A DNA stretch of 64,000 nucleotides from Fibrobacteria bacterium. Its GTDB lineage: Bacteria > Fibrobacterota > Fibrobacteria > UBA11236. The notes beneath the pieces were generated by a model. It saw only the letters and a program-made list of their open reading frames with translations, had not been told where the DNA came from and searched no databases. The stretch is from NCBI GenBank assembly GCA_043745805.1, contig JAYTSD010000006.1:95180-159179 (forward strand), in the 5' to 3' direction. The stretch's first letter is position 1; every line of letters starts with the position of its first letter. Positions 1 through 64,000 of this stretch are shown in pieces. Made by a program: the position numbers and the translations under genes.

Positions 1-1737
1 GAGCCGGCAGGTAACTTGCGATATACTATAACCGGAGAGTTACCTAAGGGCCTAGTGTGGGACGCTTCCTCTCATTCCTTAAGAGGAAAACCCTCGGTGG
101 AAGGTCGTTTCAAATTAGTGGTTGAAGTGCGAAACAAAGGAAATGCCAATGATACACAAGGCATAATCATTGCGATACAAAATAATCATGCCCCATATTT
201 AGCCCAAAGCCCAAAGGCTCTGGCGGTGGTGGGACAAAAGTGGTTTTATCATGCTGATGCGGTGGATAGAGATCATGCCGGTGAAACCATAAAAATACTC
301 ACACAACCTTTACCACCAGGCATGGAATACGATTCCATTGCTCGAATTTTTACTTGGATACCGGCAGATACCTTAAGCGGCAAAGAATTTCCCTTTGCCT
401 TGAGATTAATGGATCCTTTGAATGCGCATACTGATCAACGCTTTACTTTAAAAGTTATTCCTGCCAAGGACTTGGCCTATACCAAAGATATTCACATCAA
501 TATTCCTTGGGATACCTTACAAGAAGGCCATAGTTATACTTGGGAAGCCGGAACTTCGGCAGCGGCTTGGTCGGAACAGGGGATAAGTCTTGTACAAGTT
601 ACAGGTGATGATAGTACCGATTATACTGAAGGGACGGTGCATTTAAAGCCCATGCAAAGCGGTCAAATGAAATTGCAATTTCACTTTGAAGTATTGGGAC
701 AACCCTTATTGCAAGCTTTGACTATTCCAGTAAAAAGAAATTTATCGCCTTATTTTGCAAGTACTTTAGGCGTCGGTGAATTTTTAACCGATCAAACGGC
801 CATGTATAGGCCTGTGGCGGTAGATCCGGAAAATGATCCCATTACTTTAAATGTAAGACTTCCTGAAAATAGCCCTCTGTTTTGGAATGGCGTGGATTTG
901 GAATTATATACCAAAAAGCCCGGTCTATATGCCGCTGAATTTTCCGCTATTGATAATCAAGGACATGGAGCAAGGCAGGCTATTGTTTATCGCGTGAATG
1001 CACGAGAAAGAAAAACGGCATGGGCTTTGGAAAATCGACTGCAAGCCGGTTTAAGCACTTGGACTTTAAGTGCTGATTTTGGAACTGGTCGATTGGGCTT
1101 ATTCACTCCCGATTTATCGCATGTCGTATCTTGGTCGAATTGGAAGAATCAAGAATGGCCTTATATATTTTTTGGAGGAAATCTATTAGGTTCGGAAGCC
1201 GAGAAAAAAGGCAATCGTTTATGGATGGACTTAGGATTTACGCTGAGAGTACCGAATGGAAAAATTGCAACTGGTGGTTTATACGGGCGATTCTTAGGCG
1301 AATGGACTTTTCCTGGCAAGCTGCTCACTAAAGTGGAAAGTGAATTACAAGGTTTTGTTCATCAAGGTTTATTACTCGTAGATTCCTCAGGTGTGCATTT
1401 AACGTTTGGCTCGGGAATATTGGAATTTGGCGACAAATATGGTCCGCTCATCGATCAAATTTTACGCGATGCGACCGCGCCTAAAAATGCCGTATTCTTT
1501 ACGCGTATTGAAGGATGGTGTTGGTTGGGATCGGGCTTTTGGGCAGGTCCTGGACTGTGGCGCGAAGACTTTCCTATGGCACGTCGTTTCGATGAAAGAG
1601 TGGGTGGTGGCTTACGCTTTCAAGGGAAGGCCGACAAAGCTTTGGCCTCCAATAGTTTCCGTGTAGGATGGGGTCCGGCAGGTGCGGGTTGGTCCATGTA
1701 TTGGTCGGCGCGCATTTCTTTGAACTCGCCTTTTTAA
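1..1737 (+). CDS. Ig-like (He_PIG/cadherin-like) repeat protein with C-terminal beta-barrel-like region, 5'-truncated by window
   Basis: Frame is open from base 1. Repeats of type LP.G+.+D....+.W.P (LPKGLVWD, LPPGMEYDS..FTWIP) and A.D.+.D.+.+ (AVDPENDPITL). Gly/Trp-rich amphipathic strands ending in Phe. Confidence 0.65.
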   Translation, partial: EPAGNLRYTITGELPKGLVWDASSHSLRGKPSVEGRFKLVVEVRNKGNANDTQGIIIAIQNNHAPYLAQSPKALAVVGQKWFYHADAVDRDHAGETIKILTQPLPPGMEYDSIARIFTWIPADTLSGKEFPFALRLMDPLNAHTDQRFTLKVIPAKDLAYTKDIHINIPWDTLQEGHSYTWEAGTSAAAWSEQGISLVQVTGDDSTDYTEGTVHLKPMQSGQMKLQFHFEVLGQPLLQALTIPVKRNLSPYFASTLGVGEFLTDQTAMYRPVAVDPENDPITLNVRLPENSPLFWNGVDLELYTKKPGLYAAEFSAIDNQGHGARQAIVYRVNARERKTAWALENRLQAGLSTWTLSADFGTGRLGLFTPDLSHVVSWSNWKNQEWPYIFFGGNLLGSEAEKKGNRLWMDLGFTLRVPNGKIATGGLYGRFLGEWTFPGKLLTKVESELQGFVHQGLLLVDSSGVHLTFGSGILEFGDKYGPLIDQILRDATAPKNAVFFTRIEGWCWLGSGFWAGPGLWREDFPMARRFDERVGGGLRFQGKADKALASNSFRVGWGPAGAGWSMYWSARISLNSPF

Positions 1738-1749
1738 AGCTTAGAGGCG

Positions 1750-3108
1750 TTAATCTACCTTAGCTTCTAATTGCATAGAGATACCATTTTTTTTGAGCAT
1801 ATCGTAAAGCGTGGGGCGCGTAAGTCCTGAGACCTTTGCAGCTAAGCTGATATTGCCTTTACTTTGGCGCAAAGCATTGAGTAAAAATTTACGATCGAAC
1901 ATTTCTCGCGCTTCTTTATACGACATGGTACGGAAGGATGTTTCCGATAATTGCAAATCTTCGGATTCAATAACTTGATTAACACAAGTAATAGCAGCGC
2001 GATTTAATTTGTTTTCGAGTTCACGTACATTTCCGGGCCAAGTATAATTTTGAATTTGTTGTTCGGCGCGGCGACTGAGACGCAATTTACTTTTGTTGAA
2101 TTTAATGCGATTGGTTTCCAAAATTCTTTTGGCAATTAATAACACATCGCCGGAACGTTCACGTAAGGGAGGTAAATGAATTTCAAATTCACTGAGACGA
2201 TAGTACAAATCCGTACGCATAGACGTATTGTCTTTTTCCGATAAATTCAATTTATTAGTAGCGGCAATGATACGTACATCTAAAGGACGAAAGAGCGTAT
2301 CGCCCACTCTTTGTAATTTTTTGTCTTGTAAGAAGCGTAATAGTTTTACTTGCAAATTCAGTGGCATATCGCCAATTTCATCTAAAAACAAGGTGCCTTT
2401 ATGGGAGGATTCAATCAATCCGATTTTATCATTATTCGCGCCGGTAAATGCACCGCGCACATAACCAAATAGTTCACTTTCCATAAGGCTTTCGGGAATG
2501 GAACCGCAATTAATGGGTACAAAAATTTCATTGCGTCGTAGACTATGATAATGTATAGCACGCGCACACAATTCTTTGCCCGTTCCACTTTCACCCGTTA
2601 ACAAAACCGACACATCCGTAGGCGCTAATTTTTGAATATGATCAAAAATAATTTTCATGGGATCGGAATTACCGATCATTAAATAATCCTTATTCCCGAC
2701 GGGACCCTGCACGGGTGTTGTCGTTTCCGGAGGACGCTCCAAGGCATTTAAACGAGCCGCACGGCCTAAAACAACTTTGAGTTCCTCAATATCAATAGGT
2801 TTTTGCAAATAGTCAAAAGCGCCTCTATCCACCGCTTGATGACCTAAGGACAAATTGGTATTAGAAGTGATAATTACAATTTTTGCTTGTCGACTTTCCG
2901 TTAAAATTGCATCGATGATTTCTAATCCGCGGTCGGGTTTATTTTCTAGGCCTAAATCGAGGCAGAGTAACAAAATTTGTTCGCGCCGCAGAGTGCGCAT
3001 GCAACTGTCTAAACTATCGGCTTCAAAAATTTCATAGTCGCTATTTAATGCCCATTTCATTTGCTCCCGCAAGCCGACATTGTCTTCAACAAGTAATAAT
3101 TTTCTCAT
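1750..3108 (-). CDS. prsR: PEP-CTERM-box sigma54-dependent response regulator
   Basis: Receiver (LLLVEDN..LCLDLGL), AAA+ domain with GESGTGKE and GAFTGA, Fis-type HTH. 4-bp overlap with prsK. Confidence 0.85.
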   Translation of the reverse strand: MRKLLLVEDNVGLREQMKWALNSDYEIFEADSLDSCMRTLRREQILLLCLDLGLENKPDRGLEIIDAILTESRQAKIVIITSNTNLSLGHQAVDRGAFDYLQKPIDIEELKVVLGRAARLNALERPPETTTPVQGPVGNKDYLMIGNSDPMKIIFDHIQKLAPTDVSVLLTGESGTGKELCARAIHYHSLRRNEIFVPINCGSIPESLMESELFGYVRGAFTGANNDKIGLIESSHKGTLFLDEIGDMPLNLQVKLLRFLQDKKLQRVGDTLFRPLDVRIIAATNKLNLSEKDNTSMRTDLYYRLSEFEIHLPPLRERSGDVLLIAKRILETNRIKFNKSKLRLSRRAEQQIQNYTWPGNVRELENKLNRAAITCVNQVIESEDLQLSETSFRTMSYKEAREMFDRKFLLNALRQSKGNISLAAKVSGLTRPTLYDMLKKNGISMQLEAKVD

Positions 3109-5285
3109 GGTAGAATGGCCTTTAACTGCTCTGGCTTTTGACTAAAAAGTAAAATAATAAAGGTGGTTCCCTTATTTAATTCGGATTGACATAAAAGTCG
3201 TCCGCCCATTTTTTCAATTAAGGTTTTGCTTTGATATAAACCAATGCCTACCCCTTTTTCTTTAGTTGTGGCAAAGGGTTGAAAAAGTTTTTCGCGGACA
3301 AAATTAGCATCCATACCTCCACCATTATCCTGCACTAAAATATAAGCATCGAAGGTGGAAAAAAATTGATCAGCTCCTCCAAAGATGGTTTTTAATTGTG
3401 GGCGCGTAAGGGCATCGAGTGGTCCATAGTTGATATGTAATTCCCCTTTGTATTGCATGGCATCGAGAGCATTTTGGAATAAATTTTTTATAACAAAAAA
3501 TAAGGCTTGCCTATCCATCAGGGCCTGCACGGAATTTTTAGCAGAAAATGCTAATTGCAATTCAGGAATTTCTTTGACACTTGAGCTATTGATCACGTCT
3601 TCTAAAAGATTTTGCAGAGGAAAAGAGGTTAAAATTAAATCCTCAGATTTAGGGGCCATGGAAAATTTATCAATTAAAATTTGTAAACTGGTGGCGCAAC
3701 TTTTAATGGACATGAGCATGCTGATTTGAAAGGAAGGATTGTTTATATTGCGCTCGGCATTTTTAACTAATAGTGAAAGCGTAGCGATTTGGTTTTTAAT
3801 ATCATGAATAATAAATGAAGCTACATGCAAAAAAGATTCAAATTGTTTTTGCTCGATACGTTCTTTTAATACTCGATTTTTAAATAAAGCGTCGCCGATA
3901 GAACTGGTAAAGACCGCAATTAAAGTTAAGTCTTCGCTATCGAAGGATATTTTACGACCTCCCTTTGAGGCTAATAGACCTACTAATAAATCATCGTGGA
4001 AAATAGGGAATAAAGCGTCGACGCCTAAAGTTTTTAAAAGACGATCATGGCGTATTTTTTCGGTTGCCTCGGTGCGGAAAGAATCAACATGAAAAAAATC
4101 TAAGGGCTGGGGATTTTTTCTAAAAAATTCAACGACTAAGCTATCTCCCGATAAAACCACATCATGTAAAGAATCTGCTTCTTTATTTTCATGCAAATAA
4201 AAATTTCCATCTTGCCAATTTAAAATGAAAAAATACGCATCATCTACTGTTACCGAATATTTCATATTTTCCACAAGTTCAGTTAAAGCCCCATCTACAT
4301 TGGCTTCCGACATCATAGTTTTATGCAATCGAAAAAACTGCTCTTGATAATCATATTTGCGAGAATAGAATTGTTCATTTACAAAGCGAATAATATGGCG
4401 ACGCATAGTTCCGGAACCTATGCCGAGTAGAGAAAAAAAACAAACAGAAAAAATGATCAAGGAATTTTCGAAATAATTGAAATCGATTTGTAGCCAGCGA
4501 AATAATGCAGCAGTAATGGCCACACCCAAAAAAATGGCTCCAGTAAGTAACATGGTTGCGGAAGTATATACCGTGTTGCGAGGAATAGAAATGCGCTCTG
4601 ATCCTAAGCGATAACGCAATAGCCCTAATAAGAAAACGGGATAACAAATGCCTTGAATTATCGCAGTAACTTCAATGAAACGTGGATATAGACTAGTATA
4701 GAGCAGGCTTCCTGCGAATAAGAAATTATGTGCTATGGCCATACAGGCGAGTGAAGAAAAACATAGCCGCGCAATTTTACGCTGATAGGGCTGAGCAAAA
4801 TGATATAGTGTTTCGAGGCGATACAGTAAGTAAATACCTAATAGTAGTAGCGTCGTGGGAACGAATAATCCAAAACTGTGAAAATAAAAACGATAAACTC
4901 CTTCATGCTCGGCTAAGGCAAATTGACGAGGTAAAAATGATATTATGGCAGCGAGTAATGCCAACAACTGTAAAAATGTAAGGGCTGAAAAAACCGGTTT
5001 ATGACTTTTCTCGCCCCCGAAAAAATTACGTAATACTTGTAATAATCCAGCATAAATGCAGCACTGCAAAACTAAGAAAATTCGAAAGCAAAAATATTGC
5101 GAAGAAAAAGAAGTGCTGGAAAGATAAGCTTTATCCACCCATAACTGAGCGCTTAAAACAATACCTAAAAACAATAGTAAGCGTCTTTGCCTACCGGTCG
5201 AAGACTTGATTTGAACTAAATATGCCAAGCTCATATTGAGTATGGTGATTAGACTAATAAAAAGGGTAAACGTTATCAAAGCCAT
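3105..5285 (-). CDS. prsK: PEP-CTERM system histidine kinase
   Basis: Multi-TM N-terminus, FYSRKYDY motif, GAF, H-box FIIHDIKN, HATPase (DNGGGM, LFQPFATTK, GIGLYQSK). Adjacent to exosortase. Confidence 0.88.
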   Translation of the reverse strand: MALITFTLFISLITILNMSLAYLVQIKSSTGRQRRLLLFLGIVLSAQLWVDKAYLSSTSFSSQYFCFRIFLVLQCCIYAGLLQVLRNFFGGEKSHKPVFSALTFLQLLALLAAIISFLPRQFALAEHEGVYRFYFHSFGLFVPTTLLLLGIYLLYRLETLYHFAQPYQRKIARLCFSSLACMAIAHNFLFAGSLLYTSLYPRFIEVTAIIQGICYPVFLLGLLRYRLGSERISIPRNTVYTSATMLLTGAIFLGVAITAALFRWLQIDFNYFENSLIIFSVCFFSLLGIGSGTMRRHIIRFVNEQFYSRKYDYQEQFFRLHKTMMSEANVDGALTELVENMKYSVTVDDAYFFILNWQDGNFYLHENKEADSLHDVVLSGDSLVVEFFRKNPQPLDFFHVDSFRTEATEKIRHDRLLKTLGVDALFPIFHDDLLVGLLASKGGRKISFDSEDLTLIAVFTSSIGDALFKNRVLKERIEQKQFESFLHVASFIIHDIKNQIATLSLLVKNAERNINNPSFQISMLMSIKSCATSLQILIDKFSMAPKSEDLILTSFPLQNLLEDVINSSSVKEIPELQLAFSAKNSVQALMDRQALFFVIKNLFQNALDAMQYKGELHINYGPLDALTRPQLKTIFGGADQFFSTFDAYILVQDNGGGMDANFVREKLFQPFATTKEKGVGIGLYQSKTLIEKMGGRLLCQSELNKGTTFIILLFSQKPEQLKAILP

Positions 5286-5343
5286 TCTTTCTAATCAAAA
5301 GGAGGATAACTGTTACGGCAATATAAAAACAACATGCCGGGTA

Positions 5344-7752
5344 TTAAGGCTTAGGTTGAACCTGATAATAATAAGAATATTTTTTGTAACGATTTGGTTC
5401 AAATGGAGAGGTTTGCACGCAATTTAAAATACTGGCTATTTTAATGTCTCTTTCGCGCATGATACTCAATCCTTCGCGCGCTTCTGAAACGGAGGTGTGA
5501 CCGGAACGGCAAACATATACCACGCCATCAGCTACTTCGATTAAAGCAAAAGGCTCAGGCGTAATCATCACGGGTGGGGTATCTAAAATCACCACATCAA
5601 ATTGTTCGCGACACATTTTTACAAAGGCTTTAAACTTGGTGGAGCTTACTAATTCACCGGCATTCGGATTAGAGGCTTTGCGAGCAACAATAACGAGATC
5701 TTTTTGAACAGTAGTTTGGAATAGTAATGTTGAGGCCTCTAAGAATTGATTTTCATTCAATTCCGATTGACTGAGTAATTCGTCAATTCCAGTATGCACA
5801 TTTAAGGCAAAGATGCGATGAATGCGGCCTAAGCGAAAATCGGCATCGATCAATAATGTTTTTTTCCCTTTGCGAGCAAAGGCCATCGCTAAGTTACTCG
5901 CGCAAGTGGATTTTCCATCGTGAGGTTGCGTGGACGTTACAATCAGGCAGAGTTTATCGGGATCCTCGGGATTACGGAAAAAATTTTCACATTCTTCACG
6001 AATCAATCTAAAAGACTCCACATCTTCTAAGCTATTTGCTTTACCATAAAACAATAATAGCGGATCCACTTCACCAGTTAAGCGACGGTATCCGCGGGCC
6101 GTTTTGCGCTCTCCTACTGAACCCAAAGGCTTGAGATCAAGGAATTTTTTCAAATCATTTTTTGACCAAATTTTTTGGAAAAGTAATTGCGACAAAGCAA
6201 AAAAAGCAAGCACTACAAAAAATAGAATCCCAACTGATGCGCCAGCTATAATTATTCTGTTTTTGAAAGAGGGGGATTCGTAAAAAGCAGGTCTAGCTTC
6301 ATCAACAATCGTAACTTTAAAAAACTCGGATCCCGTGGTTAATTTTGCACGACTATAACTGGCTTGTAATTTGTCATATATATCTTGATTGTTTTTGTTT
6401 GCGGTATTTAAACGATCGAGCTCAAGCTCAACCTTCACTGAAGGGCGAAAGGTTCGGCCAGAAGAAGCTGTGCTGGCCTTCACGGAGGCATCCACTTCTT
6501 TTTGCGACATGGATCGCAATAAGGAGTTGTAGGTTAGTTGAATATCGGCGTAAATGGATTCTCTTTGCTTTTGTATTTCAGTGATTTTGGGATGGGTAGG
6601 ACCTAATGACGCTTTAAATTCATTTTCTTTTCTATCGAGTCCCGCAAGCGAAGCGCGCATGATACCTGCTTTAGATTCTCCTGCTTCCACCATAGCGCCA
6701 AGCATTTCTTGTGCCCAAAAGCCTTTGTCTTCACCGCTGCTATTTGGCATTGCCGCCATAATATTCTGTAATTTTTGTTGTGCCGATTTTATGCGGTCGC
6801 GTTCGCCGCGTAATTCCAAGTAAGCTAGGTTATCGCCTGTTGAGGGTGTTTCACCACGATGCAAAAGTTCTGGATGAAGGCTATAGAATTGGCTAAGCTC
6901 ATCTTGACTTTTGTCGAGTTTACTTTTTGCAACATCTAAATCTTTTTCCATCTGTGCAAGAATGCTTACATCTTGAACTTCGGTAGTTCCATAATAAATT
7001 TGCAAGAAATCTTCGCGCAATTGATTCAAAATATCGGCAACCATCCAAGGGTCACTGTCTTTGTAACTCACTAAATAATTATCCTCACCTAAAGCTTTCA
7101 CCATGAGATTTTTTTTCATATTCTCAATCAAGCGGTTAGACTCTCGCATTACCAATTCCAATTTAAAATTGCGTGCGGTATTCAAAAAACTTTCTGTGAA
7201 TTCGAGTTTTAAATCTTTAAGCTCTAAAATATTATTGGCATGGATGGGCCCTTTGAAGAGACGGTAACCCTTGTTCTGTCCAGGGGGTGCGAAAATGACT
7301 TCTACGTTGCGATAATTATCGAAATTAAGGGTATAGACTCCACGACTGAGGTTTTCCCCGTAGGAGATGTTTTTAAAAGTTTGTTTGCGAAAAACATCTG
7401 TGGTATTGATACGTATAAGCAACCCTAATTTTTTAGCCGTTGATTCGAGTACTTGATAACTCCCAAAAATACTGATGATACTCGAACTTTTATTGATAGC
7501 AATATCGCGCATCATATTTGTTTGCGCACCCACCACATTGGGAAAACGTAAAATGGTTTGTGCAGTATAACTTTTGGGTAAATTAAAAAGCGATAAGAGT
7601 ACACCTGTAGGAATAGCGACAATTAACCAGGTGATTAAAAAAGTTATTCGCCTTAACCATAGCACATGGAAAATGGTAGAAAGGCCATACATTTTTCCGG
7701 CTGTGGGTGTTTCAAAATCATCGGATGGGAAAGAGGAGCGATTAGCCTTCAT
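5344..7752 (-). CDS. wzc: Polysaccharide co-polymerase / tyrosine autokinase (Wzc/GumC-type fusion)
   Basis: Two TM segments flank a coiled-coil periplasmic part. Walker motifs TSTQPHDGKST, LLIDADFR, VILDTPP. C-terminal Tyr cluster YKKYSYYY. Confidence 0.85.
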   Translation of the reverse strand: MKANRSSFPSDDFETPTAGKMYGLSTIFHVLWLRRITFLITWLIVAIPTGVLLSLFNLPKSYTAQTILRFPNVVGAQTNMMRDIAINKSSSIISIFGSYQVLESTAKKLGLLIRINTTDVFRKQTFKNISYGENLSRGVYTLNFDNYRNVEVIFAPPGQNKGYRLFKGPIHANNILELKDLKLEFTESFLNTARNFKLELVMRESNRLIENMKKNLMVKALGEDNYLVSYKDSDPWMVADILNQLREDFLQIYYGTTEVQDVSILAQMEKDLDVAKSKLDKSQDELSQFYSLHPELLHRGETPSTGDNLAYLELRGERDRIKSAQQKLQNIMAAMPNSSGEDKGFWAQEMLGAMVEAGESKAGIMRASLAGLDRKENEFKASLGPTHPKITEIQKQRESIYADIQLTYNSLLRSMSQKEVDASVKASTASSGRTFRPSVKVELELDRLNTANKNNQDIYDKLQASYSRAKLTTGSEFFKVTIVDEARPAFYESPSFKNRIIIAGASVGILFFVVLAFFALSQLLFQKIWSKNDLKKFLDLKPLGSVGERKTARGYRRLTGEVDPLLLFYGKANSLEDVESFRLIREECENFFRNPEDPDKLCLIVTSTQPHDGKSTCASNLAMAFARKGKKTLLIDADFRLGRIHRIFALNVHTGIDELLSQSELNENQFLEASTLLFQTTVQKDLVIVARKASNPNAGELVSSTKFKAFVKMCREQFDVVILDTPPVMITPEPFALIEVADGVVYVCRSGHTSVSEAREGLSIMRERDIKIASILNCVQTSPFEPNRYKKYSYYYQVQPKP

Positions 7753-7920
7753 TAATTCTCGACATAAAGTTTAATTCAAAAGAGTTTAACCTTTTGTGGG
7801 TAAGATGGGAAGGATTCTTCATAGGAGCAAAATACTTTTTACTAAAGGAAGACGCAATGCTTACTCAATGTTTAGTTGGATTTCCCAAAATTTAATAGGA
7901 GTAAGTTACTTTTATCTTAA

Positions 7921-8808
7921 ATGCTCAATAAAGTTAAAGCCGTTAATTGGCCATCGCATCGAAACCTCATGATATCTCTCATTATTTTTACCGGATTATT
8001 TGTTGTGAATTATTGGTCCACCTTGGGCTGGATGATTGCACGTTGGGATGAAGAGGGTTCCTATTCTTCCCATGGCTGGTTAATTCCATTCGTAACCCTT
8101 TACTTAATTTATTCCCAACCACAAAAAATTTCGAGCACACTCGATCCTACGCTATGGCAAACAGCCATGGCTTGTGGATTAATTGTCATGGCTTTATTAT
8201 TTCATTTGGTGGCAGGCCTTGCTGATGTATCCTCGCTTTCAGGTTTTTCCATGATCCCTTTATTGGCCGGATTTATGGCTTTACATTGGGGTTGGGCATG
8301 GTTGCGTAAGCATTTTTTTGCAATAGGGTTTTTGATTTTTATGATCCCTCCACCGGAATTTATTATCAGTGGTTTGAATTTCAAATTAAAACTTTGGGCT
8401 GCGGATTTAGCCGCAGGCATGATGAATGCAACGGGACTTCCCGCTATTCGTGAAGGTTCATTCATGCTTTTCGGAGAAGAAAAATTGGCCATTGGCGATG
8501 TGTGCTCTGGATTGCGCAGCCTCATTGCCCTATTAGCCATAGGCGTTTTATTTGCTTGGTTGATGCGTTATAAGGGAAAGAGCCTTACTGCTTTATTAGT
8601 ATTGGCTTTGATTCCAGCGGCGGTTTTTGGCAATGGTTTACGTATCGGTTTAGTGTCGTATTTGGTTTATGGGCTGGGTGGCAAGGTAGTATTTAAACCT
8701 TTGTTTTTTGGGGTGGATTTGCATTTACTCACAGGCTTTTTCATTTTTGCGGGAGCCTTAGGATTTTTATATACCCTTACTTGGCTGCATGGATTGATTC
8801 GCAAATGA
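7921..8808 (+). CDS. Exosortase (EpsH/Xrt family)
   Basis: Multi-TM protein with YSSHGWLIP and catalytic triad motifs VCSGLRS, NGLRI, DLH. Confidence 0.9.
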   Translation: MLNKVKAVNWPSHRNLMISLIIFTGLFVVNYWSTLGWMIARWDEEGSYSSHGWLIPFVTLYLIYSQPQKISSTLDPTLWQTAMACGLIVMALLFHLVAGLADVSSLSGFSMIPLLAGFMALHWGWAWLRKHFFAIGFLIFMIPPPEFIISGLNFKLKLWAADLAAGMMNATGLPAIREGSFMLFGEEKLAIGDVCSGLRSLIALLAIGVLFAWLMRYKGKSLTALLVLALIPAAVFGNGLRIGLVSYLVYGLGGKVVFKPLFFGVDLHLLTGFFIFAGALGFLYTLTWLHGLIRK

Positions 8809-9440
8809 AGCGAGAAAACTTTTTCATTTATTTCGCATGGATTTTTTTTGGCATAGTTGCCTTGCTTTCCCATTATTTTTTATTTCAACAAACGATTACC
8901 GTCGAGAGTAATAGAACCGTAAGTATTTCTAAACAACTAGGGGCTTTTTATTTGGTGAGTGAAAACAAACCTTCCGCTTCCGAAATTAGAGGCCTTGAGA
9001 CTTCGGATATTTTAAAACGAATTTACAGCGATGGTAATCATGAAATTGAACTTATTGTGGCTTATATTGCGCATAGTAGTCGTAAATCGGCACATGCCCA
9101 AGAGGCCTGTTTACGGGGCTCTGGAGCTTTGGTAGGATCGATAGAAAAAATTCATTTACAGCATTCTCCGGTTTTGGCCACCTCTATTTCTATCGATATT
9201 TCTAATCGGCGTTCACGCGTTTATTATTGGTATAAAATTGGACCTATTTATACTTCGGATTATTTACGCTCCAGTTTAAAAATGTTTTTAGGCGGATTAA
9301 TTGGTCAACCCAATCACGGGGCTGCTTTGGTGCGTTTACTGATTCCCGAAAAAAAAGGGGAAGGGGAAAATAATAGTTTAGCCATTGCCGAAGAATTCAC
9401 GTCCAAGCTATTACCCGAATTAGAAAGATGTTTACCTTAA
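8805..9440 (+). CDS. epsI: EpsI family exosortase-associated protein
   Basis: ATGA overlap with exosortase stop, N-terminal TM, HAQEACLRGSG, VYYWY, ALVRL motifs. Confidence 0.8.
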   Translation: MKRENFFIYFAWIFFGIVALLSHYFLFQQTITVESNRTVSISKQLGAFYLVSENKPSASEIRGLETSDILKRIYSDGNHEIELIVAYIAHSSRKSAHAQEACLRGSGALVGSIEKIHLQHSPVLATSISIDISNRRSRVYYWYKIGPIYTSDYLRSSLKMFLGGLIGQPNHGAALVRLLIPEKKGEGENNSLAIAEEFTSKLLPELERCLP

Positions 9441-9453
9441 AAAAGAGAAACGC

Positions 9454-9942
9454 ATGAAAATCTCCCCGATTTATTATACCCTCTGCAAATCGCCATTAGG
9501 GCCTTTATTACTCGCTGCGGATGATAAAGGGTTGATTGCCTTAAGCATGCAAGATGGAGAGGATCCACTAGAGCCTGAAGCTACATGGATTAAAGACGCC
9601 ACTCGATTTAAAACTGAAATAGAATCTTTGAATAAATATCTCTCGGGCAAAGGGGATTTATTTCCTTCGGCGCAAGGAAATTTACAAGGCACGGATTTTC
9701 AAAAAAAAGTTTGGGCTCAACTGCGAAAAATTCCTTTGGGGAAAACCAAAACTTATGGTGATTTAGCTAAAGCCTTGGGAATGCCTTTAGCTGCGCGTGC
9801 AGTGGGCATGGCTTGTGGAAAAAATCCTTTGCCTTTATATAATCCTTGCCATCGCGTGATAGGAAAGAATGGTTCTCTAACGGGATTTTCTTGTGGATTG
9901 CATTTTAAAAAGAAATTACTGGAATTAGAAAAAGCATTGTAG
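9454..9942 (+). CDS. ogt: Methylated-DNA--protein-cysteine methyltransferase
   Basis: SPLGPL, GTDFQKKVW, ARAVG, PCHRVIG active site. Confidence 0.95.
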   Translation: MKISPIYYTLCKSPLGPLLLAADDKGLIALSMQDGEDPLEPEATWIKDATRFKTEIESLNKYLSGKGDLFPSAQGNLQGTDFQKKVWAQLRKIPLGKTKTYGDLAKALGMPLAARAVGMACGKNPLPLYNPCHRVIGKNGSLTGFSCGLHFKKKLLELEKAL

Positions 9943-9944
9943 AG

Positions 9945-9977
9945 TTCTTGCTACTGCACATTGAGAAGTAGCAAGAA
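9945..9977. terminator. Hairpin between convergent genes, probable bidirectional terminator
   Basis: 11-bp inverted repeat TTCTTGCTACT / AGTAGCAAGAA. Confidence 0.6.
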
Positions 9978-9987
9978 AGAATTTTAA

Positions 9988-11079
9988 TTAAAAACCAACG
10001 CTAAGGCCGATAGAAGCGAAAAGTCCGGGAGCTCCGCCACCAATGAATTGTGGGCCATTGGACAAGAGAGCTTCTCTAACTAAACCTTCTATTGCAAAAT
10101 TATCTTTGGTCCAGCGTAAACCTAAAGACATGTCGGCACCATCGGTAAGGGCTGCATTATTGTCTTCTTGTGTTACATAGGCAATTGTAACTCCAGCACC
10201 TGCTTGGGTATCAAATCCCCAACCTAATTTTTTTTGAAATGAAATATTGGGTGTCGAAGCGATAGTATATCCTGAGGCATCCGGTCCTGGATCGGCACTT
10301 GCGGAATTGTAAATAAAGGAATTATTAGACCCTAAAAATACGGAAAAGTCATCCGATGCTTGCAAGATATAGCCGTGGTAAAAGGATAAATTGATGTTCG
10401 TTAAGCCATTTTTGGCGGCACCCGCTTTATTACTGGAAAAATTCATGTTCAATTCAACATTAAGCGCATGTTCGCCTGCTTGAGAGGCATCTTTTTTCCA
10501 TCCGGCCATGAAGTTAAGTAAATGATTTTCAGTGGTAACTGTGGGGCCAGCTACAGGAATAACTTCTATAGCATTGTTATTGCCTATCGTTAGATCGTCA
10601 AAACCTGCATAGTAGGCCACTTGCCCATAAACATCACCGACACTCCCAAGGTTAAAGCTACCAAAACCACCAAGACCTTGACCTTCAAAATTGGTAGTGG
10701 TTTTGCCCGCAATTGGATCTTCCGTATGGGTACGATGTAAAGAAACAATTAATCCACCACCCCAGGCACCAGTTGAGCCTACACCAGTTCGAATTTCAGC
10801 TTCACCTGGATTGCTTCTAGCCGTTCCAAACCAATTCAAATTCCCACCTTTAAAGGAATAGGCTGCATTGGTTAATTGCGCGTTGCCCCAGCCGGCAATG
10901 TATTGCTGATTGATTAAATGGGGTCTTTTGGTTAAATCATCAACCGTATTGTCGGATGCAGCATTGCCTTTCACAACCTCGCTGTACAAGCCCGTCCGTG
11001 GGGCGGTTGCAGCTGCAAGAGCTGAACCGTATAGGCCGGTTAAAATTAGGGTTGATAATGCACTTTTAGTTAATCTCAT
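9988..11079 (-). CDS. Outer-membrane beta-barrel (porin-like) protein
   Basis: Signal peptide, Gly/aromatic alternating strands, C-terminal GLSVGF, strong SD (AAGGAG). Confidence 0.65.
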   Translation of the reverse strand: MRLTKSALSTLILTGLYGSALAAATAPRTGLYSEVVKGNAASDNTVDDLTKRPHLINQQYIAGWGNAQLTNAAYSFKGGNLNWFGTARSNPGEAEIRTGVGSTGAWGGGLIVSLHRTHTEDPIAGKTTTNFEGQGLGGFGSFNLGSVGDVYGQVAYYAGFDDLTIGNNNAIEVIPVAGPTVTTENHLLNFMAGWKKDASQAGEHALNVELNMNFSSNKAGAAKNGLTNINLSFYHGYILQASDDFSVFLGSNNSFIYNSASADPGPDASGYTIASTPNISFQKKLGWGFDTQAGAGVTIAYVTQEDNNAALTDGADMSLGLRWTKDNFAIEGLVREALLSNGPQFIGGGAPGLFASIGLSVGF

Positions 11080-11228
11080 TGATTTACTCCTTTATATGAT
11101 TTCAAGAAAAGAAACCTCACAAAACTTACAAATTTTAACAAAAAGCCAATATCCCCTAGAAAAATATATTGTTAACAATTGTTGATAGACTGTGGGTACT
11201 TTATACAGAAAAGCAAAAAATTCGTGTT

Positions 11229-12206
11229 TTAAGTGATTTCGGTAATGATGATGCTCTCAAACTGATTGAGTTCTTTTTCATGATATTGCAAAAAAATTGT
11301 TTCGGTGCGCACGCCTCTTAAAATATTTACAATGAATCGACTATATCGATGTACCAAAGACATGCCTCTTCCACTTTCATCCCATATTCCTGGTGGAAGT
11401 TTTTCATCGCCAATACACGATTGTCGACGGAGTTTTTCTAATAAACGCAGCATGCTTAAATTACCGCTGGAGTCTTGAATGGAGAAACCAATTTTTTCAT
11501 GATCTACAGCGAAGCTTACCTTGATGGCTTTGCGTTCGGGTATAAAAATTTCGGGTGAAGCGGTTAATAAATATTTATCACGATTTTCGGGAGTGATGCC
11601 TTCAATAGCATATGAAAAAGTATTGAGGAGTAACTCATGTAAGAACATTCTAAAATTTGCTTTTTCTTCTTCATGCACATACGTATGAAAAAAATCGAAA
11701 CCTTCTTGAATAACTTTTTGTACTTCTACTTGTCCGGCATAGGTTTTATAAAGTGGGCCAACTTCAAAGCCATGCGGAAAATAAGGATCGAAACCAAATA
11801 TATTTCCGGTTAAAAGCCTAATAGTTAAGGCGCGAATTATAGCCGGATCAAATTGTTTTTTACGAATAATATTACTCACCAAACAATTTTGCGCTACGCG
11901 AAAATAATCCATGTCGGGCTCTACGACTAAAACAATTTGTAAACGAGTATTAAATTTGCGAATAGAGGCTATTAATAAGGACTCTATGTCTACAGCTTCA
12001 CTTTCCATTTCAATAAATACCAAACCTGGACTTTGTGCAGGAAGTGATTTTTGCCAAGTGAGGCGCGGTGAAAAAAAGAATTCAGGCGCTAATCGATAAC
12101 CCTCTTCCCAACTAATTTGGGCATAGCATTCACCTAATCGATTTGCTAATTCCACATTACTGCTAAGCAGTATAATGGGAAGAGTATGCGGTTTTAGAGT
12201 AGTCAT
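11229..12206 (-). CDS. Degenerate receiver domain + RsbW-like (HATPase_c) kinase domain
   Basis: Receiver-like N-terminus (IILLS..LVFIEME..IVLV..IIRK). C-terminal HELLLN, IQDSSG, ESGRGMSLV GHKL-type motifs. Confidence 0.55.
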   Translation of the reverse strand: MTTLKPHTLPIILLSSNVELANRLGECYAQISWEEGYRLAPEFFFSPRLTWQKSLPAQSPGLVFIEMESEAVDIESLLIASIRKFNTRLQIVLVVEPDMDYFRVAQNCLVSNIIRKKQFDPAIIRALTIRLLTGNIFGFDPYFPHGFEVGPLYKTYAGQVEVQKVIQEGFDFFHTYVHEEEKANFRMFLHELLLNTFSYAIEGITPENRDKYLLTASPEIFIPERKAIKVSFAVDHEKIGFSIQDSSGNLSMLRLLEKLRRQSCIGDEKLPPGIWDESGRGMSLVHRYSRFIVNILRGVRTETIFLQYHEKELNQFESIIITEIT

Positions 12207-12421
12207 AAGTTGTGTTATTTCCTGTGATTATAACATTTTCTCATTTAACTCTAACAGACAAAGTTTCCTTAATGCAATATTTTCGCTACTTGTGCGATTA
12301 GTGTTTTTAAGTCTAAAAAAGAAAGTCATTGAAATATCTCTAGAAAAGGTTGATAATAAATTGACCATAAAAACTAACCCGCTCCGCATGGCGGGTTGAA
12401 AATGAGTGTAGGAGCCCAGTA

Positions 12422-12970
12422 ATGTTAACCACAGGAGAAGTTGCAAAATTATTCCACGTGTCCGCCCAAACCGTCATCAATTGGCTCGATCAAGGTCGCA
12501 TGCCTTTCGAAAGAATTGGTCGCGGACCTCGGCGTTTGACGGAAGAAAGTGTGATGCGTTATGTTGAGGAAATTGGTATTTCCCCCGAAGCATTAGACGA
12601 AGAAATTTATGCTCGCGCTACAAAAGCGGCCGCTGCCTATCGTAATAGCACCGGTCCCGCCGTAGTTGTAACGGATATTGATTTAAAAATAGTCGCTTGG
12701 AATGATGCTGCTCGCAATTTATACGGTCACACCCAAGTTGAAATGTTGGGTAAACCGATTGCCAAGTTCGTAACGAAATTAAGCAATAATGAGAGTTCAA
12801 TTGAAAATTTAATGCGTTCTCCATGGCAAGATAAATCTCTCGTGGTGGAAGCCATGCAAGATACTCGCTTTGGAAAAAGTATTTTTGGTTCGATCACAAT
12901 TTCACGCTATTTCATGGATGGCCAATTGGCTGGCTATGTTTTGGCTTGTCATGAAAAAATCAAAAAATAA
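12422..12970 (+). CDS. Excisionase/MerR-like HTH + PAS domain regulator
   Basis: LTTGEVAKLFHVSAQTVINW..G HTH; PAS motif IVAWNDAARNLYGH...MLGK; SD AGGAG. Confidence 0.8.
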   Translation: MLTTGEVAKLFHVSAQTVINWLDQGRMPFERIGRGPRRLTEESVMRYVEEIGISPEALDEEIYARATKAAAAYRNSTGPAVVVTDIDLKIVAWNDAARNLYGHTQVEMLGKPIAKFVTKLSNNESSIENLMRSPWQDKSLVVEAMQDTRFGKSIFGSITISRYFMDGQLAGYVLACHEKIKK

Positions 12971-12991
12971 ACTTTAGGCTTAGCATTTTTT

Positions 12992-13021
12992 AAAAAGGCT
13001 GCTTTAAAAAGCGGCCTTTTT
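12992..13021. terminator. Bidirectional intrinsic terminator
   Basis: AAAAAGGCTGCTTT / AAAGCGGCCTTTTT hairpin with A/T tracts between convergent genes. Confidence 0.75.
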
Positions 13022-13340
13022 ATTTTGTCGAATCGATTTTTGATTTTGCGGGTAAATAGCGAAAAACTTTTTCATTATGTTTTATCATGCCTAATTCTTT
13101 ACGGGCAATAATTTCGATATAAGACGTGTCATTTTTTAAGCGCGTACTTTCGGCTACTAATTCTTCTTTACGGAATTGTAAGCTATCCATAGCTTGTTGT
13201 TGTTGTTTTTGTTGGCGATTAAGCGCATTAACGTTTAATATTCCGCTAGGTCCAGTTAAAACAGAATAAAGAGTGAGGCAAAGAAAGGCAAGAATTACAT
13301 AACGAAGCCATTTAATTTTTTTCTTTGCTGTATTTGCCAT
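13020..13340 (-). CDS. ftsB: Septum formation initiator FtsB/DivIC
   Basis: N-terminal TM, GPSG, coiled coil, IEIIARKELGMIKHNE motif. Confidence 0.8.
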   Translation of the reverse strand: MANTAKKKIKWLRYVILAFLCLTLYSVLTGPSGILNVNALNRQQKQQQQAMDSLQFRKEELVAESTRLKNDTSYIEIIARKELGMIKHNEKVFRYLPAKSKIDSTK

Positions 13341-13375
13341 GATTATGTGGCAAAGTATAGCAAAATGAAAGGTTA

Positions 13376-14644
13376 TTAGGCCAGCTGATAACAGGGTCCA
13401 GGCGTTTTACGCACCCAGCCTTTAAGTTCCAAACGCAATAATACCGAAAGCATTTGCGATAAGGGTGCCGCACTCCAATCGGTATTGAGTTTGGTATGGT
13501 GATAAATAAAATCAACCGGTAAGGGTTCTTTTTTTAAGGTGGAAAGTAAACACTTTTCACCAAGATTAAGGGAATCTAAATTATGTGAGGAGGATAAGGT
13601 AAGGGTTTTTGTTTTATAGGCTAATGATGGAGAAGCATTGTTAGCATTAGGTACATTAGGAATTTTGGAGTCAATAGAAATAGTATTGAACTTGGTTGTA
13701 TGCATAGGTCCAGGAGCATATACAATATGTACAGGAACCTTAATTGCTTGAGAAGAAGTGGATGATGCGGTTAAGGGTTCGTTAAAGTGACGTAACACAT
13801 CGATGGCATTGCAAACCAAATGTGCCCCTTCCTTAATTAAGAGATTCGTGCCGGAAGAATTAATATTTTCAATTGAACCCGGTAAAGCAAAGATTTTTTT
13901 GTTTTGCGCTAAAGCGTAACGGGCAGTAATTAAAGCGCCGCTATCTTCACCGGCTTCAATGACTAAAGTACCTTTGGATAAAGCACTAATAATGCGATTG
14001 CGTTGTGGAAAGTGACTGGCTTGGGGCCGCGTCCCAAAGGGGAATTCGGAAATCACTGCGCCTTGCTTGGTGATTAAATGGAAAAGCCCTGCATTTTCAC
14101 GCGGATAAATATGATCCAAGCCGCTGCCAATTACGGCTATGGTGCGAGCGCCCACTTTAAGCGCCGCTTGATGGGCATAGGTGTCCACTCCCTTGGCCAA
14201 TCCGGAGACAATGGTATGCGTAGCACCTAAATCAGCAGCCATACGAACCGTATGCGAGGCTCCATAAGCTGAAGGGCAGCGTGTTCCCACAATGGCGATA
14301 CTTTGCGCATCTTTAGCTTCCCAATGTCCCAGCATATAAATGAATGGTGGAGGATACACTAAGGACTCCCTCAATGAGGCAGGATATTGTGGGGCATGCC
14401 AAGGCACTATGGACGCTCCATACTTCACACAATGGTCAAATTGACGATCAACTTCGCGTAAATTGGGGCCTTGCAAAATTCGATTAAGAGTGGGGGTTTT
14501 GATTTTGAGCGGAATTGATTTTAGCTCTTTCTCGGTCGCGCTGAAAATGCGTTGGCAGGATCCGAAATGCCCTAAAAGCCGGTGAAAAGACACCGGACCC
14601 ATGCCGTCGACCAGAGAAAGAGCCAAAGCGAGTTTGAATTCCAT
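13376..14644 (-). CDS. dprA: DNA-processing protein DprA
   Basis: AIVGTR, IVSGLAKGVD, FPQRNRIISALS, SGALITA; C-terminal winged helix LLRLELKG. ATG at 14644 follows GAGGGA. Confidence 0.95.
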   Translation of the reverse strand: MEFKLALALSLVDGMGPVSFHRLLGHFGSCQRIFSATEKELKSIPLKIKTPTLNRILQGPNLREVDRQFDHCVKYGASIVPWHAPQYPASLRESLVYPPPFIYMLGHWEAKDAQSIAIVGTRCPSAYGASHTVRMAADLGATHTIVSGLAKGVDTYAHQAALKVGARTIAVIGSGLDHIYPRENAGLFHLITKQGAVISEFPFGTRPQASHFPQRNRIISALSKGTLVIEAGEDSGALITARYALAQNKKIFALPGSIENINSSGTNLLIKEGAHLVCNAIDVLRHFNEPLTASSTSSQAIKVPVHIVYAPGPMHTTKFNTISIDSKIPNVPNANNASPSLAYKTKTLTLSSSHNLDSLNLGEKCLLSTLKKEPLPVDFIYHHTKLNTDWSAAPLSQMLSVLLRLELKGWVRKTPGPCYQLA

Positions 14645-14759
14645 AAGCAAATCCCTCTAATATCTATTTCATAAATATACTGCACATAAAAGCACTATGC
14701 AAGGAGAATATTAAAAAATATGCAATTATTTGATTTTGGGATTTTGTTATCGTTGCATC

Positions 14760-15548
14760 ATGTCAAAAAAAAATATCGCCGATCTATTAGTCATTATGGA
14801 AAAACTCCGCAGTCCCGAAGGTTGTCCTTGGGATAAAGAACAAAATCATTCCAGCATACTTTCATGCCTCATTGAAGAAACCTATGAGTTTATTGATGCC
14901 GTGGAAAATTCCGATTTGGAAAATATGCAAGAGGAATTGGGTGATTTGCTTTTGCAAGTGGTGTTCCATGCGCAAATGGCCAATGAAAAAGGTCATTTTA
15001 ATTTTGAAGATGTGGCCGATGGTATTAGCGAAAAGTTAATTCGCCGCCATCCGCATGTATTTGGGGAAGTGCAATTGCAAGGCTCGGATGCAGTAGTGGT
15101 GCAATGGGAAGAAATTAAAAAACAAGAAAAACAAAATTCGCCAACCCAAGCTCCTAGTGCTTTAAATGGCATTCCTAAACATTTACCGGCTTTGCTTAAA
15201 GCGCAAAAAATTCAGAAGAAGGCCGCGCAAGTTGGATTTGATTGGCCGGATAGCAAAGGCTCTGCGGAAAAAATTCGTGAAGAGCTAAGTGAATTTGAAA
15301 AAGAAATTCAGGCGGGTGATACGGAAAAAATGGAACAAGAATTTGGTGACTTGCTTTTTTCCGTAGTTAACCTAGGACGTAAACTTAAAATCGATCCGGA
15401 AAAAGCATTAGGCTTGACCAATCAAAAATTTACCCGTCGCTTTCAGCATGTAGAAAGTTTATTACTCAGCGAAGGCAAGCAGGCGAAGGATCTAGACCTC
15501 GCTGCACTTGACCACTATTGGGAGCAAGCTAAAAAACACCTTGGATGA
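14760..15548 (+). CDS. mazG: Nucleoside triphosphate pyrophosphohydrolase MazG
   Basis: LRSPEGCPWDKEQ, EELGDLLLQVVFHA, KLIRRHPHVF; tandem MazG domains. Confidence 0.95.
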   Translation: MSKKNIADLLVIMEKLRSPEGCPWDKEQNHSSILSCLIEETYEFIDAVENSDLENMQEELGDLLLQVVFHAQMANEKGHFNFEDVADGISEKLIRRHPHVFGEVQLQGSDAVVVQWEEIKKQEKQNSPTQAPSALNGIPKHLPALLKAQKIQKKAAQVGFDWPDSKGSAEKIREELSEFEKEIQAGDTEKMEQEFGDLLFSVVNLGRKLKIDPEKALGLTNQKFTRRFQHVESLLLSEGKQAKDLDLAALDHYWEQAKKHLG

Positions 15549-15566
15549 ATCCTCGGAACATTTTTT

Positions 15567-16436
15567 TTATTGACGTATAGCTGCCAGCATGAGCATGGCT
15601 TCGCGCGTTTCGGCTACATCATGCACGCGTAATATGGCCGCGCCTTTGAGGGCCGCATAGAGAGCGGTAGCAATGCTGGGAATAAGACGGTTGGAGTTTT
15701 CTAAACCTAGCGTTTTGCCGACAAAGGATTTGCGCGAAGCGCCCAATAAAATGGGGCATCCCAAGGTGTCGAAGCTTTCCAACTCTTCAATCAAGCGATA
15801 ATTATGTTGCGGAGTTTTTCCAAAACCAATGCCTGGATCTACTGCGATGAATTCTTTGCTGAGGCCCAATGCTGCCAAGGTTTGGATTTGCTTTTGCAAA
15901 AAGGCATGTACCTCGCGAGTTACGTCTTTGTATTCCGGATCCTTTTGCATATTTTGGGGTTGGCCGCGCATATGATTTAATACCACACCCGCTTGATAAG
16001 CCTGCGGCAATTCGAGCATCATGGGATCAAAAGTCATGGCGCTAATATCATTGATAATCATGGCTCCCGCATCTAAGGCTGTGCGGGCGACTTCGGATTT
16101 TACGGTGTCAATGGAAAGGGGGATCGTAAAGCGTTTGGATAAAGCCGCGATTAAAGGAATGGTGCGGGCGATTTCATCTTGTGTGGAAACTGGCTGCGCG
16201 CCTGGTCGTGAGGACTCTCCCCCAATGTCGAGAATATCTGCGCCTTCGGCAATAAGCTTTTCGGCATGAGCGATGGCTTTATCAAGTTGTTGGTATTGAT
16301 TACCATCGAAAAAAGAATCGGGAGTAACATTAAGGATACCCATAAGGAGAGGGCGATCCCCTCCTAAGGTTTTATTTCCGACTCGCCAAGGACGAGGTTT
16401 AACGGTTTGGATGGGCTTACCCCAAGGTGAGGTCAT
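15567..16436 (-). CDS. folP: Dihydropteroate synthase
   Basis: MGILNVTPDSF, DIGGESSRPG, DPGIGFGK, SRKSF, RVHDV. Confidence 0.97.
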   Translation of the reverse strand: MTSPWGKPIQTVKPRPWRVGNKTLGGDRPLLMGILNVTPDSFFDGNQYQQLDKAIAHAEKLIAEGADILDIGGESSRPGAQPVSTQDEIARTIPLIAALSKRFTIPLSIDTVKSEVARTALDAGAMIINDISAMTFDPMMLELPQAYQAGVVLNHMRGQPQNMQKDPEYKDVTREVHAFLQKQIQTLAALGLSKEFIAVDPGIGFGKTPQHNYRLIEELESFDTLGCPILLGASRKSFVGKTLGLENSNRLIPSIATALYAALKGAAILRVHDVAETREAMLMLAAIRQ

Positions 16437-16441
16437 GCTGT

Positions 16442-16828
16442 TTATATTGTTTTGGGAGGTTTAGGAAAATAACGGACATCAGCGAGTCCTTTAAAGTCAT
16501 CGTCCTGTGTCCAAAGAATAGCTTGAAAGCGATAAGCTGTAGCTAAAATAATACTATCCGCTAAGGGGAGTTTATGGGTAACACCTAATTTCGCCGCACT
16601 TAAAGACAAGTTCATATCCAAATCTTCAATTTTACCTTGGCGCATTTGGGCGATAGCTTGTAAGGCAACATTTTCATTGCGTTGCTGAAGAATGCGTTTA
16701 AAAACTTCCAGTATAGTTATCGATGGAACGATGAGATTTTCTGTGTCTTCAATGGGGTTTGCAAACACTTGAGCATTATGGCCATTGGAAAAGTATTCCA
16801 GCCAAGCAGAAGAATCGACAACATTCAT
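16442..16828 (-). CDS. vapC: PIN-domain toxin (VapC family)
   Basis: VVDSSAWLEY, LADSIILATA, LWTQDDDF; ATGA overlap with the antitoxin. Confidence 0.9.
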   Translation of the reverse strand: MNVVDSSAWLEYFSNGHNAQVFANPIEDTENLIVPSITILEVFKRILQQRNENVALQAIAQMRQGKIEDLDMNLSLSAAKLGVTHKLPLADSIILATAYRFQAILWTQDDDFKGLADVRYFPKPPKTI

Positions 16829-17031
16829 AAACGATCTTTATCTCTTTTTATTTCCGTATCTATGCCTTTCAAAAATCCTCGCATGCTTTTCATGGGCCGG
16901 ACAGGAATAAATTCAATGCGGTTTTCATATTGAAATAGTTGTACCTTTTCGCCAGCTTTTAAATCCATGCTGTCTCTCACTTCCTTGGGAATGACAACTT
17001 GAAATTTTGGAGATATGGTTAAAGTTTGCAT
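16825..17031 (-). CDS. vapB: AbrB/MazE/SpoVT-family antitoxin
   Basis: TISPKFQVVIPKEVRDSMDLKAG swapped-hairpin motif directly upstream of the PIN gene. Confidence 0.85.
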   Translation of the reverse strand: MQTLTISPKFQVVIPKEVRDSMDLKAGEKVQLFQYENRIEFIPVRPMKSMRGFLKGIDTEIKRDKDRL

Positions 17032-17039
17032 TAGGGCTC

Positions 17040-17091
17040 CTTATCGATAAGCTATTCGTTAAACGATACAGAGATCGATAGAGAATGTCAA
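17040..17091 (-). promoter_or_regulatory. sigma70-type promoter of vapBC with palindromic operator
   Basis: Minus strand TTGACA (17091-17086), 17-bp spacer, TATCGT (17068-17063). Palindrome CTTATCGATAAG at 17040-17051 plus further CGATA half-sites. Confidence 0.65.
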
Positions 17092-17132
17092 GTAAACTTA
17101 GAGACGGTAGAGATTTTAGCGAGAAATAGGAG

Positions 17133-17157
17133 TTAAGTGGCTATTTAAGCCACTTAA
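17133..17157 (-). terminator. Hairpin downstream of ftsH
   Basis: 10-bp inverted repeat TTAAGTGGCT / AGCCACTTAA. Confidence 0.55.
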
Positions 17158-17169
17158 AATAGGGGTATA

Positions 17170-19302
17170 TTAAGCCACCCCATCGAATTTTTTGCCTTTG
17201 TCCTCGGTCTCTGGCTTGGCATCCGTTGCGGTATCCGCAGGAGTGACTACACCTTGCACGGCACTGGGTGCTTCGGGCTGCGCACGATGGCGAACATAAG
17301 CGCGGCTTTTACGCGTGCTGCCTTGTAATTCACCATCCACGGCTTTGGCAATTTCATCTGCTTCCAAAACTTCATGTTCTAGTAGAGCTTCCGCGAGATT
17401 AATCAATTTTTGTTTATTCTCGGTTAACATATTGGTTACCCGTTCCATCTGGGTTTCGATGATTTTTCTTACTTCACGGTCAATAAGCACGGCTGTGGTT
17501 TCGGAATAGTCACGATGCTGGCTGATTTCTCGGCCCAAGAAAATTTCTTCTTGTTTTTTGCCATACGAAATCGGCCCTAATTCCGACATACCCCATTCGG
17601 TAACATATTTACGTGCAAGCTCGGAGGCTCTTTCGATATCGTTGGAAGCACCAGTATTCATTTGATTGAATATCATAAGTTCCGCAGCCCGACCGCCCAT
17701 AAGAATGGCGATTTTATCGAGTACCGAACGTGAATCCATGGTATAGCTGTCTTTAACGGGTAACTGGAAGGTTATCCCTAAAGCGCGTCCACGAGGAATA
17801 ATGGTGATTTTATGGAGAGGATCACTATGTTTTACATTAAGCGAAACAATAGCATGCCCAGCTTCATGATAGGCTGTAGTTCGCTTTTCTTCTTCGGTAA
17901 TAATCCGCGAGAGGCGTTCGGTACCGATCATGATTTTGTCTTTGGCTTCTTCAAAATCGACCATACTCACTTTGTCGAGACCAAAACGTGCCGCTAATAA
18001 ACAAGCTTCATTAACCAAGTTTTCCAAGTCGGCACCCGACAAGCCTGGTGTGCCGCGAGCAATAGTGGCTACATCAATACCTTCCGACAAGGGTACCTTG
18101 CGTTTTTCTAAATGCACTCTTAAAATACCTTCGCGACCTTTCGCATCGGGCAAATCCACCACTATTTGACGATCAAAGCGACCTGGACGCAAGAGCGCAG
18201 GATCAAGTACATCGGCACGATTGGTAGCCGCGATTAATATCACGCCATCATTACTATTAAAGCCGTCCATTTCCACCAGTAACTGATTAAGCGTTTGTTC
18301 ACGTTCATCATGGCCACCACCTACACCGGCACCGCGATGACGTCCTACCGCATCAATTTCATCGATGAATACAATACAGGGCGCATGTTTTTTGCCTTGT
18401 TCAAAAAGATCGCGTACACGAGAGGCACCCACGCCAACAAACATTTCTACGAAATCCGAACCGGACATGCTGAAAAAAGGAACTTCGGCTTCACCGGCAA
18501 CCGCTTTAGCTAAAAGCGTTTTACCAGTTCCTGGAGGGCCTAAAAGTAAAACACCCTTTGGAATGCGTCCCCCAATTTTGGTGAAGCGTAGTGGGTCTTT
18601 TAAGAAGTCAATAATTTCATGTAATTCTTGTTTGGCTTCGTCCGCACCCGCCACATCTTTAAAAGTGATTTTGGGACGATTTTCATCCATCAGCTTGGCA
18701 CGACTTTTACCGAAATTAAATATGCCGCGTGAACCGCCCATTTGGCCTTGGCGGGCCATCATAAACCAGAAAAAGGCAATTAATAAAAAGAGTGGGAAAA
18801 GTGTACTGAGATAACCGAACCAACGGGTTTCTTTAACAAACTCTACTTTTATTCCTTTTGCAGCTAATTGATCCACTAAGGATTGAACTGCCACTTCGCC
18901 TTCGGGCAAAAGCGTTTTGAACTTGACAGTCTTAGCCGAAAAGGCACTATGCTTCTGCTTATGGTCTAGTTGTTCTTGCGGAGTGAGTTGGCGTTCACCT
19001 ACTAAACTGTAGCCTTCCGCAATGCGTTGTAATTCCACCGAAGTAACCACCAAGGTTGTGTCGGCAATGATTTTTTTGAACTCACTATAATTTTTATCCT
19101 CAAGCGGATTTTGCGAATCCAAAACTTGAATCAATAGCATAGTGACTAAAACCATGCCTAAAATGATGGTTAAATTCTTTTTTTTCCATTTATTTCCTGG
19201 CGGCATGCCGGATTTGGAATCGGGAATTTTATTCCGATTGAAGGAGGTATTTTTTTTCTCTTGAACCAAATTGTTCTTCTTATCTTCTAGAGGATCTCGC
19301 AT
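17170..19302 (-). CDS. ftsH: ATP-dependent zinc metalloprotease FtsH
   Basis: Two TMs, [34 protein letters not shown]. Confidence 0.98.
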
Positions 19303-20744
19303 TGCAGGACCAATTTTAAAATGTTACGGGTGTCTTCTCCCACTTTGAAAAAATCGGAATTACCATAGCCTGGAATCCAAGCGATTATATCCTGAGACAT
19401 AATCAATGGTAAAGCTTCTCTTTTTTCGAGTGGAATTTTCTTTTCATTTAAAAATACCTTAAGCTTGCGATGATGACTAGAAACGCCAAATGGCGAAAAT
19501 CGATCACCTGCATGCTTTGTTCTAATATTCAATGTACTTGAAAATACATCGGCATCAAAGAGTGCGACAGAATCGCTACTAAGTGGATAGTTTATTTCCA
19601 TCGGTTTGGGAAACTTTTCCATCATTAAATGATACTTAATCCTTCCCCATTGCCAAATAAACTCTTGCTTAGTAAACGAAGCATTTAGAACCGTCGTTTC
19701 ATTCTGATACTGCTCGGCTTTTATGGTAGCATTATTTTTTATGCAAAGCACTTTTCCATGCTCTTCCTTTAAACTCCAATAGGGACTTAAGGGTAAATGC
19801 AATGTTCCTTTTTTTAGCAGCCATTGGCGACAAAATTCTTCTAAAAGGCGATGGCTCAAAGCAAAAACATCCGTATTTGATGCTGTTTTATAAAGTTTTT
19901 CAATTCCCAAGGCTAAATAGTCGAATTCTTGATTGGCTATTAATTCATCAATCGTCTTAGAGGAAAGGGTGGCTTTTTCAAATGTTTCAAATTGTATCAA
20001 GGTATTACTTAAAAGGTTTTCCATCTTAGGCCATATCTCACGCAAAGAACAGGCCATATTCCAAATGCGATTTTTTAAATCCGCATTTTCTTTTTCCAAG
20101 GACGGTATAAATTGATGACGATACCAATTTCGGTCGATGCGAATATCTTGATTACTGTGATCTTCTTTCCACCTTAAATTAAAATATTGGGCATAGGCTT
20201 GTATCTCCACTTTACTCCAAGACAAGAGTGGCCGCACAATATTCGGCTTGCGCTGAAAAGGAATCGCGCATAAACCTCGAAGGGTAGAGCCGCGTCCAAG
20301 GCGTTGAAAAAAAGTTTCGATTACATCATCGCGATGATGCGCAGTGAGTACAAAATCAAAATGATGGGCTTGCGACAATTCGGCAAAAAAACCATAACGT
20401 GCTTTGCGCGCCCACATTTCTAAAGATTGGCGAGGAAGTTTAGTTTTAGGGTTTAAGGCTTTCGTGTAAAATGGAATTTTTGCTTTTTCACAATAGGTCT
20501 GCAAAAAAACTTCTTCGGCAGATGATTCTTGGCGCAAATGATGATTAATATGCGCTACGCTTAATTTGACAGGCAGAGAAATGGCAATGAAGTGCTGAAA
20601 AAAGTGCAACATCACCATGGAGTCGAGGCCGCTAGAAACAGCTAACAATAAGCTTTTATTTTGCGGATCAAAATTTTTACTTTGCCAAAAATTTTGCAGC
20701 GAATTTATTTGGGAGCGAAGCGCTAGAGGCAAATTTTCTAGCAT
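19287..20744 (-). CDS. tilS: tRNA(Ile)-lysidine synthetase
   Basis: [10 protein letters not shown]-loop, ARKARY, TAHHRDD, RPLL, C-terminal TilS_C-like domain. Confidence 0.93.
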
Positions 20745-20770
20745 AGGATTAGCAGAGAGGGGATGAAAAA

Positions 20771-21172
20771 TTATTCGTTGGACGCCTCAAGCGGTTTACC
20801 TTGAATTTCCCATTGTCCGTTTTTTAAAGTGCGAAAAAAACAAGAGCGATACCCTTCATGGCAGGCGGCGCCTAAGCCTTCGGGTTTTACTTTAAAGACT
20901 AAAGCATCGCCATCACAATCGATTTGGGCGGAAATTACGGTTTGAAAATTGCCGGAAGTTTTCCCTTTCACCCAAATTTCTTGGCGGGAACGCGACCAAT
21001 AAGTCATGATGCCGGTTTCCAAAGTGAGTTGTAAGGCTTCGCGATTCATATGCGCTAACATCAACACTTCGCCATTTTGATCATCAATAGCCACAGCTGT
21101 AGCCAAGCCTTTATCATCAAATTTAATGGCGGAAAGGATGGTTTCAAAATCTTGTGAATTATTTACGAACAT
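20771..21172 (-). CDS. hisI: Phosphoribosyl-AMP cyclohydrolase
   Basis: WSRSR..W.KG.TSG, DCDGD, ACHEGYRSCFF. Confidence 0.95.
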   Translation of the reverse strand: MFVNNSQDFETILSAIKFDDKGLATAVAIDDQNGEVLMLAHMNREALQLTLETGIMTYWSRSRQEIWVKGKTSGNFQTVISAQIDCDGDALVFKVKPEGLGAACHEGYRSCFFRTLKNGQWEIQGKPLEASNE

Positions 21173-22421
21173 GACCTTTGCCTGTGACTATCCATTGATA
21201 GGTGGTTAAGCTTTCCACGCCCATGGGGCCGCGCGCATGAAGTTTATCGGTACTAATCCCTACTTCGGCTCCTAGGCCATATTCATACCCATCGGCAAAG
21301 CGTGTGGACGCATTAATCATTAATGATGAACTATCGACATCGGCCAAAAAGGCTTTTTGCACTTTAACGGATTGCGCCAAAACGGCATCGGTATGTCCCG
21401 TACCATGCAGGTTAATATGTTCAATCGCTCCTTGTATGCCATCCACGGTTTTTACCGCAAGGCGTAAATCCAAATACTCTTCATCCCAATCTTCGGGAGT
21501 GGCCGAAATGACTTGAGTATTTAAAGAGGCAATAGTTTCATCGCCATGAATTTCTACCCCTTGGGCGAGTAGGCTATTAATGATTTCAATTAGTTTTTTC
21601 TTCGGCAAATGTTTATCAAGTAATAAAGTTTCCATGGCATTGCAGGCGCTTGGCCTTTGCACTTTGGCATTGATTAATAAAGCAGCCACTTTTTTCCAGT
21701 CCGCCGTATTGTCTACATAAATATGGCAAACCCCTTTATAATGCTTAATCACAGGGATGCGGGATTTTTCCACCACCGCGCGAATTAAGCTTTCACCACC
21801 GCGAGGAATCACCAAATCAATATGCTTGGTGTCGGATAGTAAATAATCCACTAATTGACGATCTACTACATTTACTAATTGTACCGCATCGGCAGTAACC
21901 TTTTCACTTTGTAAAGCCTCAGTAAAAAGTTTAGCGAAAATAGCATTGCTATAGGCCGCTTCTTTACCGCCGCGCAAAATTACCGCATTCCCGCTTTTTA
22001 AACATAAGGCGCCGCCATCTACAGTAACATTGGGGCGCGCTTCAAAAATGAAAAATACGGTTCCAATCGGCACGGAGACACGTGCAATTTTTAGTCCATC
22101 TTTACGCGTATGCTTACCCAAGGTTTTGCCGAGCGGATCTTTAATGGCGATAATATCTTTTAAGCTGGAAATAATTCCGGCTAATCTTTTTTCATTGAGC
22201 AGTAGCCTATCCAACATAGGAGCGGGTAATCCAGCTTTTTTTCCCGCTTCAATATCTTTGGCATTTTCTTTTAAAATTTCCACATTGGCCGAATTGATTT
22301 TACTAATCAGTTTTTTTAGTACGGCATTGCGTTTGGCCACGGGGAGCTGACGTAAAGCACGCGAAGCCTTGCGCGCCTTCTCGCCTAATTCCTTGGCATA
22401 TTGTTCTATCGAATTATTCAT
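21159..22421 (-). CDS. proA: Gamma-glutamyl phosphate reductase
   Basis: EARPNV, IPRGG, SACNAMET, NASTRF, ISTDKLHARGP. Confidence 0.97.
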   Translation of the reverse strand: MNNSIEQYAKELGEKARKASRALRQLPVAKRNAVLKKLISKINSANVEILKENAKDIEAGKKAGLPAPMLDRLLLNEKRLAGIISSLKDIIAIKDPLGKTLGKHTRKDGLKIARVSVPIGTVFFIFEARPNVTVDGGALCLKSGNAVILRGGKEAAYSNAIFAKLFTEALQSEKVTADAVQLVNVVDRQLVDYLLSDTKHIDLVIPRGGESLIRAVVEKSRIPVIKHYKGVCHIYVDNTADWKKVAALLINAKVQRPSACNAMETLLLDKHLPKKKLIEIINSLLAQGVEIHGDETIASLNTQVISATPEDWDEEYLDLRLAVKTVDGIQGAIEHINLHGTGHTDAVLAQSVKVQKAFLADVDSSSLMINASTRFADGYEYGLGAEVGISTDKLHARGPMGVESLTTYQWIVTGKGHVRK

Positions 22422-22476
22422 AAGCTAAAGGTAAAATAATTAATATGGGCATTGGGTCACGGTATTTGTAATGTCC

Positions 22477-23607
22477 TTAATACATCACTAAATTATCGCG
22501 ATGCACCACTTCGTCGGGACCGCGACGACCTAGGATTTCGGCGATACGTTGACTTTTTTCGCCTTTAATGCATGCCGTTTCCTCCGAATTGTAGGAGATT
22601 TTTCCGCGGCCAATTACCTCTCCGTCTTGGTCACAAATTTCCACAAAGTCACCGGCCTTAAAGTTGCCTTTTACTTTGCGAATACCTGCTGGTAACAAAC
22701 TTGACTTGCCTTTGCGCAAAACCTTGGTGCCGCCTTCATCCAAAATCAATTGCCCTTTGGCTTTGGAAACAAAGGCCAGCCAACGTTTAGTATGTTGAAT
22801 TTTTTCCGGATTAGGCAAAAATAAAGTGCCCACATTTTGACCTTTGACTAGAGCAATTAAAGGCGCAAAATGGCCGCGCGTGAGTACGGCAGGTGTTCCG
22901 GCTTCCACCGCCTGGCGAATAGCTTTGAGCTTGGCTTGCATACCGCCTACGCTCACTTTGGATCCTGGGCCTCCTTCGCCCATGCGTAAAATTTCCGGCG
23001 TGATTTTAGGCACCACGGCAATAAGCTGCGCATCGGGTGATGTTTTGGGATTTTTATTGTATAACCCTTGTTCATCGGAAAGAATGATCAATAAGTCGGC
23101 TTCTAAAAAGTGAGCTACATCGGCACTGAGCTTATCATTATCGCCAACTTTAATTTCATCTGTAGTAATAGAATCATTTTCATTAATAATCGGCAATACA
23201 CCGCGGCTCAATAGCGTATTCACCGTATTACGAATATTATTGTAGCGAGTTTTGTTTTGAAAATCGTCACCCGATAAAAGAATTTGCGCAACCACTTTTT
23301 TCTTTTGAGCAAAAAGTTCCGAATACAAATGCATTAAACGTATTTGCCCAATGGCCGCGCAAGCCTGCTTCTCAGCAAGCATAGTGGGACGCGAGGCGTA
23401 ATTCAATGCGCCCATGCCTGCGCCTACGGCGCCCGAAGTGACGAGTACCACTTCATAACCTAAATCTTTAAGTCCACAAATTTCATGCACTAAATGTTCG
23501 AATTGCGGGCGGCTTAAATTGTTTTGCTCATCGCATAAAATGCGACTACCTACTTTAATCACTAACTTTTTTAGGCCTTGAAAGACCTGCTTACGAATTT
23601 CATCCAT
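22477..23607 (-). CDS. proB: Glutamate 5-kinase
   Basis: VIKVGS, SGAVGAG, INENDS, GDNDKLSA, GGMQAKL, PUA domain. Confidence 0.97.
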   Translation of the reverse strand: MDEIRKQVFQGLKKLVIKVGSRILCDEQNNLSRPQFEHLVHEICGLKDLGYEVVLVTSGAVGAGMGALNYASRPTMLAEKQACAAIGQIRLMHLYSELFAQKKKVVAQILLSGDDFQNKTRYNNIRNTVNTLLSRGVLPIINENDSITTDEIKVGDNDKLSADVAHFLEADLLIILSDEQGLYNKNPKTSPDAQLIAVVPKITPEILRMGEGGPGSKVSVGGMQAKLKAIRQAVEAGTPAVLTRGHFAPLIALVKGQNVGTLFLPNPEKIQHTKRWLAFVSKAKGQLILDEGGTKVLRKGKSSLLPAGIRKVKGNFKAGDFVEICDQDGEVIGRGKISYNSEETACIKGEKSQRIAEILGRRGPDEVVHRDNLVMY

Positions 23608-23616
23608 ATAGAGAAT

Positions 23617-23632
23617 GTAAATACTCTGGAAA
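23617..23632. repeat. 16-bp direct repeat, left copy (GTAAATACTCTGGAAA)
   Basis: Identical to 24673-24688; the two copies flank the GNAT gene pair. Confidence 0.85.
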
Positions 23633-23671
23633 GGCTATACAAATTTTGACGGGAGGTTAAGACGTTTAAAT

Positions 23672-24343
23672 TCAAGCGCTTTCGCTTGGAAAATTAATCG
23701 CCGCGGATTTTACAAACGGGGCTTTATTTGACTGTAAAAGTTCCTCAACCACAGTTCCAAATTCCGTAACGATTTGTGATTCTCTTATTATTGCTAAATC
23801 GAAAAACATGAGTACATGATCCGAACCCTCAATTCCAGCTGTTGATTCAAACTTCGAATCTTCTTTTGGATTTTTTTCAACTTTTTTAAATCCAACTTTT
23901 TCATAAAAGCCAATGGCCGCAGGATAAGCGTCAACGGTAAGAAATCGACATCCCGTTTTGTTTTTCAAGATAAAGAGAACTTGAATAAATGAGACTATTG
24001 ATGTTCCGATACCCTTTTTCTGAATACCATTCTTTACTGCCAAGCGAGCTATTTTGACGGCTGGAAAGTTTTTAAAATTTCGTTTAGGATGTGGAATGTC
24101 ATTTGCGGCATGTTTAAGTTTTTTTCGATCTTCGCCGAAATCATGAATGTCAAGGCGATCATTGCACAGGCTAAACATGGCAACAATTTCTTCTTGAAAT
24201 TCTATGGCATAGGTAACCGCAAGAAATTGTTTTAAATAGTTACGACAATCATCTCGAAAAAATGAGGTTAAATCATCATCTCCACACTCAAATTCAATTT
24301 CTTCGTTCTGGTCAATTCTCCGAACGAAAATTTCCGAAGGCAT
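23672..24343 (-). CDS. GNAT acetyltransferase, AtaT/TacT-like toxin
   Basis: FECGDDDL..F, PAVKIARLAV, QKKGIG, LTVDA, GFYEKVGF. Confidence 0.8.
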   Translation of the reverse strand: MPSEIFVRRIDQNEEIEFECGDDDLTSFFRDDCRNYLKQFLAVTYAIEFQEEIVAMFSLCNDRLDIHDFGEDRKKLKHAANDIPHPKRNFKNFPAVKIARLAVKNGIQKKGIGTSIVSFIQVLFILKNKTGCRFLTVDAYPAAIGFYEKVGFKKVEKNPKEDSKFESTAGIEGSDHVLMFFDLAIIRESQIVTEFGTVVEELLQSNKAPFVKSAAINFPSESA

Positions 24344-24528
24344 TATTTTTTATTAGAGAGAATAGATTCTGCGTTATGAAAAAAATACAGAGCCTTTTTC
24401 ATATTACTTTCTACAATATTTTTTTGAATAAAATTGACTTCACCTTGATTGGTACGTTCAATTTCCTGTATCAATTCTTTTGCTTGTAGCCCAGTTACGG
24501 GATAGCTATTTGATATTGGTTTGGCCAT
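24343..24528 (-). CDS. Small protein coupled to GNAT, putative antitoxin
   Basis: 61 aa, SD AAGGAG, TAATG overlap with the GNAT start. Confidence 0.6.
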   Translation of the reverse strand: MAKPISNSYPVTGLQAKELIQEIERTNQGEVNFIQKNIVESNMKKALYFFHNAESILSNKK

Positions 24529-24672
24529 TCCACGGCTCCTTTACAGAAAATCAAGCGAAAACCCAAATAATAATAAATCTATCACAATTATACAGTGATT
24601 TAGCAGTAGAAATATTATTACATAATCAAGGGGAAATATCGCGTCTAGGTGCCTTTGAGCTAACGAAAAACC

Positions 24673-24688
24673 GTAAATACTCTGGAAA
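24673..24688. repeat. 16-bp direct repeat, right copy (GTAAATACTCTGGAAA)
   Basis: Identical to 23617-23632. Confidence 0.85.
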
Positions 24689-24716
24689 CCCCATTAAAAC
24701 CTTTAAACAAAAACCC

Positions 24717-25208
24717 TTAGCGGATTTTTTCTAGCTCTTTTAACACTTTTTCGTATTTCTTTTTTTCTGATTGTAGCTGCACTATCATGGTGCGTAATTC
24801 TGCTGTTTCTTTGGCCAACTGATCAATTTTTTCATCTTGGTTTTTTTGCTGGGAATTTTTTTTAAGGGTATTTAATTGGCGCAAAAAAACTTCCGCATGT
24901 ACCGCACGCGTGGGTTTGCTCCAGAGGCCAGTCTGATTATTCAAAAGTATTTGTGCCGAGTCTCGATTAGAACTTTCTAGAAAGTAAATAATTTTCCAGT
25001 ACGCCCCTAATTCTTGATCTTCGAGATTATCACTTTGAATAAGCTTATTCGTTTCGGCCAAAGCAAGATCCATTTTTTTTAATAATAAAAATTCCGCTAT
25101 ATTTATAGAGGACGTCGATTTGAATTCGTCTTTGATCACGATTTTATTTGCTGGAGCGGTGGCACAACTCATAAATAAAAGGAAAATTACTAGGTACATG
25201 GATTTCAT
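24717..25208 (-). CDS. Lipoprotein with C-terminal coiled coil
   Basis: Lipobox-like LLFMSC, helical body, heptad-rich end; ATGA overlap with the upstream sensor gene. Confidence 0.6.
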   Translation of the reverse strand: MKSMYLVIFLLFMSCATAPANKIVIKDEFKSTSSINIAEFLLLKKMDLALAETNKLIQSDNLEDQELGAYWKIIYFLESSNRDSAQILLNNQTGLWSKPTRAVHAEVFLRQLNTLKKNSQQKNQDEKIDQLAKETAELRTMIVQLQSEKKKYEKVLKELEKIR

Positions 25209-26437
25209 GCCACATTCCAGTCTCTTTTGAGAACTTGGCTGGATCGCAGTATATCTATCATTTTATCGCGTTCATCAATATAATTTTCGGTTACGGGCTC
25301 GCGAATTTCTTTAAGCCTTTGGGTAACGGTAAAGATACGTTGTGTTTCATTAATAATGGAGGTTAATTTATTGCGAGTCATTTCATCCGCATGCGGCCAA
25401 ACCGCTAAAAGAAATTCGGCATTCCCACTAATAATCATTAAAGGATTATTGATTTCATGGTTCACACTACGAACTATTTGATCAATGGTTTCCAGTCTTT
25501 TTAAACGCACTTCGGAATTTTGATTTTTGTCGAGTTGACTAGACATGTGATTAAAATCCCGAGCCAATTCTCCAATTTCATTTTTGGAATTGACATGAAT
25601 TTGATAACCCAAATTTCCTTCCGCAATTTGAAAGGCTCCGCGCTCAACTACTTTTAAAGGATCAAGAATCTTCCATTTTAAAATAAAACCTAAATACCCA
25701 ATGAGTCCCAATAGGAGCAGTAAGGAATAAAAGCCTCTATCGCGTGCCAGTCCAATGGAATTTTTTAAACTATTCATTTTCTCTTGGCGCTCACTACCCA
25801 TAATCGCTTGCGCTCTGGTCAAACCTTCACGCAAATCCGATTCATAATTTTTAAACAAGGTATTTTTTGATTCATCGATGAAGGATATGGGTGTAGGAGG
25901 AAGAAGCAAGCTTTTATCTTGAAGACTAATTTTTAAGGGTTTATTTTTTCTCATCGCTTTAGATAAAAATTTTTTCTTCAATTTTGCTTTAGGCGCAGCG
26001 GCAACAGGAATAATTGATACACTGCTTTGTGTTTGATGATATTCGATAGAAAACTTATCCAATATTTGCGCATAAACAATATTCTTTTCATGCAAAATCT
26101 TTAAGGCCCGAGCAGAAGGCAGTACTTCATTAATCCCGATATTTTGTATTTGATCAAATAGTTCATTAGCTTGCATCAAGGCATTACGGTAACTGACAAG
26201 ATAACTTTCCTCTCCTAAGGCCATAAATTTTGTCCGCTCTCGAGCGCTGGTAGATATTCGTGTATTCCAGCTCGTCACACAATCATTAACTTCCGCACTT
26301 TGTGCCAATTCATGCGTTTTAATAGCAATGCTGGAAATTTCGTGGAAAAGTAAAACGAGGAAAAATAAAATACCCCAGAATACAGCGAGCACCACAGCGG
26401 ACAATTGAAATTGTAAACTATGAATAAATTTTTCCAC
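25205..26437 (-). CDS. Membrane sensor with HAMP + HisKA domain, lacking an ATPase domain
   Basis: Two TMs, HAMP (PLKVV..IAEGNL..NEIGELARDFNHM), H-box VNHEINNPL. No N/G1/F/G2 boxes before the stop. Confidence 0.75.
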   Translation of the reverse strand: MEKFIHSLQFQLSAVVLAVFWGILFFLVLLFHEISSIAIKTHELAQSAEVNDCVTSWNTRISTSARERTKFMALGEESYLVSYRNALMQANELFDQIQNIGINEVLPSARALKILHEKNIVYAQILDKFSIEYHQTQSSVSIIPVAAAPKAKLKKKFLSKAMRKNKPLKISLQDKSLLLPPTPISFIDESKNTLFKNYESDLREGLTRAQAIMGSERQEKMNSLKNSIGLARDRGFYSLLLLLGLIGYLGFILKWKILDPLKVVERGAFQIAEGNLGYQIHVNSKNEIGELARDFNHMSSQLDKNQNSEVRLKRLETIDQIVRSVNHEINNPLMIISGNAEFLLAVWPHADEMTRNKLTSIINETQRIFTVTQRLKEIREPVTENYIDERDKMIDILRSSQVLKRDWNVA

Positions 26438-26556
26438 AAAACTACACTTGTTGAGGTTTCACTTATCCTTTACATTTTAAGGGCTGGCTAAATTCGGTAC
26501 AAGTTATAAACGATAATGACATCACAAAAAAGTATATTAAGCGATGAAGGGCATTA

Positions 26557-28137
26557 ATGCAAAAAACTAAGATTTGGGCCATTAGTCTTTGCATGGTTTT
26601 TTGGGCTCCCATCAGTCTTTGTGCTTTCAATCCAGAATTGGCGCATGTACTAGCGGCTTTGCGGGATGAAGTGGAGCAGGGTCGTTTAACCTCAACAGAA
26701 TACACCTCTTTTTATGAGGAATTAACTGAGGATATGGAATGTAAGGATTTATTTTCCTCCCATGAAATTATTCAAAACAGGATTCAAGAAATTTGCAGTA
26801 AAGCTAAAAATCAAAAGCCTTCCACTTTAAAGTTTAGCTTACAACAAGCTATTTATCCTCAACAAGAGATTTACCCGCCGACACTTCTTCAGGCAAAATG
26901 GAATGCCATGCTGAGCAAGGGGGAGATAAATTTTTTAGATCAAACACTTTTTAGACGTAACGCCAATGTTTCCCTTGGTGATTTTACTGTATCCCTAGGC
27001 CATTTGCATTCCTCCCAAAAAACTCACCTTTCTTTTATACAAGGCCGTAATTTTTTCCCCCAACAAAAAAGTTTAAACGTAGCCGAAGGTTGGCTTTCTT
27101 CCTCCTATCCCCATTTGAACGGTTTGGGTTTACAGTGGGAGCACGGAAGTTTTGCAGCGGCAAGTCACGCAACTTGGAATCCGGTTTTGGGAGCCGATTC
27201 TACGCGTAATACTATTCAACAATACTCGGGATTTGTTTTAGTACAAAAACCTCTTTGGGAATTATCTTGGCAAAGTGAATATTCGGATTTTAATTTCTCC
27301 CAAAGCGTCACAAATTTGCGCTCTCGAGATTTTTTATTGAATGGAATTAAAGCATGTTTGCCCGAGCAAGGCCTGAGTATCGGATTAGGGCATAGTTTGG
27401 AGGGACGAGTAAATCGTCAAGGCTTGTACGGCGAATCACAATTTAAAGAAGGTGACTCTTCGGCATATTTTTCTCTTCACATCGATCAATCCTCTTTAGC
27501 TTGGTATAATCCTTTGCCGGTTACTGCGGTTTATAGTTTAGACACTTTGGATGGAAATGTGATTGTAGGTGCAGCAGGACAGGGCTCTTTGGGATTGACT
27601 ACACTTTTTCCTTTGCTGACATTTTCTTTTTTCGAGGATTCATCCAAGGTATTGGTTAAAACGCAAACTCTGGCTACGTGGTCCATAACGGAAAAAAACT
27701 TTTCCCGACGCTTAGCTGATTTTGCTTTGCAAGAAAAACTAGGACACTATTGGCAGAGTGCGGAATATTCCCTAAATGCTTTGGAAAACTTGGAAACCAA
27801 ATCCATAATATGGAGCATTTATTATCGCGCTTATTATACATGGTTTTGGCAAAAAGTCGGGTATTCTCTAGGTTACAAAGGAGATTCGTATCATGGTAGT
27901 TACTCCCATCCTGGAGAAATAAATTGGACGGCGAATACGGATTATCTGGAAACCTTGACTTTAAGTGTCCTAACCGGAAATGTTTTTTTACCAAACAAAA
28001 ATCTTTATTTTACGCTTTGGCAAAGTTGGGGTTTGCTGTATGGTATTCGTTTAGGCGGAGGGTTTAGGCTTCCATGGATTTCAGGTGAATTATCCAAGGA
28101 AGCCTATTTTCAAATGCGTACCGATTGGGCTTATTAG
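26557..28137 (+). CDS. Hypothetical exported, probably outer-membrane beta-barrel protein
   Basis: Signal peptide, short helical N-domain, aromatic-rich strands, C-terminal YFQMRTDWAY. Confidence 0.5.
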   Translation: MQKTKIWAISLCMVFWAPISLCAFNPELAHVLAALRDEVEQGRLTSTEYTSFYEELTEDMECKDLFSSHEIIQNRIQEICSKAKNQKPSTLKFSLQQAIYPQQEIYPPTLLQAKWNAMLSKGEINFLDQTLFRRNANVSLGDFTVSLGHLHSSQKTHLSFIQGRNFFPQQKSLNVAEGWLSSSYPHLNGLGLQWEHGSFAAASHATWNPVLGADSTRNTIQQYSGFVLVQKPLWELSWQSEYSDFNFSQSVTNLRSRDFLLNGIKACLPEQGLSIGLGHSLEGRVNRQGLYGESQFKEGDSSAYFSLHIDQSSLAWYNPLPVTAVYSLDTLDGNVIVGAAGQGSLGLTTLFPLLTFSFFEDSSKVLVKTQTLATWSITEKNFSRRLADFALQEKLGHYWQSAEYSLNALENLETKSIIWSIYYRAYYTWFWQKVGYSLGYKGDSYHGSYSHPGEINWTANTDYLETLTLSVLTGNVFLPNKNLYFTLWQSWGLLYGIRLGGGFRLPWISGELSKEAYFQMRTDWAY

Positions 28138-29399
28138 TTTTTTAAAGAAGCGGGTACGGTTTCGAATTGCAAAATAGCTTCGAAAGTTTGGCGAGCGCGA
28201 ATGGTTTCGGGTTTGCCTTGATGAATCAAAACTTCAGTAGCGAGTCGACGGGTATTATAATTGGAAGCCATTGCGGCACCATAGGCTCCAGCATCATGCA
28301 AAATCAAATAATCCCCTATGCGTGCTTCGGGTAACTTGCGTGTAACTACAAATCCACCTTCTTCCTGAGTAAACACATCGCCCGATTCACAAAGTGGACC
28401 GGCTACAATGGCTTCTTGGGTTTGGGTTAATTCACGGCCATCGGCAGAGGCAATGGAAATTTCATGATAAGCGCCATACATGGCGGGACGGATTAAAGTA
28501 TCAAAGCCTGCATCTATCAAATAAAACACATTTCCGCCGGTATTTTTAATGGAGCGGATTTGTGTTAATAAGGAACATGATTCAGCTACGAGGTAACGTC
28601 CAGGTTCTACTTCCAAAGAAATAGGATGTCCCAAATTGGCCTCGATGGTTTTGCGCGTTTTGTCCCAAAGTTCAAAATAGGCTTGCACATTAATACGCGG
28701 TTGATCTTTATGATAAGGAATGGGTAATCCACCACCGGCACTAATCACTTGTAATTGTGGACCCATTTTATGCGCGGCATTAATCATCGCTTGGCAAACT
28801 TGCGCTAAATGTTCAAAGTCGCTGCCCGAACCAATGTGCATATGTAAGCCTTGAATATTTACTCCGGCCGCTTTTCCTAAGCGCAAACATTCTTCCAAAT
28901 CATCATGCCAAATGCCATGCTTGGAAAGGTTACCGCCGGTATTTACTTTGCGTGAATGCCCGTGACCAAAGCCAGGATTGAGGCGCAGGGTAACCGCAGC
29001 ACCCGGATAAAAACTACCCAATTGCGCCAACATATCGGGTGAGCCTACATTCACGGGGATTTTATGTTCACGAATTAAAGCAATAGCATCCTCATCAAAA
29101 AGATCGGCGGTAAAAACAATACCCGGATGTTTACCCGCAGTATTATATCCCACTTTAAGCGCACGATAAATTTCACCCGCAGAAACTGCATCCACGACAA
29201 CGCCATTATTTTTCATCAAGGTCAAGATGGCCAAATTAGAACAGGCTTTTTGTGCAAAGCGAATCACTTCAAAAGATTTTAATTCTTCAATACGTTTTTC
29301 GATAATGCCGCGATCATAAATATAGGAGGGTGTGCCAAATTCGGTGGCCAAAGCTTTTATGGAAACACCGGCAATATCTTTAACAAAATTCTTTATCAC
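28134..29399 (-). CDS. lysA: Diaminopimelate decarboxylase
   Basis: FAQKACSN, HMHIGS, EPGRYLV, GPLCESGD, GAYGAAMASNYN. Confidence 0.95.
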   Translation of the reverse strand: MIKNFVKDIAGVSIKALATEFGTPSYIYDRGIIEKRIEELKSFEVIRFAQKACSNLAILTLMKNNGVVVDAVSAGEIYRALKVGYNTAGKHPGIVFTADLFDEDAIALIREHKIPVNVGSPDMLAQLGSFYPGAAVTLRLNPGFGHGHSRKVNTGGNLSKHGIWHDDLEECLRLGKAAGVNIQGLHMHIGSGSDFEHLAQVCQAMINAAHKMGPQLQVISAGGGLPIPYHKDQPRINVQAYFELWDKTRKTIEANLGHPISLEVEPGRYLVAESCSLLTQIRSIKNTGGNVFYLIDAGFDTLIRPAMYGAYHEISIASADGRELTQTQEAIVAGPLCESGDVFTQEEGGFVVTRKLPEARIGDYLILHDAGAYGAAMASNYNTRRLATEVLIHQGKPETIRARQTFEAILQFETVPASLKN

Positions 29400-29581
29400 T
29401 TTTTATCCTCTTGATTTTCCGTGGCGATAGGCTTTTCTGTTATGCCATAACGCAATTTTAGAAATGTCTCCAACTCATTAACCGTTTCGGTCAAAGCCTT
29501 TTCGAGGCGACTCATTTGAAAAAATATATGGAGAAAATAGGCTCCGAGGCAAACAACAAGCAAACCTAGGAAAATGGCCAT
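29396..29581 (-). CDS. Small single-TM protein
   Basis: 61 aa with a hydrophobic N-terminus; overlaps both the asd stop and the lysA start. Confidence 0.55.
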   Translation of the reverse strand: MAIFLGLLVVCLGAYFLHIFFQMSRLEKALTETVNELETFLKLRYGITEKPIATENQEDKK

Positions 29582-30579
29582 TAAGTAAAAATTTTCTCAG
29601 CGATTTGAACCGCATTTAAAGCCGCGCCTTTGCGAATTTGATCACCCACCACCCAAATATCAAAAGTGTTGGCTTGGCTTTGATCTACGCGGACACGACC
29701 TACTAATACAGGGTCTTTGGTGGAGGCATCGATAGGCATAGGCCAGCGATTTTCGGCACGGTTTTCTAAAACCTGTACGCCAGGTGCGCTATTGAGCACT
29801 GCATAAATTTCAGCCACACTAGTCGGTTTTTCGAACTCCACATTTAAGGCTTCGGAATGGGCGCGTAACACTGGCACGCGCACGCAAGTGGCGGTTAAGC
29901 GAATTTCCATATCATGAAAAATCTTTTGCGTTTCCTTCAACATTTTAATTTCTTCTTCACAATAACCCGATTCGGTCATAGGGGAATTATGCGGGAATAA
30001 ATTAAAAGCATAAGGATGAGGAATGACTGTGCGATTAAATGGTTTGCCAGCTATAGTGGCTAAGGTTTCTTGCATCAATTCATCCATAGCAATGGCGCCG
30101 GCACCACTTGCAGCTTGGTAAGTAGCTGCCACTAAACGTTTAACCTTAAACTTTTTATGCAAAGGAAAAATAGGCAAGGCCATGATGATAGTAGAGCAAT
30201 TGGGATTGGCGATAATACCTTTATGTTTGGCAATATCTTCGGGATTAATTTCCGGTATCACTAACGGGACATCTTCGGACATACGATAATACGAAGTATT
30301 GTCTACTACCACAGCGCCTGCTTTAACAGCTGAAGGCGCAAACTCTTTACTCAGTTTTCCACCTGCTGAAGCAAGTACTAAATCAATACCCGCAAAAGAA
30401 TTGTGTGTGAGTTCTTGTACTTTTATTTTCTCCCCTTTAAAGAGAAGTTCTTTTCCCGCCGAACGTGCAGATGCCAAAAGGCGTAGTTCGGAAATTGGAA
30501 ATTGACGTTCTTCCAAGATGCTGAGCAACTCCGTGCCGACAGCGCCTGTTGCGCCCATGATTGCGACTTTAATACCCAT
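29581..30579 (-). CDS. asd: Aspartate-semialdehyde dehydrogenase
   Basis: GATGAVG, IANPNCST, TYQAASGAG, CVRVPV, KGAALNAVQIAE. Confidence 0.97.
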   Translation of the reverse strand: MGIKVAIMGATGAVGTELLSILEERQFPISELRLLASARSAGKELLFKGEKIKVQELTHNSFAGIDLVLASAGGKLSKEFAPSAVKAGAVVVDNTSYYRMSEDVPLVIPEINPEDIAKHKGIIANPNCSTIIMALPIFPLHKKFKVKRLVAATYQAASGAGAIAMDELMQETLATIAGKPFNRTVIPHPYAFNLFPHNSPMTESGYCEEEIKMLKETQKIFHDMEIRLTATCVRVPVLRAHSEALNVEFEKPTSVAEIYAVLNSAPGVQVLENRAENRWPMPIDASTKDPVLVGRVRVDQSQANTFDIWVVGDQIRKGAALNAVQIAEKIFT

Positions 30580-30723
30580 AAAAAATCCTTTGTTCAGGCC
30601 CCAAATTTAGTAAAAACTCAGCCCTTCAAAAGCCGGCAGATATAGCTAATTTTGAAAATTAATGGATTGGGAATCTCTTTTCTAGTCCAGTAAGTATTCA
30701 CAGCTTTAACCTAAAGAGACCTT

Positions 30724-33621
30724 ATGCCTTTGAATCTCGGCCCCAGTGAAGTTTTTGCCTCTCGTCACATTGGCCCAAATCCGTCCGAAACTCAGGCCAT
30801 GTTGGCTGCTATTGGTTGTGATAGCGTGGAGCAATTGATTCAAAAAACCGTTCCTGCCAGCATTAAATTGCCTAAGGCTTTAAATATCCCTGCATTAGAA
30901 AGCGAAGCCATTTTTTTGGAGGAGTTAAAAGGCATTGCTAAAAAAAATCTGCTTTTCAAATCCTATATCGGCACAGGTTATTATCCCTGTTTAACTCCCC
31001 ATGTGATATTGCGTAACATTTTGGAAAATCCAGGATGGTATACAGCCTATACACCTTATCAAGCGGAAATTGCTCAAGGTCGTTTGGAAGCATTGATTAA
31101 TTTTCAAACCGTAGTCACCGATTTAACGGGATTAGAAATTGCGAATGCCTCATTACTCGATGAAGCCACCGCAGCGGCCGAAGCCATGGCTATGCTGTAT
31201 ACTTTGACTCGCGACGATAAACCCGAGGCGCAAGTTTTTTTCGCTTCGGATAAATGTCATCCGCAAACTTTAGATGTTTTACGCACGCGCTCCACACCAC
31301 TGGGAATTACTCTGGAAATAGGGGAAGTGAAAAACTTTGCTTTCGGAAAAAATATTTTTGGGGTGTTATTACAATATCCTGATACCGAAGGCATGATTTT
31401 TGACGCACATGATTTTTGTAACAAGGCACATGCGGAAGGAATTAAAGTAGGCTTTGCTTGCGATTTATTAAGTCTCACGATGTTGAAGTCTCCTGGCGAA
31501 ATGGGCGCTGATGTGGCTATTGGCTCTGCGCAACGCTTTGGAGTCCCCATGGGATATGGCGGGCCGCATGCTGCATTCTTTGCAACCCGTTTAGATTTCC
31601 GCCGCTTTATGCCTGGACGTATCATTGGTGTTTCGGTAGATGTACATGGCCATAGAGCTTATCGCATGGCTTTACAAACGCGCGAACAGCATATTCGTCG
31701 TGACAAAGCTACTAGTAATATTTGTACTTCGCAAGTGCTCTTAGCTGTGATGGCTGGCATGTATGCCGTATACCATGGCCCGCAGGGCTTGCTTGCCAAA
31801 GCTGAGCGCGTGCATGGATTGACGCGTGCATTGGCTGCCGAAGTGGAGAAGCTTGGCTGCCAAGTGATGCATGCCATTTATTTTGACACCTTAAAAATTA
31901 TTTTGCCTGCGGGTAAGCAAGTGCAGTTCTTACAAATAACCGCCTTGAATGCGGAAATGAATTTCCGTTATTATGCCGATGGTGCAGTGGGCATAAGTTT
32001 GGATGAAACGAGCAGCCTTGAGGACATTGTTGCCATTGTAGAGGTTTTTGCCAAAGCTTTAGAGCATAAAGCCGTGGTGGCTGACGAGGTCAAAAAACAC
32101 ATCGCTAGTATTCGTTTGGAATTAAATTGGCCAAAGACTTTATGCCGTCAAAGTACTTATTTAACGCATAGGGTATTTAATAGCTTTCATAGCGAAACCG
32201 AAATGTTACGTTATATCAAACGCTTAGAAAATAAAGATTTGTCTTTGAATACGTCGATGATACCTTTAGGTTCCTGTACCATGAAATTAAATGCCACGGC
32301 AGAGATGTTACCCGTAACCTGGCCGGAATTTGGTGCCTTGCATCCTTTTGTACCCGCCAATCAAGCTTTAGGCTATCGCGATATTTTTGACAGCCTTGAA
32401 AATGCTTTAGCCGAAATCACCGGATTGCCTGGTGTTTCGTTACAGCCTAATGCCGGTTCCCAAGGAGAATATGCAGGGCTTATGGTGATTCGCGCCTATC
32501 ACCATAATCGTAATGAAGCGCATCGTGATGTGGTATTGATTCCCTCTTCTGCTCATGGAACTAATCCTGCCACGGCCTCAATGGTTGGATTAAAAGTGGT
32601 AGTGGTTAAATGCGATGTGATGGGTAATATAGATGTTACGGACTTGGAAGCAAAAGTCTCCGAGTACGCGTCGCGTCTCTGCGCTTTAATGGTCACTTAC
32701 CCTTCAACGCATGGAGTATTTGAGGAAGCCATTGTGGGAATTTGCAAAACCATACATGAAAAGGGTGGCCAAGTTTATATGGATGGGGCAAATATGAATG
32801 CACAGGTAGGGCTTTGCAGTCCCGCCACTATTGGTGCCGATGTTTGTCATTTGAATTTGCATAAAACCTTTTGCATTCCGCATGGCGGCGGCGGTCCAGG
32901 TATGGGTCCAATTTGTGCGGCAGCGCATCTTAAACCTTTTTTACCGGGCCATGCTGTGGTAAAAACCGGAGGCGAAAAAGCCATCACGGCCATTTCGGCG
33001 GCTCCTTGGGGCAGTGCCAGTATTTTATTGATAAGCTGGGCTTATATCCGCTTGATGGGCGGAGCGAATTTACGGCGTGCTACAGCGTATGCCATATTAA
33101 ATGCCAATTATATTAAAGCGCGTTTGCAACAAGCCTATCCGGTATTGTATGAAGGCAAAAATGGAACCGTAGCGCATGAAATGATTTTAGATTGCCGTGC
33201 TTTTAAAAGTAGCGCAGGAGTAGAGGTGGAAGATATTGCTAAGCGTTTAATTGATTATGGGTATCATGCGCCTACCGTATCTTTTCCGGTACCGGGTACT
33301 TTGATGATTGAACCCACTGAAAGTGAAAATCAAGCCGAGCTCGATCGCTTTTGTGAATCCATGCTCAGTATACGTGCAGAGATTCGCGACATTGAAGACG
33401 GCCGCAGTGATAAGGCAGATAATGTTTTGAAAAATGCACCGCACACCGCGCAAGAAGCTTTGGTTGAGGAATGGAAACATGCCTATTCCCGTGAAAAGGC
33501 GGTATTCCCTTTAGCTTGGGTAAAAGCTTTTAAGTTCTGGCCGAGTGTGGGTCGTTTAAATAATGCTTATGGCGATAAAAATCTGGTTTGCGCCTGTCCA
33601 CCAATAGAAAGCTATATGTAG
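30724..33621 (+). CDS. gcvP: Glycine dehydrogenase (glycine cleavage P protein)
   Basis: [44 protein letters not shown]. Confidence 0.98.
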
Positions 33622-33629
33622 TAAAGGGA

Positions 33630-33659
33630 TTCTAAGGTAACTTATGTGTTACATTAGAA
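33630..33659. terminator. Hairpin between convergent gcvP and mglB
   Basis: TTCTAAGGTAAC / GTTACATTAGAA, 12 bp with 1 mismatch. Confidence 0.5.
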
Positions 33660-33683
33660 ATGCGCTCAGTTTTTGGTTTTGCT

Positions 33684-34169
33684 TTAGTGTTGGTCGGGAA
33701 AAATATTATCGATTTGATTGGATACATCTTGCCCATGATCGACGTCGGGCATGGTGTCGCTAAACTCATTCTTGCGAATATCTAATAACACTTCTACAAG
33801 TTTCGCTTTAGCTTGATTGGCAATCATTTTAACTAAACCTAAATTGGTGCGATCATCGAAAATCAAAACCATAATCACATCTTCATCCACTAAAGAAATA
33901 TGAATATTTTCTTTTTCCCCTTGATGAAACATTACGGAAAACTCTTGCTCCCCAATAAGCGAAGCAATGGCGCGAGTTGAAGCAAAGCTGCCAGCGGCTA
34001 GGGCTGCAAGGCTAGTAACATCTATTTTAGGAGTGAATCCAACTTGGGAAATTAAATTTCCATCTTTATTCACCAAAAGCACATAGCTTGAGGCGCTTTC
34101 TGTGATTAAATGGGATAAAATTTTACTGAGGCGATCGATATCCTCTTTATAAAGAACAAAATCACCCAT
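33684..34169 (-). CDS. mglB: MglB roadblock/LC7 GTPase-activating protein
   Basis: LVNKDGNLIS, TSLAALAAG, LIGEQEF..FHQG, IFDDRTNLGLV and C-terminal IDNIF helix match the myxobacterial MglB pattern. Confidence 0.88.
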   Translation of the reverse strand: MGDFVLYKEDIDRLSKILSHLITESASSYVLLVNKDGNLISQVGFTPKIDVTSLAALAAGSFASTRAIASLIGEQEFSVMFHQGEKENIHISLVDEDVIMVLIFDDRTNLGLVKMIANQAKAKLVEVLLDIRKNEFSDTMPDVDHGQDVSNQIDNIFPDQH

Positions 34170-36016
34170 TATTTGTCTTTATTAAAGAGGCCACCAAAAA
34201 ACCCTTTTTTCTTTTCCGTAGGATTCGGTAACTTTTTGGTTTTGAAATCTTGTTTGGCCATATCTTCATAAGTCGAAACTATGCCGCTATTATCTTCGAA
34301 AGCCCCAAATTGAGAAAAGGGAGAGGGCTTTGAAGCCTGTGGAGCTGTAGCTGGAGGCAACTCTTGTTGTTGCGGGGGCATTCCAATTTCAGGTGGAGGC
34401 GTTAAGGGCCTTAGATTTGGATTTCTAGGTTGGGGAGGATTAAATCCTGATTGTGAAAAATTTGGAAACCCTCCCGATGCTTCAGTATTTGGCTGTGAAA
34501 GGGGTGCTTGGGGGGGGCTTCCAAATCCACCATAATTTATGGTTGGAGCTGGAGGGCTTGGTGGACTAGGGTTAGAGGAAGGTGAAAAACCTTGACCTGC
34601 ATTAAATGGCGAGGCCACGGGTCCTGGTGCTCCAAAAGGGTTGCTTGGGGGCGCTGCAAAAGGATTTGCCGCCGGAGCCGCAAAGGGATTCGCTGCAGGA
34701 GTTAAACCTGCGGGAGGCGCAAAAGTGGATTCGCTTTTAGCATTAGGATTAGCAAAAGAATTTAAAAATGGAGATACCGGAACATTTGGTTTAGCAGGGT
34801 TGCCAAAACCTAAGCCAGGAGCCGCTGGCATAGCAGGTATTGGGGGTGTCGGTGAGGTTGGGGCTCCGGGGAACGGTCGGAATTCACTGGGCGAACCTAA
34901 AAAGGGATTGGATGCAGGGGATGGCCTTGGCGCTGGGGCTTGTGAGGCTCCTGGCATTTGTCCTGGAAAGGGCGAAGGGAATGGTGTGCTACCTGCTGGT
35001 GGGGCTGGATTGCCAAGCCCTGCAGATTGAAATGGATTTCCAGTAGGCGGCGAAAAGCCAGAAAGTGGGCCTTGTGCTGGACCTTTGGGTTCAGGAATAT
35101 TAAGTGGGGTTCCAAAGCCAGGTGCGGGAAAAGTAAGCGGTGGTTTATTGACCGCAGGATTAGCAAAGGGATTTGCCACCGGAGCCGCAAAAGGGCTTGT
35201 CGGTGGGGTTTGAAAAGATGGAGCCGAAGGCGTGGCGAATGGATTGGCATTAGGCGCAGGGGACGCAAAAGGATTGGGTGCTGCGGCAAAGGGATTCGCT
35301 GGTGCAAGAGGCGTTACAGGGCGAGCGGGAATAATTGGTTGTTGTGGCGCGCGTGGAGGTGCAGCAGGAGCCGCAGCCGCGGGGGCTTGACCACCTGCTG
35401 GCATAGGCCGTCGTGTGCCTTGAAAACCAGAATATTTTGCATTGAATTTATCAATAACCGATTTACCAATGGCTTTAAGCGTGGTGAAAACACCTACACC
35501 CGTTGCGGCTACAGCTTCATAGCAAGGGGAACGATATTTATTTACCAACTTATTTAATTCATCTACGGAATAAACATTGGGTAAATCTCTTTTATTGTAT
35601 TGCAAAACTAAGGGAATGGTTTCTAAGGAATGTCCATACTCTCTTAAATTTTCTTCGAGATTGGCAAAGCTTTCCAAATTTTCTTGGAGTTTATCACTTT
35701 GAGAATCCACCACAAAGACTACGCCATCGACACCGCGCAGCACTAGCTTGCGTGTGGCATTATAATAGACTTGACCCGGTACGGTATAGAGTTGGAACTT
35801 AGTATTAAAACCTTTAATCGATCCCAAATCTAAGGGTAAGAAATCGAAAAATAAAGTGCGATCGGTTTCCGTTGCAAGTGATACCATTTCGCTTTTATCT
35901 TTATCGGGAATTTTCCGATGAATGATTTGCAAATTCGTAGTCTTACCACTTAACCCAGGACCATAATAAACGATCTTACAGCTGATCTCTCGGGTTGCAT
36001 AATTAATTGAGGCCAC
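34169..36016 (-). CDS. mglA: MglA small GTPase with long Pro-rich C-terminal extension
   Basis: GTG start; KIVYYGPGLSGKTTN, ETDRTLFFDF, TVPGQ, QYNKRDL in the first ~195 aa, then a ~420-aa P/A/G/S/F-rich tail. Confidence 0.92.
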   Translation of the reverse strand: MASINYATREISCKIVYYGPGLSGKTTNLQIIHRKIPDKDKSEMVSLATETDRTLFFDFLPLDLGSIKGFNTKFQLYTVPGQVYYNATRKLVLRGVDGVVFVVDSQSDKLQENLESFANLEENLREYGHSLETIPLVLQYNKRDLPNVYSVDELNKLVNKYRSPCYEAVAATGVGVFTTLKAIGKSVIDKFNAKYSGFQGTRRPMPAGGQAPAAAAPAAPPRAPQQPIIPARPVTPLAPANPFAAAPNPFASPAPNANPFATPSAPSFQTPPTSPFAAPVANPFANPAVNKPPLTFPAPGFGTPLNIPEPKGPAQGPLSGFSPPTGNPFQSAGLGNPAPPAGSTPFPSPFPGQMPGASQAPAPRPSPASNPFLGSPSEFRPFPGAPTSPTPPIPAMPAAPGLGFGNPAKPNVPVSPFLNSFANPNAKSESTFAPPAGLTPAANPFAAPAANPFAAPPSNPFGAPGPVASPFNAGQGFSPSSNPSPPSPPAPTINYGGFGSPPQAPLSQPNTEASGGFPNFSQSGFNPPQPRNPNLRPLTPPPEIGMPPQQQELPPATAPQASKPSPFSQFGAFEDNSGIVSTYEDMAKQDFKTKKLPNPTEKKKGFFGGLFNKDK

Positions 36017-36030
36017 AGAGACTTCCTTGT

Positions 36031-36363
36031 TTACTTAATGAGAGGACTGATTTGAGATATTTCTACCCTGATCAAACCTGTGTTCGCCTGGTAATCTGCC
36101 AGCACGACTAAATATCCCAATTCTACCACTTGTACAAAAAATTTACCTTCACTTGCTTCAATCATGGTTTGCAATAAGATGCCACTTTGGCTCTGTGCAA
36201 TCAATTTGCCTGCAACCTGTTGAACCGAAACAATTAAAGCGCTGATAAGCTCGGAAGCTACTGGCCTACGGAATGCTGAGATAATCTCAATTCCGTCTTG
36301 GCTCACGATGCTTGAACCTGTCACCCCTTTAATTTGGTTAATTCTTTCCAATATAGATAACAT
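36031..36363 (-). CDS. Roadblock/LC7 domain protein (MglB/MglC-like)
   Basis: GVTGSSIVSQDGIEI..MIEASEGKFFV..LVVLA..NTGLIRVE; ATG at 36363. Confidence 0.8.
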   Translation of the reverse strand: MLSILERINQIKGVTGSSIVSQDGIEIISAFRRPVASELISALIVSVQQVAGKLIAQSQSGILLQTMIEASEGKFFVQVVELGYLVVLADYQANTGLIRVEISQISPLIK

Positions 36364-36367
36364 TTTT

Positions 36368-36793
36368 TTATCCCCGCAAGTAACTCTGTGCATGTAAAAG
36401 CTGCACAATGGCTTGGGCTCCCCGTTCTATCCGAAATTTAAATAGGTCATAACTGCCTTTTGTGCCGGAAATCATAAGAAAAAAAAGATTAGAGCGCCCT
36501 AGATTGATGATTTGATAAAATTTTTCGTCGCTATAAGTGACTTGGCTTTCCATGAAATGCAAACCCACTCGACTTAATTGTTGTATACTTGCCAAAAAAT
36601 TGCTCAATAAATAGGGAGCATAAATCATTAATTCAGCGGAAGAATTTTCACCTTTAGCCATGATCAGTCCTTCGGGGCTGAATAACAAAGCTCCTTCAAT
36701 TCCATTCACTAAACTTAAATACCCTAAACATTGATCGAAATCTTGGGATTCGACCAAGTTATTGATGCTCATAGGATTAAGTGTTTTATTCAT
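36368..36793 (-). CDS. Roadblock/LC7-like protein
   Basis: GIEGALLFSPEGLIMA motif, roadblock-like size and alpha/beta pattern. Confidence 0.6.
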   Translation of the reverse strand: MNKTLNPMSINNLVESQDFDQCLGYLSLVNGIEGALLFSPEGLIMAKGENSSAELMIYAPYLLSNFLASIQQLSRVGLHFMESQVTYSDEKFYQIINLGRSNLFFLMISGTKGSYDLFKFRIERGAQAIVQLLHAQSYLRG

Positions 36794-37641
36794 GAGACTG
36801 TGGATAATCTCGCTTCATTTTGATTTTGTTGATAAATATTTTCGGCTCGCACTAAGGTGAGTAAAGATTGTTGAAAGGGGCCAGTAATTAAAGCCACATT
36901 TTCATCACGACCATGAAAACTAGTAAGTGTTAATTGTTCAAAAGCAAAGCAAATTTTAAAAATAGCACCCGCTTCTAATCCACGACAAGCAGCTTCTAAT
37001 CCACGGGGTAAACTTTCTTCAATAATTTTTTGCATCTTTCCTAAACTTACGTCACGAATTTGAGAAAATCGTCGGCCTTGTAAGCCGCCCCAAAGCATAA
37101 ATCCACGGGTTTTTTCATCTTCCAAAACGGGAATATAACGCATAGGGATTTCGCCCAAAGACAGAGAATCTTTTACCGGTAAGGTAGGCAAACCCTCTTC
37201 CGGTTGATACTCCTGAAGCTCTTCTAAAGTGGTTTCCTTTAATTTGGGATCAAGCGTTGCCGGAGGTTGTAAAACAGTTTTTGCAATTAATTCGGGATGT
37301 AATTTTGCATGTTCAAGTTCATCGGAAATACAAACTTGTAATAAAGAAAGGGCCGTAATGTCTTGCGGGTTTTGTTCAACTCTAGCCAAAAGTTTGTTTT
37401 TGGCGAGTGTAAAATTTTCTTTAGCGATAAATATTTGCGTGCGCAAATAAAATAATAAATCCTTATAAGCTGCTTCGGTACGGGTATCAAATTGAAAAAG
37501 TACATGTTCCGCTAAATCAAATTTACCCGCACGAATTAATTGTAAGGCATAGGCAAAAGTGCCGGAACGCAGTAGTAAGTTCCGACTAACGGATTCTTCA
37601 AATATCGCCTCAGTGGCGGATTTCACAAAAACTGAACTCAT
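36790..37641 (-). CDS. TPR-like + degenerate roadblock-like domain protein
   Basis: TPR-like helices (ALQLIRAGKFDLAE; AK..L...VEQNPQDITA), acidic/Pro linker, C-terminal alpha/beta region (RGFMLWG..GAIFKICF..VALITG). Confidence 0.5.
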   Translation of the reverse strand: MSSVFVKSATEAIFEESVSRNLLLRSGTFAYALQLIRAGKFDLAEHVLFQFDTRTEAAYKDLLFYLRTQIFIAKENFTLAKNKLLARVEQNPQDITALSLLQVCISDELEHAKLHPELIAKTVLQPPATLDPKLKETTLEELQEYQPEEGLPTLPVKDSLSLGEIPMRYIPVLEDEKTRGFMLWGGLQGRRFSQIRDVSLGKMQKIIEESLPRGLEAACRGLEAGAIFKICFAFEQLTLTSFHGRDENVALITGPFQQSLLTLVRAENIYQQNQNEARLSTVS

Positions 37642-37642
37642 T

Positions 37643-38713
37643 TTATTTAAATTCGAACTCTCTATCGTTTATCTTACGATATGGAATCTCGCGTCCCCTT
37701 TTATTCTTTAACTCTCTAGGTGCAAAAATATCTTCTTTCACCATAACCGCAAGGTTTTTTGGGAAATTATCATTTTTGTATGCATAATCTATTAATAATG
37801 CTTCGATATTCTCCTGTTTCAATTGATCTTCTATACGCGCTTGATTTTGATTCATCAAAAGCGTGGAGCCACCCCATAGGGCAACAATAATAAAACGCAT
37901 AAGCAAGGCGCATACAAAAATAAAACCGGCGACCCCTAATACCAAGGTGGTTTTATGTTCTTTTTCCGAAGGTTGATATTTGGCCCGCGAGGTTTCCGGC
38001 GAATGAGGAATTTGTTCGGCAGGCTCTATATGGCCACGATTCCATAATCCGAGAATCATTTCATATAAACGAAAGGTGCCGAAAGGCATTTCTTTTTCGA
38101 GTTGCTTTAAGGTTTTGCGACCATTTATTTTTTCCCAGAGCGCATGTTCCCAGCTTTGATCATCGCCATCATTATAAATATCACTGATTTTACGAAACAC
38201 TAAAGTGTCTTCGGGAAGCGATTCTTTTAGCCGCGGCCAATCATCAATGCGGCGCATGCCTTCCATACAAGCAAATTCCGTAGAAATACTTTGTACAAAA
38301 CCCGCCTGACTTTTTTGGCCTGTGGTAAAATCATAATGTCCTTCCGTCCAAGCAAATAAATCACAGATCATATCTTCGGCAGCCAGTTGCAGCCATGATT
38401 CTTTTTCTTCTTCGGTTGCATGGCCTTTAGCCACGAGGGTAGTAAGTAAAGGACGATTTACTTGTTGCGAGAGATTTTGTAAAAGTTGAAAGTCTTCGGA
38501 AGAGATACGGCCCGATTCAATGAGCATTTCTCGAATTTTATTTTCGGGATTTTGTAAACCATTGCGCACGCTAGTTATCGTGCCTTGGGATAAAGATATT
38601 TCGGACTTTTCTTTTCCTCGGGTTAAGGTCAAGTTGCCGGTTTTTTTCTGCTGCAATAAAAGTTGTAAAATGTCGGGTAAAGAAAAATCTTCCAATTGGC
38701 CAGAAAGTATCAT
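37643..38713 (-). CDS. DUF4388-like domain protein with C-terminal TM
   Basis: LSGQLEDFSLPDILQLL..KKTGNL, LFAWTEGHYDF, MEGMRRIDDW. ATG at 38713 overlaps the upstream TGA. Confidence 0.8.
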   Translation of the reverse strand: MILSGQLEDFSLPDILQLLLQQKKTGNLTLTRGKEKSEISLSQGTITSVRNGLQNPENKIREMLIESGRISSEDFQLLQNLSQQVNRPLLTTLVAKGHATEEEKESWLQLAAEDMICDLFAWTEGHYDFTTGQKSQAGFVQSISTEFACMEGMRRIDDWPRLKESLPEDTLVFRKISDIYNDGDDQSWEHALWEKINGRKTLKQLEKEMPFGTFRLYEMILGLWNRGHIEPAEQIPHSPETSRAKYQPSEKEHKTTLVLGVAGFIFVCALLMRFIIVALWGGSTLLMNQNQARIEDQLKQENIEALLIDYAYKNDNFPKNLAVMVKEDIFAPRELKNKRGREIPYRKINDREFEFK

Positions 38714-40872
38714 ATGAAGTTTTCCTTCGGCACACCCGTTGAGGAATAGGTTAATTGGCCTATAGATCCTCGTAGGAGTTTGATAATAAAAATGGAATAC
38801 AATAGCAGTAAGGGAATCCAAACTAAACCATGCAAAGGCCCCAATACATAGTCAGGATAGGTTTTAACCAGATGATGAATTTGATAAATACCGGCGATTA
38901 AAAAAGAATTAATTAGCATCCACAAATAACGGCCTTTTTGACTTCCCATATACAAAGTACCAGAGCCGGGAAAAGCGGCATTTAAGATTTTCCCAAAGAG
39001 ATTGGGAACCAAGATACTTTGCTTTTTTAAACGATCCATAATATCGATGCGCAAGCGACCATCATTAATACCTGCCAAGGCCTTATAACATTCTTGACAA
39101 TGAATGCCTTTGCGACAGACTACACAAGTTGTTTTATTACAGATTTTACAGCGAAAGGTTTTGCGTCCATGAGTAATATGCGAGTAACCTCGATAGCGGA
39201 AAAAAATATAAAGACAAGCAGCACTGGCTAGGATAAAAATAAATAAAGCGGGATAAACAAAAATACCTGAGGTTATTGGAGCCTGTTGAAAATTAAAAGA
39301 CAATACGGTTTCTAAAAGTTCATTTCCAATTAAAGAAATACGGGGTAACAAATCCATGACTTTGCGATTGGGAGGAAGAGAAGGAAAATGCTCATCATTA
39401 TTTTTTAAAAATAAAGTCATAAAAGGCGCATCTAATTCTGCGGCGCGATCCAAAAATTCTTTATGTTGATAAGAATTGTTATTGTAAAGCTGAGTTTGGC
39501 TGGCATTGAACCACAATTCGGAATAATTGGGAGCCACGGCTGTGGCCTGTGCATAAGTATGCGCGGCTTTATCGAAGTCCGAAAGAATCATGGCCAAATT
39601 CGCTTCGGCATTTAGTCCATAGGCATTTGAGGAAATCAATAAATTGGCTTTGTCGGATAGCTCTTGGGCTTTACGGTAATTCCCTTGTTTGCGATAAAGT
39701 ATGGACGCCGCGAGCGTAGCAAAAAACTGTTCCTCTTTATCTTTGGGAGCTAAGGATGTTAAGGTTTTTTCTCTTTCGGACTCATACCCTCGCAAAGCGC
39801 TTTGATCATAAAGATGGAGACCGCCTTTTGGATCTAAATGACGATAAAAAACACTTTCTATCAGCAAAGAAAAGGGCAAAAGAAAAATCGCCAGCAAACA
39901 AAATTTTAAAAAACCTTTTTCAAAAGGATTGGTTACTTTCCACAGTAATAATACGGCTATTAATGCCAGCGACACACCTCCACAACCAATGGCCCATAGG
40001 CTGCAAAAGCCAAGAGCAATAGCAGCATAACGTACGGAAATCTCTACCTCGCGCGGCAGCTTTTCAGCCCAAAGATGGGTGACTTGAGTAAAATGACGTA
40101 ACCCCAATGTTAATAATCCTAACCCACAGAAAAGACTTATGCCAAGGCGCAAAGCTTGTAAAAAATTAAGCCAGATAAAACTTTGGCTTTCATAATAAAG
40201 TGAAAGTTGAAAAATATCCGAAACATATTTCCAAATGCCATCAAAGTCCCATTTCCACATGACACTTCCGCGCATAAGAAGTTCCATACGCATAAAGGGA
40301 ATCCACGGCGAAAGGGGATCTAATTCTTCGGCAAAGTTTAAAGCATGTTGCACTAAGGGCATTTGTTTTTGTGCTAATCCTTCACGGACTTGCAAAAGCG
40401 ACATTTTGGCTAATTCAGGTGCTTGTATATATCCCTTTTCTAAGAGCACATGTAAAGTTTCTTTTTCGAAAATTAAAGCTTGGGTAAAAAGTTTTTGCTC
40501 GGTTAGAATACGCGCCAATTCATAGTTAACGGCCGCGTCACCTTGGGAAAAAACTAAGGCTTCGGTTAGCGCTTGATCGCTTAAACTGGGATTAGCCATA
40601 GCTAAAGCGATTTGTGCAAAAGCCTTAGCCGCCTTTGAAGGAGGAGGATTGCTAGCATTCCAAACATTTAATGCGGCTACAAAATTTTCTTTTTCGGCAA
40701 CCGTGGTTTTTTGAGCGAAAATATGTGCGGCTGAAGGGACTCGACTAATCAATTCCCATTTGGCAGATAAAGTTCTTTTTTCATTCTCTAAAAGGGAGTT
40801 TTGGGCAAAAAGATTTTGTCCTACTGAGCCTATGAGAAGGCCGATTAAACAGGTCAGTCGCAAGATAGGCAA
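38710..40872 (-). CDS. Multi-pass membrane TPR protein with Cys cluster
   Basis: Signal peptide, TPR-like helices, several TMs, CKIC..CVVC..CQEC, FPGSG hairpin. Confidence 0.7.
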   Translation of the reverse strand: MPILRLTCLIGLLIGSVGQNLFAQNSLLENEKRTLSAKWELISRVPSAAHIFAQKTTVAEKENFVAALNVWNASNPPPSKAAKAFAQIALAMANPSLSDQALTEALVFSQGDAAVNYELARILTEQKLFTQALIFEKETLHVLLEKGYIQAPELAKMSLLQVREGLAQKQMPLVQHALNFAEELDPLSPWIPFMRMELLMRGSVMWKWDFDGIWKYVSDIFQLSLYYESQSFIWLNFLQALRLGISLFCGLGLLTLGLRHFTQVTHLWAEKLPREVEISVRYAAIALGFCSLWAIGCGGVSLALIAVLLLWKVTNPFEKGFLKFCLLAIFLLPFSLLIESVFYRHLDPKGGLHLYDQSALRGYESEREKTLTSLAPKDKEEQFFATLAASILYRKQGNYRKAQELSDKANLLISSNAYGLNAEANLAMILSDFDKAAHTYAQATAVAPNYSELWFNASQTQLYNNNSYQHKEFLDRAAELDAPFMTLFLKNNDEHFPSLPPNRKVMDLLPRISLIGNELLETVLSFNFQQAPITSGIFVYPALFIFILASAACLYIFFRYRGYSHITHGRKTFRCKICNKTTCVVCRKGIHCQECYKALAGINDGRLRIDIMDRLKKQSILVPNLFGKILNAAFPGSGTLYMGSQKGRYLWMLINSFLIAGIYQIHHLVKTYPDYVLGPLHGLVWIPLLLLYSIFIIKLLRGSIGQLTYSSTGVPKENFI

Positions 40873-40876
40873 AAGG

Positions 40877-42277
40877 TCAAGTCTCCTTAATTTTCAAGCC
40901 GTACTTCTCTATTTTTCTATAAAGGGTAGAAACATCTAAACCGAGTATCTTGGCTGCCGTGGGTTTATGTCCATTATTTTGTGTGAGCACCCAGTATATA
41001 TATGCTTTTTCAATTTCATTCATAGTTGGGCTAGCAACTGAGGATTGAGTGGGAAAATAATCAGACTCTTTTCCAGCTCCATCCATTTTAAAATCTTGAG
41101 TATACTCCGCAATGACGCGATTATCGAGATCTAAATGATCAATGCTGGCTTCAGGCGTAAAAGCAATGGCACGCTCTACGGCATTTTCTAATTCACGTAC
41201 ATTACCTGGCCATGAGTAAGCTAAAATTTGGGAGAGAGCCGCGGGCGAAAAAGTTTTTTGTCCATGACTTTTTCTTTTTAAAAAATAATCAGCGAGTAAA
41301 GCCGGATCTTCTTCTCTTTCTGCAAGGCGAGGCATATAAATGCGCAGCACATTGAGTCGATAATAAAGATCTTCACGAAATAGATTACGAGCTACAGCCT
41401 CTTCCAAATCCACATTGGTAGCCGCAAGTATACGCACATTAATGGCGGTGGGCACGGTCCCGCCTACGGGTAATACTTCGCGCTCTTGTAAAACGCGCAA
41501 TAATTTGACTTGCGTATGCAATGGCATTTCTCCAATTTCATCAAGAAAAATAGTGCCTTCATTGGCTGCCGCAAATAAACCTTCTTTGTCCGTATAGGCT
41601 GAAGTGAAGGCGCCTTTAATATGCCCAAACAGTTCACTCTCCAATAAATTTTCAGAAAGGGCAGAGCAATTCACCACCACAAAAGGTTTACCTAATCGAC
41701 GAGATTTTTGATGAATGAGCTTGGCGACACGTTCTTTACCCGTACCGCTTTCACCCGTTATTAATACTGTACTTTCGGAACAGGCTACGGCTTCAATTTT
41801 TTCACGCAATAAATGCATGATATTTGACCGGCCTACAAATTCGCTTTGGCTTTGATCTTTCAAAACCTCTTTGAGCTCAATATTTTCACGGTGCAAACTG
41901 CGATTAGCAATCACCTTTTCCACAACCTTATGCAAAAAAACCATTTCAAAAGGTTTGGAAATAAAATCAAAGGCACCCAGTTTTATGGCTTCCACCGCTT
42001 TTTCAACGGTGCCATAAGCGGTCATCACAATAACTGGAAGGGTTGGGAATTTTTCCAGCAAGGCTTTGACTATGGTCAAGCCCGAATCGGGACCTAAAGA
42101 CAGATCGACCATAGCCATCAAGGGCTCTGGCCCATCGCGTAATTTTAAACCATCGATTAAATTATGGGCAGAAGTAACGGCATAACCTTTTTTTTCGAAG
42201 AAAACTTCTAAGAGGCTACAGAGCGACACTTCATCATCAATAATTAAAACTTGAGGATTCATGTTTTTCCAAATCAT
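40877..42277 (-). CDS. NtrC-family sigma54-dependent response regulator
   Basis: Receiver (LIIDDE, MVDL, MTAYG, KPF), GESGTGKE, GAFTSA, WPGNVRELEN, Fis HTH. Confidence 0.92.
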   Translation of the reverse strand: MIWKNMNPQVLIIDDEVSLCSLLEVFFEKKGYAVTSAHNLIDGLKLRDGPEPLMAMVDLSLGPDSGLTIVKALLEKFPTLPVIVMTAYGTVEKAVEAIKLGAFDFISKPFEMVFLHKVVEKVIANRSLHRENIELKEVLKDQSQSEFVGRSNIMHLLREKIEAVACSESTVLITGESGTGKERVAKLIHQKSRRLGKPFVVVNCSALSENLLESELFGHIKGAFTSAYTDKEGLFAAANEGTIFLDEIGEMPLHTQVKLLRVLQEREVLPVGGTVPTAINVRILAATNVDLEEAVARNLFREDLYYRLNVLRIYMPRLAEREEDPALLADYFLKRKSHGQKTFSPAALSQILAYSWPGNVRELENAVERAIAFTPEASIDHLDLDNRVIAEYTQDFKMDGAGKESDYFPTQSSVASPTMNEIEKAYIYWVLTQNNGHKPTAAKILGLDVSTLYRKIEKYGLKIKET

Positions 42278-42381
42278 GGCTAAAAGCCTATAAATACACC
42301 AAAAAGTAAAAACGGAATTTTAGAAAAAACTCCGTCCACATTGGATAGCGTTCTATTGTACGAAAAATGTTTGGAAATAGG

Positions 42382-42416
42382 AAAAAATAAAAGCTAAACC
42401 CAAAATGGATTTAGCT
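42382..42416 (-). terminator. Intrinsic terminator of rpsT
   Basis: Minus strand AGCTAAATCC-ATTTT-GGGTTTAGCT followed by a T-tract. Confidence 0.65.
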
Positions 42417-42444
42417 ATGCGCCTTTAAAGCTTGAAAGCAATTT

Positions 42445-42708
42445 TTATGCAGTTAAAGCATTAAGCACTAAATGTGCTTTGCGCTTATAATTTGCAGCGG
42501 TATTAGGAGTGAAGCCCGCTTTACGTTTTGAAGCGGCTTTGTCGAGTAAGGAAAATAAATGCGGAATTTCGGCAGCAGCAACTTGTTTGCTGGTGGCGGC
42601 ACGCAATTTTTTCAAACTAGTACGGATTTCCGAACGCGTTTGACGGTTTTTCAATCGGGCTTTTTCCGATGTTTTTACTCTTTTTTCTGCAGACTTATGA
42701 CTAGGCAC
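42445..42708 (-). CDS. rpsT: 30S ribosomal protein S20
   Basis: HKSAEKRVKTSEKARLKNR..RT..KK..LDKAA; GTG start after GGAGG. Confidence 0.95.
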   Translation of the reverse strand: MPSHKSAEKRVKTSEKARLKNRQTRSEIRTSLKKLRAATSKQVAAAEIPHLFSLLDKAASKRKAGFTPNTAANYKRKAHLVLNALTA

Positions 42709-42778
42709 AGTGCCTCCAAATTTTGTTCTTAAGGGGCTAAGTATAGATAAATCAATGACTTTTTTAAACTCTTTACTG

Positions 42779-43420
42779 TTAAAAAAATGCTGGAAAGGAA
42801 AAGATTCCTAAAATTGGGGAAATTAGCGGTCGCCAAAAGGAAAACCAAAGTCCTAATATACCCGCTCCGGGCAAAAAGCTTAAAACAATCACTACTACCA
42901 TCGGTACAATTCCCATGCGCTGCAAAAGCATTTCGTATTTATAAGCCTGGCGTTCGGACAAAAATAAAGTCACCATTTTGGATCCATCAAGTGGATAGAT
43001 TGGCAGCAAATTAAATATGGCGAGGCTAAAATTAATGGATACGAAAGCCTTAAGAAAAGAATCAGTTCCCGCGCTTAAACCTCTTTGATTTAGCAAGTAA
43101 TAAATAAAACAACCCAGAACGCCTAATAACAAATTGGAAAAAGGCCCTGCGAAGGAAATCAGCGGCATGCCCACACGTGGGTTTTTAAGATTACGTGGAT
43201 CGACAGGTACGGGCTTGGCCCAACCAAAGGGCATGGTAAGAATCATTAAAGAGCCAATAGGATCCATATGCACAAAGGGATTCAGCGATAAGCGACCCAT
43301 GCGCTCCGCGGTATCGTCACCTAGGCGCATAGCGGCCCAAGCATGAGCAGCCTCATGAAAGGTAAGAGAAATTGTTAAAACCACAAATCGTACAATAGTA
43401 TCGGCTATATCATAATTCAT
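42779..43420 (-). CDS. Site-2 protease (peptidase M50)
   Basis: HEAAH, AGPFSN, FNLLPIYPLDG; ATG at 43420. Confidence 0.92.
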   Translation of the reverse strand: MNYDIADTIVRFVVLTISLTFHEAAHAWAAMRLGDDTAERMGRLSLNPFVHMDPIGSLMILTMPFGWAKPVPVDPRNLKNPRVGMPLISFAGPFSNLLLGVLGCFIYYLLNQRGLSAGTDSFLKAFVSINFSLAIFNLLPIYPLDGSKMVTLFLSERQAYKYEMLLQRMGIVPMVVVIVLSFLPGAGILGLWFSFWRPLISPILGIFSFPAFF

Positions 43421-43507
43421 AAAAGATAAGGTAGCAAATCCTTTGCGCATATAAGAGCTATCTCTTGGGGCGGCAAGTGCCGATCAGGGAAAAATAAGGT
43501 GAGGTAT

Positions 43508-44878
43508 TTAAAGTTCGTTTTCGCCTGCAAATTGTGCAAAATACTCTAAGCCAGCATAGTGCGGGAGTAACAGGGGGATGACCTCCCCTAAAAGATAAAG
43601 TGATCCACAAATAATTAATGGTGTTTGGGCTTGCACCGCTTCAGGATCTTTCAGCAAGCTCAATAAGTTTTTATCCGATAAAACCAAAGACGAATTCTTT
43701 TCGCGAAGGCTCGCCGATAATTGCGCTAGCCAATCTTCCGAGGTCAGCGCTCTAGAATATTTAAGCAGGGAGGCGAAAAAAACTTGTTCTGAAAAAGCAA
43801 ATAAACTTTCGCGAATAGAGGAAAGATCTTTGTCTTTCATTATCGCAAAAATACTTACCGGTTTTTGCTGAGGAAAAGCTTGTTGTATATATTCGGCGAG
43901 ACGCTCCATGCCTTCGGGATTATGTGCTCCATCGAGTAGCACAGGTCGCAAGCCCGGTGCTTGTAAAAGCTGGGTGCGGCCATAAACGGGGGCTTTGGCT
44001 AGGGCTTCCTGCAATTCGGTATTGAGATTTAAAGCGCCACCCTTAATATTTTCTAAGGCGATTAAGGAGAGATGTAAATTTTCTTGTTGATGTTTTTCGG
44101 GACGAAAATTTTTGGGTAACTCATAGGTGGCGTATATTCCCGCATATTTTTGCAAGAATTTATCGGAGGCTTTGGGGAAGGTTGCGGGATCAGCCAAATT
44201 ATAAACGGGGACTTGCAAGGCTTGGGCGGCCTCGTCAATCAGCCATTTCAAATTTTCTCGCCCTTCATTAATAATTAAAGGAATGCCAGTTTTGAGTATA
44301 CCTAGTTTTTCTACTATAATTTTTTCTAAGGAATCTCCCAATATAGCTGTATGATCTAAAGATATGGAAGTTATTACGGTTAACTGCGGTGTGACGGCAT
44401 TGGTGGCATCTAAGCGTCCTCCTAAGCCGGTTTCTAAAACAACTACATCACAATTTTCGGATCGAAAATAGTCTAAGGCTAAAGCCGTAACGCATTCAAA
44501 ATATGTGGCCTGAAGTTTTAAAATAAGGGGAACAAATTTTTGCATCCATTGCAAAATCCAAGCTTTGGAAATGGGCTCGCCATTAATCGTGATACGCTCA
44601 CGAAAGCTTACTAAATGGGGCGAGGTATACAGTCCCACCTTTTGATATTGCAGCATGGGCAAAGCTTTGGCGATATTGTTGCATACGCTGCCTTTGCCAT
44701 TGGTACCAGCCACATGAATATATTTTTGCTTAAGCTGAGGGTTGCCGATAGCCTCTAAGAGGCTACAAATATTGTCTAAACCAAGTTTAATGGAAAATTG
44801 ATTGCGAGCGAAAAGAAAGTCGAGGCAATCGTGATAAGTTTTTAACTCAGTAGCCAAAGTGATTGAGAAGCGTCGCAA
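43508..44878 (-). CDS. folC: Folylpolyglutamate synthase/dihydrofolate synthase (start uncertain)
   Basis: HVAGTNGKGS, YTSPHL, ETGLGGRLDATN, LDGAHN. Confidence 0.95.
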   Translation of the reverse strand: MRRFSITLATELKTYHDCLDFLFARNQFSIKLGLDNICSLLEAIGNPQLKQKYIHVAGTNGKGSVCNNIAKALPMLQYQKVGLYTSPHLVSFRERITINGEPISKAWILQWMQKFVPLILKLQATYFECVTALALDYFRSENCDVVVLETGLGGRLDATNAVTPQLTVITSISLDHTAILGDSLEKIIVEKLGILKTGIPLIINEGRENLKWLIDEAAQALQVPVYNLADPATFPKASDKFLQKYAGIYATYELPKNFRPEKHQQENLHLSLIALENIKGGALNLNTELQEALAKAPVYGRTQLLQAPGLRPVLLDGAHNPEGMERLAEYIQQAFPQQKPVSIFAIMKDKDLSSIRESLFAFSEQVFFASLLKYSRALTSEDWLAQLSASLREKNSSLVLSDKNLLSLLKDPEAVQAQTPLIICGSLYLLGEVIPLLLPHYAGLEYFAQFAGENEL

Positions 44879-45686
44879 CCGTTTCTTTTAAAGCGGGACG
44901 TTGCACTATCATATCCACAAAACCTTTTTCCAAAAGAAATTCCGCTCTTTGAAAACCGGGCGGAAGATTTTGACGAATGGTTTCGCGTATTACTCGTTCG
45001 CCCGCAAAACCAATTAGCGCACCCGGTTCAGCAATATGAATATCGCCAAGCATAGCAAAACTAGCTGTCACACCGCCGGTAGTGGGATTGGTGAGTATGC
45101 AGATATATGGTAATTTATGCTTAGCCATTTGGGCTATGCCTGCCGCGGTTTTAGCCATTTGCATGAGAGAAAGTGATCCTTCTTGCATACGCGCACCACC
45201 GGAAGCGGTAACAATAATGGCTGGAATTTTATGTTTAACCGCGCGATGAAATACACGAGCGATTTTTTCACCCTCCACCGAGCCCATGGAGCCGCCTACA
45301 AAGCGAAAGTCCATTACACCCAAGGAGATTTTGCTGCCTTTTAATTGACCTAAGCCAGCGATTACTCCAGAATTCGAGCCGGTTTTTTTTTCGGCATCGA
45401 TTAAACTGTCCTTATATTTTTTCTTTGCGGCAAATTTTAACGGGTCATTAGATTTAAGTTGTGCATCCATGACTTGAAAAGTGCCTTCGTCGACCAATAA
45501 CTTAATATAGTCCGGCGCGCCTACACGAAAGTGAAATTGGCAATGCTCGCATACATACAAGTTTTGCGCCAATTCCTTACGATAAAGAACTTCTTTGCAA
45601 TTTTCACATTTCACCCATAAATCAACGGGAGTATCCCTTTTGATAAATGTGCCAATGCCCGATTTAGCCTTGCGGAACCATTCCAT
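44847..45686 (-). CDS. accD: Acetyl-CoA carboxylase carboxyltransferase beta subunit
   Basis: C4 zinc ribbon, GGSMGS, SGGARMQEG, PTTGGVTASFA. Confidence 0.97.
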   Translation of the reverse strand: MEWFRKAKSGIGTFIKRDTPVDLWVKCENCKEVLYRKELAQNLYVCEHCQFHFRVGAPDYIKLLVDEGTFQVMDAQLKSNDPLKFAAKKKYKDSLIDAEKKTGSNSGVIAGLGQLKGSKISLGVMDFRFVGGSMGSVEGEKIARVFHRAVKHKIPAIIVTASGGARMQEGSLSLMQMAKTAAGIAQMAKHKLPYICILTNPTTGGVTASFAMLGDIHIAEPGALIGFAGERVIRETIRQNLPPGFQRAEFLLEKGFVDMIVQRPALKETVATLLNHFGY

Positions 45687-45856
45687 GCAAGTATGAACCC
45701 TTCTGAACCAAAGGCAAGTAAAATAACCAATCGCCCCTACTCTGTCTAATCGGTGGAAAATGGAAATAATTTCCTGGCAAATGGAAGGTGGAGCAGATCT
45801 TGCCCAAATTCAAAATTTAGATGTTCAATTTGCGCTAAAACACGAAAAGTAGGGCA

Positions 45857-45872
45857 TGGCATAGCCTTTGCG
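45857..45872 (+). promoter_or_regulatory. sigma54 (-24/-12) promoter of the flg operon
   Basis: TGGCATAGCCTTTGCG: GG-N10-GC, close to the consensus TGGCAC-N5-TTGC, about 65 bp upstream of flgJ. Confidence 0.8.
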
Positions 45873-45936
45873 TTAATATCTGAGTTGCCCACAAAGTTAA
45901 AGCAACTTGTGAAATTTTGAAGCAAGGAATTTTTTC

Positions 45937-46851
45937 ATGAACATCGAACTGACCAAAAATAAAAGTTTGCATGATGACCATTCCCTTTTAGCCGTAAAGA
46001 CTTCGATAGAAAAATCCGAGCAAGGTTTGCATTCAGCAAAAATGTCGGCAGCCGATGCGAAGCGTTGGAAAACCAGTTTAGAGTTTGAAGCCATGTTTAT
46101 GGGGCAAATGATGAAAGCTATGCGGCAAACCATTGATGAAAGTGAAGTGGCCGATAAGGCACCCGGCCATGAAATATTTAATGATATGCTCGATCAAGAA
46201 TATGCTCGCAGTAATTTACACTCTCCACAAAAGAATGGGGCATTGGGTTTATTGGCTGCCAAGCAAGGAAAGTCAACCGGTTTGGCGGCCCAAATTTATC
46301 GCTCACTCGCGCGCCAAGAAGGATTAGTGCCCTCACCATTGGGGCCAGAAAAATTATTACAACAAATTAAACCCGGCCAATTTATGCAAGGATTACGCAA
46401 TGCGGAGGCTAAACATATTTCACCAGCGGTTAATGATGCCAAGACAAAATTGAATGAAGTCATACTGGATCCTTTAATTGAAAAGGCCTCGGTTTTATTT
46501 CAAGTTTCAAAAAACCTGATCAAAAGTGTGATTCAGCATGAAAGTGGAAATCGCCCTGATGCCATTTCTCCAGCGGGTGCAAAAGGTTTAATGCAATTAA
46601 TGGATAGCACGGCGAGTGATTTGAAAGTTAAAAACGTATTTGATCCGCAGGAAAATGTTTTTGCCGGCACCAAATATTTAAAATCATTGCTCGAAAAATT
46701 TGGAGGCGATGAAGCCAAGGCTTTAGCAGGTTATAATGCGGGTCCGGCGCATGTGGAAAAATATGGTACGGTGCCCCCTTTTCCTGAAACTCAACGCTAT
46801 GTAAAACAAGTTTTGCAAACCAAATGGGCTTGGGATAAGCAGGAGAAATAA
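45937..46851 (+). CDS. flgJ: FlgJ-like protein: rod-binding domain + SLT lytic transglycosylase
   Basis: FEAMFMGQMMKAMRQT..MLDQEYA rod-binding motif; HESG, AKGLMQLM, ALAGYNAG, ETQRYV SLT motifs. Confidence 0.8.
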   Translation: MNIELTKNKSLHDDHSLLAVKTSIEKSEQGLHSAKMSAADAKRWKTSLEFEAMFMGQMMKAMRQTIDESEVADKAPGHEIFNDMLDQEYARSNLHSPQKNGALGLLAAKQGKSTGLAAQIYRSLARQEGLVPSPLGPEKLLQQIKPGQFMQGLRNAEAKHISPAVNDAKTKLNEVILDPLIEKASVLFQVSKNLIKSVIQHESGNRPDAISPAGAKGLMQLMDSTASDLKVKNVFDPQENVFAGTKYLKSLLEKFGGDEAKALAGYNAGPAHVEKYGTVPPFPETQRYVKQVLQTKWAWDKQEK

Positions 46852-46856
46852 ATTTT

Positions 46857-47444
46857 ATGTTACATGAAAACACCTTTCAAAATAATGCGATCGCGGAATA
46901 TACGGATCCCAGAGAAATGTTAGGCGAAGAATTAACTCTAAATTTTAAAGCGCAATATGCAGGCTATGAACATTATTTGTCTTTGGCCGAGAAACAACGC
47001 TTGGTATTAATCAATCGGCAACTTGTAGGTAATGAAGAATTGAATTTGCAGTCGGAAGAAATTGTGCAATATCTTTTTGATTTAGAATTACGCCGTATTG
47101 ATTTAACAGAAAGGCTTTTGGTTTTTCATCCCGATCCGCAAATGGGTTTGGAAAATAACTCGATTCGCTGCGAACAAATTTATCCTTGCCTTTATCCGCA
47201 AGAAGCGGCAAAACTGAAGCACTGGAGAGATGCCTTGGTGGAAAAACTTAAAATCCTCCGATTTGTTTTAGACACGAATGCCGCTTTAGCTGAAAACGGA
47301 CAAAAAATTATTCATACCACTATTGGCATCTTGACGAGTGTAGTTAATCGCAAGCATACCGATCGTTTTCAAGTGTACGGACGCCAAGGGCAAGTGCATC
47401 AAGATCGCAGCCAAGTACGTAATCTAATTAATCGGATGGTATAA
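46857..47444 (+). CDS. flgN: Flagellar export chaperone FlgN-like
   Basis: All-helical protein directly upstream of flgK, with N..L..N and YGRQG tail. Confidence 0.6.
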   Translation: MLHENTFQNNAIAEYTDPREMLGEELTLNFKAQYAGYEHYLSLAEKQRLVLINRQLVGNEELNLQSEEIVQYLFDLELRRIDLTERLLVFHPDPQMGLENNSIRCEQIYPCLYPQEAAKLKHWRDALVEKLKILRFVLDTNAALAENGQKIIHTTIGILTSVVNRKHTDRFQVYGRQGQVHQDRSQVRNLINRMV

Positions 47445-47445
47445 C

Positions 47446-49128
47446 ATGTCGCTGTTTAGTTCGTTGAATATTGGTATGCGTGGCCTCAATGCTTCGCAAC
47501 AAGCCATAGATGTTACGGGTCAAAATATTTCTAATGCGAATACTGAAGGTTACTCTCGCAAAAGATTGGATTTACAAGCGGATTCCCGAGCGGATGCGGT
47601 TTATGGTGAATTGGGTATGGGAGTGGATGTCGCCTCGGTGCAAAGAGTGCGCGATGCTTTTTTAGATTCACAAATTTCCGAACAATTAGGAGATAAAGGT
47701 TATCAAACACAACTGAATGGGGCGATGGAAAGAATGGAAGCCATTATCCAAGAGCCTTCGGATAATGGATTAAATTCAGCCTTAAATAAATTTTGGGATA
47801 CTTGGCAGGATTTAGCCAATAACCCTGCTGACTTTTCGGCGCGTGATGGGGTGATGGCGGCAGGAAATGTAATAGTTGATTTACTCCATTCTTTGGGTGG
47901 AAAATTAAGAGATTATCGTACTTCCATGGACGATCAATTACAGTCACGTGCGACATTAATTAATAGTTATACTAGTCAAATTGCCGAATTAAATACCAGC
48001 ATTGCCACCTCCGAAGTGCAACCTGGGCAAGTGGCTAATGATAGTCGTGATAAACGTGACTTACTTGTACGTAAACTTTCGGAATTTGTAGACATTACTT
48101 ATAATGAAGATGCGCATCATCGTATAACTGTTAGTTCGGGTGGCGATATTTTGGTGGGACCTACGCAATCCTATGCTATAAAGATTGATGGACATACTAC
48201 CATTCAAGAAGATGGTTCCACGCAAACCACCATAGGCTTGCAGTTTAAGGATTCTTTAAAAGCATTTAATCCACGTGGTGGAGAAATTAAAGGCTTATTG
48301 GATACTAAACGAGTGTTGGTTCCTAAGTATGAGGGCTTATTGAACAGTCTCACTAAAACCATTGTACAGTCGGTTAATGAACAGCATGTGCAAGGTTATA
48401 ACTTGAATAAAAGTACGGGTGTTTTATTTTTTGATCCCGATCATCTTACCGCCGAAACCGTGCAAATAGGATCCGCGATAAAGGAGAGTATTAATAATAT
48501 TGCGGCTGCCGCAGGAGGATTGGCTTCACCTCAAGTTACTTTGGCGAATACAATTCCGCTCGCCTTAACGCCTAATGTGGATTTGAAAACAATTAACCCC
48601 ACTTATAAAAACTTAGTGCTAGGGTCTTTGCAAATTAGTTTTGCTCCCAGTGGCGTGGTATTACAAGAGGGTGCGGGAAAAGATTATATCACGGATTATA
48701 CCACAGGTGTGATTACTTTCACGAATTATGCGAACTATGCACCGGGCGCAAATATTCAAATCAAATTTCAAAATCAACAAAATGGATTTCCTGGAAATGG
48801 CAATGGTCAGAATGCACTAAACATTGCCCAGTTAAGACAAAAAACTACTATGGCTCCCAATCAAGCAGGAGCGAATACACAAAGTATTAATGAATTTTAT
48901 AGCGCGATGGTGGGCACCTTGGGGATTGAAAAAAATCAAGCGGCTACCAATTTGCAAACTCGTGAATTTATTGTTTCGCAACTCGATAGCGAACAGGCGA
49001 AAGTTTCGGGCGTTTCCATGGATGAAGAAATGACCAATATGATCAAATTTCAACACAGCTACCAAGCATCGGCGCGTTATATCAGCACCATTAAAGAAAT
49101 GCTAGACGTATTGATGAATATTCCATAA
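47446..49128 (+). CDS. flgK: Flagellar hook-associated protein 1
   Basis: GLNASQ..NISNANTEGYSR, VSGVSMDEEMTNMIKFQHSYQASAR. Confidence 0.95.
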   Translation: MSLFSSLNIGMRGLNASQQAIDVTGQNISNANTEGYSRKRLDLQADSRADAVYGELGMGVDVASVQRVRDAFLDSQISEQLGDKGYQTQLNGAMERMEAIIQEPSDNGLNSALNKFWDTWQDLANNPADFSARDGVMAAGNVIVDLLHSLGGKLRDYRTSMDDQLQSRATLINSYTSQIAELNTSIATSEVQPGQVANDSRDKRDLLVRKLSEFVDITYNEDAHHRITVSSGGDILVGPTQSYAIKIDGHTTIQEDGSTQTTIGLQFKDSLKAFNPRGGEIKGLLDTKRVLVPKYEGLLNSLTKTIVQSVNEQHVQGYNLNKSTGVLFFDPDHLTAETVQIGSAIKESINNIAAAAGGLASPQVTLANTIPLALTPNVDLKTINPTYKNLVLGSLQISFAPSGVVLQEGAGKDYITDYTTGVITFTNYANYAPGANIQIKFQNQQNGFPGNGNGQNALNIAQLRQKTTMAPNQAGANTQSINEFYSAMVGTLGIEKNQAATNLQTREFIVSQLDSEQAKVSGVSMDEEMTNMIKFQHSYQASARYISTIKEMLDVLMNIP

Positions 49129-49143
49129 AGTTAGGAGCAATCT

Positions 49144-50307
49144 ATGACCTCACGCGTAACCTTTAGCCAAATGACTTCTCATGTACAGCAGCAGTTATTT
49201 GATAATTTTGGAAAACTGGAAAAATTGCAAGAACAATTATCCACTGGTAAAAGAATTTTACGTGGGTCGGATGATCCTATCGATGCTACCAATGCTATGG
49301 AAATGCGTACCAATTTGTCGCAGCTCGATCAATACAAACGCAATATGCAGGATGGCATTGGCTATATGTCCACGGTGGATGCGAGTTTAAATTCGGGCAA
49401 TAGTATGTTTCATACTTTGCGAGAAAAGGCTTTGCAGGGAGCGAGCGATACCAATACGGCGGCCAATCGAAAATTGATTTTTCCTGATGTGCGCGCCATG
49501 CTTGATCAATTAGTGGCCATGTCGAATACGACCTTTAAAGGCGATTATGTTTTTTCCGGCGCGAATACGCAAGTGCCTCCTTATGAAATGCATGCAGGAC
49601 AAAGTTTAATTACTACGGGACTTACGGTGGGTACCTTAGGTTTGCCAATTCAAATGGTGGATACTTCAATTACGAACTCTAACGATAATCCCAATGGAAA
49701 TGCCAATGCCTATGATGTAATTCCCAACACCTTGAGTATTGGAGGCCTAACGGAGGGGACGGATTATCAGGTTGATTATGTGAAAGGAACCATTACCTTT
49801 ACTGCGCCTGGAGTTGCAGCTTTAGCTTTAGCAGGTGGCGCAGGAATTAATATGAACTATTCTTGGGTCCGTCGTAATGAAGCCGATTTAGAAGGCAAGG
49901 TTAATCGTGAAATTGAACAAGGGGTAACCGAAAAAATTAATAGTACGGCTTCTGAAGTGTTTGGGAGTCGCACCGAGACTTCATCTTGGGATACTATTAT
50001 AAATTTATTGGATGGATTGCATAATAATCAAGTCAGTAAAATTACTGGGAGTATTGGACAAATTGATACTGTTTTTCAGCGTTACCTATCTGCTCAAGGC
50101 AATAATGGCGCGCGTATAAATCACTTTGAATCGACAACTGACAGAGGCGATCTTTCTACTGTGAATTCCACGCAATTACTTTCGCAATTAGAAGACATTG
50201 ATTTTACGGAAGCCACTACTCAGTTTTCAATTCAACAAAGCGCTTATAATGCTTCCTTAAAAGCAGCGGCGCAAGCTATTCAAAATACTTTGGCTAATTT
50301 TTTATAA
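49144..50307 (+). CDS. flgL: Flagellar hook-associated protein 3
   Basis: QEQLSTGKRI..SDDP, YVFSG, LEDIDFTEA..YNASL. Confidence 0.93.
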   Translation: MTSRVTFSQMTSHVQQQLFDNFGKLEKLQEQLSTGKRILRGSDDPIDATNAMEMRTNLSQLDQYKRNMQDGIGYMSTVDASLNSGNSMFHTLREKALQGASDTNTAANRKLIFPDVRAMLDQLVAMSNTTFKGDYVFSGANTQVPPYEMHAGQSLITTGLTVGTLGLPIQMVDTSITNSNDNPNGNANAYDVIPNTLSIGGLTEGTDYQVDYVKGTITFTAPGVAALALAGGAGINMNYSWVRRNEADLEGKVNREIEQGVTEKINSTASEVFGSRTETSSWDTIINLLDGLHNNQVSKITGSIGQIDTVFQRYLSAQGNNGARINHFESTTDRGDLSTVNSTQLLSQLEDIDFTEATTQFSIQQSAYNASLKAAAQAIQNTLANFL

Positions 50308-52776
50308 AGTGAAATAAAAACTCGCACCTTGATTGAGTTTGCTTTCGGCCCAAACTCGGCCACCGTGTCTTTTTACAATCCGCTCTACAATAGCTAGGCC
50401 GACACCGGTGCCTTCAAATTGATCGGCTCGATGTAAACGCTGGAACACCCCAAACATTTTGTGGACATATTGCATATCAAAACCTACGCCCTCATCTTTC
50501 ACATAATAAACAGTGGCCTCATCATTTTTTAAAACGCCAATAGTGATTTTTGCTTTAGGTTTTGTATGGGTAAATTTTAAAGCATTAGAAATCAAATTCG
50601 CAAACACTTGCTTAAGTAAAGTTGCATCGGCTTCACAAGAGGGTAAGTCTTCCACAATAATTTTCGTTTGCCATTGGGGAAAGTTTTCACGCATTTCCGA
50701 AACAATTTGCGGCAACATTTTTTTCAGGTCAATTGTTTTTTTGTTTATACTTAAACGATTTAATTGCGCAAAACGTAATAAGTCGTCAATAAGCTCGCCC
50801 ATCAATGATGAATTAGTATGAATGGAGCGCAAATACCGCGAGGCCTCAGTCGGTAAATTTAATTCTGAATCCTCTAATAAAATTTCGGCATAGCCATTCA
50901 TGGCCCTTAAAGGGGCACGCAGATCATGGGAAATGGTATATGAAAAGGCTTCCAATTCATGGATGGACGCTTCTAATTGAGTAGTCCTTTCGCGTACGCG
51001 CTGTTCGAGTTTCGCATTAAGTTCAAGAATTTCGGCAGCCGCTTTTTTTAAACTAGTAATATCATGTAAAACGAGTTGTATGGCTTTTTTGTCTTTAAAG
51101 TAAAAGGGACTTGCCCTCCACTCTACTTCAATCACACTTTCATCGGCACGTTGTAAGCGGATTTCCAATAGGGGAATATCTTGATGATCATTTTCTAAAG
51201 CCTGCATTTTGGGGCGTATAATATCTCTATCCTCGGGATGTACAATGTCAAGAATAGGCCATCCCACTAAGTCTTGCGAAGAGTTTGCATAAAACAAAAG
51301 CCCACCAGCCTTATTCGCAAATAAAATTTTTCCTTCGGCAACAATGAAAATGGCATCAGGGGAAAGCTCCACCAATTTGCGATAACGTTCTTCGCTTTCG
51401 GTAAAAGCCTTTTGTGAAAGCGCTCTTTCCGACACATCCATAGTTACACCGATAACACCAGTAACATTTTTGTTACTATCGAAAACCGGATGATGATGAC
51501 TTTCGAAAAACATACCGCCTATTTCGCCCGAAGAGTTAAAGGTTTCTCCAGCAAGGGCCCGTCGCATAACACCTATGATTCGTTCGTTTTCCTTATACAG
51601 GTCAAATACCGACTTACCGATTTGTTGTCCTGGTTTTAGTCCAAAAGCTTCTAACCCTTTACCTTCAGAAAGGGTAATGACGCCTTTAGGATCCAAAGCA
51701 TAAAGTATCATCGGCGTATTGGAGACCACGGTTTGCAAATTCGACTGACTATTAGCCAATTTTTCTTCGGTATAAAGTCTTACTAGCTCAGAGCTCACGC
51801 GCGTCGCAAAGGTGGTCAGTATGGCTTCGTTTTCTTTGGTCATTTGCATTTTGGTATCATGCAAAACCGCTAAAATGCCTAGGGGTTGCCCCTGTTTACT
51901 TAATAAGGGTACGCCCAAATAACTTTCTGCTTCTAATTCGGAAAGCAAAAGGTCATTTGTAAATTTGTGCTGAATTTCTTCACTATAAAAATGCAATTTA
52001 TTGGAGATTACGATTTCATGGGGTGTATTTTTAATGGCGAAGGTGAAGTTGGAGACGTATTGTGTTCCGGCCCAAATGGCTAAAGTTTTGATGTTGGAAG
52101 CATTTTCACTTAATTGGCCGACAAAGGCAAAACGTACTTGTAAGGCCTTGGCTAAATGACGCACCGCAGATTGAAAAAATTGATCCCCCGTATCCGCCGC
52201 GGTACCTGCAAAGATGGCTTGTAAAACTTCCGTATTGCGATTGCGCCTACTATTATCATAAACAAAGGTAGCGACTGCAGGGCCATCGAATAATTCAATC
52301 GGTACAATATTAACGGTTACTGGAAATTTATGCCCATCTTTTCTTAATACCTCGGCCTCCATTGTAGGCGGTAAAATTTCGCCCATGGCGCTGCGACGAA
52401 TTAAATCCGAAATATCGAAGCGTGAGCTAATATCCACATAATCTAATAATGAGATGCCTAATAAATTTTCGCTTTCTTGCAAGCCAATTAGTTTTCGACA
52501 AGCCTGATTAACCAAAAGAATTCGTCCCAAACGAGTAATCACTATTGCTTCGGGAACATTATTATAAAAGTGTAAAAAACGATTTTCTGATTTTTTTGCC
52601 GAGGCAATTAACTCGTTGACGGTAGTTTGGCTTTGGAATTGCTCCCATTCAAACGCTTTAATCTTTTGGAGTAAATGGTTTTTTTCTTTTTTGCTCACAT
52701 AAAAATAGGCCATACCTATTCCACTAACGAAACTTAAAAGTAGGCCTGTTATCCAATAAAAATTCATTTCAGGCAA
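50302..52776 (-). CDS. PAS-GAF-PAS-PAS sensor histidine kinase
   Basis: N-terminal TM, H-box FSYTISHDLRAPLR, NALKF, DEGVGF, GTGVGLAIV. Confidence 0.92.
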   Translation of the reverse strand: MPEMNFYWITGLLLSFVSGIGMAYFYVSKKEKNHLLQKIKAFEWEQFQSQTTVNELIASAKKSENRFLHFYNNVPEAIVITRLGRILLVNQACRKLIGLQESENLLGISLLDYVDISSRFDISDLIRRSAMGEILPPTMEAEVLRKDGHKFPVTVNIVPIELFDGPAVATFVYDNSRRNRNTEVLQAIFAGTAADTGDQFFQSAVRHLAKALQVRFAFVGQLSENASNIKTLAIWAGTQYVSNFTFAIKNTPHEIVISNKLHFYSEEIQHKFTNDLLLSELEAESYLGVPLLSKQGQPLGILAVLHDTKMQMTKENEAILTTFATRVSSELVRLYTEEKLANSQSNLQTVVSNTPMILYALDPKGVITLSEGKGLEAFGLKPGQQIGKSVFDLYKENERIIGVMRRALAGETFNSSGEIGGMFFESHHHPVFDSNKNVTGVIGVTMDVSERALSQKAFTESEERYRKLVELSPDAIFIVAEGKILFANKAGGLLFYANSSQDLVGWPILDIVHPEDRDIIRPKMQALENDHQDIPLLEIRLQRADESVIEVEWRASPFYFKDKKAIQLVLHDITSLKKAAAEILELNAKLEQRVRERTTQLEASIHELEAFSYTISHDLRAPLRAMNGYAEILLEDSELNLPTEASRYLRSIHTNSSLMGELIDDLLRFAQLNRLSINKKTIDLKKMLPQIVSEMRENFPQWQTKIIVEDLPSCEADATLLKQVFANLISNALKFTHTKPKAKITIGVLKNDEATVYYVKDEGVGFDMQYVHKMFGVFQRLHRADQFEGTGVGLAIVERIVKRHGGRVWAESKLNQGASFYFTL

Positions 52777-52822
52777 AGCATAGCATTCTCTTTTCCCTCG
52801 AACCAGATGTTATAATTAGCGT

Positions 52823-53350
52823 ATGAATTTATTTATCCGTCTGCTGAAGGTTATTTTTGGTCTAGTCATTAATAAAAAAACCTTGGGCCTTTTAGATATT
52901 TCCTCGGTTGCATTTCGGGTATGGCCGAATGATTTAGACATTAATGGCCACATGAATAATGGGCGTTATATGACCTTATTGGATTTGGGGCGCTTCGATT
53001 TATTATTTCGTATCGGTTTATTTTGGCCCGCTTTCCGTAAGCATTGGAATCCCATCTTAGGTTCTAGTCAAATACGTTTTCGGCGTTCCCTAACCCTAGG
53101 GCAAAAATTTTCCATGCACACACGCATTATTTGTTGGGATGAAAAATGGGTTTATTTAGAACAAAGAATTGAATCGCAAGGCCATCTGGTCACAATAGCG
53201 TATTTGAAGGGTATATTTCGTGGGCCTCAGGGCAATATTCCTATGCAAGAAGTGCTCACTTGCATTCCTTATAAAGAAGCGTCTCCACTTATGCCGGACA
53301 GCCTTAAAATGTGGTTAGAGGCTGAAGCAAAAATGGCGCAGGCGCTTTAA
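52823..53350 (+). CDS. Thioesterase (hotdog fold, 4HBT-like)
   Basis: DLDINGHMNNGRY..DLGR, RFRRSL, WDEKW. Confidence 0.85.
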   Translation: MNLFIRLLKVIFGLVINKKTLGLLDISSVAFRVWPNDLDINGHMNNGRYMTLLDLGRFDLLFRIGLFWPAFRKHWNPILGSSQIRFRRSLTLGQKFSMHTRIICWDEKWVYLEQRIESQGHLVTIAYLKGIFRGPQGNIPMQEVLTCIPYKEASPLMPDSLKMWLEAEAKMAQAL

Positions 53351-53383
53351 CCTCTTCCACTGCAATTAAAATGGCTTAAAGGT

Positions 53384-53815
53384 TTAAGCTTCGACTTCTT
53401 CGGAAAGATCGGGCGGTGGCATTTTCGGTTTTTTTTCATAAAAGCGAATCCAATCCGCCGCCTCTTTATAACGCTCATCTTCAGGATTTAGTTTTAACAG
53501 CTTATCGAGCACAATGGTTTTGGCGCTGGCGGGCTTTTCCATATTGTAAATGAATATCGAAGCTATTTGCCAAAGGGCATCTTCATGTTCTGGCTGCCAT
53601 TGTAAGACGGTTTCAAATTTCAATAGGGCTTGTTCATATTCTTCAATGGCGGTTTGGCATAAACCCCAATAGTAATAGCGGTTTGCGTCTTCATCCGATC
53701 CATTTAAGTTTTTTTTAAGATGATCCATGATCGATTGTAAAAGGCGCTCGGCTTTTTTGTCTTCGGAGTCGGCAAAGGCGTCATAAGCTTGATTCAATAT
53801 TTCTGCGTAATTCAT
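53384..53815 (-). CDS. Tetratricopeptide repeat protein
   Basis: YYYWGLC....EYEQALLKFETVLQWQP TPR pattern. Confidence 0.7.
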   Translation of the reverse strand: MNYAEILNQAYDAFADSEDKKAERLLQSIMDHLKKNLNGSDEDANRYYYWGLCQTAIEEYEQALLKFETVLQWQPEHEDALWQIASIFIYNMEKPASAKTIVLDKLLKLNPEDERYKEAADWIRFYEKKPKMPPPDLSEEVEA

Positions 53816-53869
53816 GGGTGAAAAATAGGTATTATATTAGGGTTTTTCTGTTTTGACGGTGGAGAGTTT

Positions 53870-54430
53870 ATGCAATTAAAGAAAAGTTGGATGCGCTTAG
53901 GCAAGAATTTGAGTTATATGGGGATATTATGGCTCGGGATTTTTGCATGTAGTCAAACCACTCCCAATCCACAAAATGAAGTTAAAAATTCAGATTCTCA
54001 TGAAGAGAGTTCGACTCTTAAGTCCGAAGCTCCTTTGCCTCGGGTCTTTAATCCTCCCTCCGAAACCGATAATTTATTAGATGCCAAAGCACTGCCGATT
54101 CCAGCGATTAAACCAGCCAGTAGCACACAAGTTACATCATCTACAGCCTCTATAAATACAGCTAATGCAGCGAGTACCACTAAAACTACCAATCCAATTT
54201 CCACAGGAAAATCAAATTATAGTATTCAACTTTTTGCCGATGCTAATTTGGAACAAGTACAAGCCAAAAAAATTGAATTGGAAAAACAGCTGAGTGCTAA
54301 AGTGGAAATGGTTTTTGACGCGCCATACTATAAATTGCGTTTTGGGAGTTTTGAAAGCAAACAAGAAGCTGAAGATAAGATTTTGGAAATCTCAGATTTG
54401 AACATTCAAGCTTTTGTGGTGCGTCAGTGA
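53870..54430 (+). CDS. SPOR domain lipoprotein
   Basis: Lipobox IFAC, S/T/P linker, YSIQL..PYYKLRFGSFESKQEAE..AFVV. Confidence 0.8.
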   Translation: MQLKKSWMRLGKNLSYMGILWLGIFACSQTTPNPQNEVKNSDSHEESSTLKSEAPLPRVFNPPSETDNLLDAKALPIPAIKPASSTQVTSSTASINTANAASTTKTTNPISTGKSNYSIQLFADANLEQVQAKKIELEKQLSAKVEMVFDAPYYKLRFGSFESKQEAEDKILEISDLNIQAFVVRQ

Positions 54431-54509
54431 TGGTTTTGAAATGGGTTCAGGCCCCCATACAGTTTACGATTAGCTACCTTTACGCGCTAAAATTTAGCAG
54501 GACTTGGCA

Positions 54510-56408
54510 ATGAGAAAATGGCGCATAGACGATTCGAAGGAGTTGTACAATATTAATGGCTGGGGTATTAATTATTTTAGCATCAATGATAAAGGACATG
54601 CTACTGTTAGTCCACTCAAAGAAAAGGGATTCGAAATAGATCTCAAAGAGGTTATGGATGAATTAACCATTCGTGACGTAACGGCTCCGGTACTCTTACG
54701 CTTTCCCGATATTTTGGATAATCGCATTGAACAAATTTCCAGTTGTTTTGAAGCGGCGGCGCGGGAATATGATTTTCGAGGAAAATACTTTAATGTATAT
54801 CCTATTAAAGTGAATCAACAAAGACCGGTGCTGGAAGAAATTGTACGGCATGGAGCGAAATTCAATATCGGCTTAGAAGCAGGTTCCAAGCCCGAATTAC
54901 ATGCAGTATTGGCGATTATGGATAATCCTGCTTCGCTGATTATTTGCAATGGGTATAAAGACGAAGAGTTTATTGAATTGGCTTTGCTTGCGCAAAAAAT
55001 GGGCAAGAAAATTTTTCTCGTAGTGGAAAAACTCAATGAATTGCGTCTCATTAAAAATGTGTCTAAGCGTTTAAATATCACGCCAAATATTGGCATTCGT
55101 ATTAAGCTCGCAAGTTCAGGCAGTGGTAAATGGGAAGATTCGGGTGGTGATCAAAGTAAATTCGGATTGAACTCCAGTGAATTACTCGATGCCATAAATT
55201 TTGCTAAAGAAGAAGGTATATCCGATAGCATTCAGCTCATTCATTTTCATTTGGGAAGCCAAATTACCAATATTCGTAAAATCAAGGCTGGCTTGCGCGA
55301 AGTGGGTCAGTTCTATGTGCAATTGCAAAATATTGGCTGCAATATTCAGTTTGTGGATATTGGAGGAGGCTTAGGAGTAGATTATGATGGTACTCGATCT
55401 ACTAGTGCGAGTAGTATTAATTATTCTATTCAAGAATATGCCAATGATGTGATTTATACTTTGGCAGGTGCCGCAGACAGCAACAAATTGCCGCATCCCC
55501 ATATTATCGCTGAATCAGGGCGTGCTTTAACCGCACATCATTCGGTTTTGATATTTAATGTTTTGGAAACCGCCGGTCAGCCGCAATGGGATGACCGCTT
55601 GCCAGCCATTGTTGAAAGCGATCCAGAAATTGTAAAAGATCTCAATTCCATTTACAAAGGTATTTCAAATGTGAATATGGTGGAAGCTTGGCATGATGCT
55701 TTGCAAATGCGTGAAGATGTACTCGACCGCTTTAATTTAGGCATTTTGGATTTGAAAACGCGCGCCATGGCCGAAAGATTATTTTGGTCTATTGCTAAAA
55801 AAGTGGATGTGATGGCGTCACAACTCAAGCGCCCTCCTTTTGAATTGCAAAATATTTCCAAACTCATGGCCGAAAAATACTTCTGTAATTTTTCGCTCTT
55901 TCAAAGCTTGCCAGATTCTTGGGCTATTGATCAGCTGTTTCCCATTATGCCGATTCAACGATTGGATGAAGAGCCTACGCAAAACGCCACTTTACAAGAC
56001 ATTACTTGCGATTCCGACGGTAAGGTGGATCATTTTATTCGCCAAGGCGAAATCTCTCATAGCTTGCCGGTGCATCCTTTAAAAGAAGGCGAGCCTTATT
56101 ATCTCGCGGTTTATTTGGTGGGCGCTTATCAGGAAATCTTAGGGGACTTACATAATCTTTTTGGCGATACCAATGCCGTGCATATTATTGTTAATGGCAT
56201 GGAAGGCTATAACATTGATAAAATTATTGATGGGGAATCCGTAGCCGATGTATTGGACTACGTGCAGTTCAGCGATAAAAATTTAGTCCGTACCATGGAA
56301 AGTTGGGTAAGCGCTTCGGTCAAAGAAGGTAAAATTTCCTTGCAAGAAGGCAAAGAATTTTTGGCCATTTATCGTTCAGGTTTATATGGTTACACTTATT
56401 TAGAGTAA
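54510..56408 (+). CDS. speA: Biosynthetic arginine decarboxylase
   Basis: VYPIKVNQ, GLEAGSKPEL, HFHLGSQ, DITCDSDG, GAYQEILGDLHNLFGD. Confidence 0.97.
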   Translation: MRKWRIDDSKELYNINGWGINYFSINDKGHATVSPLKEKGFEIDLKEVMDELTIRDVTAPVLLRFPDILDNRIEQISSCFEAAAREYDFRGKYFNVYPIKVNQQRPVLEEIVRHGAKFNIGLEAGSKPELHAVLAIMDNPASLIICNGYKDEEFIELALLAQKMGKKIFLVVEKLNELRLIKNVSKRLNITPNIGIRIKLASSGSGKWEDSGGDQSKFGLNSSELLDAINFAKEEGISDSIQLIHFHLGSQITNIRKIKAGLREVGQFYVQLQNIGCNIQFVDIGGGLGVDYDGTRSTSASSINYSIQEYANDVIYTLAGAADSNKLPHPHIIAESGRALTAHHSVLIFNVLETAGQPQWDDRLPAIVESDPEIVKDLNSIYKGISNVNMVEAWHDALQMREDVLDRFNLGILDLKTRAMAERLFWSIAKKVDVMASQLKRPPFELQNISKLMAEKYFCNFSLFQSLPDSWAIDQLFPIMPIQRLDEEPTQNATLQDITCDSDGKVDHFIRQGEISHSLPVHPLKEGEPYYLAVYLVGAYQEILGDLHNLFGDTNAVHIIVNGMEGYNIDKIIDGESVADVLDYVQFSDKNLVRTMESWVSASVKEGKISLQEGKEFLAIYRSGLYGYTYLE

Positions 56409-56454
56409 TGTATAGGTTACGGTAAGGAGGGCGTATCCCCCTGGCCTCGGCTTC

Positions 56455-56551
56455 GCGAGTTAACACGGTCACATTCGATAAGCTCAGTGACCGGGAACGC
56501 TTTTGGACACCGAGCTTATCGAATGTGACCGAAACGTAAGTGTTAACTCGC
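56455..56551. repeat. Nested inverted repeat (REP/BIME-like element)
   Basis: Outer 12-bp perfect IR (56455-56466 / 56540-56551); inner 24-bp IR with 1 mismatch (56466-56489 / 56508-56531). Confidence 0.75.
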
Positions 56552-56571
56552 ATGATCCTCATCCACCCCCT

Positions 56572-56934
56572 CTAATTCAAAGTATTCGGATTGTATTTGT
56601 TACCCCATACACTCATCGCCTTCATCATGGCTTTTAATTCTTTGCCGGATTCGGTGAGGCTATAGATGACATGAGGTGGAACCACAGGTTTTGCTTCTCT
56701 GAAAACGATTTTGTCCGCTTCCATTTGTTTTAAATGTTGAATGAGCATTTTTTCCGTAATGGCCGGAATCGCTTTCTTTAATTCACTGTATCTTTTTGCA
56801 CCCGATAGCAAACTGTAAATAATAAGAGCTTTCCATCGTCCCCCGATTTTGTCCAAGGTAAATGTCACGGGGCATACAGTGTGAATTTCCTTTTTGTTTT
56901 TTTGATTGGTAGATGAAACTTTTATAGCTGTCAT
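56572..56934 (-). CDS. HxlR-family winged-helix transcriptional regulator
   Basis: CPVTFTLDKIGGRWK, ITEKMLIQHLKQME, VPPHVIYSLT. Confidence 0.9.
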   Translation of the reverse strand: MTAIKVSSTNQKNKKEIHTVCPVTFTLDKIGGRWKALIIYSLLSGAKRYSELKKAIPAITEKMLIQHLKQMEADKIVFREAKPVVPPHVIYSLTESGKELKAMMKAMSVWGNKYNPNTLN

Positions 56935-56963
56935 AGGTACTTTCTGGTTTTTACCTTTATACA

Positions 56964-56993
56964 TACTTTAGGGTAAGTACTTGTATTTAAGTA
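56964..56993. promoter_or_regulatory. Two overlapping TACTT-N6-AAGTA palindromes, putative HxlR operator
   Basis: 56964-56979 and 56978-56993, between the divergent regulator and oxidoreductase. Confidence 0.55.
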
Positions 56994-57074
56994 AGTATAA
57001 AATATAACTTTGATTCAGTTAAAAGAAAGAACTTTTTCTTTCATAGAACAAATAAATTCAAATTAAGGACCACT

Positions 57075-57962
57075 ATGAAATTTATCATCACTGGATCATT
57101 GGGAAATATAAGCAAGCCACTTTCTGAGAGATTGGTAAAAGTGGGGCATGATGTAGTAGTCATTAGCTCAAGTGCAGACAAAAGGAGTGCCATAGAAGCA
57201 TTAGGCGCAAAAGCAGCTATCGGCTCGGTAGAGGATGTCGATTTTCTCACAACGCAATTTAAAGGAGCGGACGCGGTTTATACTATGGTACCTCCTAATT
57301 TTGCGGCTACAGACTGGAAAGGATATATCGGGAAAATAGGACAAAACTTTGCGAAAGCGATTCAGGCTTCTGGCGTAAAAAATATTCTAAATCTTAGTAG
57401 CGTCGGTGCGCATATGGAAGATGGATGCGGCCCCGTGTCTGGTATTTATAGAGTAGAGCACACCTTGAATGCATTGCAGGAAATTAATCTCGTGCATTTA
57501 CGCGCTGGATTTTTTTACAACAATTTATTTGCTAATCTGGGCATGATTAAAAATATGGGAATCATCGGTTCTAATTATGGTTCCAATACATTAATGGCAT
57601 TGGTAGATACTGCGGATATTGCGGCAGCTGCTTTTGAACAATTAAATACGCTTTCCTTTAAAGGGACTTCTGTTTTGTATGTAGTAAGCGATGTGAGAAC
57701 AAATGCAGACGTAGCAAAAGCGTTGGGTGCCGCCATAGGCAAAAATGATTTATCTTGGATGGAGTTTAAAGACGAAGATAGTTTAAACGCCATGGTAGGC
57801 ATGGGTTTGCCTGAAGAAATCGCCAAGAACTATGTTGAAATGGGCACTGCCTTGAGGAGCGGTTATATGACTAAAGATTATGAATCGAAAGGAAAACCTA
57901 TGAGCGGTAAAATGAAATTAGAGGATTTTGCTAAAGTTTTCGCTGCGGTTTACAATAAATAA
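57075..57962 (+). CDS. NmrA-like NAD(P)H-binding oxidoreductase
   Basis: ITGSLGNI Rossmann motif, GADAVYTM, LSSVGA, LRAGFFY, DIAAAA. Confidence 0.85.
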   Translation: MKFIITGSLGNISKPLSERLVKVGHDVVVISSSADKRSAIEALGAKAAIGSVEDVDFLTTQFKGADAVYTMVPPNFAATDWKGYIGKIGQNFAKAIQASGVKNILNLSSVGAHMEDGCGPVSGIYRVEHTLNALQEINLVHLRAGFFYNNLFANLGMIKNMGIIGSNYGSNTLMALVDTADIAAAAFEQLNTLSFKGTSVLYVVSDVRTNADVAKALGAAIGKNDLSWMEFKDEDSLNAMVGMGLPEEIAKNYVEMGTALRSGYMTKDYESKGKPMSGKMKLEDFAKVFAAVYNK

Positions 57963-57997
57963 GCTGTAATAATTAGCAGTAATATTTTTATTAATAG

Positions 57998-58017
57998 TGG
58001 CTAGAATTTTCTAGCCA
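57998..58017. terminator. Hairpin between convergent genes
   Basis: TGGCTAGA-ATTT-TCTAGCCA followed by TTTT. Confidence 0.55.
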
Positions 58018-58076
58018 TTTTATAGGCGAGAGGACATAAAAATTTAAGGTATACAAATTGGGAAAGCCACGTGTTT

Positions 58077-61000
58077 TTAAGGGTTTATCCAAACTTTGCC
58101 TTGTAAAGTCTCGGTTACCGTTCCTTTGCGGATACTTAAGTTAAGCAAGCCTAAACCGGAATTCATTTTTTGCCCTTCCGCCAAAGTAAGCGGAAGAATA
58201 TATTCGCCAGGACTGAAATTTTGCAAAGAGCTACGGTAAATTTGTTTTCCATTCAATGCCCATATAGTCCATTGAATCTCAGAATTTGCGGCAATTTTTA
58301 AATGCATTTCCCAAGTTTGCCCTTTGCTAATCAGTTGCCAAGCTAATGCGGACGGCGTCGAGGCGATGTTTTGCAATTTATTTTCTATTAAACTGGCAGG
58401 TCCGGCATAAATATCCAAAGTATCCAGCTGGCCCGGAACAGATAAGAGAGTGGAGTTTTTTTCCAAAGCGAGTTTCGTATTGCGTTTATGGGAAACGGCA
58501 GCGGCTACAAAATTTTCTGGCAATTGAAATTCTACCACAGGGATTTCTAAGGCTTGATTTTGTTTGCGACCATCGATAAGTAATGTCCAATGATGCAATT
58601 GGTCGGGTTTATAATTTAGCCAGTCGGTGTTTAACGCATGTCCTTCACGACTAATCCATACGGCATTACCGCGCGGGGAAGCTAAAAGCATTTCATCTTC
58701 TATAGCAAATTGATCGTGACCAAAATCAGCTGCACCTAATTCAATTGGCAATACGCTAGCAAAGCTTAAATGTAAAGGAATAACGGGCGCCATTGATTTT
58801 TTGGCAACTATCTTCGCTAGAGGATGAGGTAACAAGTTGATAACGGTATCTTGTAAGGCATTGGAATAAACTAAATAGCCACGCCAAGCCACTAAGCTAT
58901 CACTAAAATCATACGATCCCAAATGATAAGCATGCAGTCCTTTTACGCGGGCATTGGCATAGCTGTTCATGTTAGTGCGAGAAATGGGCCAATAAAGCGT
59001 GGTCAGTCCAGGATTACCGATTTGATTCCAGCCAGGATGGAGCGTAAAGCTATGCTTAGGCGTAGGGATGAGAACTTTTCCAAAACTAGCCTTTGTTACT
59101 GGGGCCGAAGTGGCTAGCCAATAGGCTTTTTGGTTTTCAAAACGATCTGTTTCCGTTAAAACCGGATAAATGTTTTGCTTAATATTCCATTCGGACCATG
59201 CGACAAGGTCGGTATTAAAAAGCGTTTTCAAACTCTTTACAGTAATGGCTGGAGCGGTAGAAAATGGCAAAGACACTAAGTCCCATGGGACATCGGTATT
59301 TTGGCCTAGATTCCAAGTTTGCGGAGGCGTTTGTAATTCATTAAGCCTTTGTGAGGTGATATAGTTTTCGCTCAAAGCTGCAGGAAAAAATCCCCAAAGT
59401 TTTTGATCGGATACTTTCAACTCTATCCAAAGCGGCTTATAATTTCCCGGAGGATTTTTGAGATTTACGGAAAAATTACTTTGAGCCGGTAAAAAATTAC
59501 TTTGCGCGGGCAAAGGGATTTTTTTCAAATTGCGCGAGCTATCATCGGACCTTTGTAAATCGAGTAGTAAATTAATCACATTGTCCTGTATGGAAAAAGA
59601 CAAATGGGTAGAATCTTGATCTCCAAAGGTTTCTTCCATAAGGGTAATTACTGGGGTGAGGGTATCCACGGCCACAAAATAAATACCTCCTTCTCGTAAA
59701 CTGGCGGTGTCATTCGACGTTTGATAATAAACATAGCCCAAAGAGGAGAGTCGATAAATATCTCGTGAATCATTGGGAGGCTGAATGAGATTTATCGAAT
59801 TAAATGTAAGCGTATTCTGTGCAGTAACACGAAAGACAAAGGATAAGTCTTTAAAACCTTTTATGTTTTTTAAACTATCCGGACTTAAAATCTCTATTTG
59901 GGCGGGCTCACCTTGGGGATTATTATGGGTAACTTTATAGTTACCTGGTGCGAGATACGTAGTGCCTGGGTTTAAGGTAATTAATTGGCCAGGAGTGAAT
60001 TTAAGAAATTCCCATTTTTGCGAAGGCCCTGCTTCTCCATTTTTAAAGGAATAAGCAATGAGCGTGTCACTATTAGCTAGCACAAGACTATCCTTGTATT
60101 TATAAAACCCAGGCTTACTTTTCCATTTATACCAAATAGAATCTATGGCGACTAAAGGTGACGTGAGTTTAATCGACAATGTTCGACTAAAGTTACTGCT
60201 TCCCGGAGGGCTTGCAGTAGGTGTTGGAAATACAATATTGAGTGGAACAGTTTTACTTTTAAGCTTGGCACTGCCATAATTTATTTGACAATAAAAAGTA
60301 GAACCACTATCGGCATAACGAGTAATGGGCAGGATATAAATTGAATCGGTTGCGCCTGCTATGAGAGCATTGTCTCTAAACCATTGATAAGTAAAAACAG
60401 AGTCACTTTTAACACCTATTTTAAAGGTTGCTTTTTGTCCCACTAAAATATTTTGCGAATCGGGCTGGGTAACAATATTGGGAGAATGATCAAAACTCCA
60501 TCCCGTATTTCCACCACTGTCAATACTTTGATAGGCTTTTGCCAATCCTTGAACCGTATTATTTTTTAAAACGGCAAACCGGACCTCGGCAGATCCTGTG
60601 CTTATATTTAAATTCCAAACTCCCTCTGAAGAGAGTTGTAGATAATGCCCTTCTCGCCCTTCCAAAACCGCTTTTACCGCGACAAAATTTGTAATGCGAT
60701 TTGCGATTTGAATATTGAGAATGCTTTTTTCATCCCCTTGTTGAACGATGAAATCACCTTGAGCCGTAAAGAAAAATCCTTGTAAATCCAATGAACCGGC
60801 TGTTTGGATAAAACTGGAGGTTAATAAGCCTCTATTGGTAATTTTTAACGATCCCGTTCCAGTATGCTCAATGGGTGGTAAAACTATGCTCGGATGGGTT
60901 TTAGTGAATGCTGCGGGCGGGTTTGCAGAAGGATGGCCGATACTCACAATTAATTGATCTTGTGAAGAGCTAAAGCGCAAGATTCCATTATTCCCTGGAA

Positions 61001-61913
61001 AAATGGCTCCCGCAAAATTAGCGGATCCGGTAATACTAAGTACTTGAGTATTTAAATCTAAGGCACTCGTATTACCAGCGGTAAATAATATATTGCGAAT
61101 GGAAGTAGGTCCATTCAACATGCATTTTTTATTGGCGCTGCCTTCAAAAACAACATTATCATTAGGCCCAGGAATTTTTCCGGCACTCCAGTTAGAAGGT
61201 GTATTCCAATTATTATCCGCTCCCATGCCTGTCCAAGTTGTCCATACAATAGATCCCACCTGAATATCATCAACTTCTACCATGCCCTTTCCATTATTAG
61301 TACGAATGATTAGTTGATTAATAGGTTCAATAGTCACAAAGGCTTTGTTTTCAATAAGCAATTTTTCAGTGCTTCGATTAGCTAAGGTATCCATATAAAC
61401 AGAAAACTGATGCGAAGCGATATTCGCTTTTACGCGCATGTAAATCCAACCATGGCCGAGATAGGTGAATGGTGGTTTTATGGCGTCGATATTACTGCCA
61501 TGCGAGGATATTGCATCATTGTTGAAACAAACCACGCTCCTAGAATTGACCGAAGTGCCTAGAATATTAGCGGTGCCTAAACCTAAGCAGTATTCGATAC
61601 TATCCTCTAAAGCACGCCAACGCCATTGTAAATCAATGACGTCGCCTAATGCGGTATCAATTGCATGTCTCAAGCCACTAGTGCCACCGGTTTTAACTTG
61701 GAGTAATTTATTGTTATTCACAGTTCTAATCATGAACTGTTTATTTACCGCGGCTTGTCCGTGTTGCTCCCAATTATCTTGACCAAAAAGGGTGCTGTCG
61801 GCTTTGGTATTTTCAAAATCAAAAGTTTGCGCTTGTAGGTTAAGTGCCGATCCCATGGTCACAAAAAACCATAGCGAGAGGTAACGATTTTTTTTAGTTA
61901 AGTATTTATTCAT
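58077..61913 (-). CDS. Large secreted multidomain beta-rich protein (Ig-like domains, C-terminal sorting-like domain)
   Basis: Signal peptide; WTG...NNW..PSNW motif; Ig domain (IVTQPDSQ..YQWFRD..FYCQI); GWNQIGNP; C-terminal IWALNGKQI..PGEY. Confidence 0.65.
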   Translation of the reverse strand: MNKYLTKKNRYLSLWFFVTMGSALNLQAQTFDFENTKADSTLFGQDNWEQHGQAAVNKQFMIRTVNNNKLLQVKTGGTSGLRHAIDTALGDVIDLQWRWRALEDSIEYCLGLGTANILGTSVNSRSVVCFNNDAISSHGSNIDAIKPPFTYLGHGWIYMRVKANIASHQFSVYMDTLANRSTEKLLIENKAFVTIEPINQLIIRTNNGKGMVEVDDIQVGSIVWTTWTGMGADNNWNTPSNWSAGKIPGPNDNVVFEGSANKKCMLNGPTSIRNILFTAGNTSALDLNTQVLSITGSANFAGAIFPGNNGILRFSSSQDQLIVSIGHPSANPPAAFTKTHPSIVLPPIEHTGTGSLKITNRGLLTSSFIQTAGSLDLQGFFFTAQGDFIVQQGDEKSILNIQIANRITNFVAVKAVLEGREGHYLQLSSEGVWNLNISTGSAEVRFAVLKNNTVQGLAKAYQSIDSGGNTGWSFDHSPNIVTQPDSQNILVGQKATFKIGVKSDSVFTYQWFRDNALIAGATDSIYILPITRYADSGSTFYCQINYGSAKLKSKTVPLNIVFPTPTASPPGSSNFSRTLSIKLTSPLVAIDSIWYKWKSKPGFYKYKDSLVLANSDTLIAYSFKNGEAGPSQKWEFLKFTPGQLITLNPGTTYLAPGNYKVTHNNPQGEPAQIEILSPDSLKNIKGFKDLSFVFRVTAQNTLTFNSINLIQPPNDSRDIYRLSSLGYVYYQTSNDTASLREGGIYFVAVDTLTPVITLMEETFGDQDSTHLSFSIQDNVINLLLDLQRSDDSSRNLKKIPLPAQSNFLPAQSNFSVNLKNPPGNYKPLWIELKVSDQKLWGFFPAALSENYITSQRLNELQTPPQTWNLGQNTDVPWDLVSLPFSTAPAITVKSLKTLFNTDLVAWSEWNIKQNIYPVLTETDRFENQKAYWLATSAPVTKASFGKVLIPTPKHSFTLHPGWNQIGNPGLTTLYWPISRTNMNSYANARVKGLHAYHLGSYDFSDSLVAWRGYLVYSNALQDTVINLLPHPLAKIVAKKSMAPVIPLHLSFASVLPIELGAADFGHDQFAIEDEMLLASPRGNAVWISREGHALNTDWLNYKPDQLHHWTLLIDGRKQNQALEIPVVEFQLPENFVAAAVSHKRNTKLALEKNSTLLSVPGQLDTLDIYAGPASLIENKLQNIASTPSALAWQLISKGQTWEMHLKIAANSEIQWTIWALNGKQIYRSSLQNFSPGEYILPLTLAEGQKMNSGLGLLNLSIRKGTVTETLQGKVWINP

Positions 61914-62187
61914 GTGAGTTTAAAGATAAGCTCAGATTTCCATTAGGCTAGTGATTTAAGCAGTAATTATGGGATTTTAACGCCTTCCCTCGTCCGAAAT
62001 TGATTGTAAAAATCCGGCATCCAATAGCCTATGATTAACGGAGCAGTACTTTAACATAAAAAGGCAGCATTTAGGGAGGGGTTTTGGTAAAAACGCCATG
62101 TGCAGTTAGGGGAATGACTTAAATTGTAGGCCAAGGCTATTTTGCTATTTCTCATCAAGCCTTAAACTTTTTTTATTAAGGTTACTT

Positions 62188-63849
62188 ATGAAAATTCCAA
62201 GAAAATTTCGTTGGGCCAAAGAAATTTGTGCTCTAGCTCTGCTTACCACAACATCATTTCTTTATGCACAAGCTGCCGGCTGCAATGATTGGGCGGCAAC
62301 TGATTTCACGAAGAAAAGACTTATCGATTCGAGCCTGGAGCAGCCCTTTGCAATGAATATTACCAAAAGTGGCTGGGTCTATTTTATTCAGCGTTCAGGG
62401 GCTGTGAATATTTTTAAGCCCATTGAAAACAAGCTCGTGCAAGCTGGTTTGCTAGCGGTAAATAATGGTTTGGAAGATGGCTTACTAGGCATGGCGCTGG
62501 ATTTAAATTTTGACACTAATCATTTTATTTATCTGTATTATACGCAAGCAGGTGCAGCGCCTATCTATAATTTGTCGCGCTTTACTTTAGATGGGGGCGA
62601 AACGCTTAATTACTCCTCAGAAATAAAAATGCTAACCATTAAAGGACGACATTTGCAAATTCATGCTTCTGGCTCTATGACTATGGATAAGCAGGGTAAC
62701 CTGTATGTCTCAACGGGTGATAATACCAATTCACATGCCAGTGATGGTTATACTCCCATTGATGAACGTCCCGGACAAGACGACAATGATGCGCAAGGCA
62801 CTTCGGGTAATACCAAACATTTATTAGGTAAAGTTTTACGTATTCATCCCGAGCCAAATGGATCTTATACCATTCCTGCAGGAAATATGTTTAGCGATAC
62901 CACTCAAGGTAAACCAGAAATTTATGCTATGGGCTTACGCAATGGATTTCGCATTGCATTAGATGCTAAAAGAAATTGGTTATATGTAGGCGATGTTGGT
63001 GCGGACGCTCTAGTGGATAATCCTAATCGTGGTAGCGAAAGTGTAGATGAAGTCAATCAAATTAAAGCGCCGTCCAACTTAGGATGGCCATATTTTCAGG
63101 GAAACAATAAGGCTTATAATGCCTATAACTTTGCCACCAAGGTAAGTGGTGCTAAATTCGATCCTTTAAATGTCACCAATAATTCACCCAATAATACAGG
63201 GATTAAAAAACTGCCTAATGTCGATCCTGCTTGGTTTTTTTATAACTATGAAAAGTCCGAACTCTTTCCCACAGTAGATTTCGCATCTAAGGTTAATGGA
63301 CGAGCTGTTATTCTCGGCGCGCATTATAACTATAATAATACATCTACCAATGCCATGCGTTTACCTCCGCAAATGGACAATAATTTATTCGTAGCGGAGT
63401 ATGCAACGAGTAAAATAAAAGTTTTTAAAATAGATGAAACCGGTGCAATAGTTTCCATTAAGCCCTTCACTACAGCTTGGAATCACCCCATCCAAATGGA
63501 AATCGCTCCCGATGGTGTCTTGTATGTATTAGAATGGGGTACTGAGAATACGCATTTTTTAAATAATGGACATGGATCATTATCTCGCATTGAATACAAT
63601 AAACCTGACTGCCAATCCACATCCGGTATTAACTCTCTGCCAAAAAAATATTCCGAACAACAAAACCTTTGGATCAATACTTTAGGTAACCGAAGTGTTT
63701 TGGTACCAACGGGAATCACAAATCTCCAAGCCTTTAATTTAGCGGGTGAAAAGATTTGGGAAGCGAAAGTTAACTCTAATCAAAAATACATTGTATTACC
63801 AGAAACGCTTGCGAAGGGCATTTTGCAGTTACGCTTTTTAGGGGAGTAG
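62188..63849 (+). CDS. PQQ-dependent glucose/sorbosone dehydrogenase family protein, secreted
   Basis: Signal peptide, EDGLLGMALD, LYVSTGDN, GKVLRIHP, EIYAMGLRN, NLGWPYF; C-terminal FNLAGEKIW domain. Confidence 0.85.
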   Translation: MKIPRKFRWAKEICALALLTTTSFLYAQAAGCNDWAATDFTKKRLIDSSLEQPFAMNITKSGWVYFIQRSGAVNIFKPIENKLVQAGLLAVNNGLEDGLLGMALDLNFDTNHFIYLYYTQAGAAPIYNLSRFTLDGGETLNYSSEIKMLTIKGRHLQIHASGSMTMDKQGNLYVSTGDNTNSHASDGYTPIDERPGQDDNDAQGTSGNTKHLLGKVLRIHPEPNGSYTIPAGNMFSDTTQGKPEIYAMGLRNGFRIALDAKRNWLYVGDVGADALVDNPNRGSESVDEVNQIKAPSNLGWPYFQGNNKAYNAYNFATKVSGAKFDPLNVTNNSPNNTGIKKLPNVDPAWFFYNYEKSELFPTVDFASKVNGRAVILGAHYNYNNTSTNAMRLPPQMDNNLFVAEYATSKIKVFKIDETGAIVSIKPFTTAWNHPIQMEIAPDGVLYVLEWGTENTHFLNNGHGSLSRIEYNKPDCQSTSGINSLPKKYSEQQNLWINTLGNRSVLVPTGITNLQAFNLAGEKIWEAKVNSNQKYIVLPETLAKGILQLRFLGE

Positions 63850-63869
63850 TAAATTTATTAATATCTTTC

Positions 63870-63892
63870 GTCACTTTGACAGGCTCAGTGAC
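63870..63892. repeat. Single copy of the REP-like palindrome
   Basis: GTCAC-TTTGACAGGCTCA-GTGAC resembles GTCAC-ATTCGATAAGCTCA-GTGAC at 56468-56491. Confidence 0.55.
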
Positions 63893-63909
63893 TTAACCGC
63901 AGAGCAAAA

Positions 63910-64000
63910 ATGGGAATCCAAAATAATGGCGAACTTCACTCGGAAATTGAGCTTGAGACATTACGTAAAGAAAATGAAGAACTGAAGAAGGCTTTAGGGG
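63910..64000 (+). CDS. Start of an ORF running off the window (coiled-coil N-terminus)
   Basis: ATG at 63910 opens MGIQNNGELHSEIELETLRKENEELKKALG to the window end. Confidence 0.4.
   Translation, partial: MGIQNNGELHSEIELETLRKENEELKKALG

What the first reader, a model, noticed from the sequence alone, without database searches (positions are those of the whole stretch)
34214..35430. MglA GTPase fused to a ~400-aa disordered tail studded with NPF/xPF motifs
Seen: a canonical MglA G-domain (~195 aa) continues in frame into a P/A/G/S/N-rich, nearly uncharged region with 9 NPF tripeptides (ANPFA x5, PNPFA, GNPFQ, SNPFL, SNPFG), 5 SPF and many spaced GF/F residues. Established: Myxococcus and Thermus MglA are ~195-aa single-domain proteins; NPF motifs are EH-domain ligands in eukaryotic endocytic adaptors; Phe-spaced IDRs can phase separate. 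Inference: the tail is a multivalent scaffold or condensate-forming module, possibly replacing a separate polar scaffold such as the Pro-rich RomR. The motifs recur at protein level without exact DNA repeats, which suggests selection on the peptide.
Basis: partly seen in the sequence, partly recalled or inferred. Interest (0 to 1): 0.85.

Follow-up and report, generated by a model that had tools for sequence, protein, structure and literature searches.

The report
Long-tailed, probably membrane-tethered MglA GTPase
A bacterial Ras-like polarity switch (MglA) from an uncultured Fibrobacteria genome carries a conserved 420-residue floppy tail studded with evenly spaced phenylalanines and ending in a short peptide that looks like the membrane anchor of MinD, so it probably works tethered to the cell membrane and not free in the cytoplasm.

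Summary
Window 34169-36016 (- strand) is one 615-aa ORF. It has a group-1-type MglA G domain (aa 1-195; 259 bits to M. xanthus MglA). The tail is Pro/Ala/Gly/Ser/Phe-rich with 9 NPF (0.7 expected; 0 of 2000 shuffles).

The tail is a real feature: 35 non-redundant orthologues keep it in frame, and it occurs across Fibrobacterota.

This C-terminal module ends ...FKTKKLPxPxEKKKGFFDGLFKK. Its KGF[FL]xx[LF]F core matches the published E. coli MinD membrane-targeting sequence KGFLKRLFGG.

NPF itself is conserved at one position only (21 of 27). Relatives use GF/FG instead. What is conserved is about 8% Phe, low charge and even aromatic spacing (32 of 35).

Best reading: G domain, then a sticker-and-spacer linker with a few short conserved motifs, then a membrane anchor. 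All of this rests on sequence inference.

This scan has already noted tailed, MinD-like-anchored MglA on other DNA, mainly Zixibacteria. I found no paper describing it. The Phe-sticker tail is the new element here.

The parts
34169..36016 (-). Long MglA gene, 615 aa (GTG start, TAA stop)
   Evidence: ORF list and translation. RBS-like AAGGAAG upstream. Its stop overlaps the mglB start as TAATG.
35432..36016 (-). G domain, aa 1-195, group-1 MglA type
   Evidence: 259 bits, E 7e-76 to M. xanthus MglA chains and E 1.7e-70 to the 3t12 chain ('Gliding protein mglA'; I recall it as T. thermophilus). GPGLSGKT, TDRTLFFDF, TVPGQ and NKRD are seen in that alignment. 89-93% identical in family orthologues.
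35396..35431 (-). Conserved island 1, aa 196-207 (consensus AGFQGTRRPxRPG)
   Evidence: Near-invariant in 27 orthologues.
34295..35395 (-). Variable low-complexity core of the tail, aa 208-574. Pro/Ala/Gly/Ser/Asn-rich, about 8% Phe, few charges.
   Evidence: Composition and motif counts. Length 200-480 aa and F 4-9% in 35 orthologues. Even aromatic spacing. GC 50-55% against 37-43% in flanks.
35165..35173 (-). The one positionally conserved NPF (aa 282-284)
   Evidence: NPF in 21 of 27 aligned orthologues. F284 is at least 90% conserved.
34754..34786 (-). Conserved island 3, aa 411-421 (window VPVSPFLNSFA; consensus IPVSPFVExFG)
   Evidence: P413 invariant; P416 and F421 at least 90% conserved.
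34172..34294 (-). Conserved C-terminal module, aa 575-615: D.SGIVsTYEDM, then a basic FKTKKLPxP patch, then EKKKGFFxGLFxKxK
   Evidence: Homologous module across the phylum (alignment A2).
34172..34216 (-). Putative membrane-targeting amphipathic peptide, aa 601-615 (EKKKGFFGGLFNKDK)
   Evidence: Pattern KGF[FL]xx[LF]F equals the published E. coli MinD MTS KGFLKRLFGG. Hydrophobic moment is 0.58 for the orthologue form KGFFDGLFKK (P0003); the best 12-residue stretch of the window's own end (EKKKGFFGGLFN) gives 0.40, so the window's own peptide is the weaker case. AF2 gives a short helix at GGLF, block pLDDT about 75. 85 of 120 long homologues end this way.
33684..34169 (-). MglB-like Roadblock protein, 161 aa
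   Evidence: Pfam Robl_LC7 7e-12. NCBIfam MglB 86 bits, below its cut-off of 200. Syntenic in all 17 family loci.
36031..36363 (-). Roadblock protein B, 110 aa from the ATG that orthologues share
   Evidence: Pfam Robl_LC7 2.3e-6. Start fixed by orthologues. Syntenic.
36368..36793 (-). Roadblock-like protein A, 141 aa
   Evidence: Weak Pfam MAPKK1_Int hit, 23.2 bits, below cut-off 25. Syntenic.
36790..37641 (-). Conserved protein of no known family, 283 aa
   Evidence: No Pfam or NCBIfam hit. Syntenic in 17 of 17 family loci.
37643..38821 (-). DUF4388/PATAN-domain protein with one predicted membrane segment (start codon uncertain)
   Evidence: Pfam DUF4388 7.6e-27. Hydrophobic segment at aa 297-315. 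Syntenic.
38710..40872 (-). Polytopic membrane protein, 720 aa, with weak TPR hits and a 4-Cys motif
   Evidence: TPR hits are below cut-off. Six hydrophobic segments and CKIC...CQEC at aa 575-595. Next to the long mglA in 11 of 16 phylum loci.
40877..42277 (-). NtrC-type sigma-54 response regulator, first gene of the row
   Evidence: Pfam Response_reg, Sigma54_activat and HTH_8. Terminator-like hairpins lie upstream at 42310-42416. Upstream in 3 family loci with enough flank.

Best explanation
The gene encodes the genome's only MglA-family GTPase in a three-part form. (1) A normal MglA switch domain, regulated by the MglB-like protein that is translationally coupled downstream. (2) A linker of about 370 residues, nearly uncharged and Pro/Ala/Gly-rich, probably disordered. 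It carries about 30 evenly spaced Phe 'stickers' (NPF, SPF, GF contexts) and a few conserved short motifs. (3) A conserved C-terminal targeting module: a basic patch followed by a MinD-type amphipathic peptide (KGFFxGLF).

I infer that the last peptide lies on the inner face of the cytoplasmic membrane. The switch would then act while tethered there, next to the two membrane proteins of its operon (the TPR/4-Cys protein and the PATAN protein). The Phe-studded linker would give reach and weak multivalent contacts, with itself or with partners, that could cluster the GTPase.

Shown here: the architecture, its conservation, the motif statistics and the synteny. Inferred: disorder, membrane binding, clustering and the process controlled.
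For: G domain: 259 bits to solved MglA, with the P-loop, Arg-finger region, TVPGQ and NKRD aligned. It is the only MglA-family match in the genome.

The tail is real. 35 non-redundant orthologues keep one frame that ends in the same 40-aa module. Contigs of two further samples of the same study cover most of the tail with no indels.

Targeting peptide. KGF[FL]xx[LF]F has the hydrophobic i, i+1, i+4, i+5 pattern and basic flanks of the MinD MTS KGFLKRLFGG (passages). The hydrophobic positions are the conserved ones, while positions 3-4 vary. It is present in 85 of 120 long homologues by a loose pattern and 69 by a strict one, and in 10 of 19 complete phylum-wide genes. These tails are 112-632 aa long and differ widely in composition, as expected if only the end and the tether matter. 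One relative has a FliN-type domain in place of this end (P0084), which fits a 'localisation module on a leash'. Two operon proteins have predicted membrane segments.

Sticker pattern. F is 4-9% and charge 3-7% in all 35 orthologues although the sequence is not alignable. Aromatic spacing is more even than shuffles in 32 of 35. The window itself has p = 0.11 for evenness but 0 aromatic pairs within 2 residues against 5.0 expected, p = 0.002.
Against: No experiment supports any of this. Full-length AF2 was poor even for the G domain (mean pLDDT 46), so its all-coil tail says little. AF2 of the last 62 aa gives only a 4-residue helix at the motif, at moderate confidence. The window's own version has Gly-Gly in the middle (GFFGGLF), which weakens helix propensity. 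Its hydrophobic moment is modest: 0.40 for the best 12-mer, against 0.58 for the orthologue form. The charge-hydropathy measure does not place the tail on the disordered side. No MinD in this genome passes its family cut-off for a same-organism comparison. Three lineages of the phylum lack the KGF end and have other conserved ends, so membrane anchoring by this peptide is not universal. The orthologues are kin, so '32 of 35' overstates independence.
Confidence: 0.55

Rival explanations
1. The NPF/xPF motifs and the conserved islands are specific docking sites for folded partners (an EH-like or GYF-like reader, or the operon's TPR, PATAN or Roadblock proteins). The tail would then be a recruitment scaffold, and Phe stickiness as such would be irrelevant.
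For: Conserved islands exist inside the variable tail: AGFQGTRRPxRPG, one NPF, IPVSPFVExFG and SGIVsTYEDM. NPF is enriched 13-fold over composition. In M. xanthus the MglA network does use disordered linkers and proline-rich stretches read by a bacterial GYF domain (PMC11135422, passages). This genome has one GYF_2 protein.
Against: 8 of the 9 NPF positions are not conserved. Orthologues replace NPF by GF/FG. No EH domain was found, though the control was silent. The GYF_2 protein is an unlinked SPFH-like protein. This rival is compatible with the best explanation for the conserved islands.
Confidence: 0.2
2. The C-terminal KGFFxGLF peptide binds a protein, as the FtsZ C-terminal peptide does, and not lipid. 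Candidates are the membrane TPR/4-Cys protein and the PATAN protein.
For: Short amphipathic C-terminal peptides on flexible linkers are used both ways in bacteria (recalled: FtsZ, SSB). The TPR and PATAN genes sit next to the long mglA in 11 of 16 phylum loci.
Against: The motif also occurs where neither gene was found adjacent (L064, L068). It matches the MinD lipid-binding motif residue pattern exactly. It is flanked by Lys/Arg, as lipid-binding helices are.
Confidence: 0.15
3. The linker is only an entropic spacer, and its Phe/NPF pattern is a by-product of slippage-driven low-complexity evolution.
For: Degenerate 24-38-nt repeats encode the ANPFA units. Tail length and composition vary widely across the phylum: Pro/Gln-rich, acidic, or 112 to 632 aa.
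Against: Within the family, F content, low charge and even spacing persist in 35 orthologues despite unalignable sequence. NPF codons differ synonymously. Aromatic neighbours are avoided.
Confidence: 0.1
4. The long ORF is an artefact (mis-assembly, frameshift or read-through).
For: None found. One relative (P0016, 910 aa) does look like a frameshifted read-through into mglB.
Against: The same frame, ending in the same conserved module, appears in 35 non-redundant sequences from many assemblies. Open frames of 300-850 aa occur across the phylum. No indels or joints appear in the laid contigs.
Confidence: 0.01

Closest known systems
MglA of Myxococcus xanthus / Thermus thermophilus (group-1 MglA, PDB 5ymx, 6h17, 3t12) with its GAP MglB
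   Same: The G domain aligns end to end (E 7e-76), with the P-loop, TDRTLFFDF, TVPGQ and NKRD. An MglB-like Roadblock gene lies directly downstream. A PATAN-domain neighbour is present, as noted for some group-1 MglA (PMC4316618, passage).
   Different: The solved MglA chains are 195-203 residues long and the family is described as cytosolic (preprint 10.64898/2026.07.23.738820, passage). Here there is a 420-aa tail with a membrane-anchor-like end, two or three extra Roadblock-type genes, and two membrane proteins in the operon.
MinD C-terminal membrane-targeting sequence (E. coli KGFLKRLFGG)
   Same: It sits at the extreme C-terminus. It shares K-G-F-[L/F]-x-x-[L/F]-F with basic neighbours.
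   Different: It is attached to a Ras-like GTPase, not a ParA/MinD ATPase, through a linker of hundreds of residues. The window's copy has GG at the variable positions. Membrane binding is untested.
Eukaryotic Ras/Rho/Rab hypervariable region plus membrane anchor (recalled)
   Same: A small GTPase, a variable flexible C-terminal region, then a basic membrane-binding end.
   Different: No CAAX or Cys lipidation signal. An amphipathic peptide takes the place of a lipid. The linker is about ten times longer.
ArcoA, archaeal Ras-superfamily GTPase with a membrane-binding amphipathic helix (preprint 10.64898/2026.07.23.738820)
   Same: A prokaryotic small GTPase that binds the membrane through its own amphipathic helix (passages).
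   Different: ArcoA's helix is N-terminal and directly attached. It belongs to a different family, and no long linker is present.
FG-nucleoporin-type / prion-like sticker-and-spacer disordered regions
   Same: Low charge, about 8% evenly spaced aromatic residues in a Pro/Gly/Ala/Ser/Asn matrix, with GF/FG contexts in relatives. Uniformly distributed stickers are described as a scaffold feature (PMC7376131, abstract start in search listing).
   Different: Very Pro-rich (25%). NPF and SPF contexts. Bacterial and tethered to a GTPase. No evidence of phase separation.
NPF motif / EH domain network of eukaryotic endocytosis (recalled)
   Same: Multiple NPF tripeptides in a disordered region.
   Different: No EH domain was detected in the genome (uninformative control). 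The NPF positions are mostly not conserved.

Membership tests
MglA family, group 1 (Ras-superfamily polarity GTPase) | G domain alignable over its whole length to characterised MglA | tested here: met
   E 7e-76 and 259 bits, query 3-191 against chain 3-191 of 5ymx.
MglA family, group 1 (Ras-superfamily polarity GTPase) | P-loop GxxxxGKT, intrinsic Arg in TDRTLFFDF, Thr in place of Asp in the G3 motif TxxGQ with catalytic Gln, and NKxD | tested here: met
   GPGLSGKT, TETDRTLFFDF, TVPGQ and NKRD are identical in the printed alignment. The Thr78 feature is described in PMC3000849 (abstract).
MglA family, group 1 (Ras-superfamily polarity GTPase) | Cognate MglB (Roadblock) gene adjacent | tested here: met
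   Robl_LC7 7e-12. NCBIfam MglB model 86 bits, below its cut-off of 200. TAATG overlap.
MglA family, group 1 (Ras-superfamily polarity GTPase) | Single-domain protein of about 195 aa (the 2014 survey kept sequences of 240 aa or less) | tested here: not met
   615 aa. [quoted passage not shown]
MinD-type C-terminal membrane-targeting sequence | Extreme C-terminal position, hydrophobic residues at i, i+1, i+4 and i+5, basic flanks | tested here: met
   EKKKGFFGGLFNKDK at aa 601-615. Consensus KKKGFFDGLFKK. Compared with KGFLKRLFGG.
MinD-type C-terminal membrane-targeting sequence | Forms an amphipathic helix | tested here: inconclusive
   Hydrophobic moment 0.58 for the orthologue form and 0.40 for the window's. 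AF2 helix of 4 residues, block pLDDT about 75.
MinD-type C-terminal membrane-targeting sequence | Binds the membrane | not testable with these tools
   Needs localisation or liposome assays.
NPF / EH-domain ligand system | An EH-domain reader encoded in the organism | tested here: inconclusive
   PF12763 gave 0 matches in the genome, but the control rang in 0 of 14 genomes.
NPF / EH-domain ligand system | NPF tripeptides conserved as such among orthologues | tested here: not met
   One position is conserved (21 of 27). The other positions are not conserved. Orthologues have 0-5 NPF.
Sticker-and-spacer (FG-like) cohesive disordered region | Low charge, conserved aromatic fraction, aromatic residues evenly spaced | tested here: met
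   Charge 3-7% and F 4-9% in 35 orthologues. Spacing is more even than shuffles in 32 of 35; the window itself has p = 0.11 for evenness and p = 0.002 for avoiding neighbours.
Sticker-and-spacer (FG-like) cohesive disordered region | Disorder and phase separation | not testable with these tools
   The AF2 all-coil tail comes from a poor model. Charge-hydropathy does not call it disordered. No disorder or LLPS predictor was on hand.
   No specific RomR model was searched.

The most novel reading that the evidence does not exclude
The GTPase seeds a membrane-bound, Phe-driven condensate or brush. The MinD-like end pins many copies to the inner membrane. The evenly spaced Phe stickers (NPF/SPF/GF) make them cohere in two dimensions. 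The GTP/GDP state, set by MglB and the extra Roadblock proteins, switches this patch on or off to position a motility or secretion machine. This would be a bacterial counterpart of FG-repeat or endocytic NPF networks built directly into a Ras-like switch.
Probability: 0.15. Interest if true: 0.85.

Novelty: new variant of a known kind. Interest (0 to 1): 0.62.

Why it matters
MglA is the model bacterial Ras-like polarity switch. It is treated as a small soluble protein that reaches the poles through partner proteins. A whole phylum (245 of 296 sampled Fibrobacterota genomes have the gene) appears to use tailed forms. None of the 150 listed matches was shown to be a complete ~195-aa gene. Of the 8 with short open frames, 5 end at a contig edge and the other 3 were not examined.

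Many of the tailed forms end in a MinD-type anchor. This would mean that membrane tethering of small GTPases through a variable linker, the eukaryotic Ras/Rho/Rab design, also arose in bacteria.

The Phe-sticker linker of this family is a compact natural case for testing whether a bacterial GTPase can organise a membrane-bound multivalent assembly.

The main survey of prokaryotic small GTPases excluded sequences over 240 aa, which may be why this class is not in the literature I could search.

Tried and rejected
- Complex prediction: G domain + 2 MglB + last 62 aa as partner gave 'no support', score 0.00 against a mark of 0.32; controls were not run. This is no evidence either way.
- Full-length AF2 on a shallow 27-row alignment gave mean pLDDT 46. 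It was poor even for the G domain, so it is not used for disorder.
- RNA evidence: no RNA holder was listed. Only 4 DNA runs of one sediment study hold the stretch, and two of them may be its source. In X3 and X4 the bin 34230-34320 had no contig cover. This is not a finding.
- Same-genome comparison of membrane anchors: no MinD hit passes the family cut-off. FtsA ends in a different amphipathic peptide. A scan of all ORFs of at least 100 aa for G[FLW]xxx-type ends found only this gene, FlgH, a glycosyltransferase-like ORF and membrane proteins.
- EH domain search: nothing found, and the control was silent.
- GYF_2: one unlinked SPFH-like protein. Not pursued.
- Link to flagella: FliG and the long KGF-type gene co-occur in many lineages. 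However, flagellated genera exist without MglA (g22: 0 of 14 MglA, 12 of 14 FliG), and so does MglA without FliG (g16: 100 of 101 against 0 of 101). This remains only a note.
- Co-variation of the KGF end with an operon partner: none was clear.
- Literature: searches found no description of tailed or membrane-anchored MglA. Supplements (for example Table S2 of PMC4316618, which may list the long sequences) were closed.
Full report
**Observation.** The window carries a 615-aa ORF at 34169-36016 on the - strand. It starts at GTG behind an AAGGAAG site. Its TAA stop overlaps the ATG of the next gene as TAATG. Residues 3-191 align with solved MglA of M. xanthus at E 7e-76 and 259 bits, and with the 3t12 MglA chain (recalled as T. 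thermophilus) at 1.7e-70. GPGLSGKT, TETDRTLFFDF, TVPGQ and NKRD are identical. Pfam sees only weak Arf, Gtr1/RagA and Ras hits.

The remaining 420 residues are P 25%, A 15%, S 9%, G 9%, F 9% and N 7%. Against 2000 shuffles of the tail, NPF (9 vs 0.7), ANPFA (5 vs 0.01), SPF (5 vs 0.83) and GF (9 vs 3.1) are enriched. FG and a simple F-x5-9-F spacing are not.

At the DNA level there is one 24-nt x1.9 tandem repeat with 81% matches and a degenerate 38-nt family of 7 copies at 61-74% identity. The nine NPF use varied synonymous codons. The units are therefore old duplications kept at the peptide level. The given coordinates stop at about aa 601 and so omit the last 15 residues.

**A real gene.** The organism is an uncultured member of class Fibrobacteria, by the titles of related records. 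It comes from a sediment metagenome. In 22 of 31 related genomes the protein has a match, and the open frames run 288-780 aa in the same family. I collected 35 non-redundant orthologues that all start ...ASINYATREISCKI and all end in the same 40-residue module in the same frame. Contigs of two runs span the stretch without change but may be its source. Fragmentary contigs of two further samples of the same study cover most of the tail with at most 2 substitutions and no indels. Mis-assembly or frameshift is excluded for practical purposes. This is the only MglA-family match in the genome.

**Anatomy of the tail.** Alignment of 27-35 orthologues shows a variable, unalignable matrix with four conserved islands:
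- aa 196-207, consensus AGFQGTRRPxRPG, directly after the G domain;
- one NPF at 282-284, present as NPF in 21 of 27 rows;
- aa 411-421, consensus IPVSPFVExFG;
- aa 575-615, consensus D.SGIV[ST]TYEDMxKDDsFKTKKLPxPxEKKKGFFDGLFKKxK.

The matrix keeps its character across the 35 orthologues. Length is 200-480 aa, P 22-35%, F 4-9% and charged residues 3-7%. NPF counts are 0-9, and the window has the most. The typical 2-5 is still above the 0.1-0.7 expected. In most relatives Phe sits in GF/FG contexts (up to 25 GF and 22 FG).

Aromatic residues are spaced more evenly than in 1000 shuffles in 32 of 35 orthologues (median CV 0.57 against 0.91). The window itself is weaker on evenness (CV 0.75, p = 0.11). 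It has no aromatic pair within two residues against 5.0 expected (p = 0.002). These sequences are kin, so the count overstates independence.

The core has 7.6% Ile/Leu/Val/Met against 26% in the G domain. It has no Trp, Cys or His, and 78% P+G+A+S+N+Q+T. The charge-hydropathy measure nevertheless does not put it on the disordered side. I recall this as the behaviour of uncharged cohesive low-complexity regions.

**The C-terminal module.** The last residues, EKKKGFFGGLFNKDK (consensus KKKGFFDGLFKK), have the pattern K-G-F-[F/L]-x-x-[L/F]-F. The published E. coli MinD membrane-targeting sequence is KGFLKRLFGG (PMC5471200, passage; also in preprint 10.64898/2026.10.05.756812, passage). The conserved positions are the four hydrophobic ones and the flanking Lys. 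The two middle positions vary. The hydrophobic moment is 0.58 for KGFFDGLFKK and 0.40 for the window's GG variant. AF2 on the last 62 residues (26-row alignment, mean pLDDT 67) gives two short helices, TYEDMA and GGLF, the latter in a block of pLDDT about 75. This is weak support. Membrane binding is an inference from motif likeness.

**Distribution.** With the G domain as query, 245 of 296 sampled Fibrobacterota genomes have a match at E <= 1e-30 (the sample includes the unpublished G269, which had no match). Of the 150 listed matches, 8 have open frames under 260 aa. Five of those lie at a contig end; one (G113) was checked directly. The rest run 288-850 aa.

I read 20 genes across the phylum. 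One of them (L041) runs off its contig's end, which leaves 19 complete:
- 10 end in the KGF-type peptide preceded by a homologous [MYFTSVN] - basic - PVNP - basic module (alignment A2). Their tails are 112-632 aa and Pro/Gln-, Gln/Asn- or Asp/Glu-rich.
- One has a variant followed by an acidic stretch.
- Four Fibrobacter-type genes (309-328 aa) end in ...[DE][IV]xLRPYxPK.
- Two end in ...YPT[RQ]R[LM]P.
- Two have acidic tails.

Among the 120 best long homologues of the database search, 85 end in a KGF-type peptide (69 by a strict pattern), 27 in the YPTRRMP type and 8 otherwise. One of the 8, P0084, has a Pro/Gln/Tyr-rich linker ending in a FliN/SpoA-type domain. The common design is therefore: switch domain, variable leash, then a localisation end. 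The Phe-rich, NPF-bearing leash is special to the window's family, and partly to one other genus with 42-43 Phe in a Pro/Gln matrix.

**Gene context.** The row is: NtrC-type regulator, a 720-aa membrane protein (six hydrophobic segments, weak TPR hits, a CKIC...CQEC motif), a PATAN/DUF4388 protein with one membrane segment, a 283-aa unknown, two Roadblock-type proteins, the long mglA, and an MglB-like gene. All 17 family loci examined hold unknown-RoblA-RoblB-mglA-mglB. Those with enough flank also hold the PATAN (8), membrane TPR (6) and NtrC (3) genes. Some loci are the same genome reached by two tools.

Across the phylum the membrane TPR and PATAN genes sit next to mglA in 11 of 16 loci, and mglB in 12 of 16. 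The Fibrobacter-type loci lack the first two. PATAN neighbours of MglA/MglB are known (PMC4316618, passage). The genome also has five PilT-family genes over cut-off, three more DUF4388 genes and flagellar genes. Which machine the switch controls is open.

**Mechanism proposed.** MglB and perhaps the extra Roadblock proteins set the nucleotide state. The C-terminal peptide holds the protein on the inner membrane. The long uncharged leash lets the G domain search a wide radius near the two membrane proteins of the operon. Its evenly spaced Phe residues give weak multivalent contacts that could cluster the protein. The conserved islands probably dock specific partners.

The steps shown are architecture, conservation, motif statistics and synteny. 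All functional steps are inferred.

The rivals are: specific NPF/SLiM docking as the main role; the KGF peptide as a protein-binding tip; a passive spacer; and an artefact. They are weighed in their own sections. The first two are partly compatible with the main reading.

**Known and new.** Fremgen et al. (PMC3000849, table passage) list a 313-aa F. succinogenes MglA homologue without comment. The 2014 survey found group-1 MglA in Fibrobacteres but excluded sequences over 240 aa (39 of 488 in the MglA clade) (PMC4316618, passages). A 2026 preprint still calls the MglA family cytosolic. Five searches found no description of tailed or membrane-anchored MglA. Supplements were closed.

Within this scan, earlier agents have reported MglA with disordered tails ending in MinD-like helices several times, mainly in Zixibacteria next to pilBTC. 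I reached the same reading before seeing those notes (note). They are unchecked AI notes and not independent evidence, but the anchor idea is not new to the scan.

New here are:
- the phylum-wide picture in Fibrobacterota, with alternative tail ends;
- the conserved short motifs inside the tail;
- the Phe-sticker/NPF linker, about 420 aa long.

**Verdict.** This is a new variant of a known kind (MglA). Interest is moderate to high, limited by the lack of any experimental handle and by the scan's earlier finds of the same anchor design.

Noticed in passing
P0084 (relative from the database search; 389 aa, 4.3-kb contig): An MglA G domain and a Pro/Gln/Tyr-rich linker end in a FliN/SpoA-type domain (PF01052) in place of the KGF peptide. 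This suggests a leash to a flagellar or type III switch complex. It is a single sequence and could be a chimeric contig.
   Followed up: partly
window 45937-50307 (+) and G000:C8: Flagellar genes lie 4-10 kb from the operon: an FlgJ-like SLT/rod-binding gene, FlgN, FlgK and a flagellin-family gene. FlgH and FliG are elsewhere in the genome. FliG is found in 135 of 296 Fibrobacterota genomes but in 0 of 101 and 0 of 19 genomes of the two Fibrobacter-like genera. Every family in which I read a KGF-type tail end scored FliG-positive in some or all of its genomes; I did not cross the two features genome by genome. Genus g4 of the window's family mostly lacks both (MglA 2 of 12, FliG 1 of 12). Counts include the unpublished G269.
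   Followed up: partly
window 38710-40872 (-) and 37643-38821 (-): The 720-aa 'TPR' protein is polytopic (six hydrophobic segments) and has a 4-Cys zinc-ribbon-like motif at aa 575-595. The PATAN protein has one membrane segment at aa 297-315. The two listed ORFs overlap by 112 nt, so the PATAN start is probably further downstream.
   Followed up: partly
window 36790-37641 (-): A 283-aa protein with no Pfam or NCBIfam hit is kept between the PATAN and Roadblock genes in all 17 family loci. Its fold and role are unknown.
   Followed up: no
window 34250-35500, both strands: The tail-coding stretch has GC 50-55% and strong GC skew, against 37-43% around it. It throws up spurious ORFs in other frames (34641-35030 +, 34897-35307 -, 34958-35557 +). 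These are composition effects of Pro/Ala/Gly codons and not genes.
   Followed up: partly
L036-L038, L042 (Fibrobacter-type); L046, L053; L044, L045: There are alternative conserved tail ends in the phylum: ...[DE][IV]xLRPYxPK in the 309-328-aa Fibrobacter-type genes, ...YPT[RQ]R[LM]P in another family, and acidic tails with a D[IL]KP[FY] motif in a third. Their meaning is unknown.
   Followed up: no
P0016 (relative, 910 aa): This is an apparent frameshifted read-through. An Arg-rich out-of-frame version of the tail runs on into the MglB sequence. It is probably a sequencing or assembly error in that record.
   Followed up: no
G000:C4:160659-160802 (L072 1456-2547, -): The genome's single GYF_2 domain (66.9 bits) sits at the C-terminus of a 363-aa protein that I recognise by eye, from recall, as SPFH-like; no family search was run on it. 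Bacterial GYF domains read proline-rich stretches in the M. xanthus MglA network, so it is a possible, untested reader of the tail.
   Followed up: no
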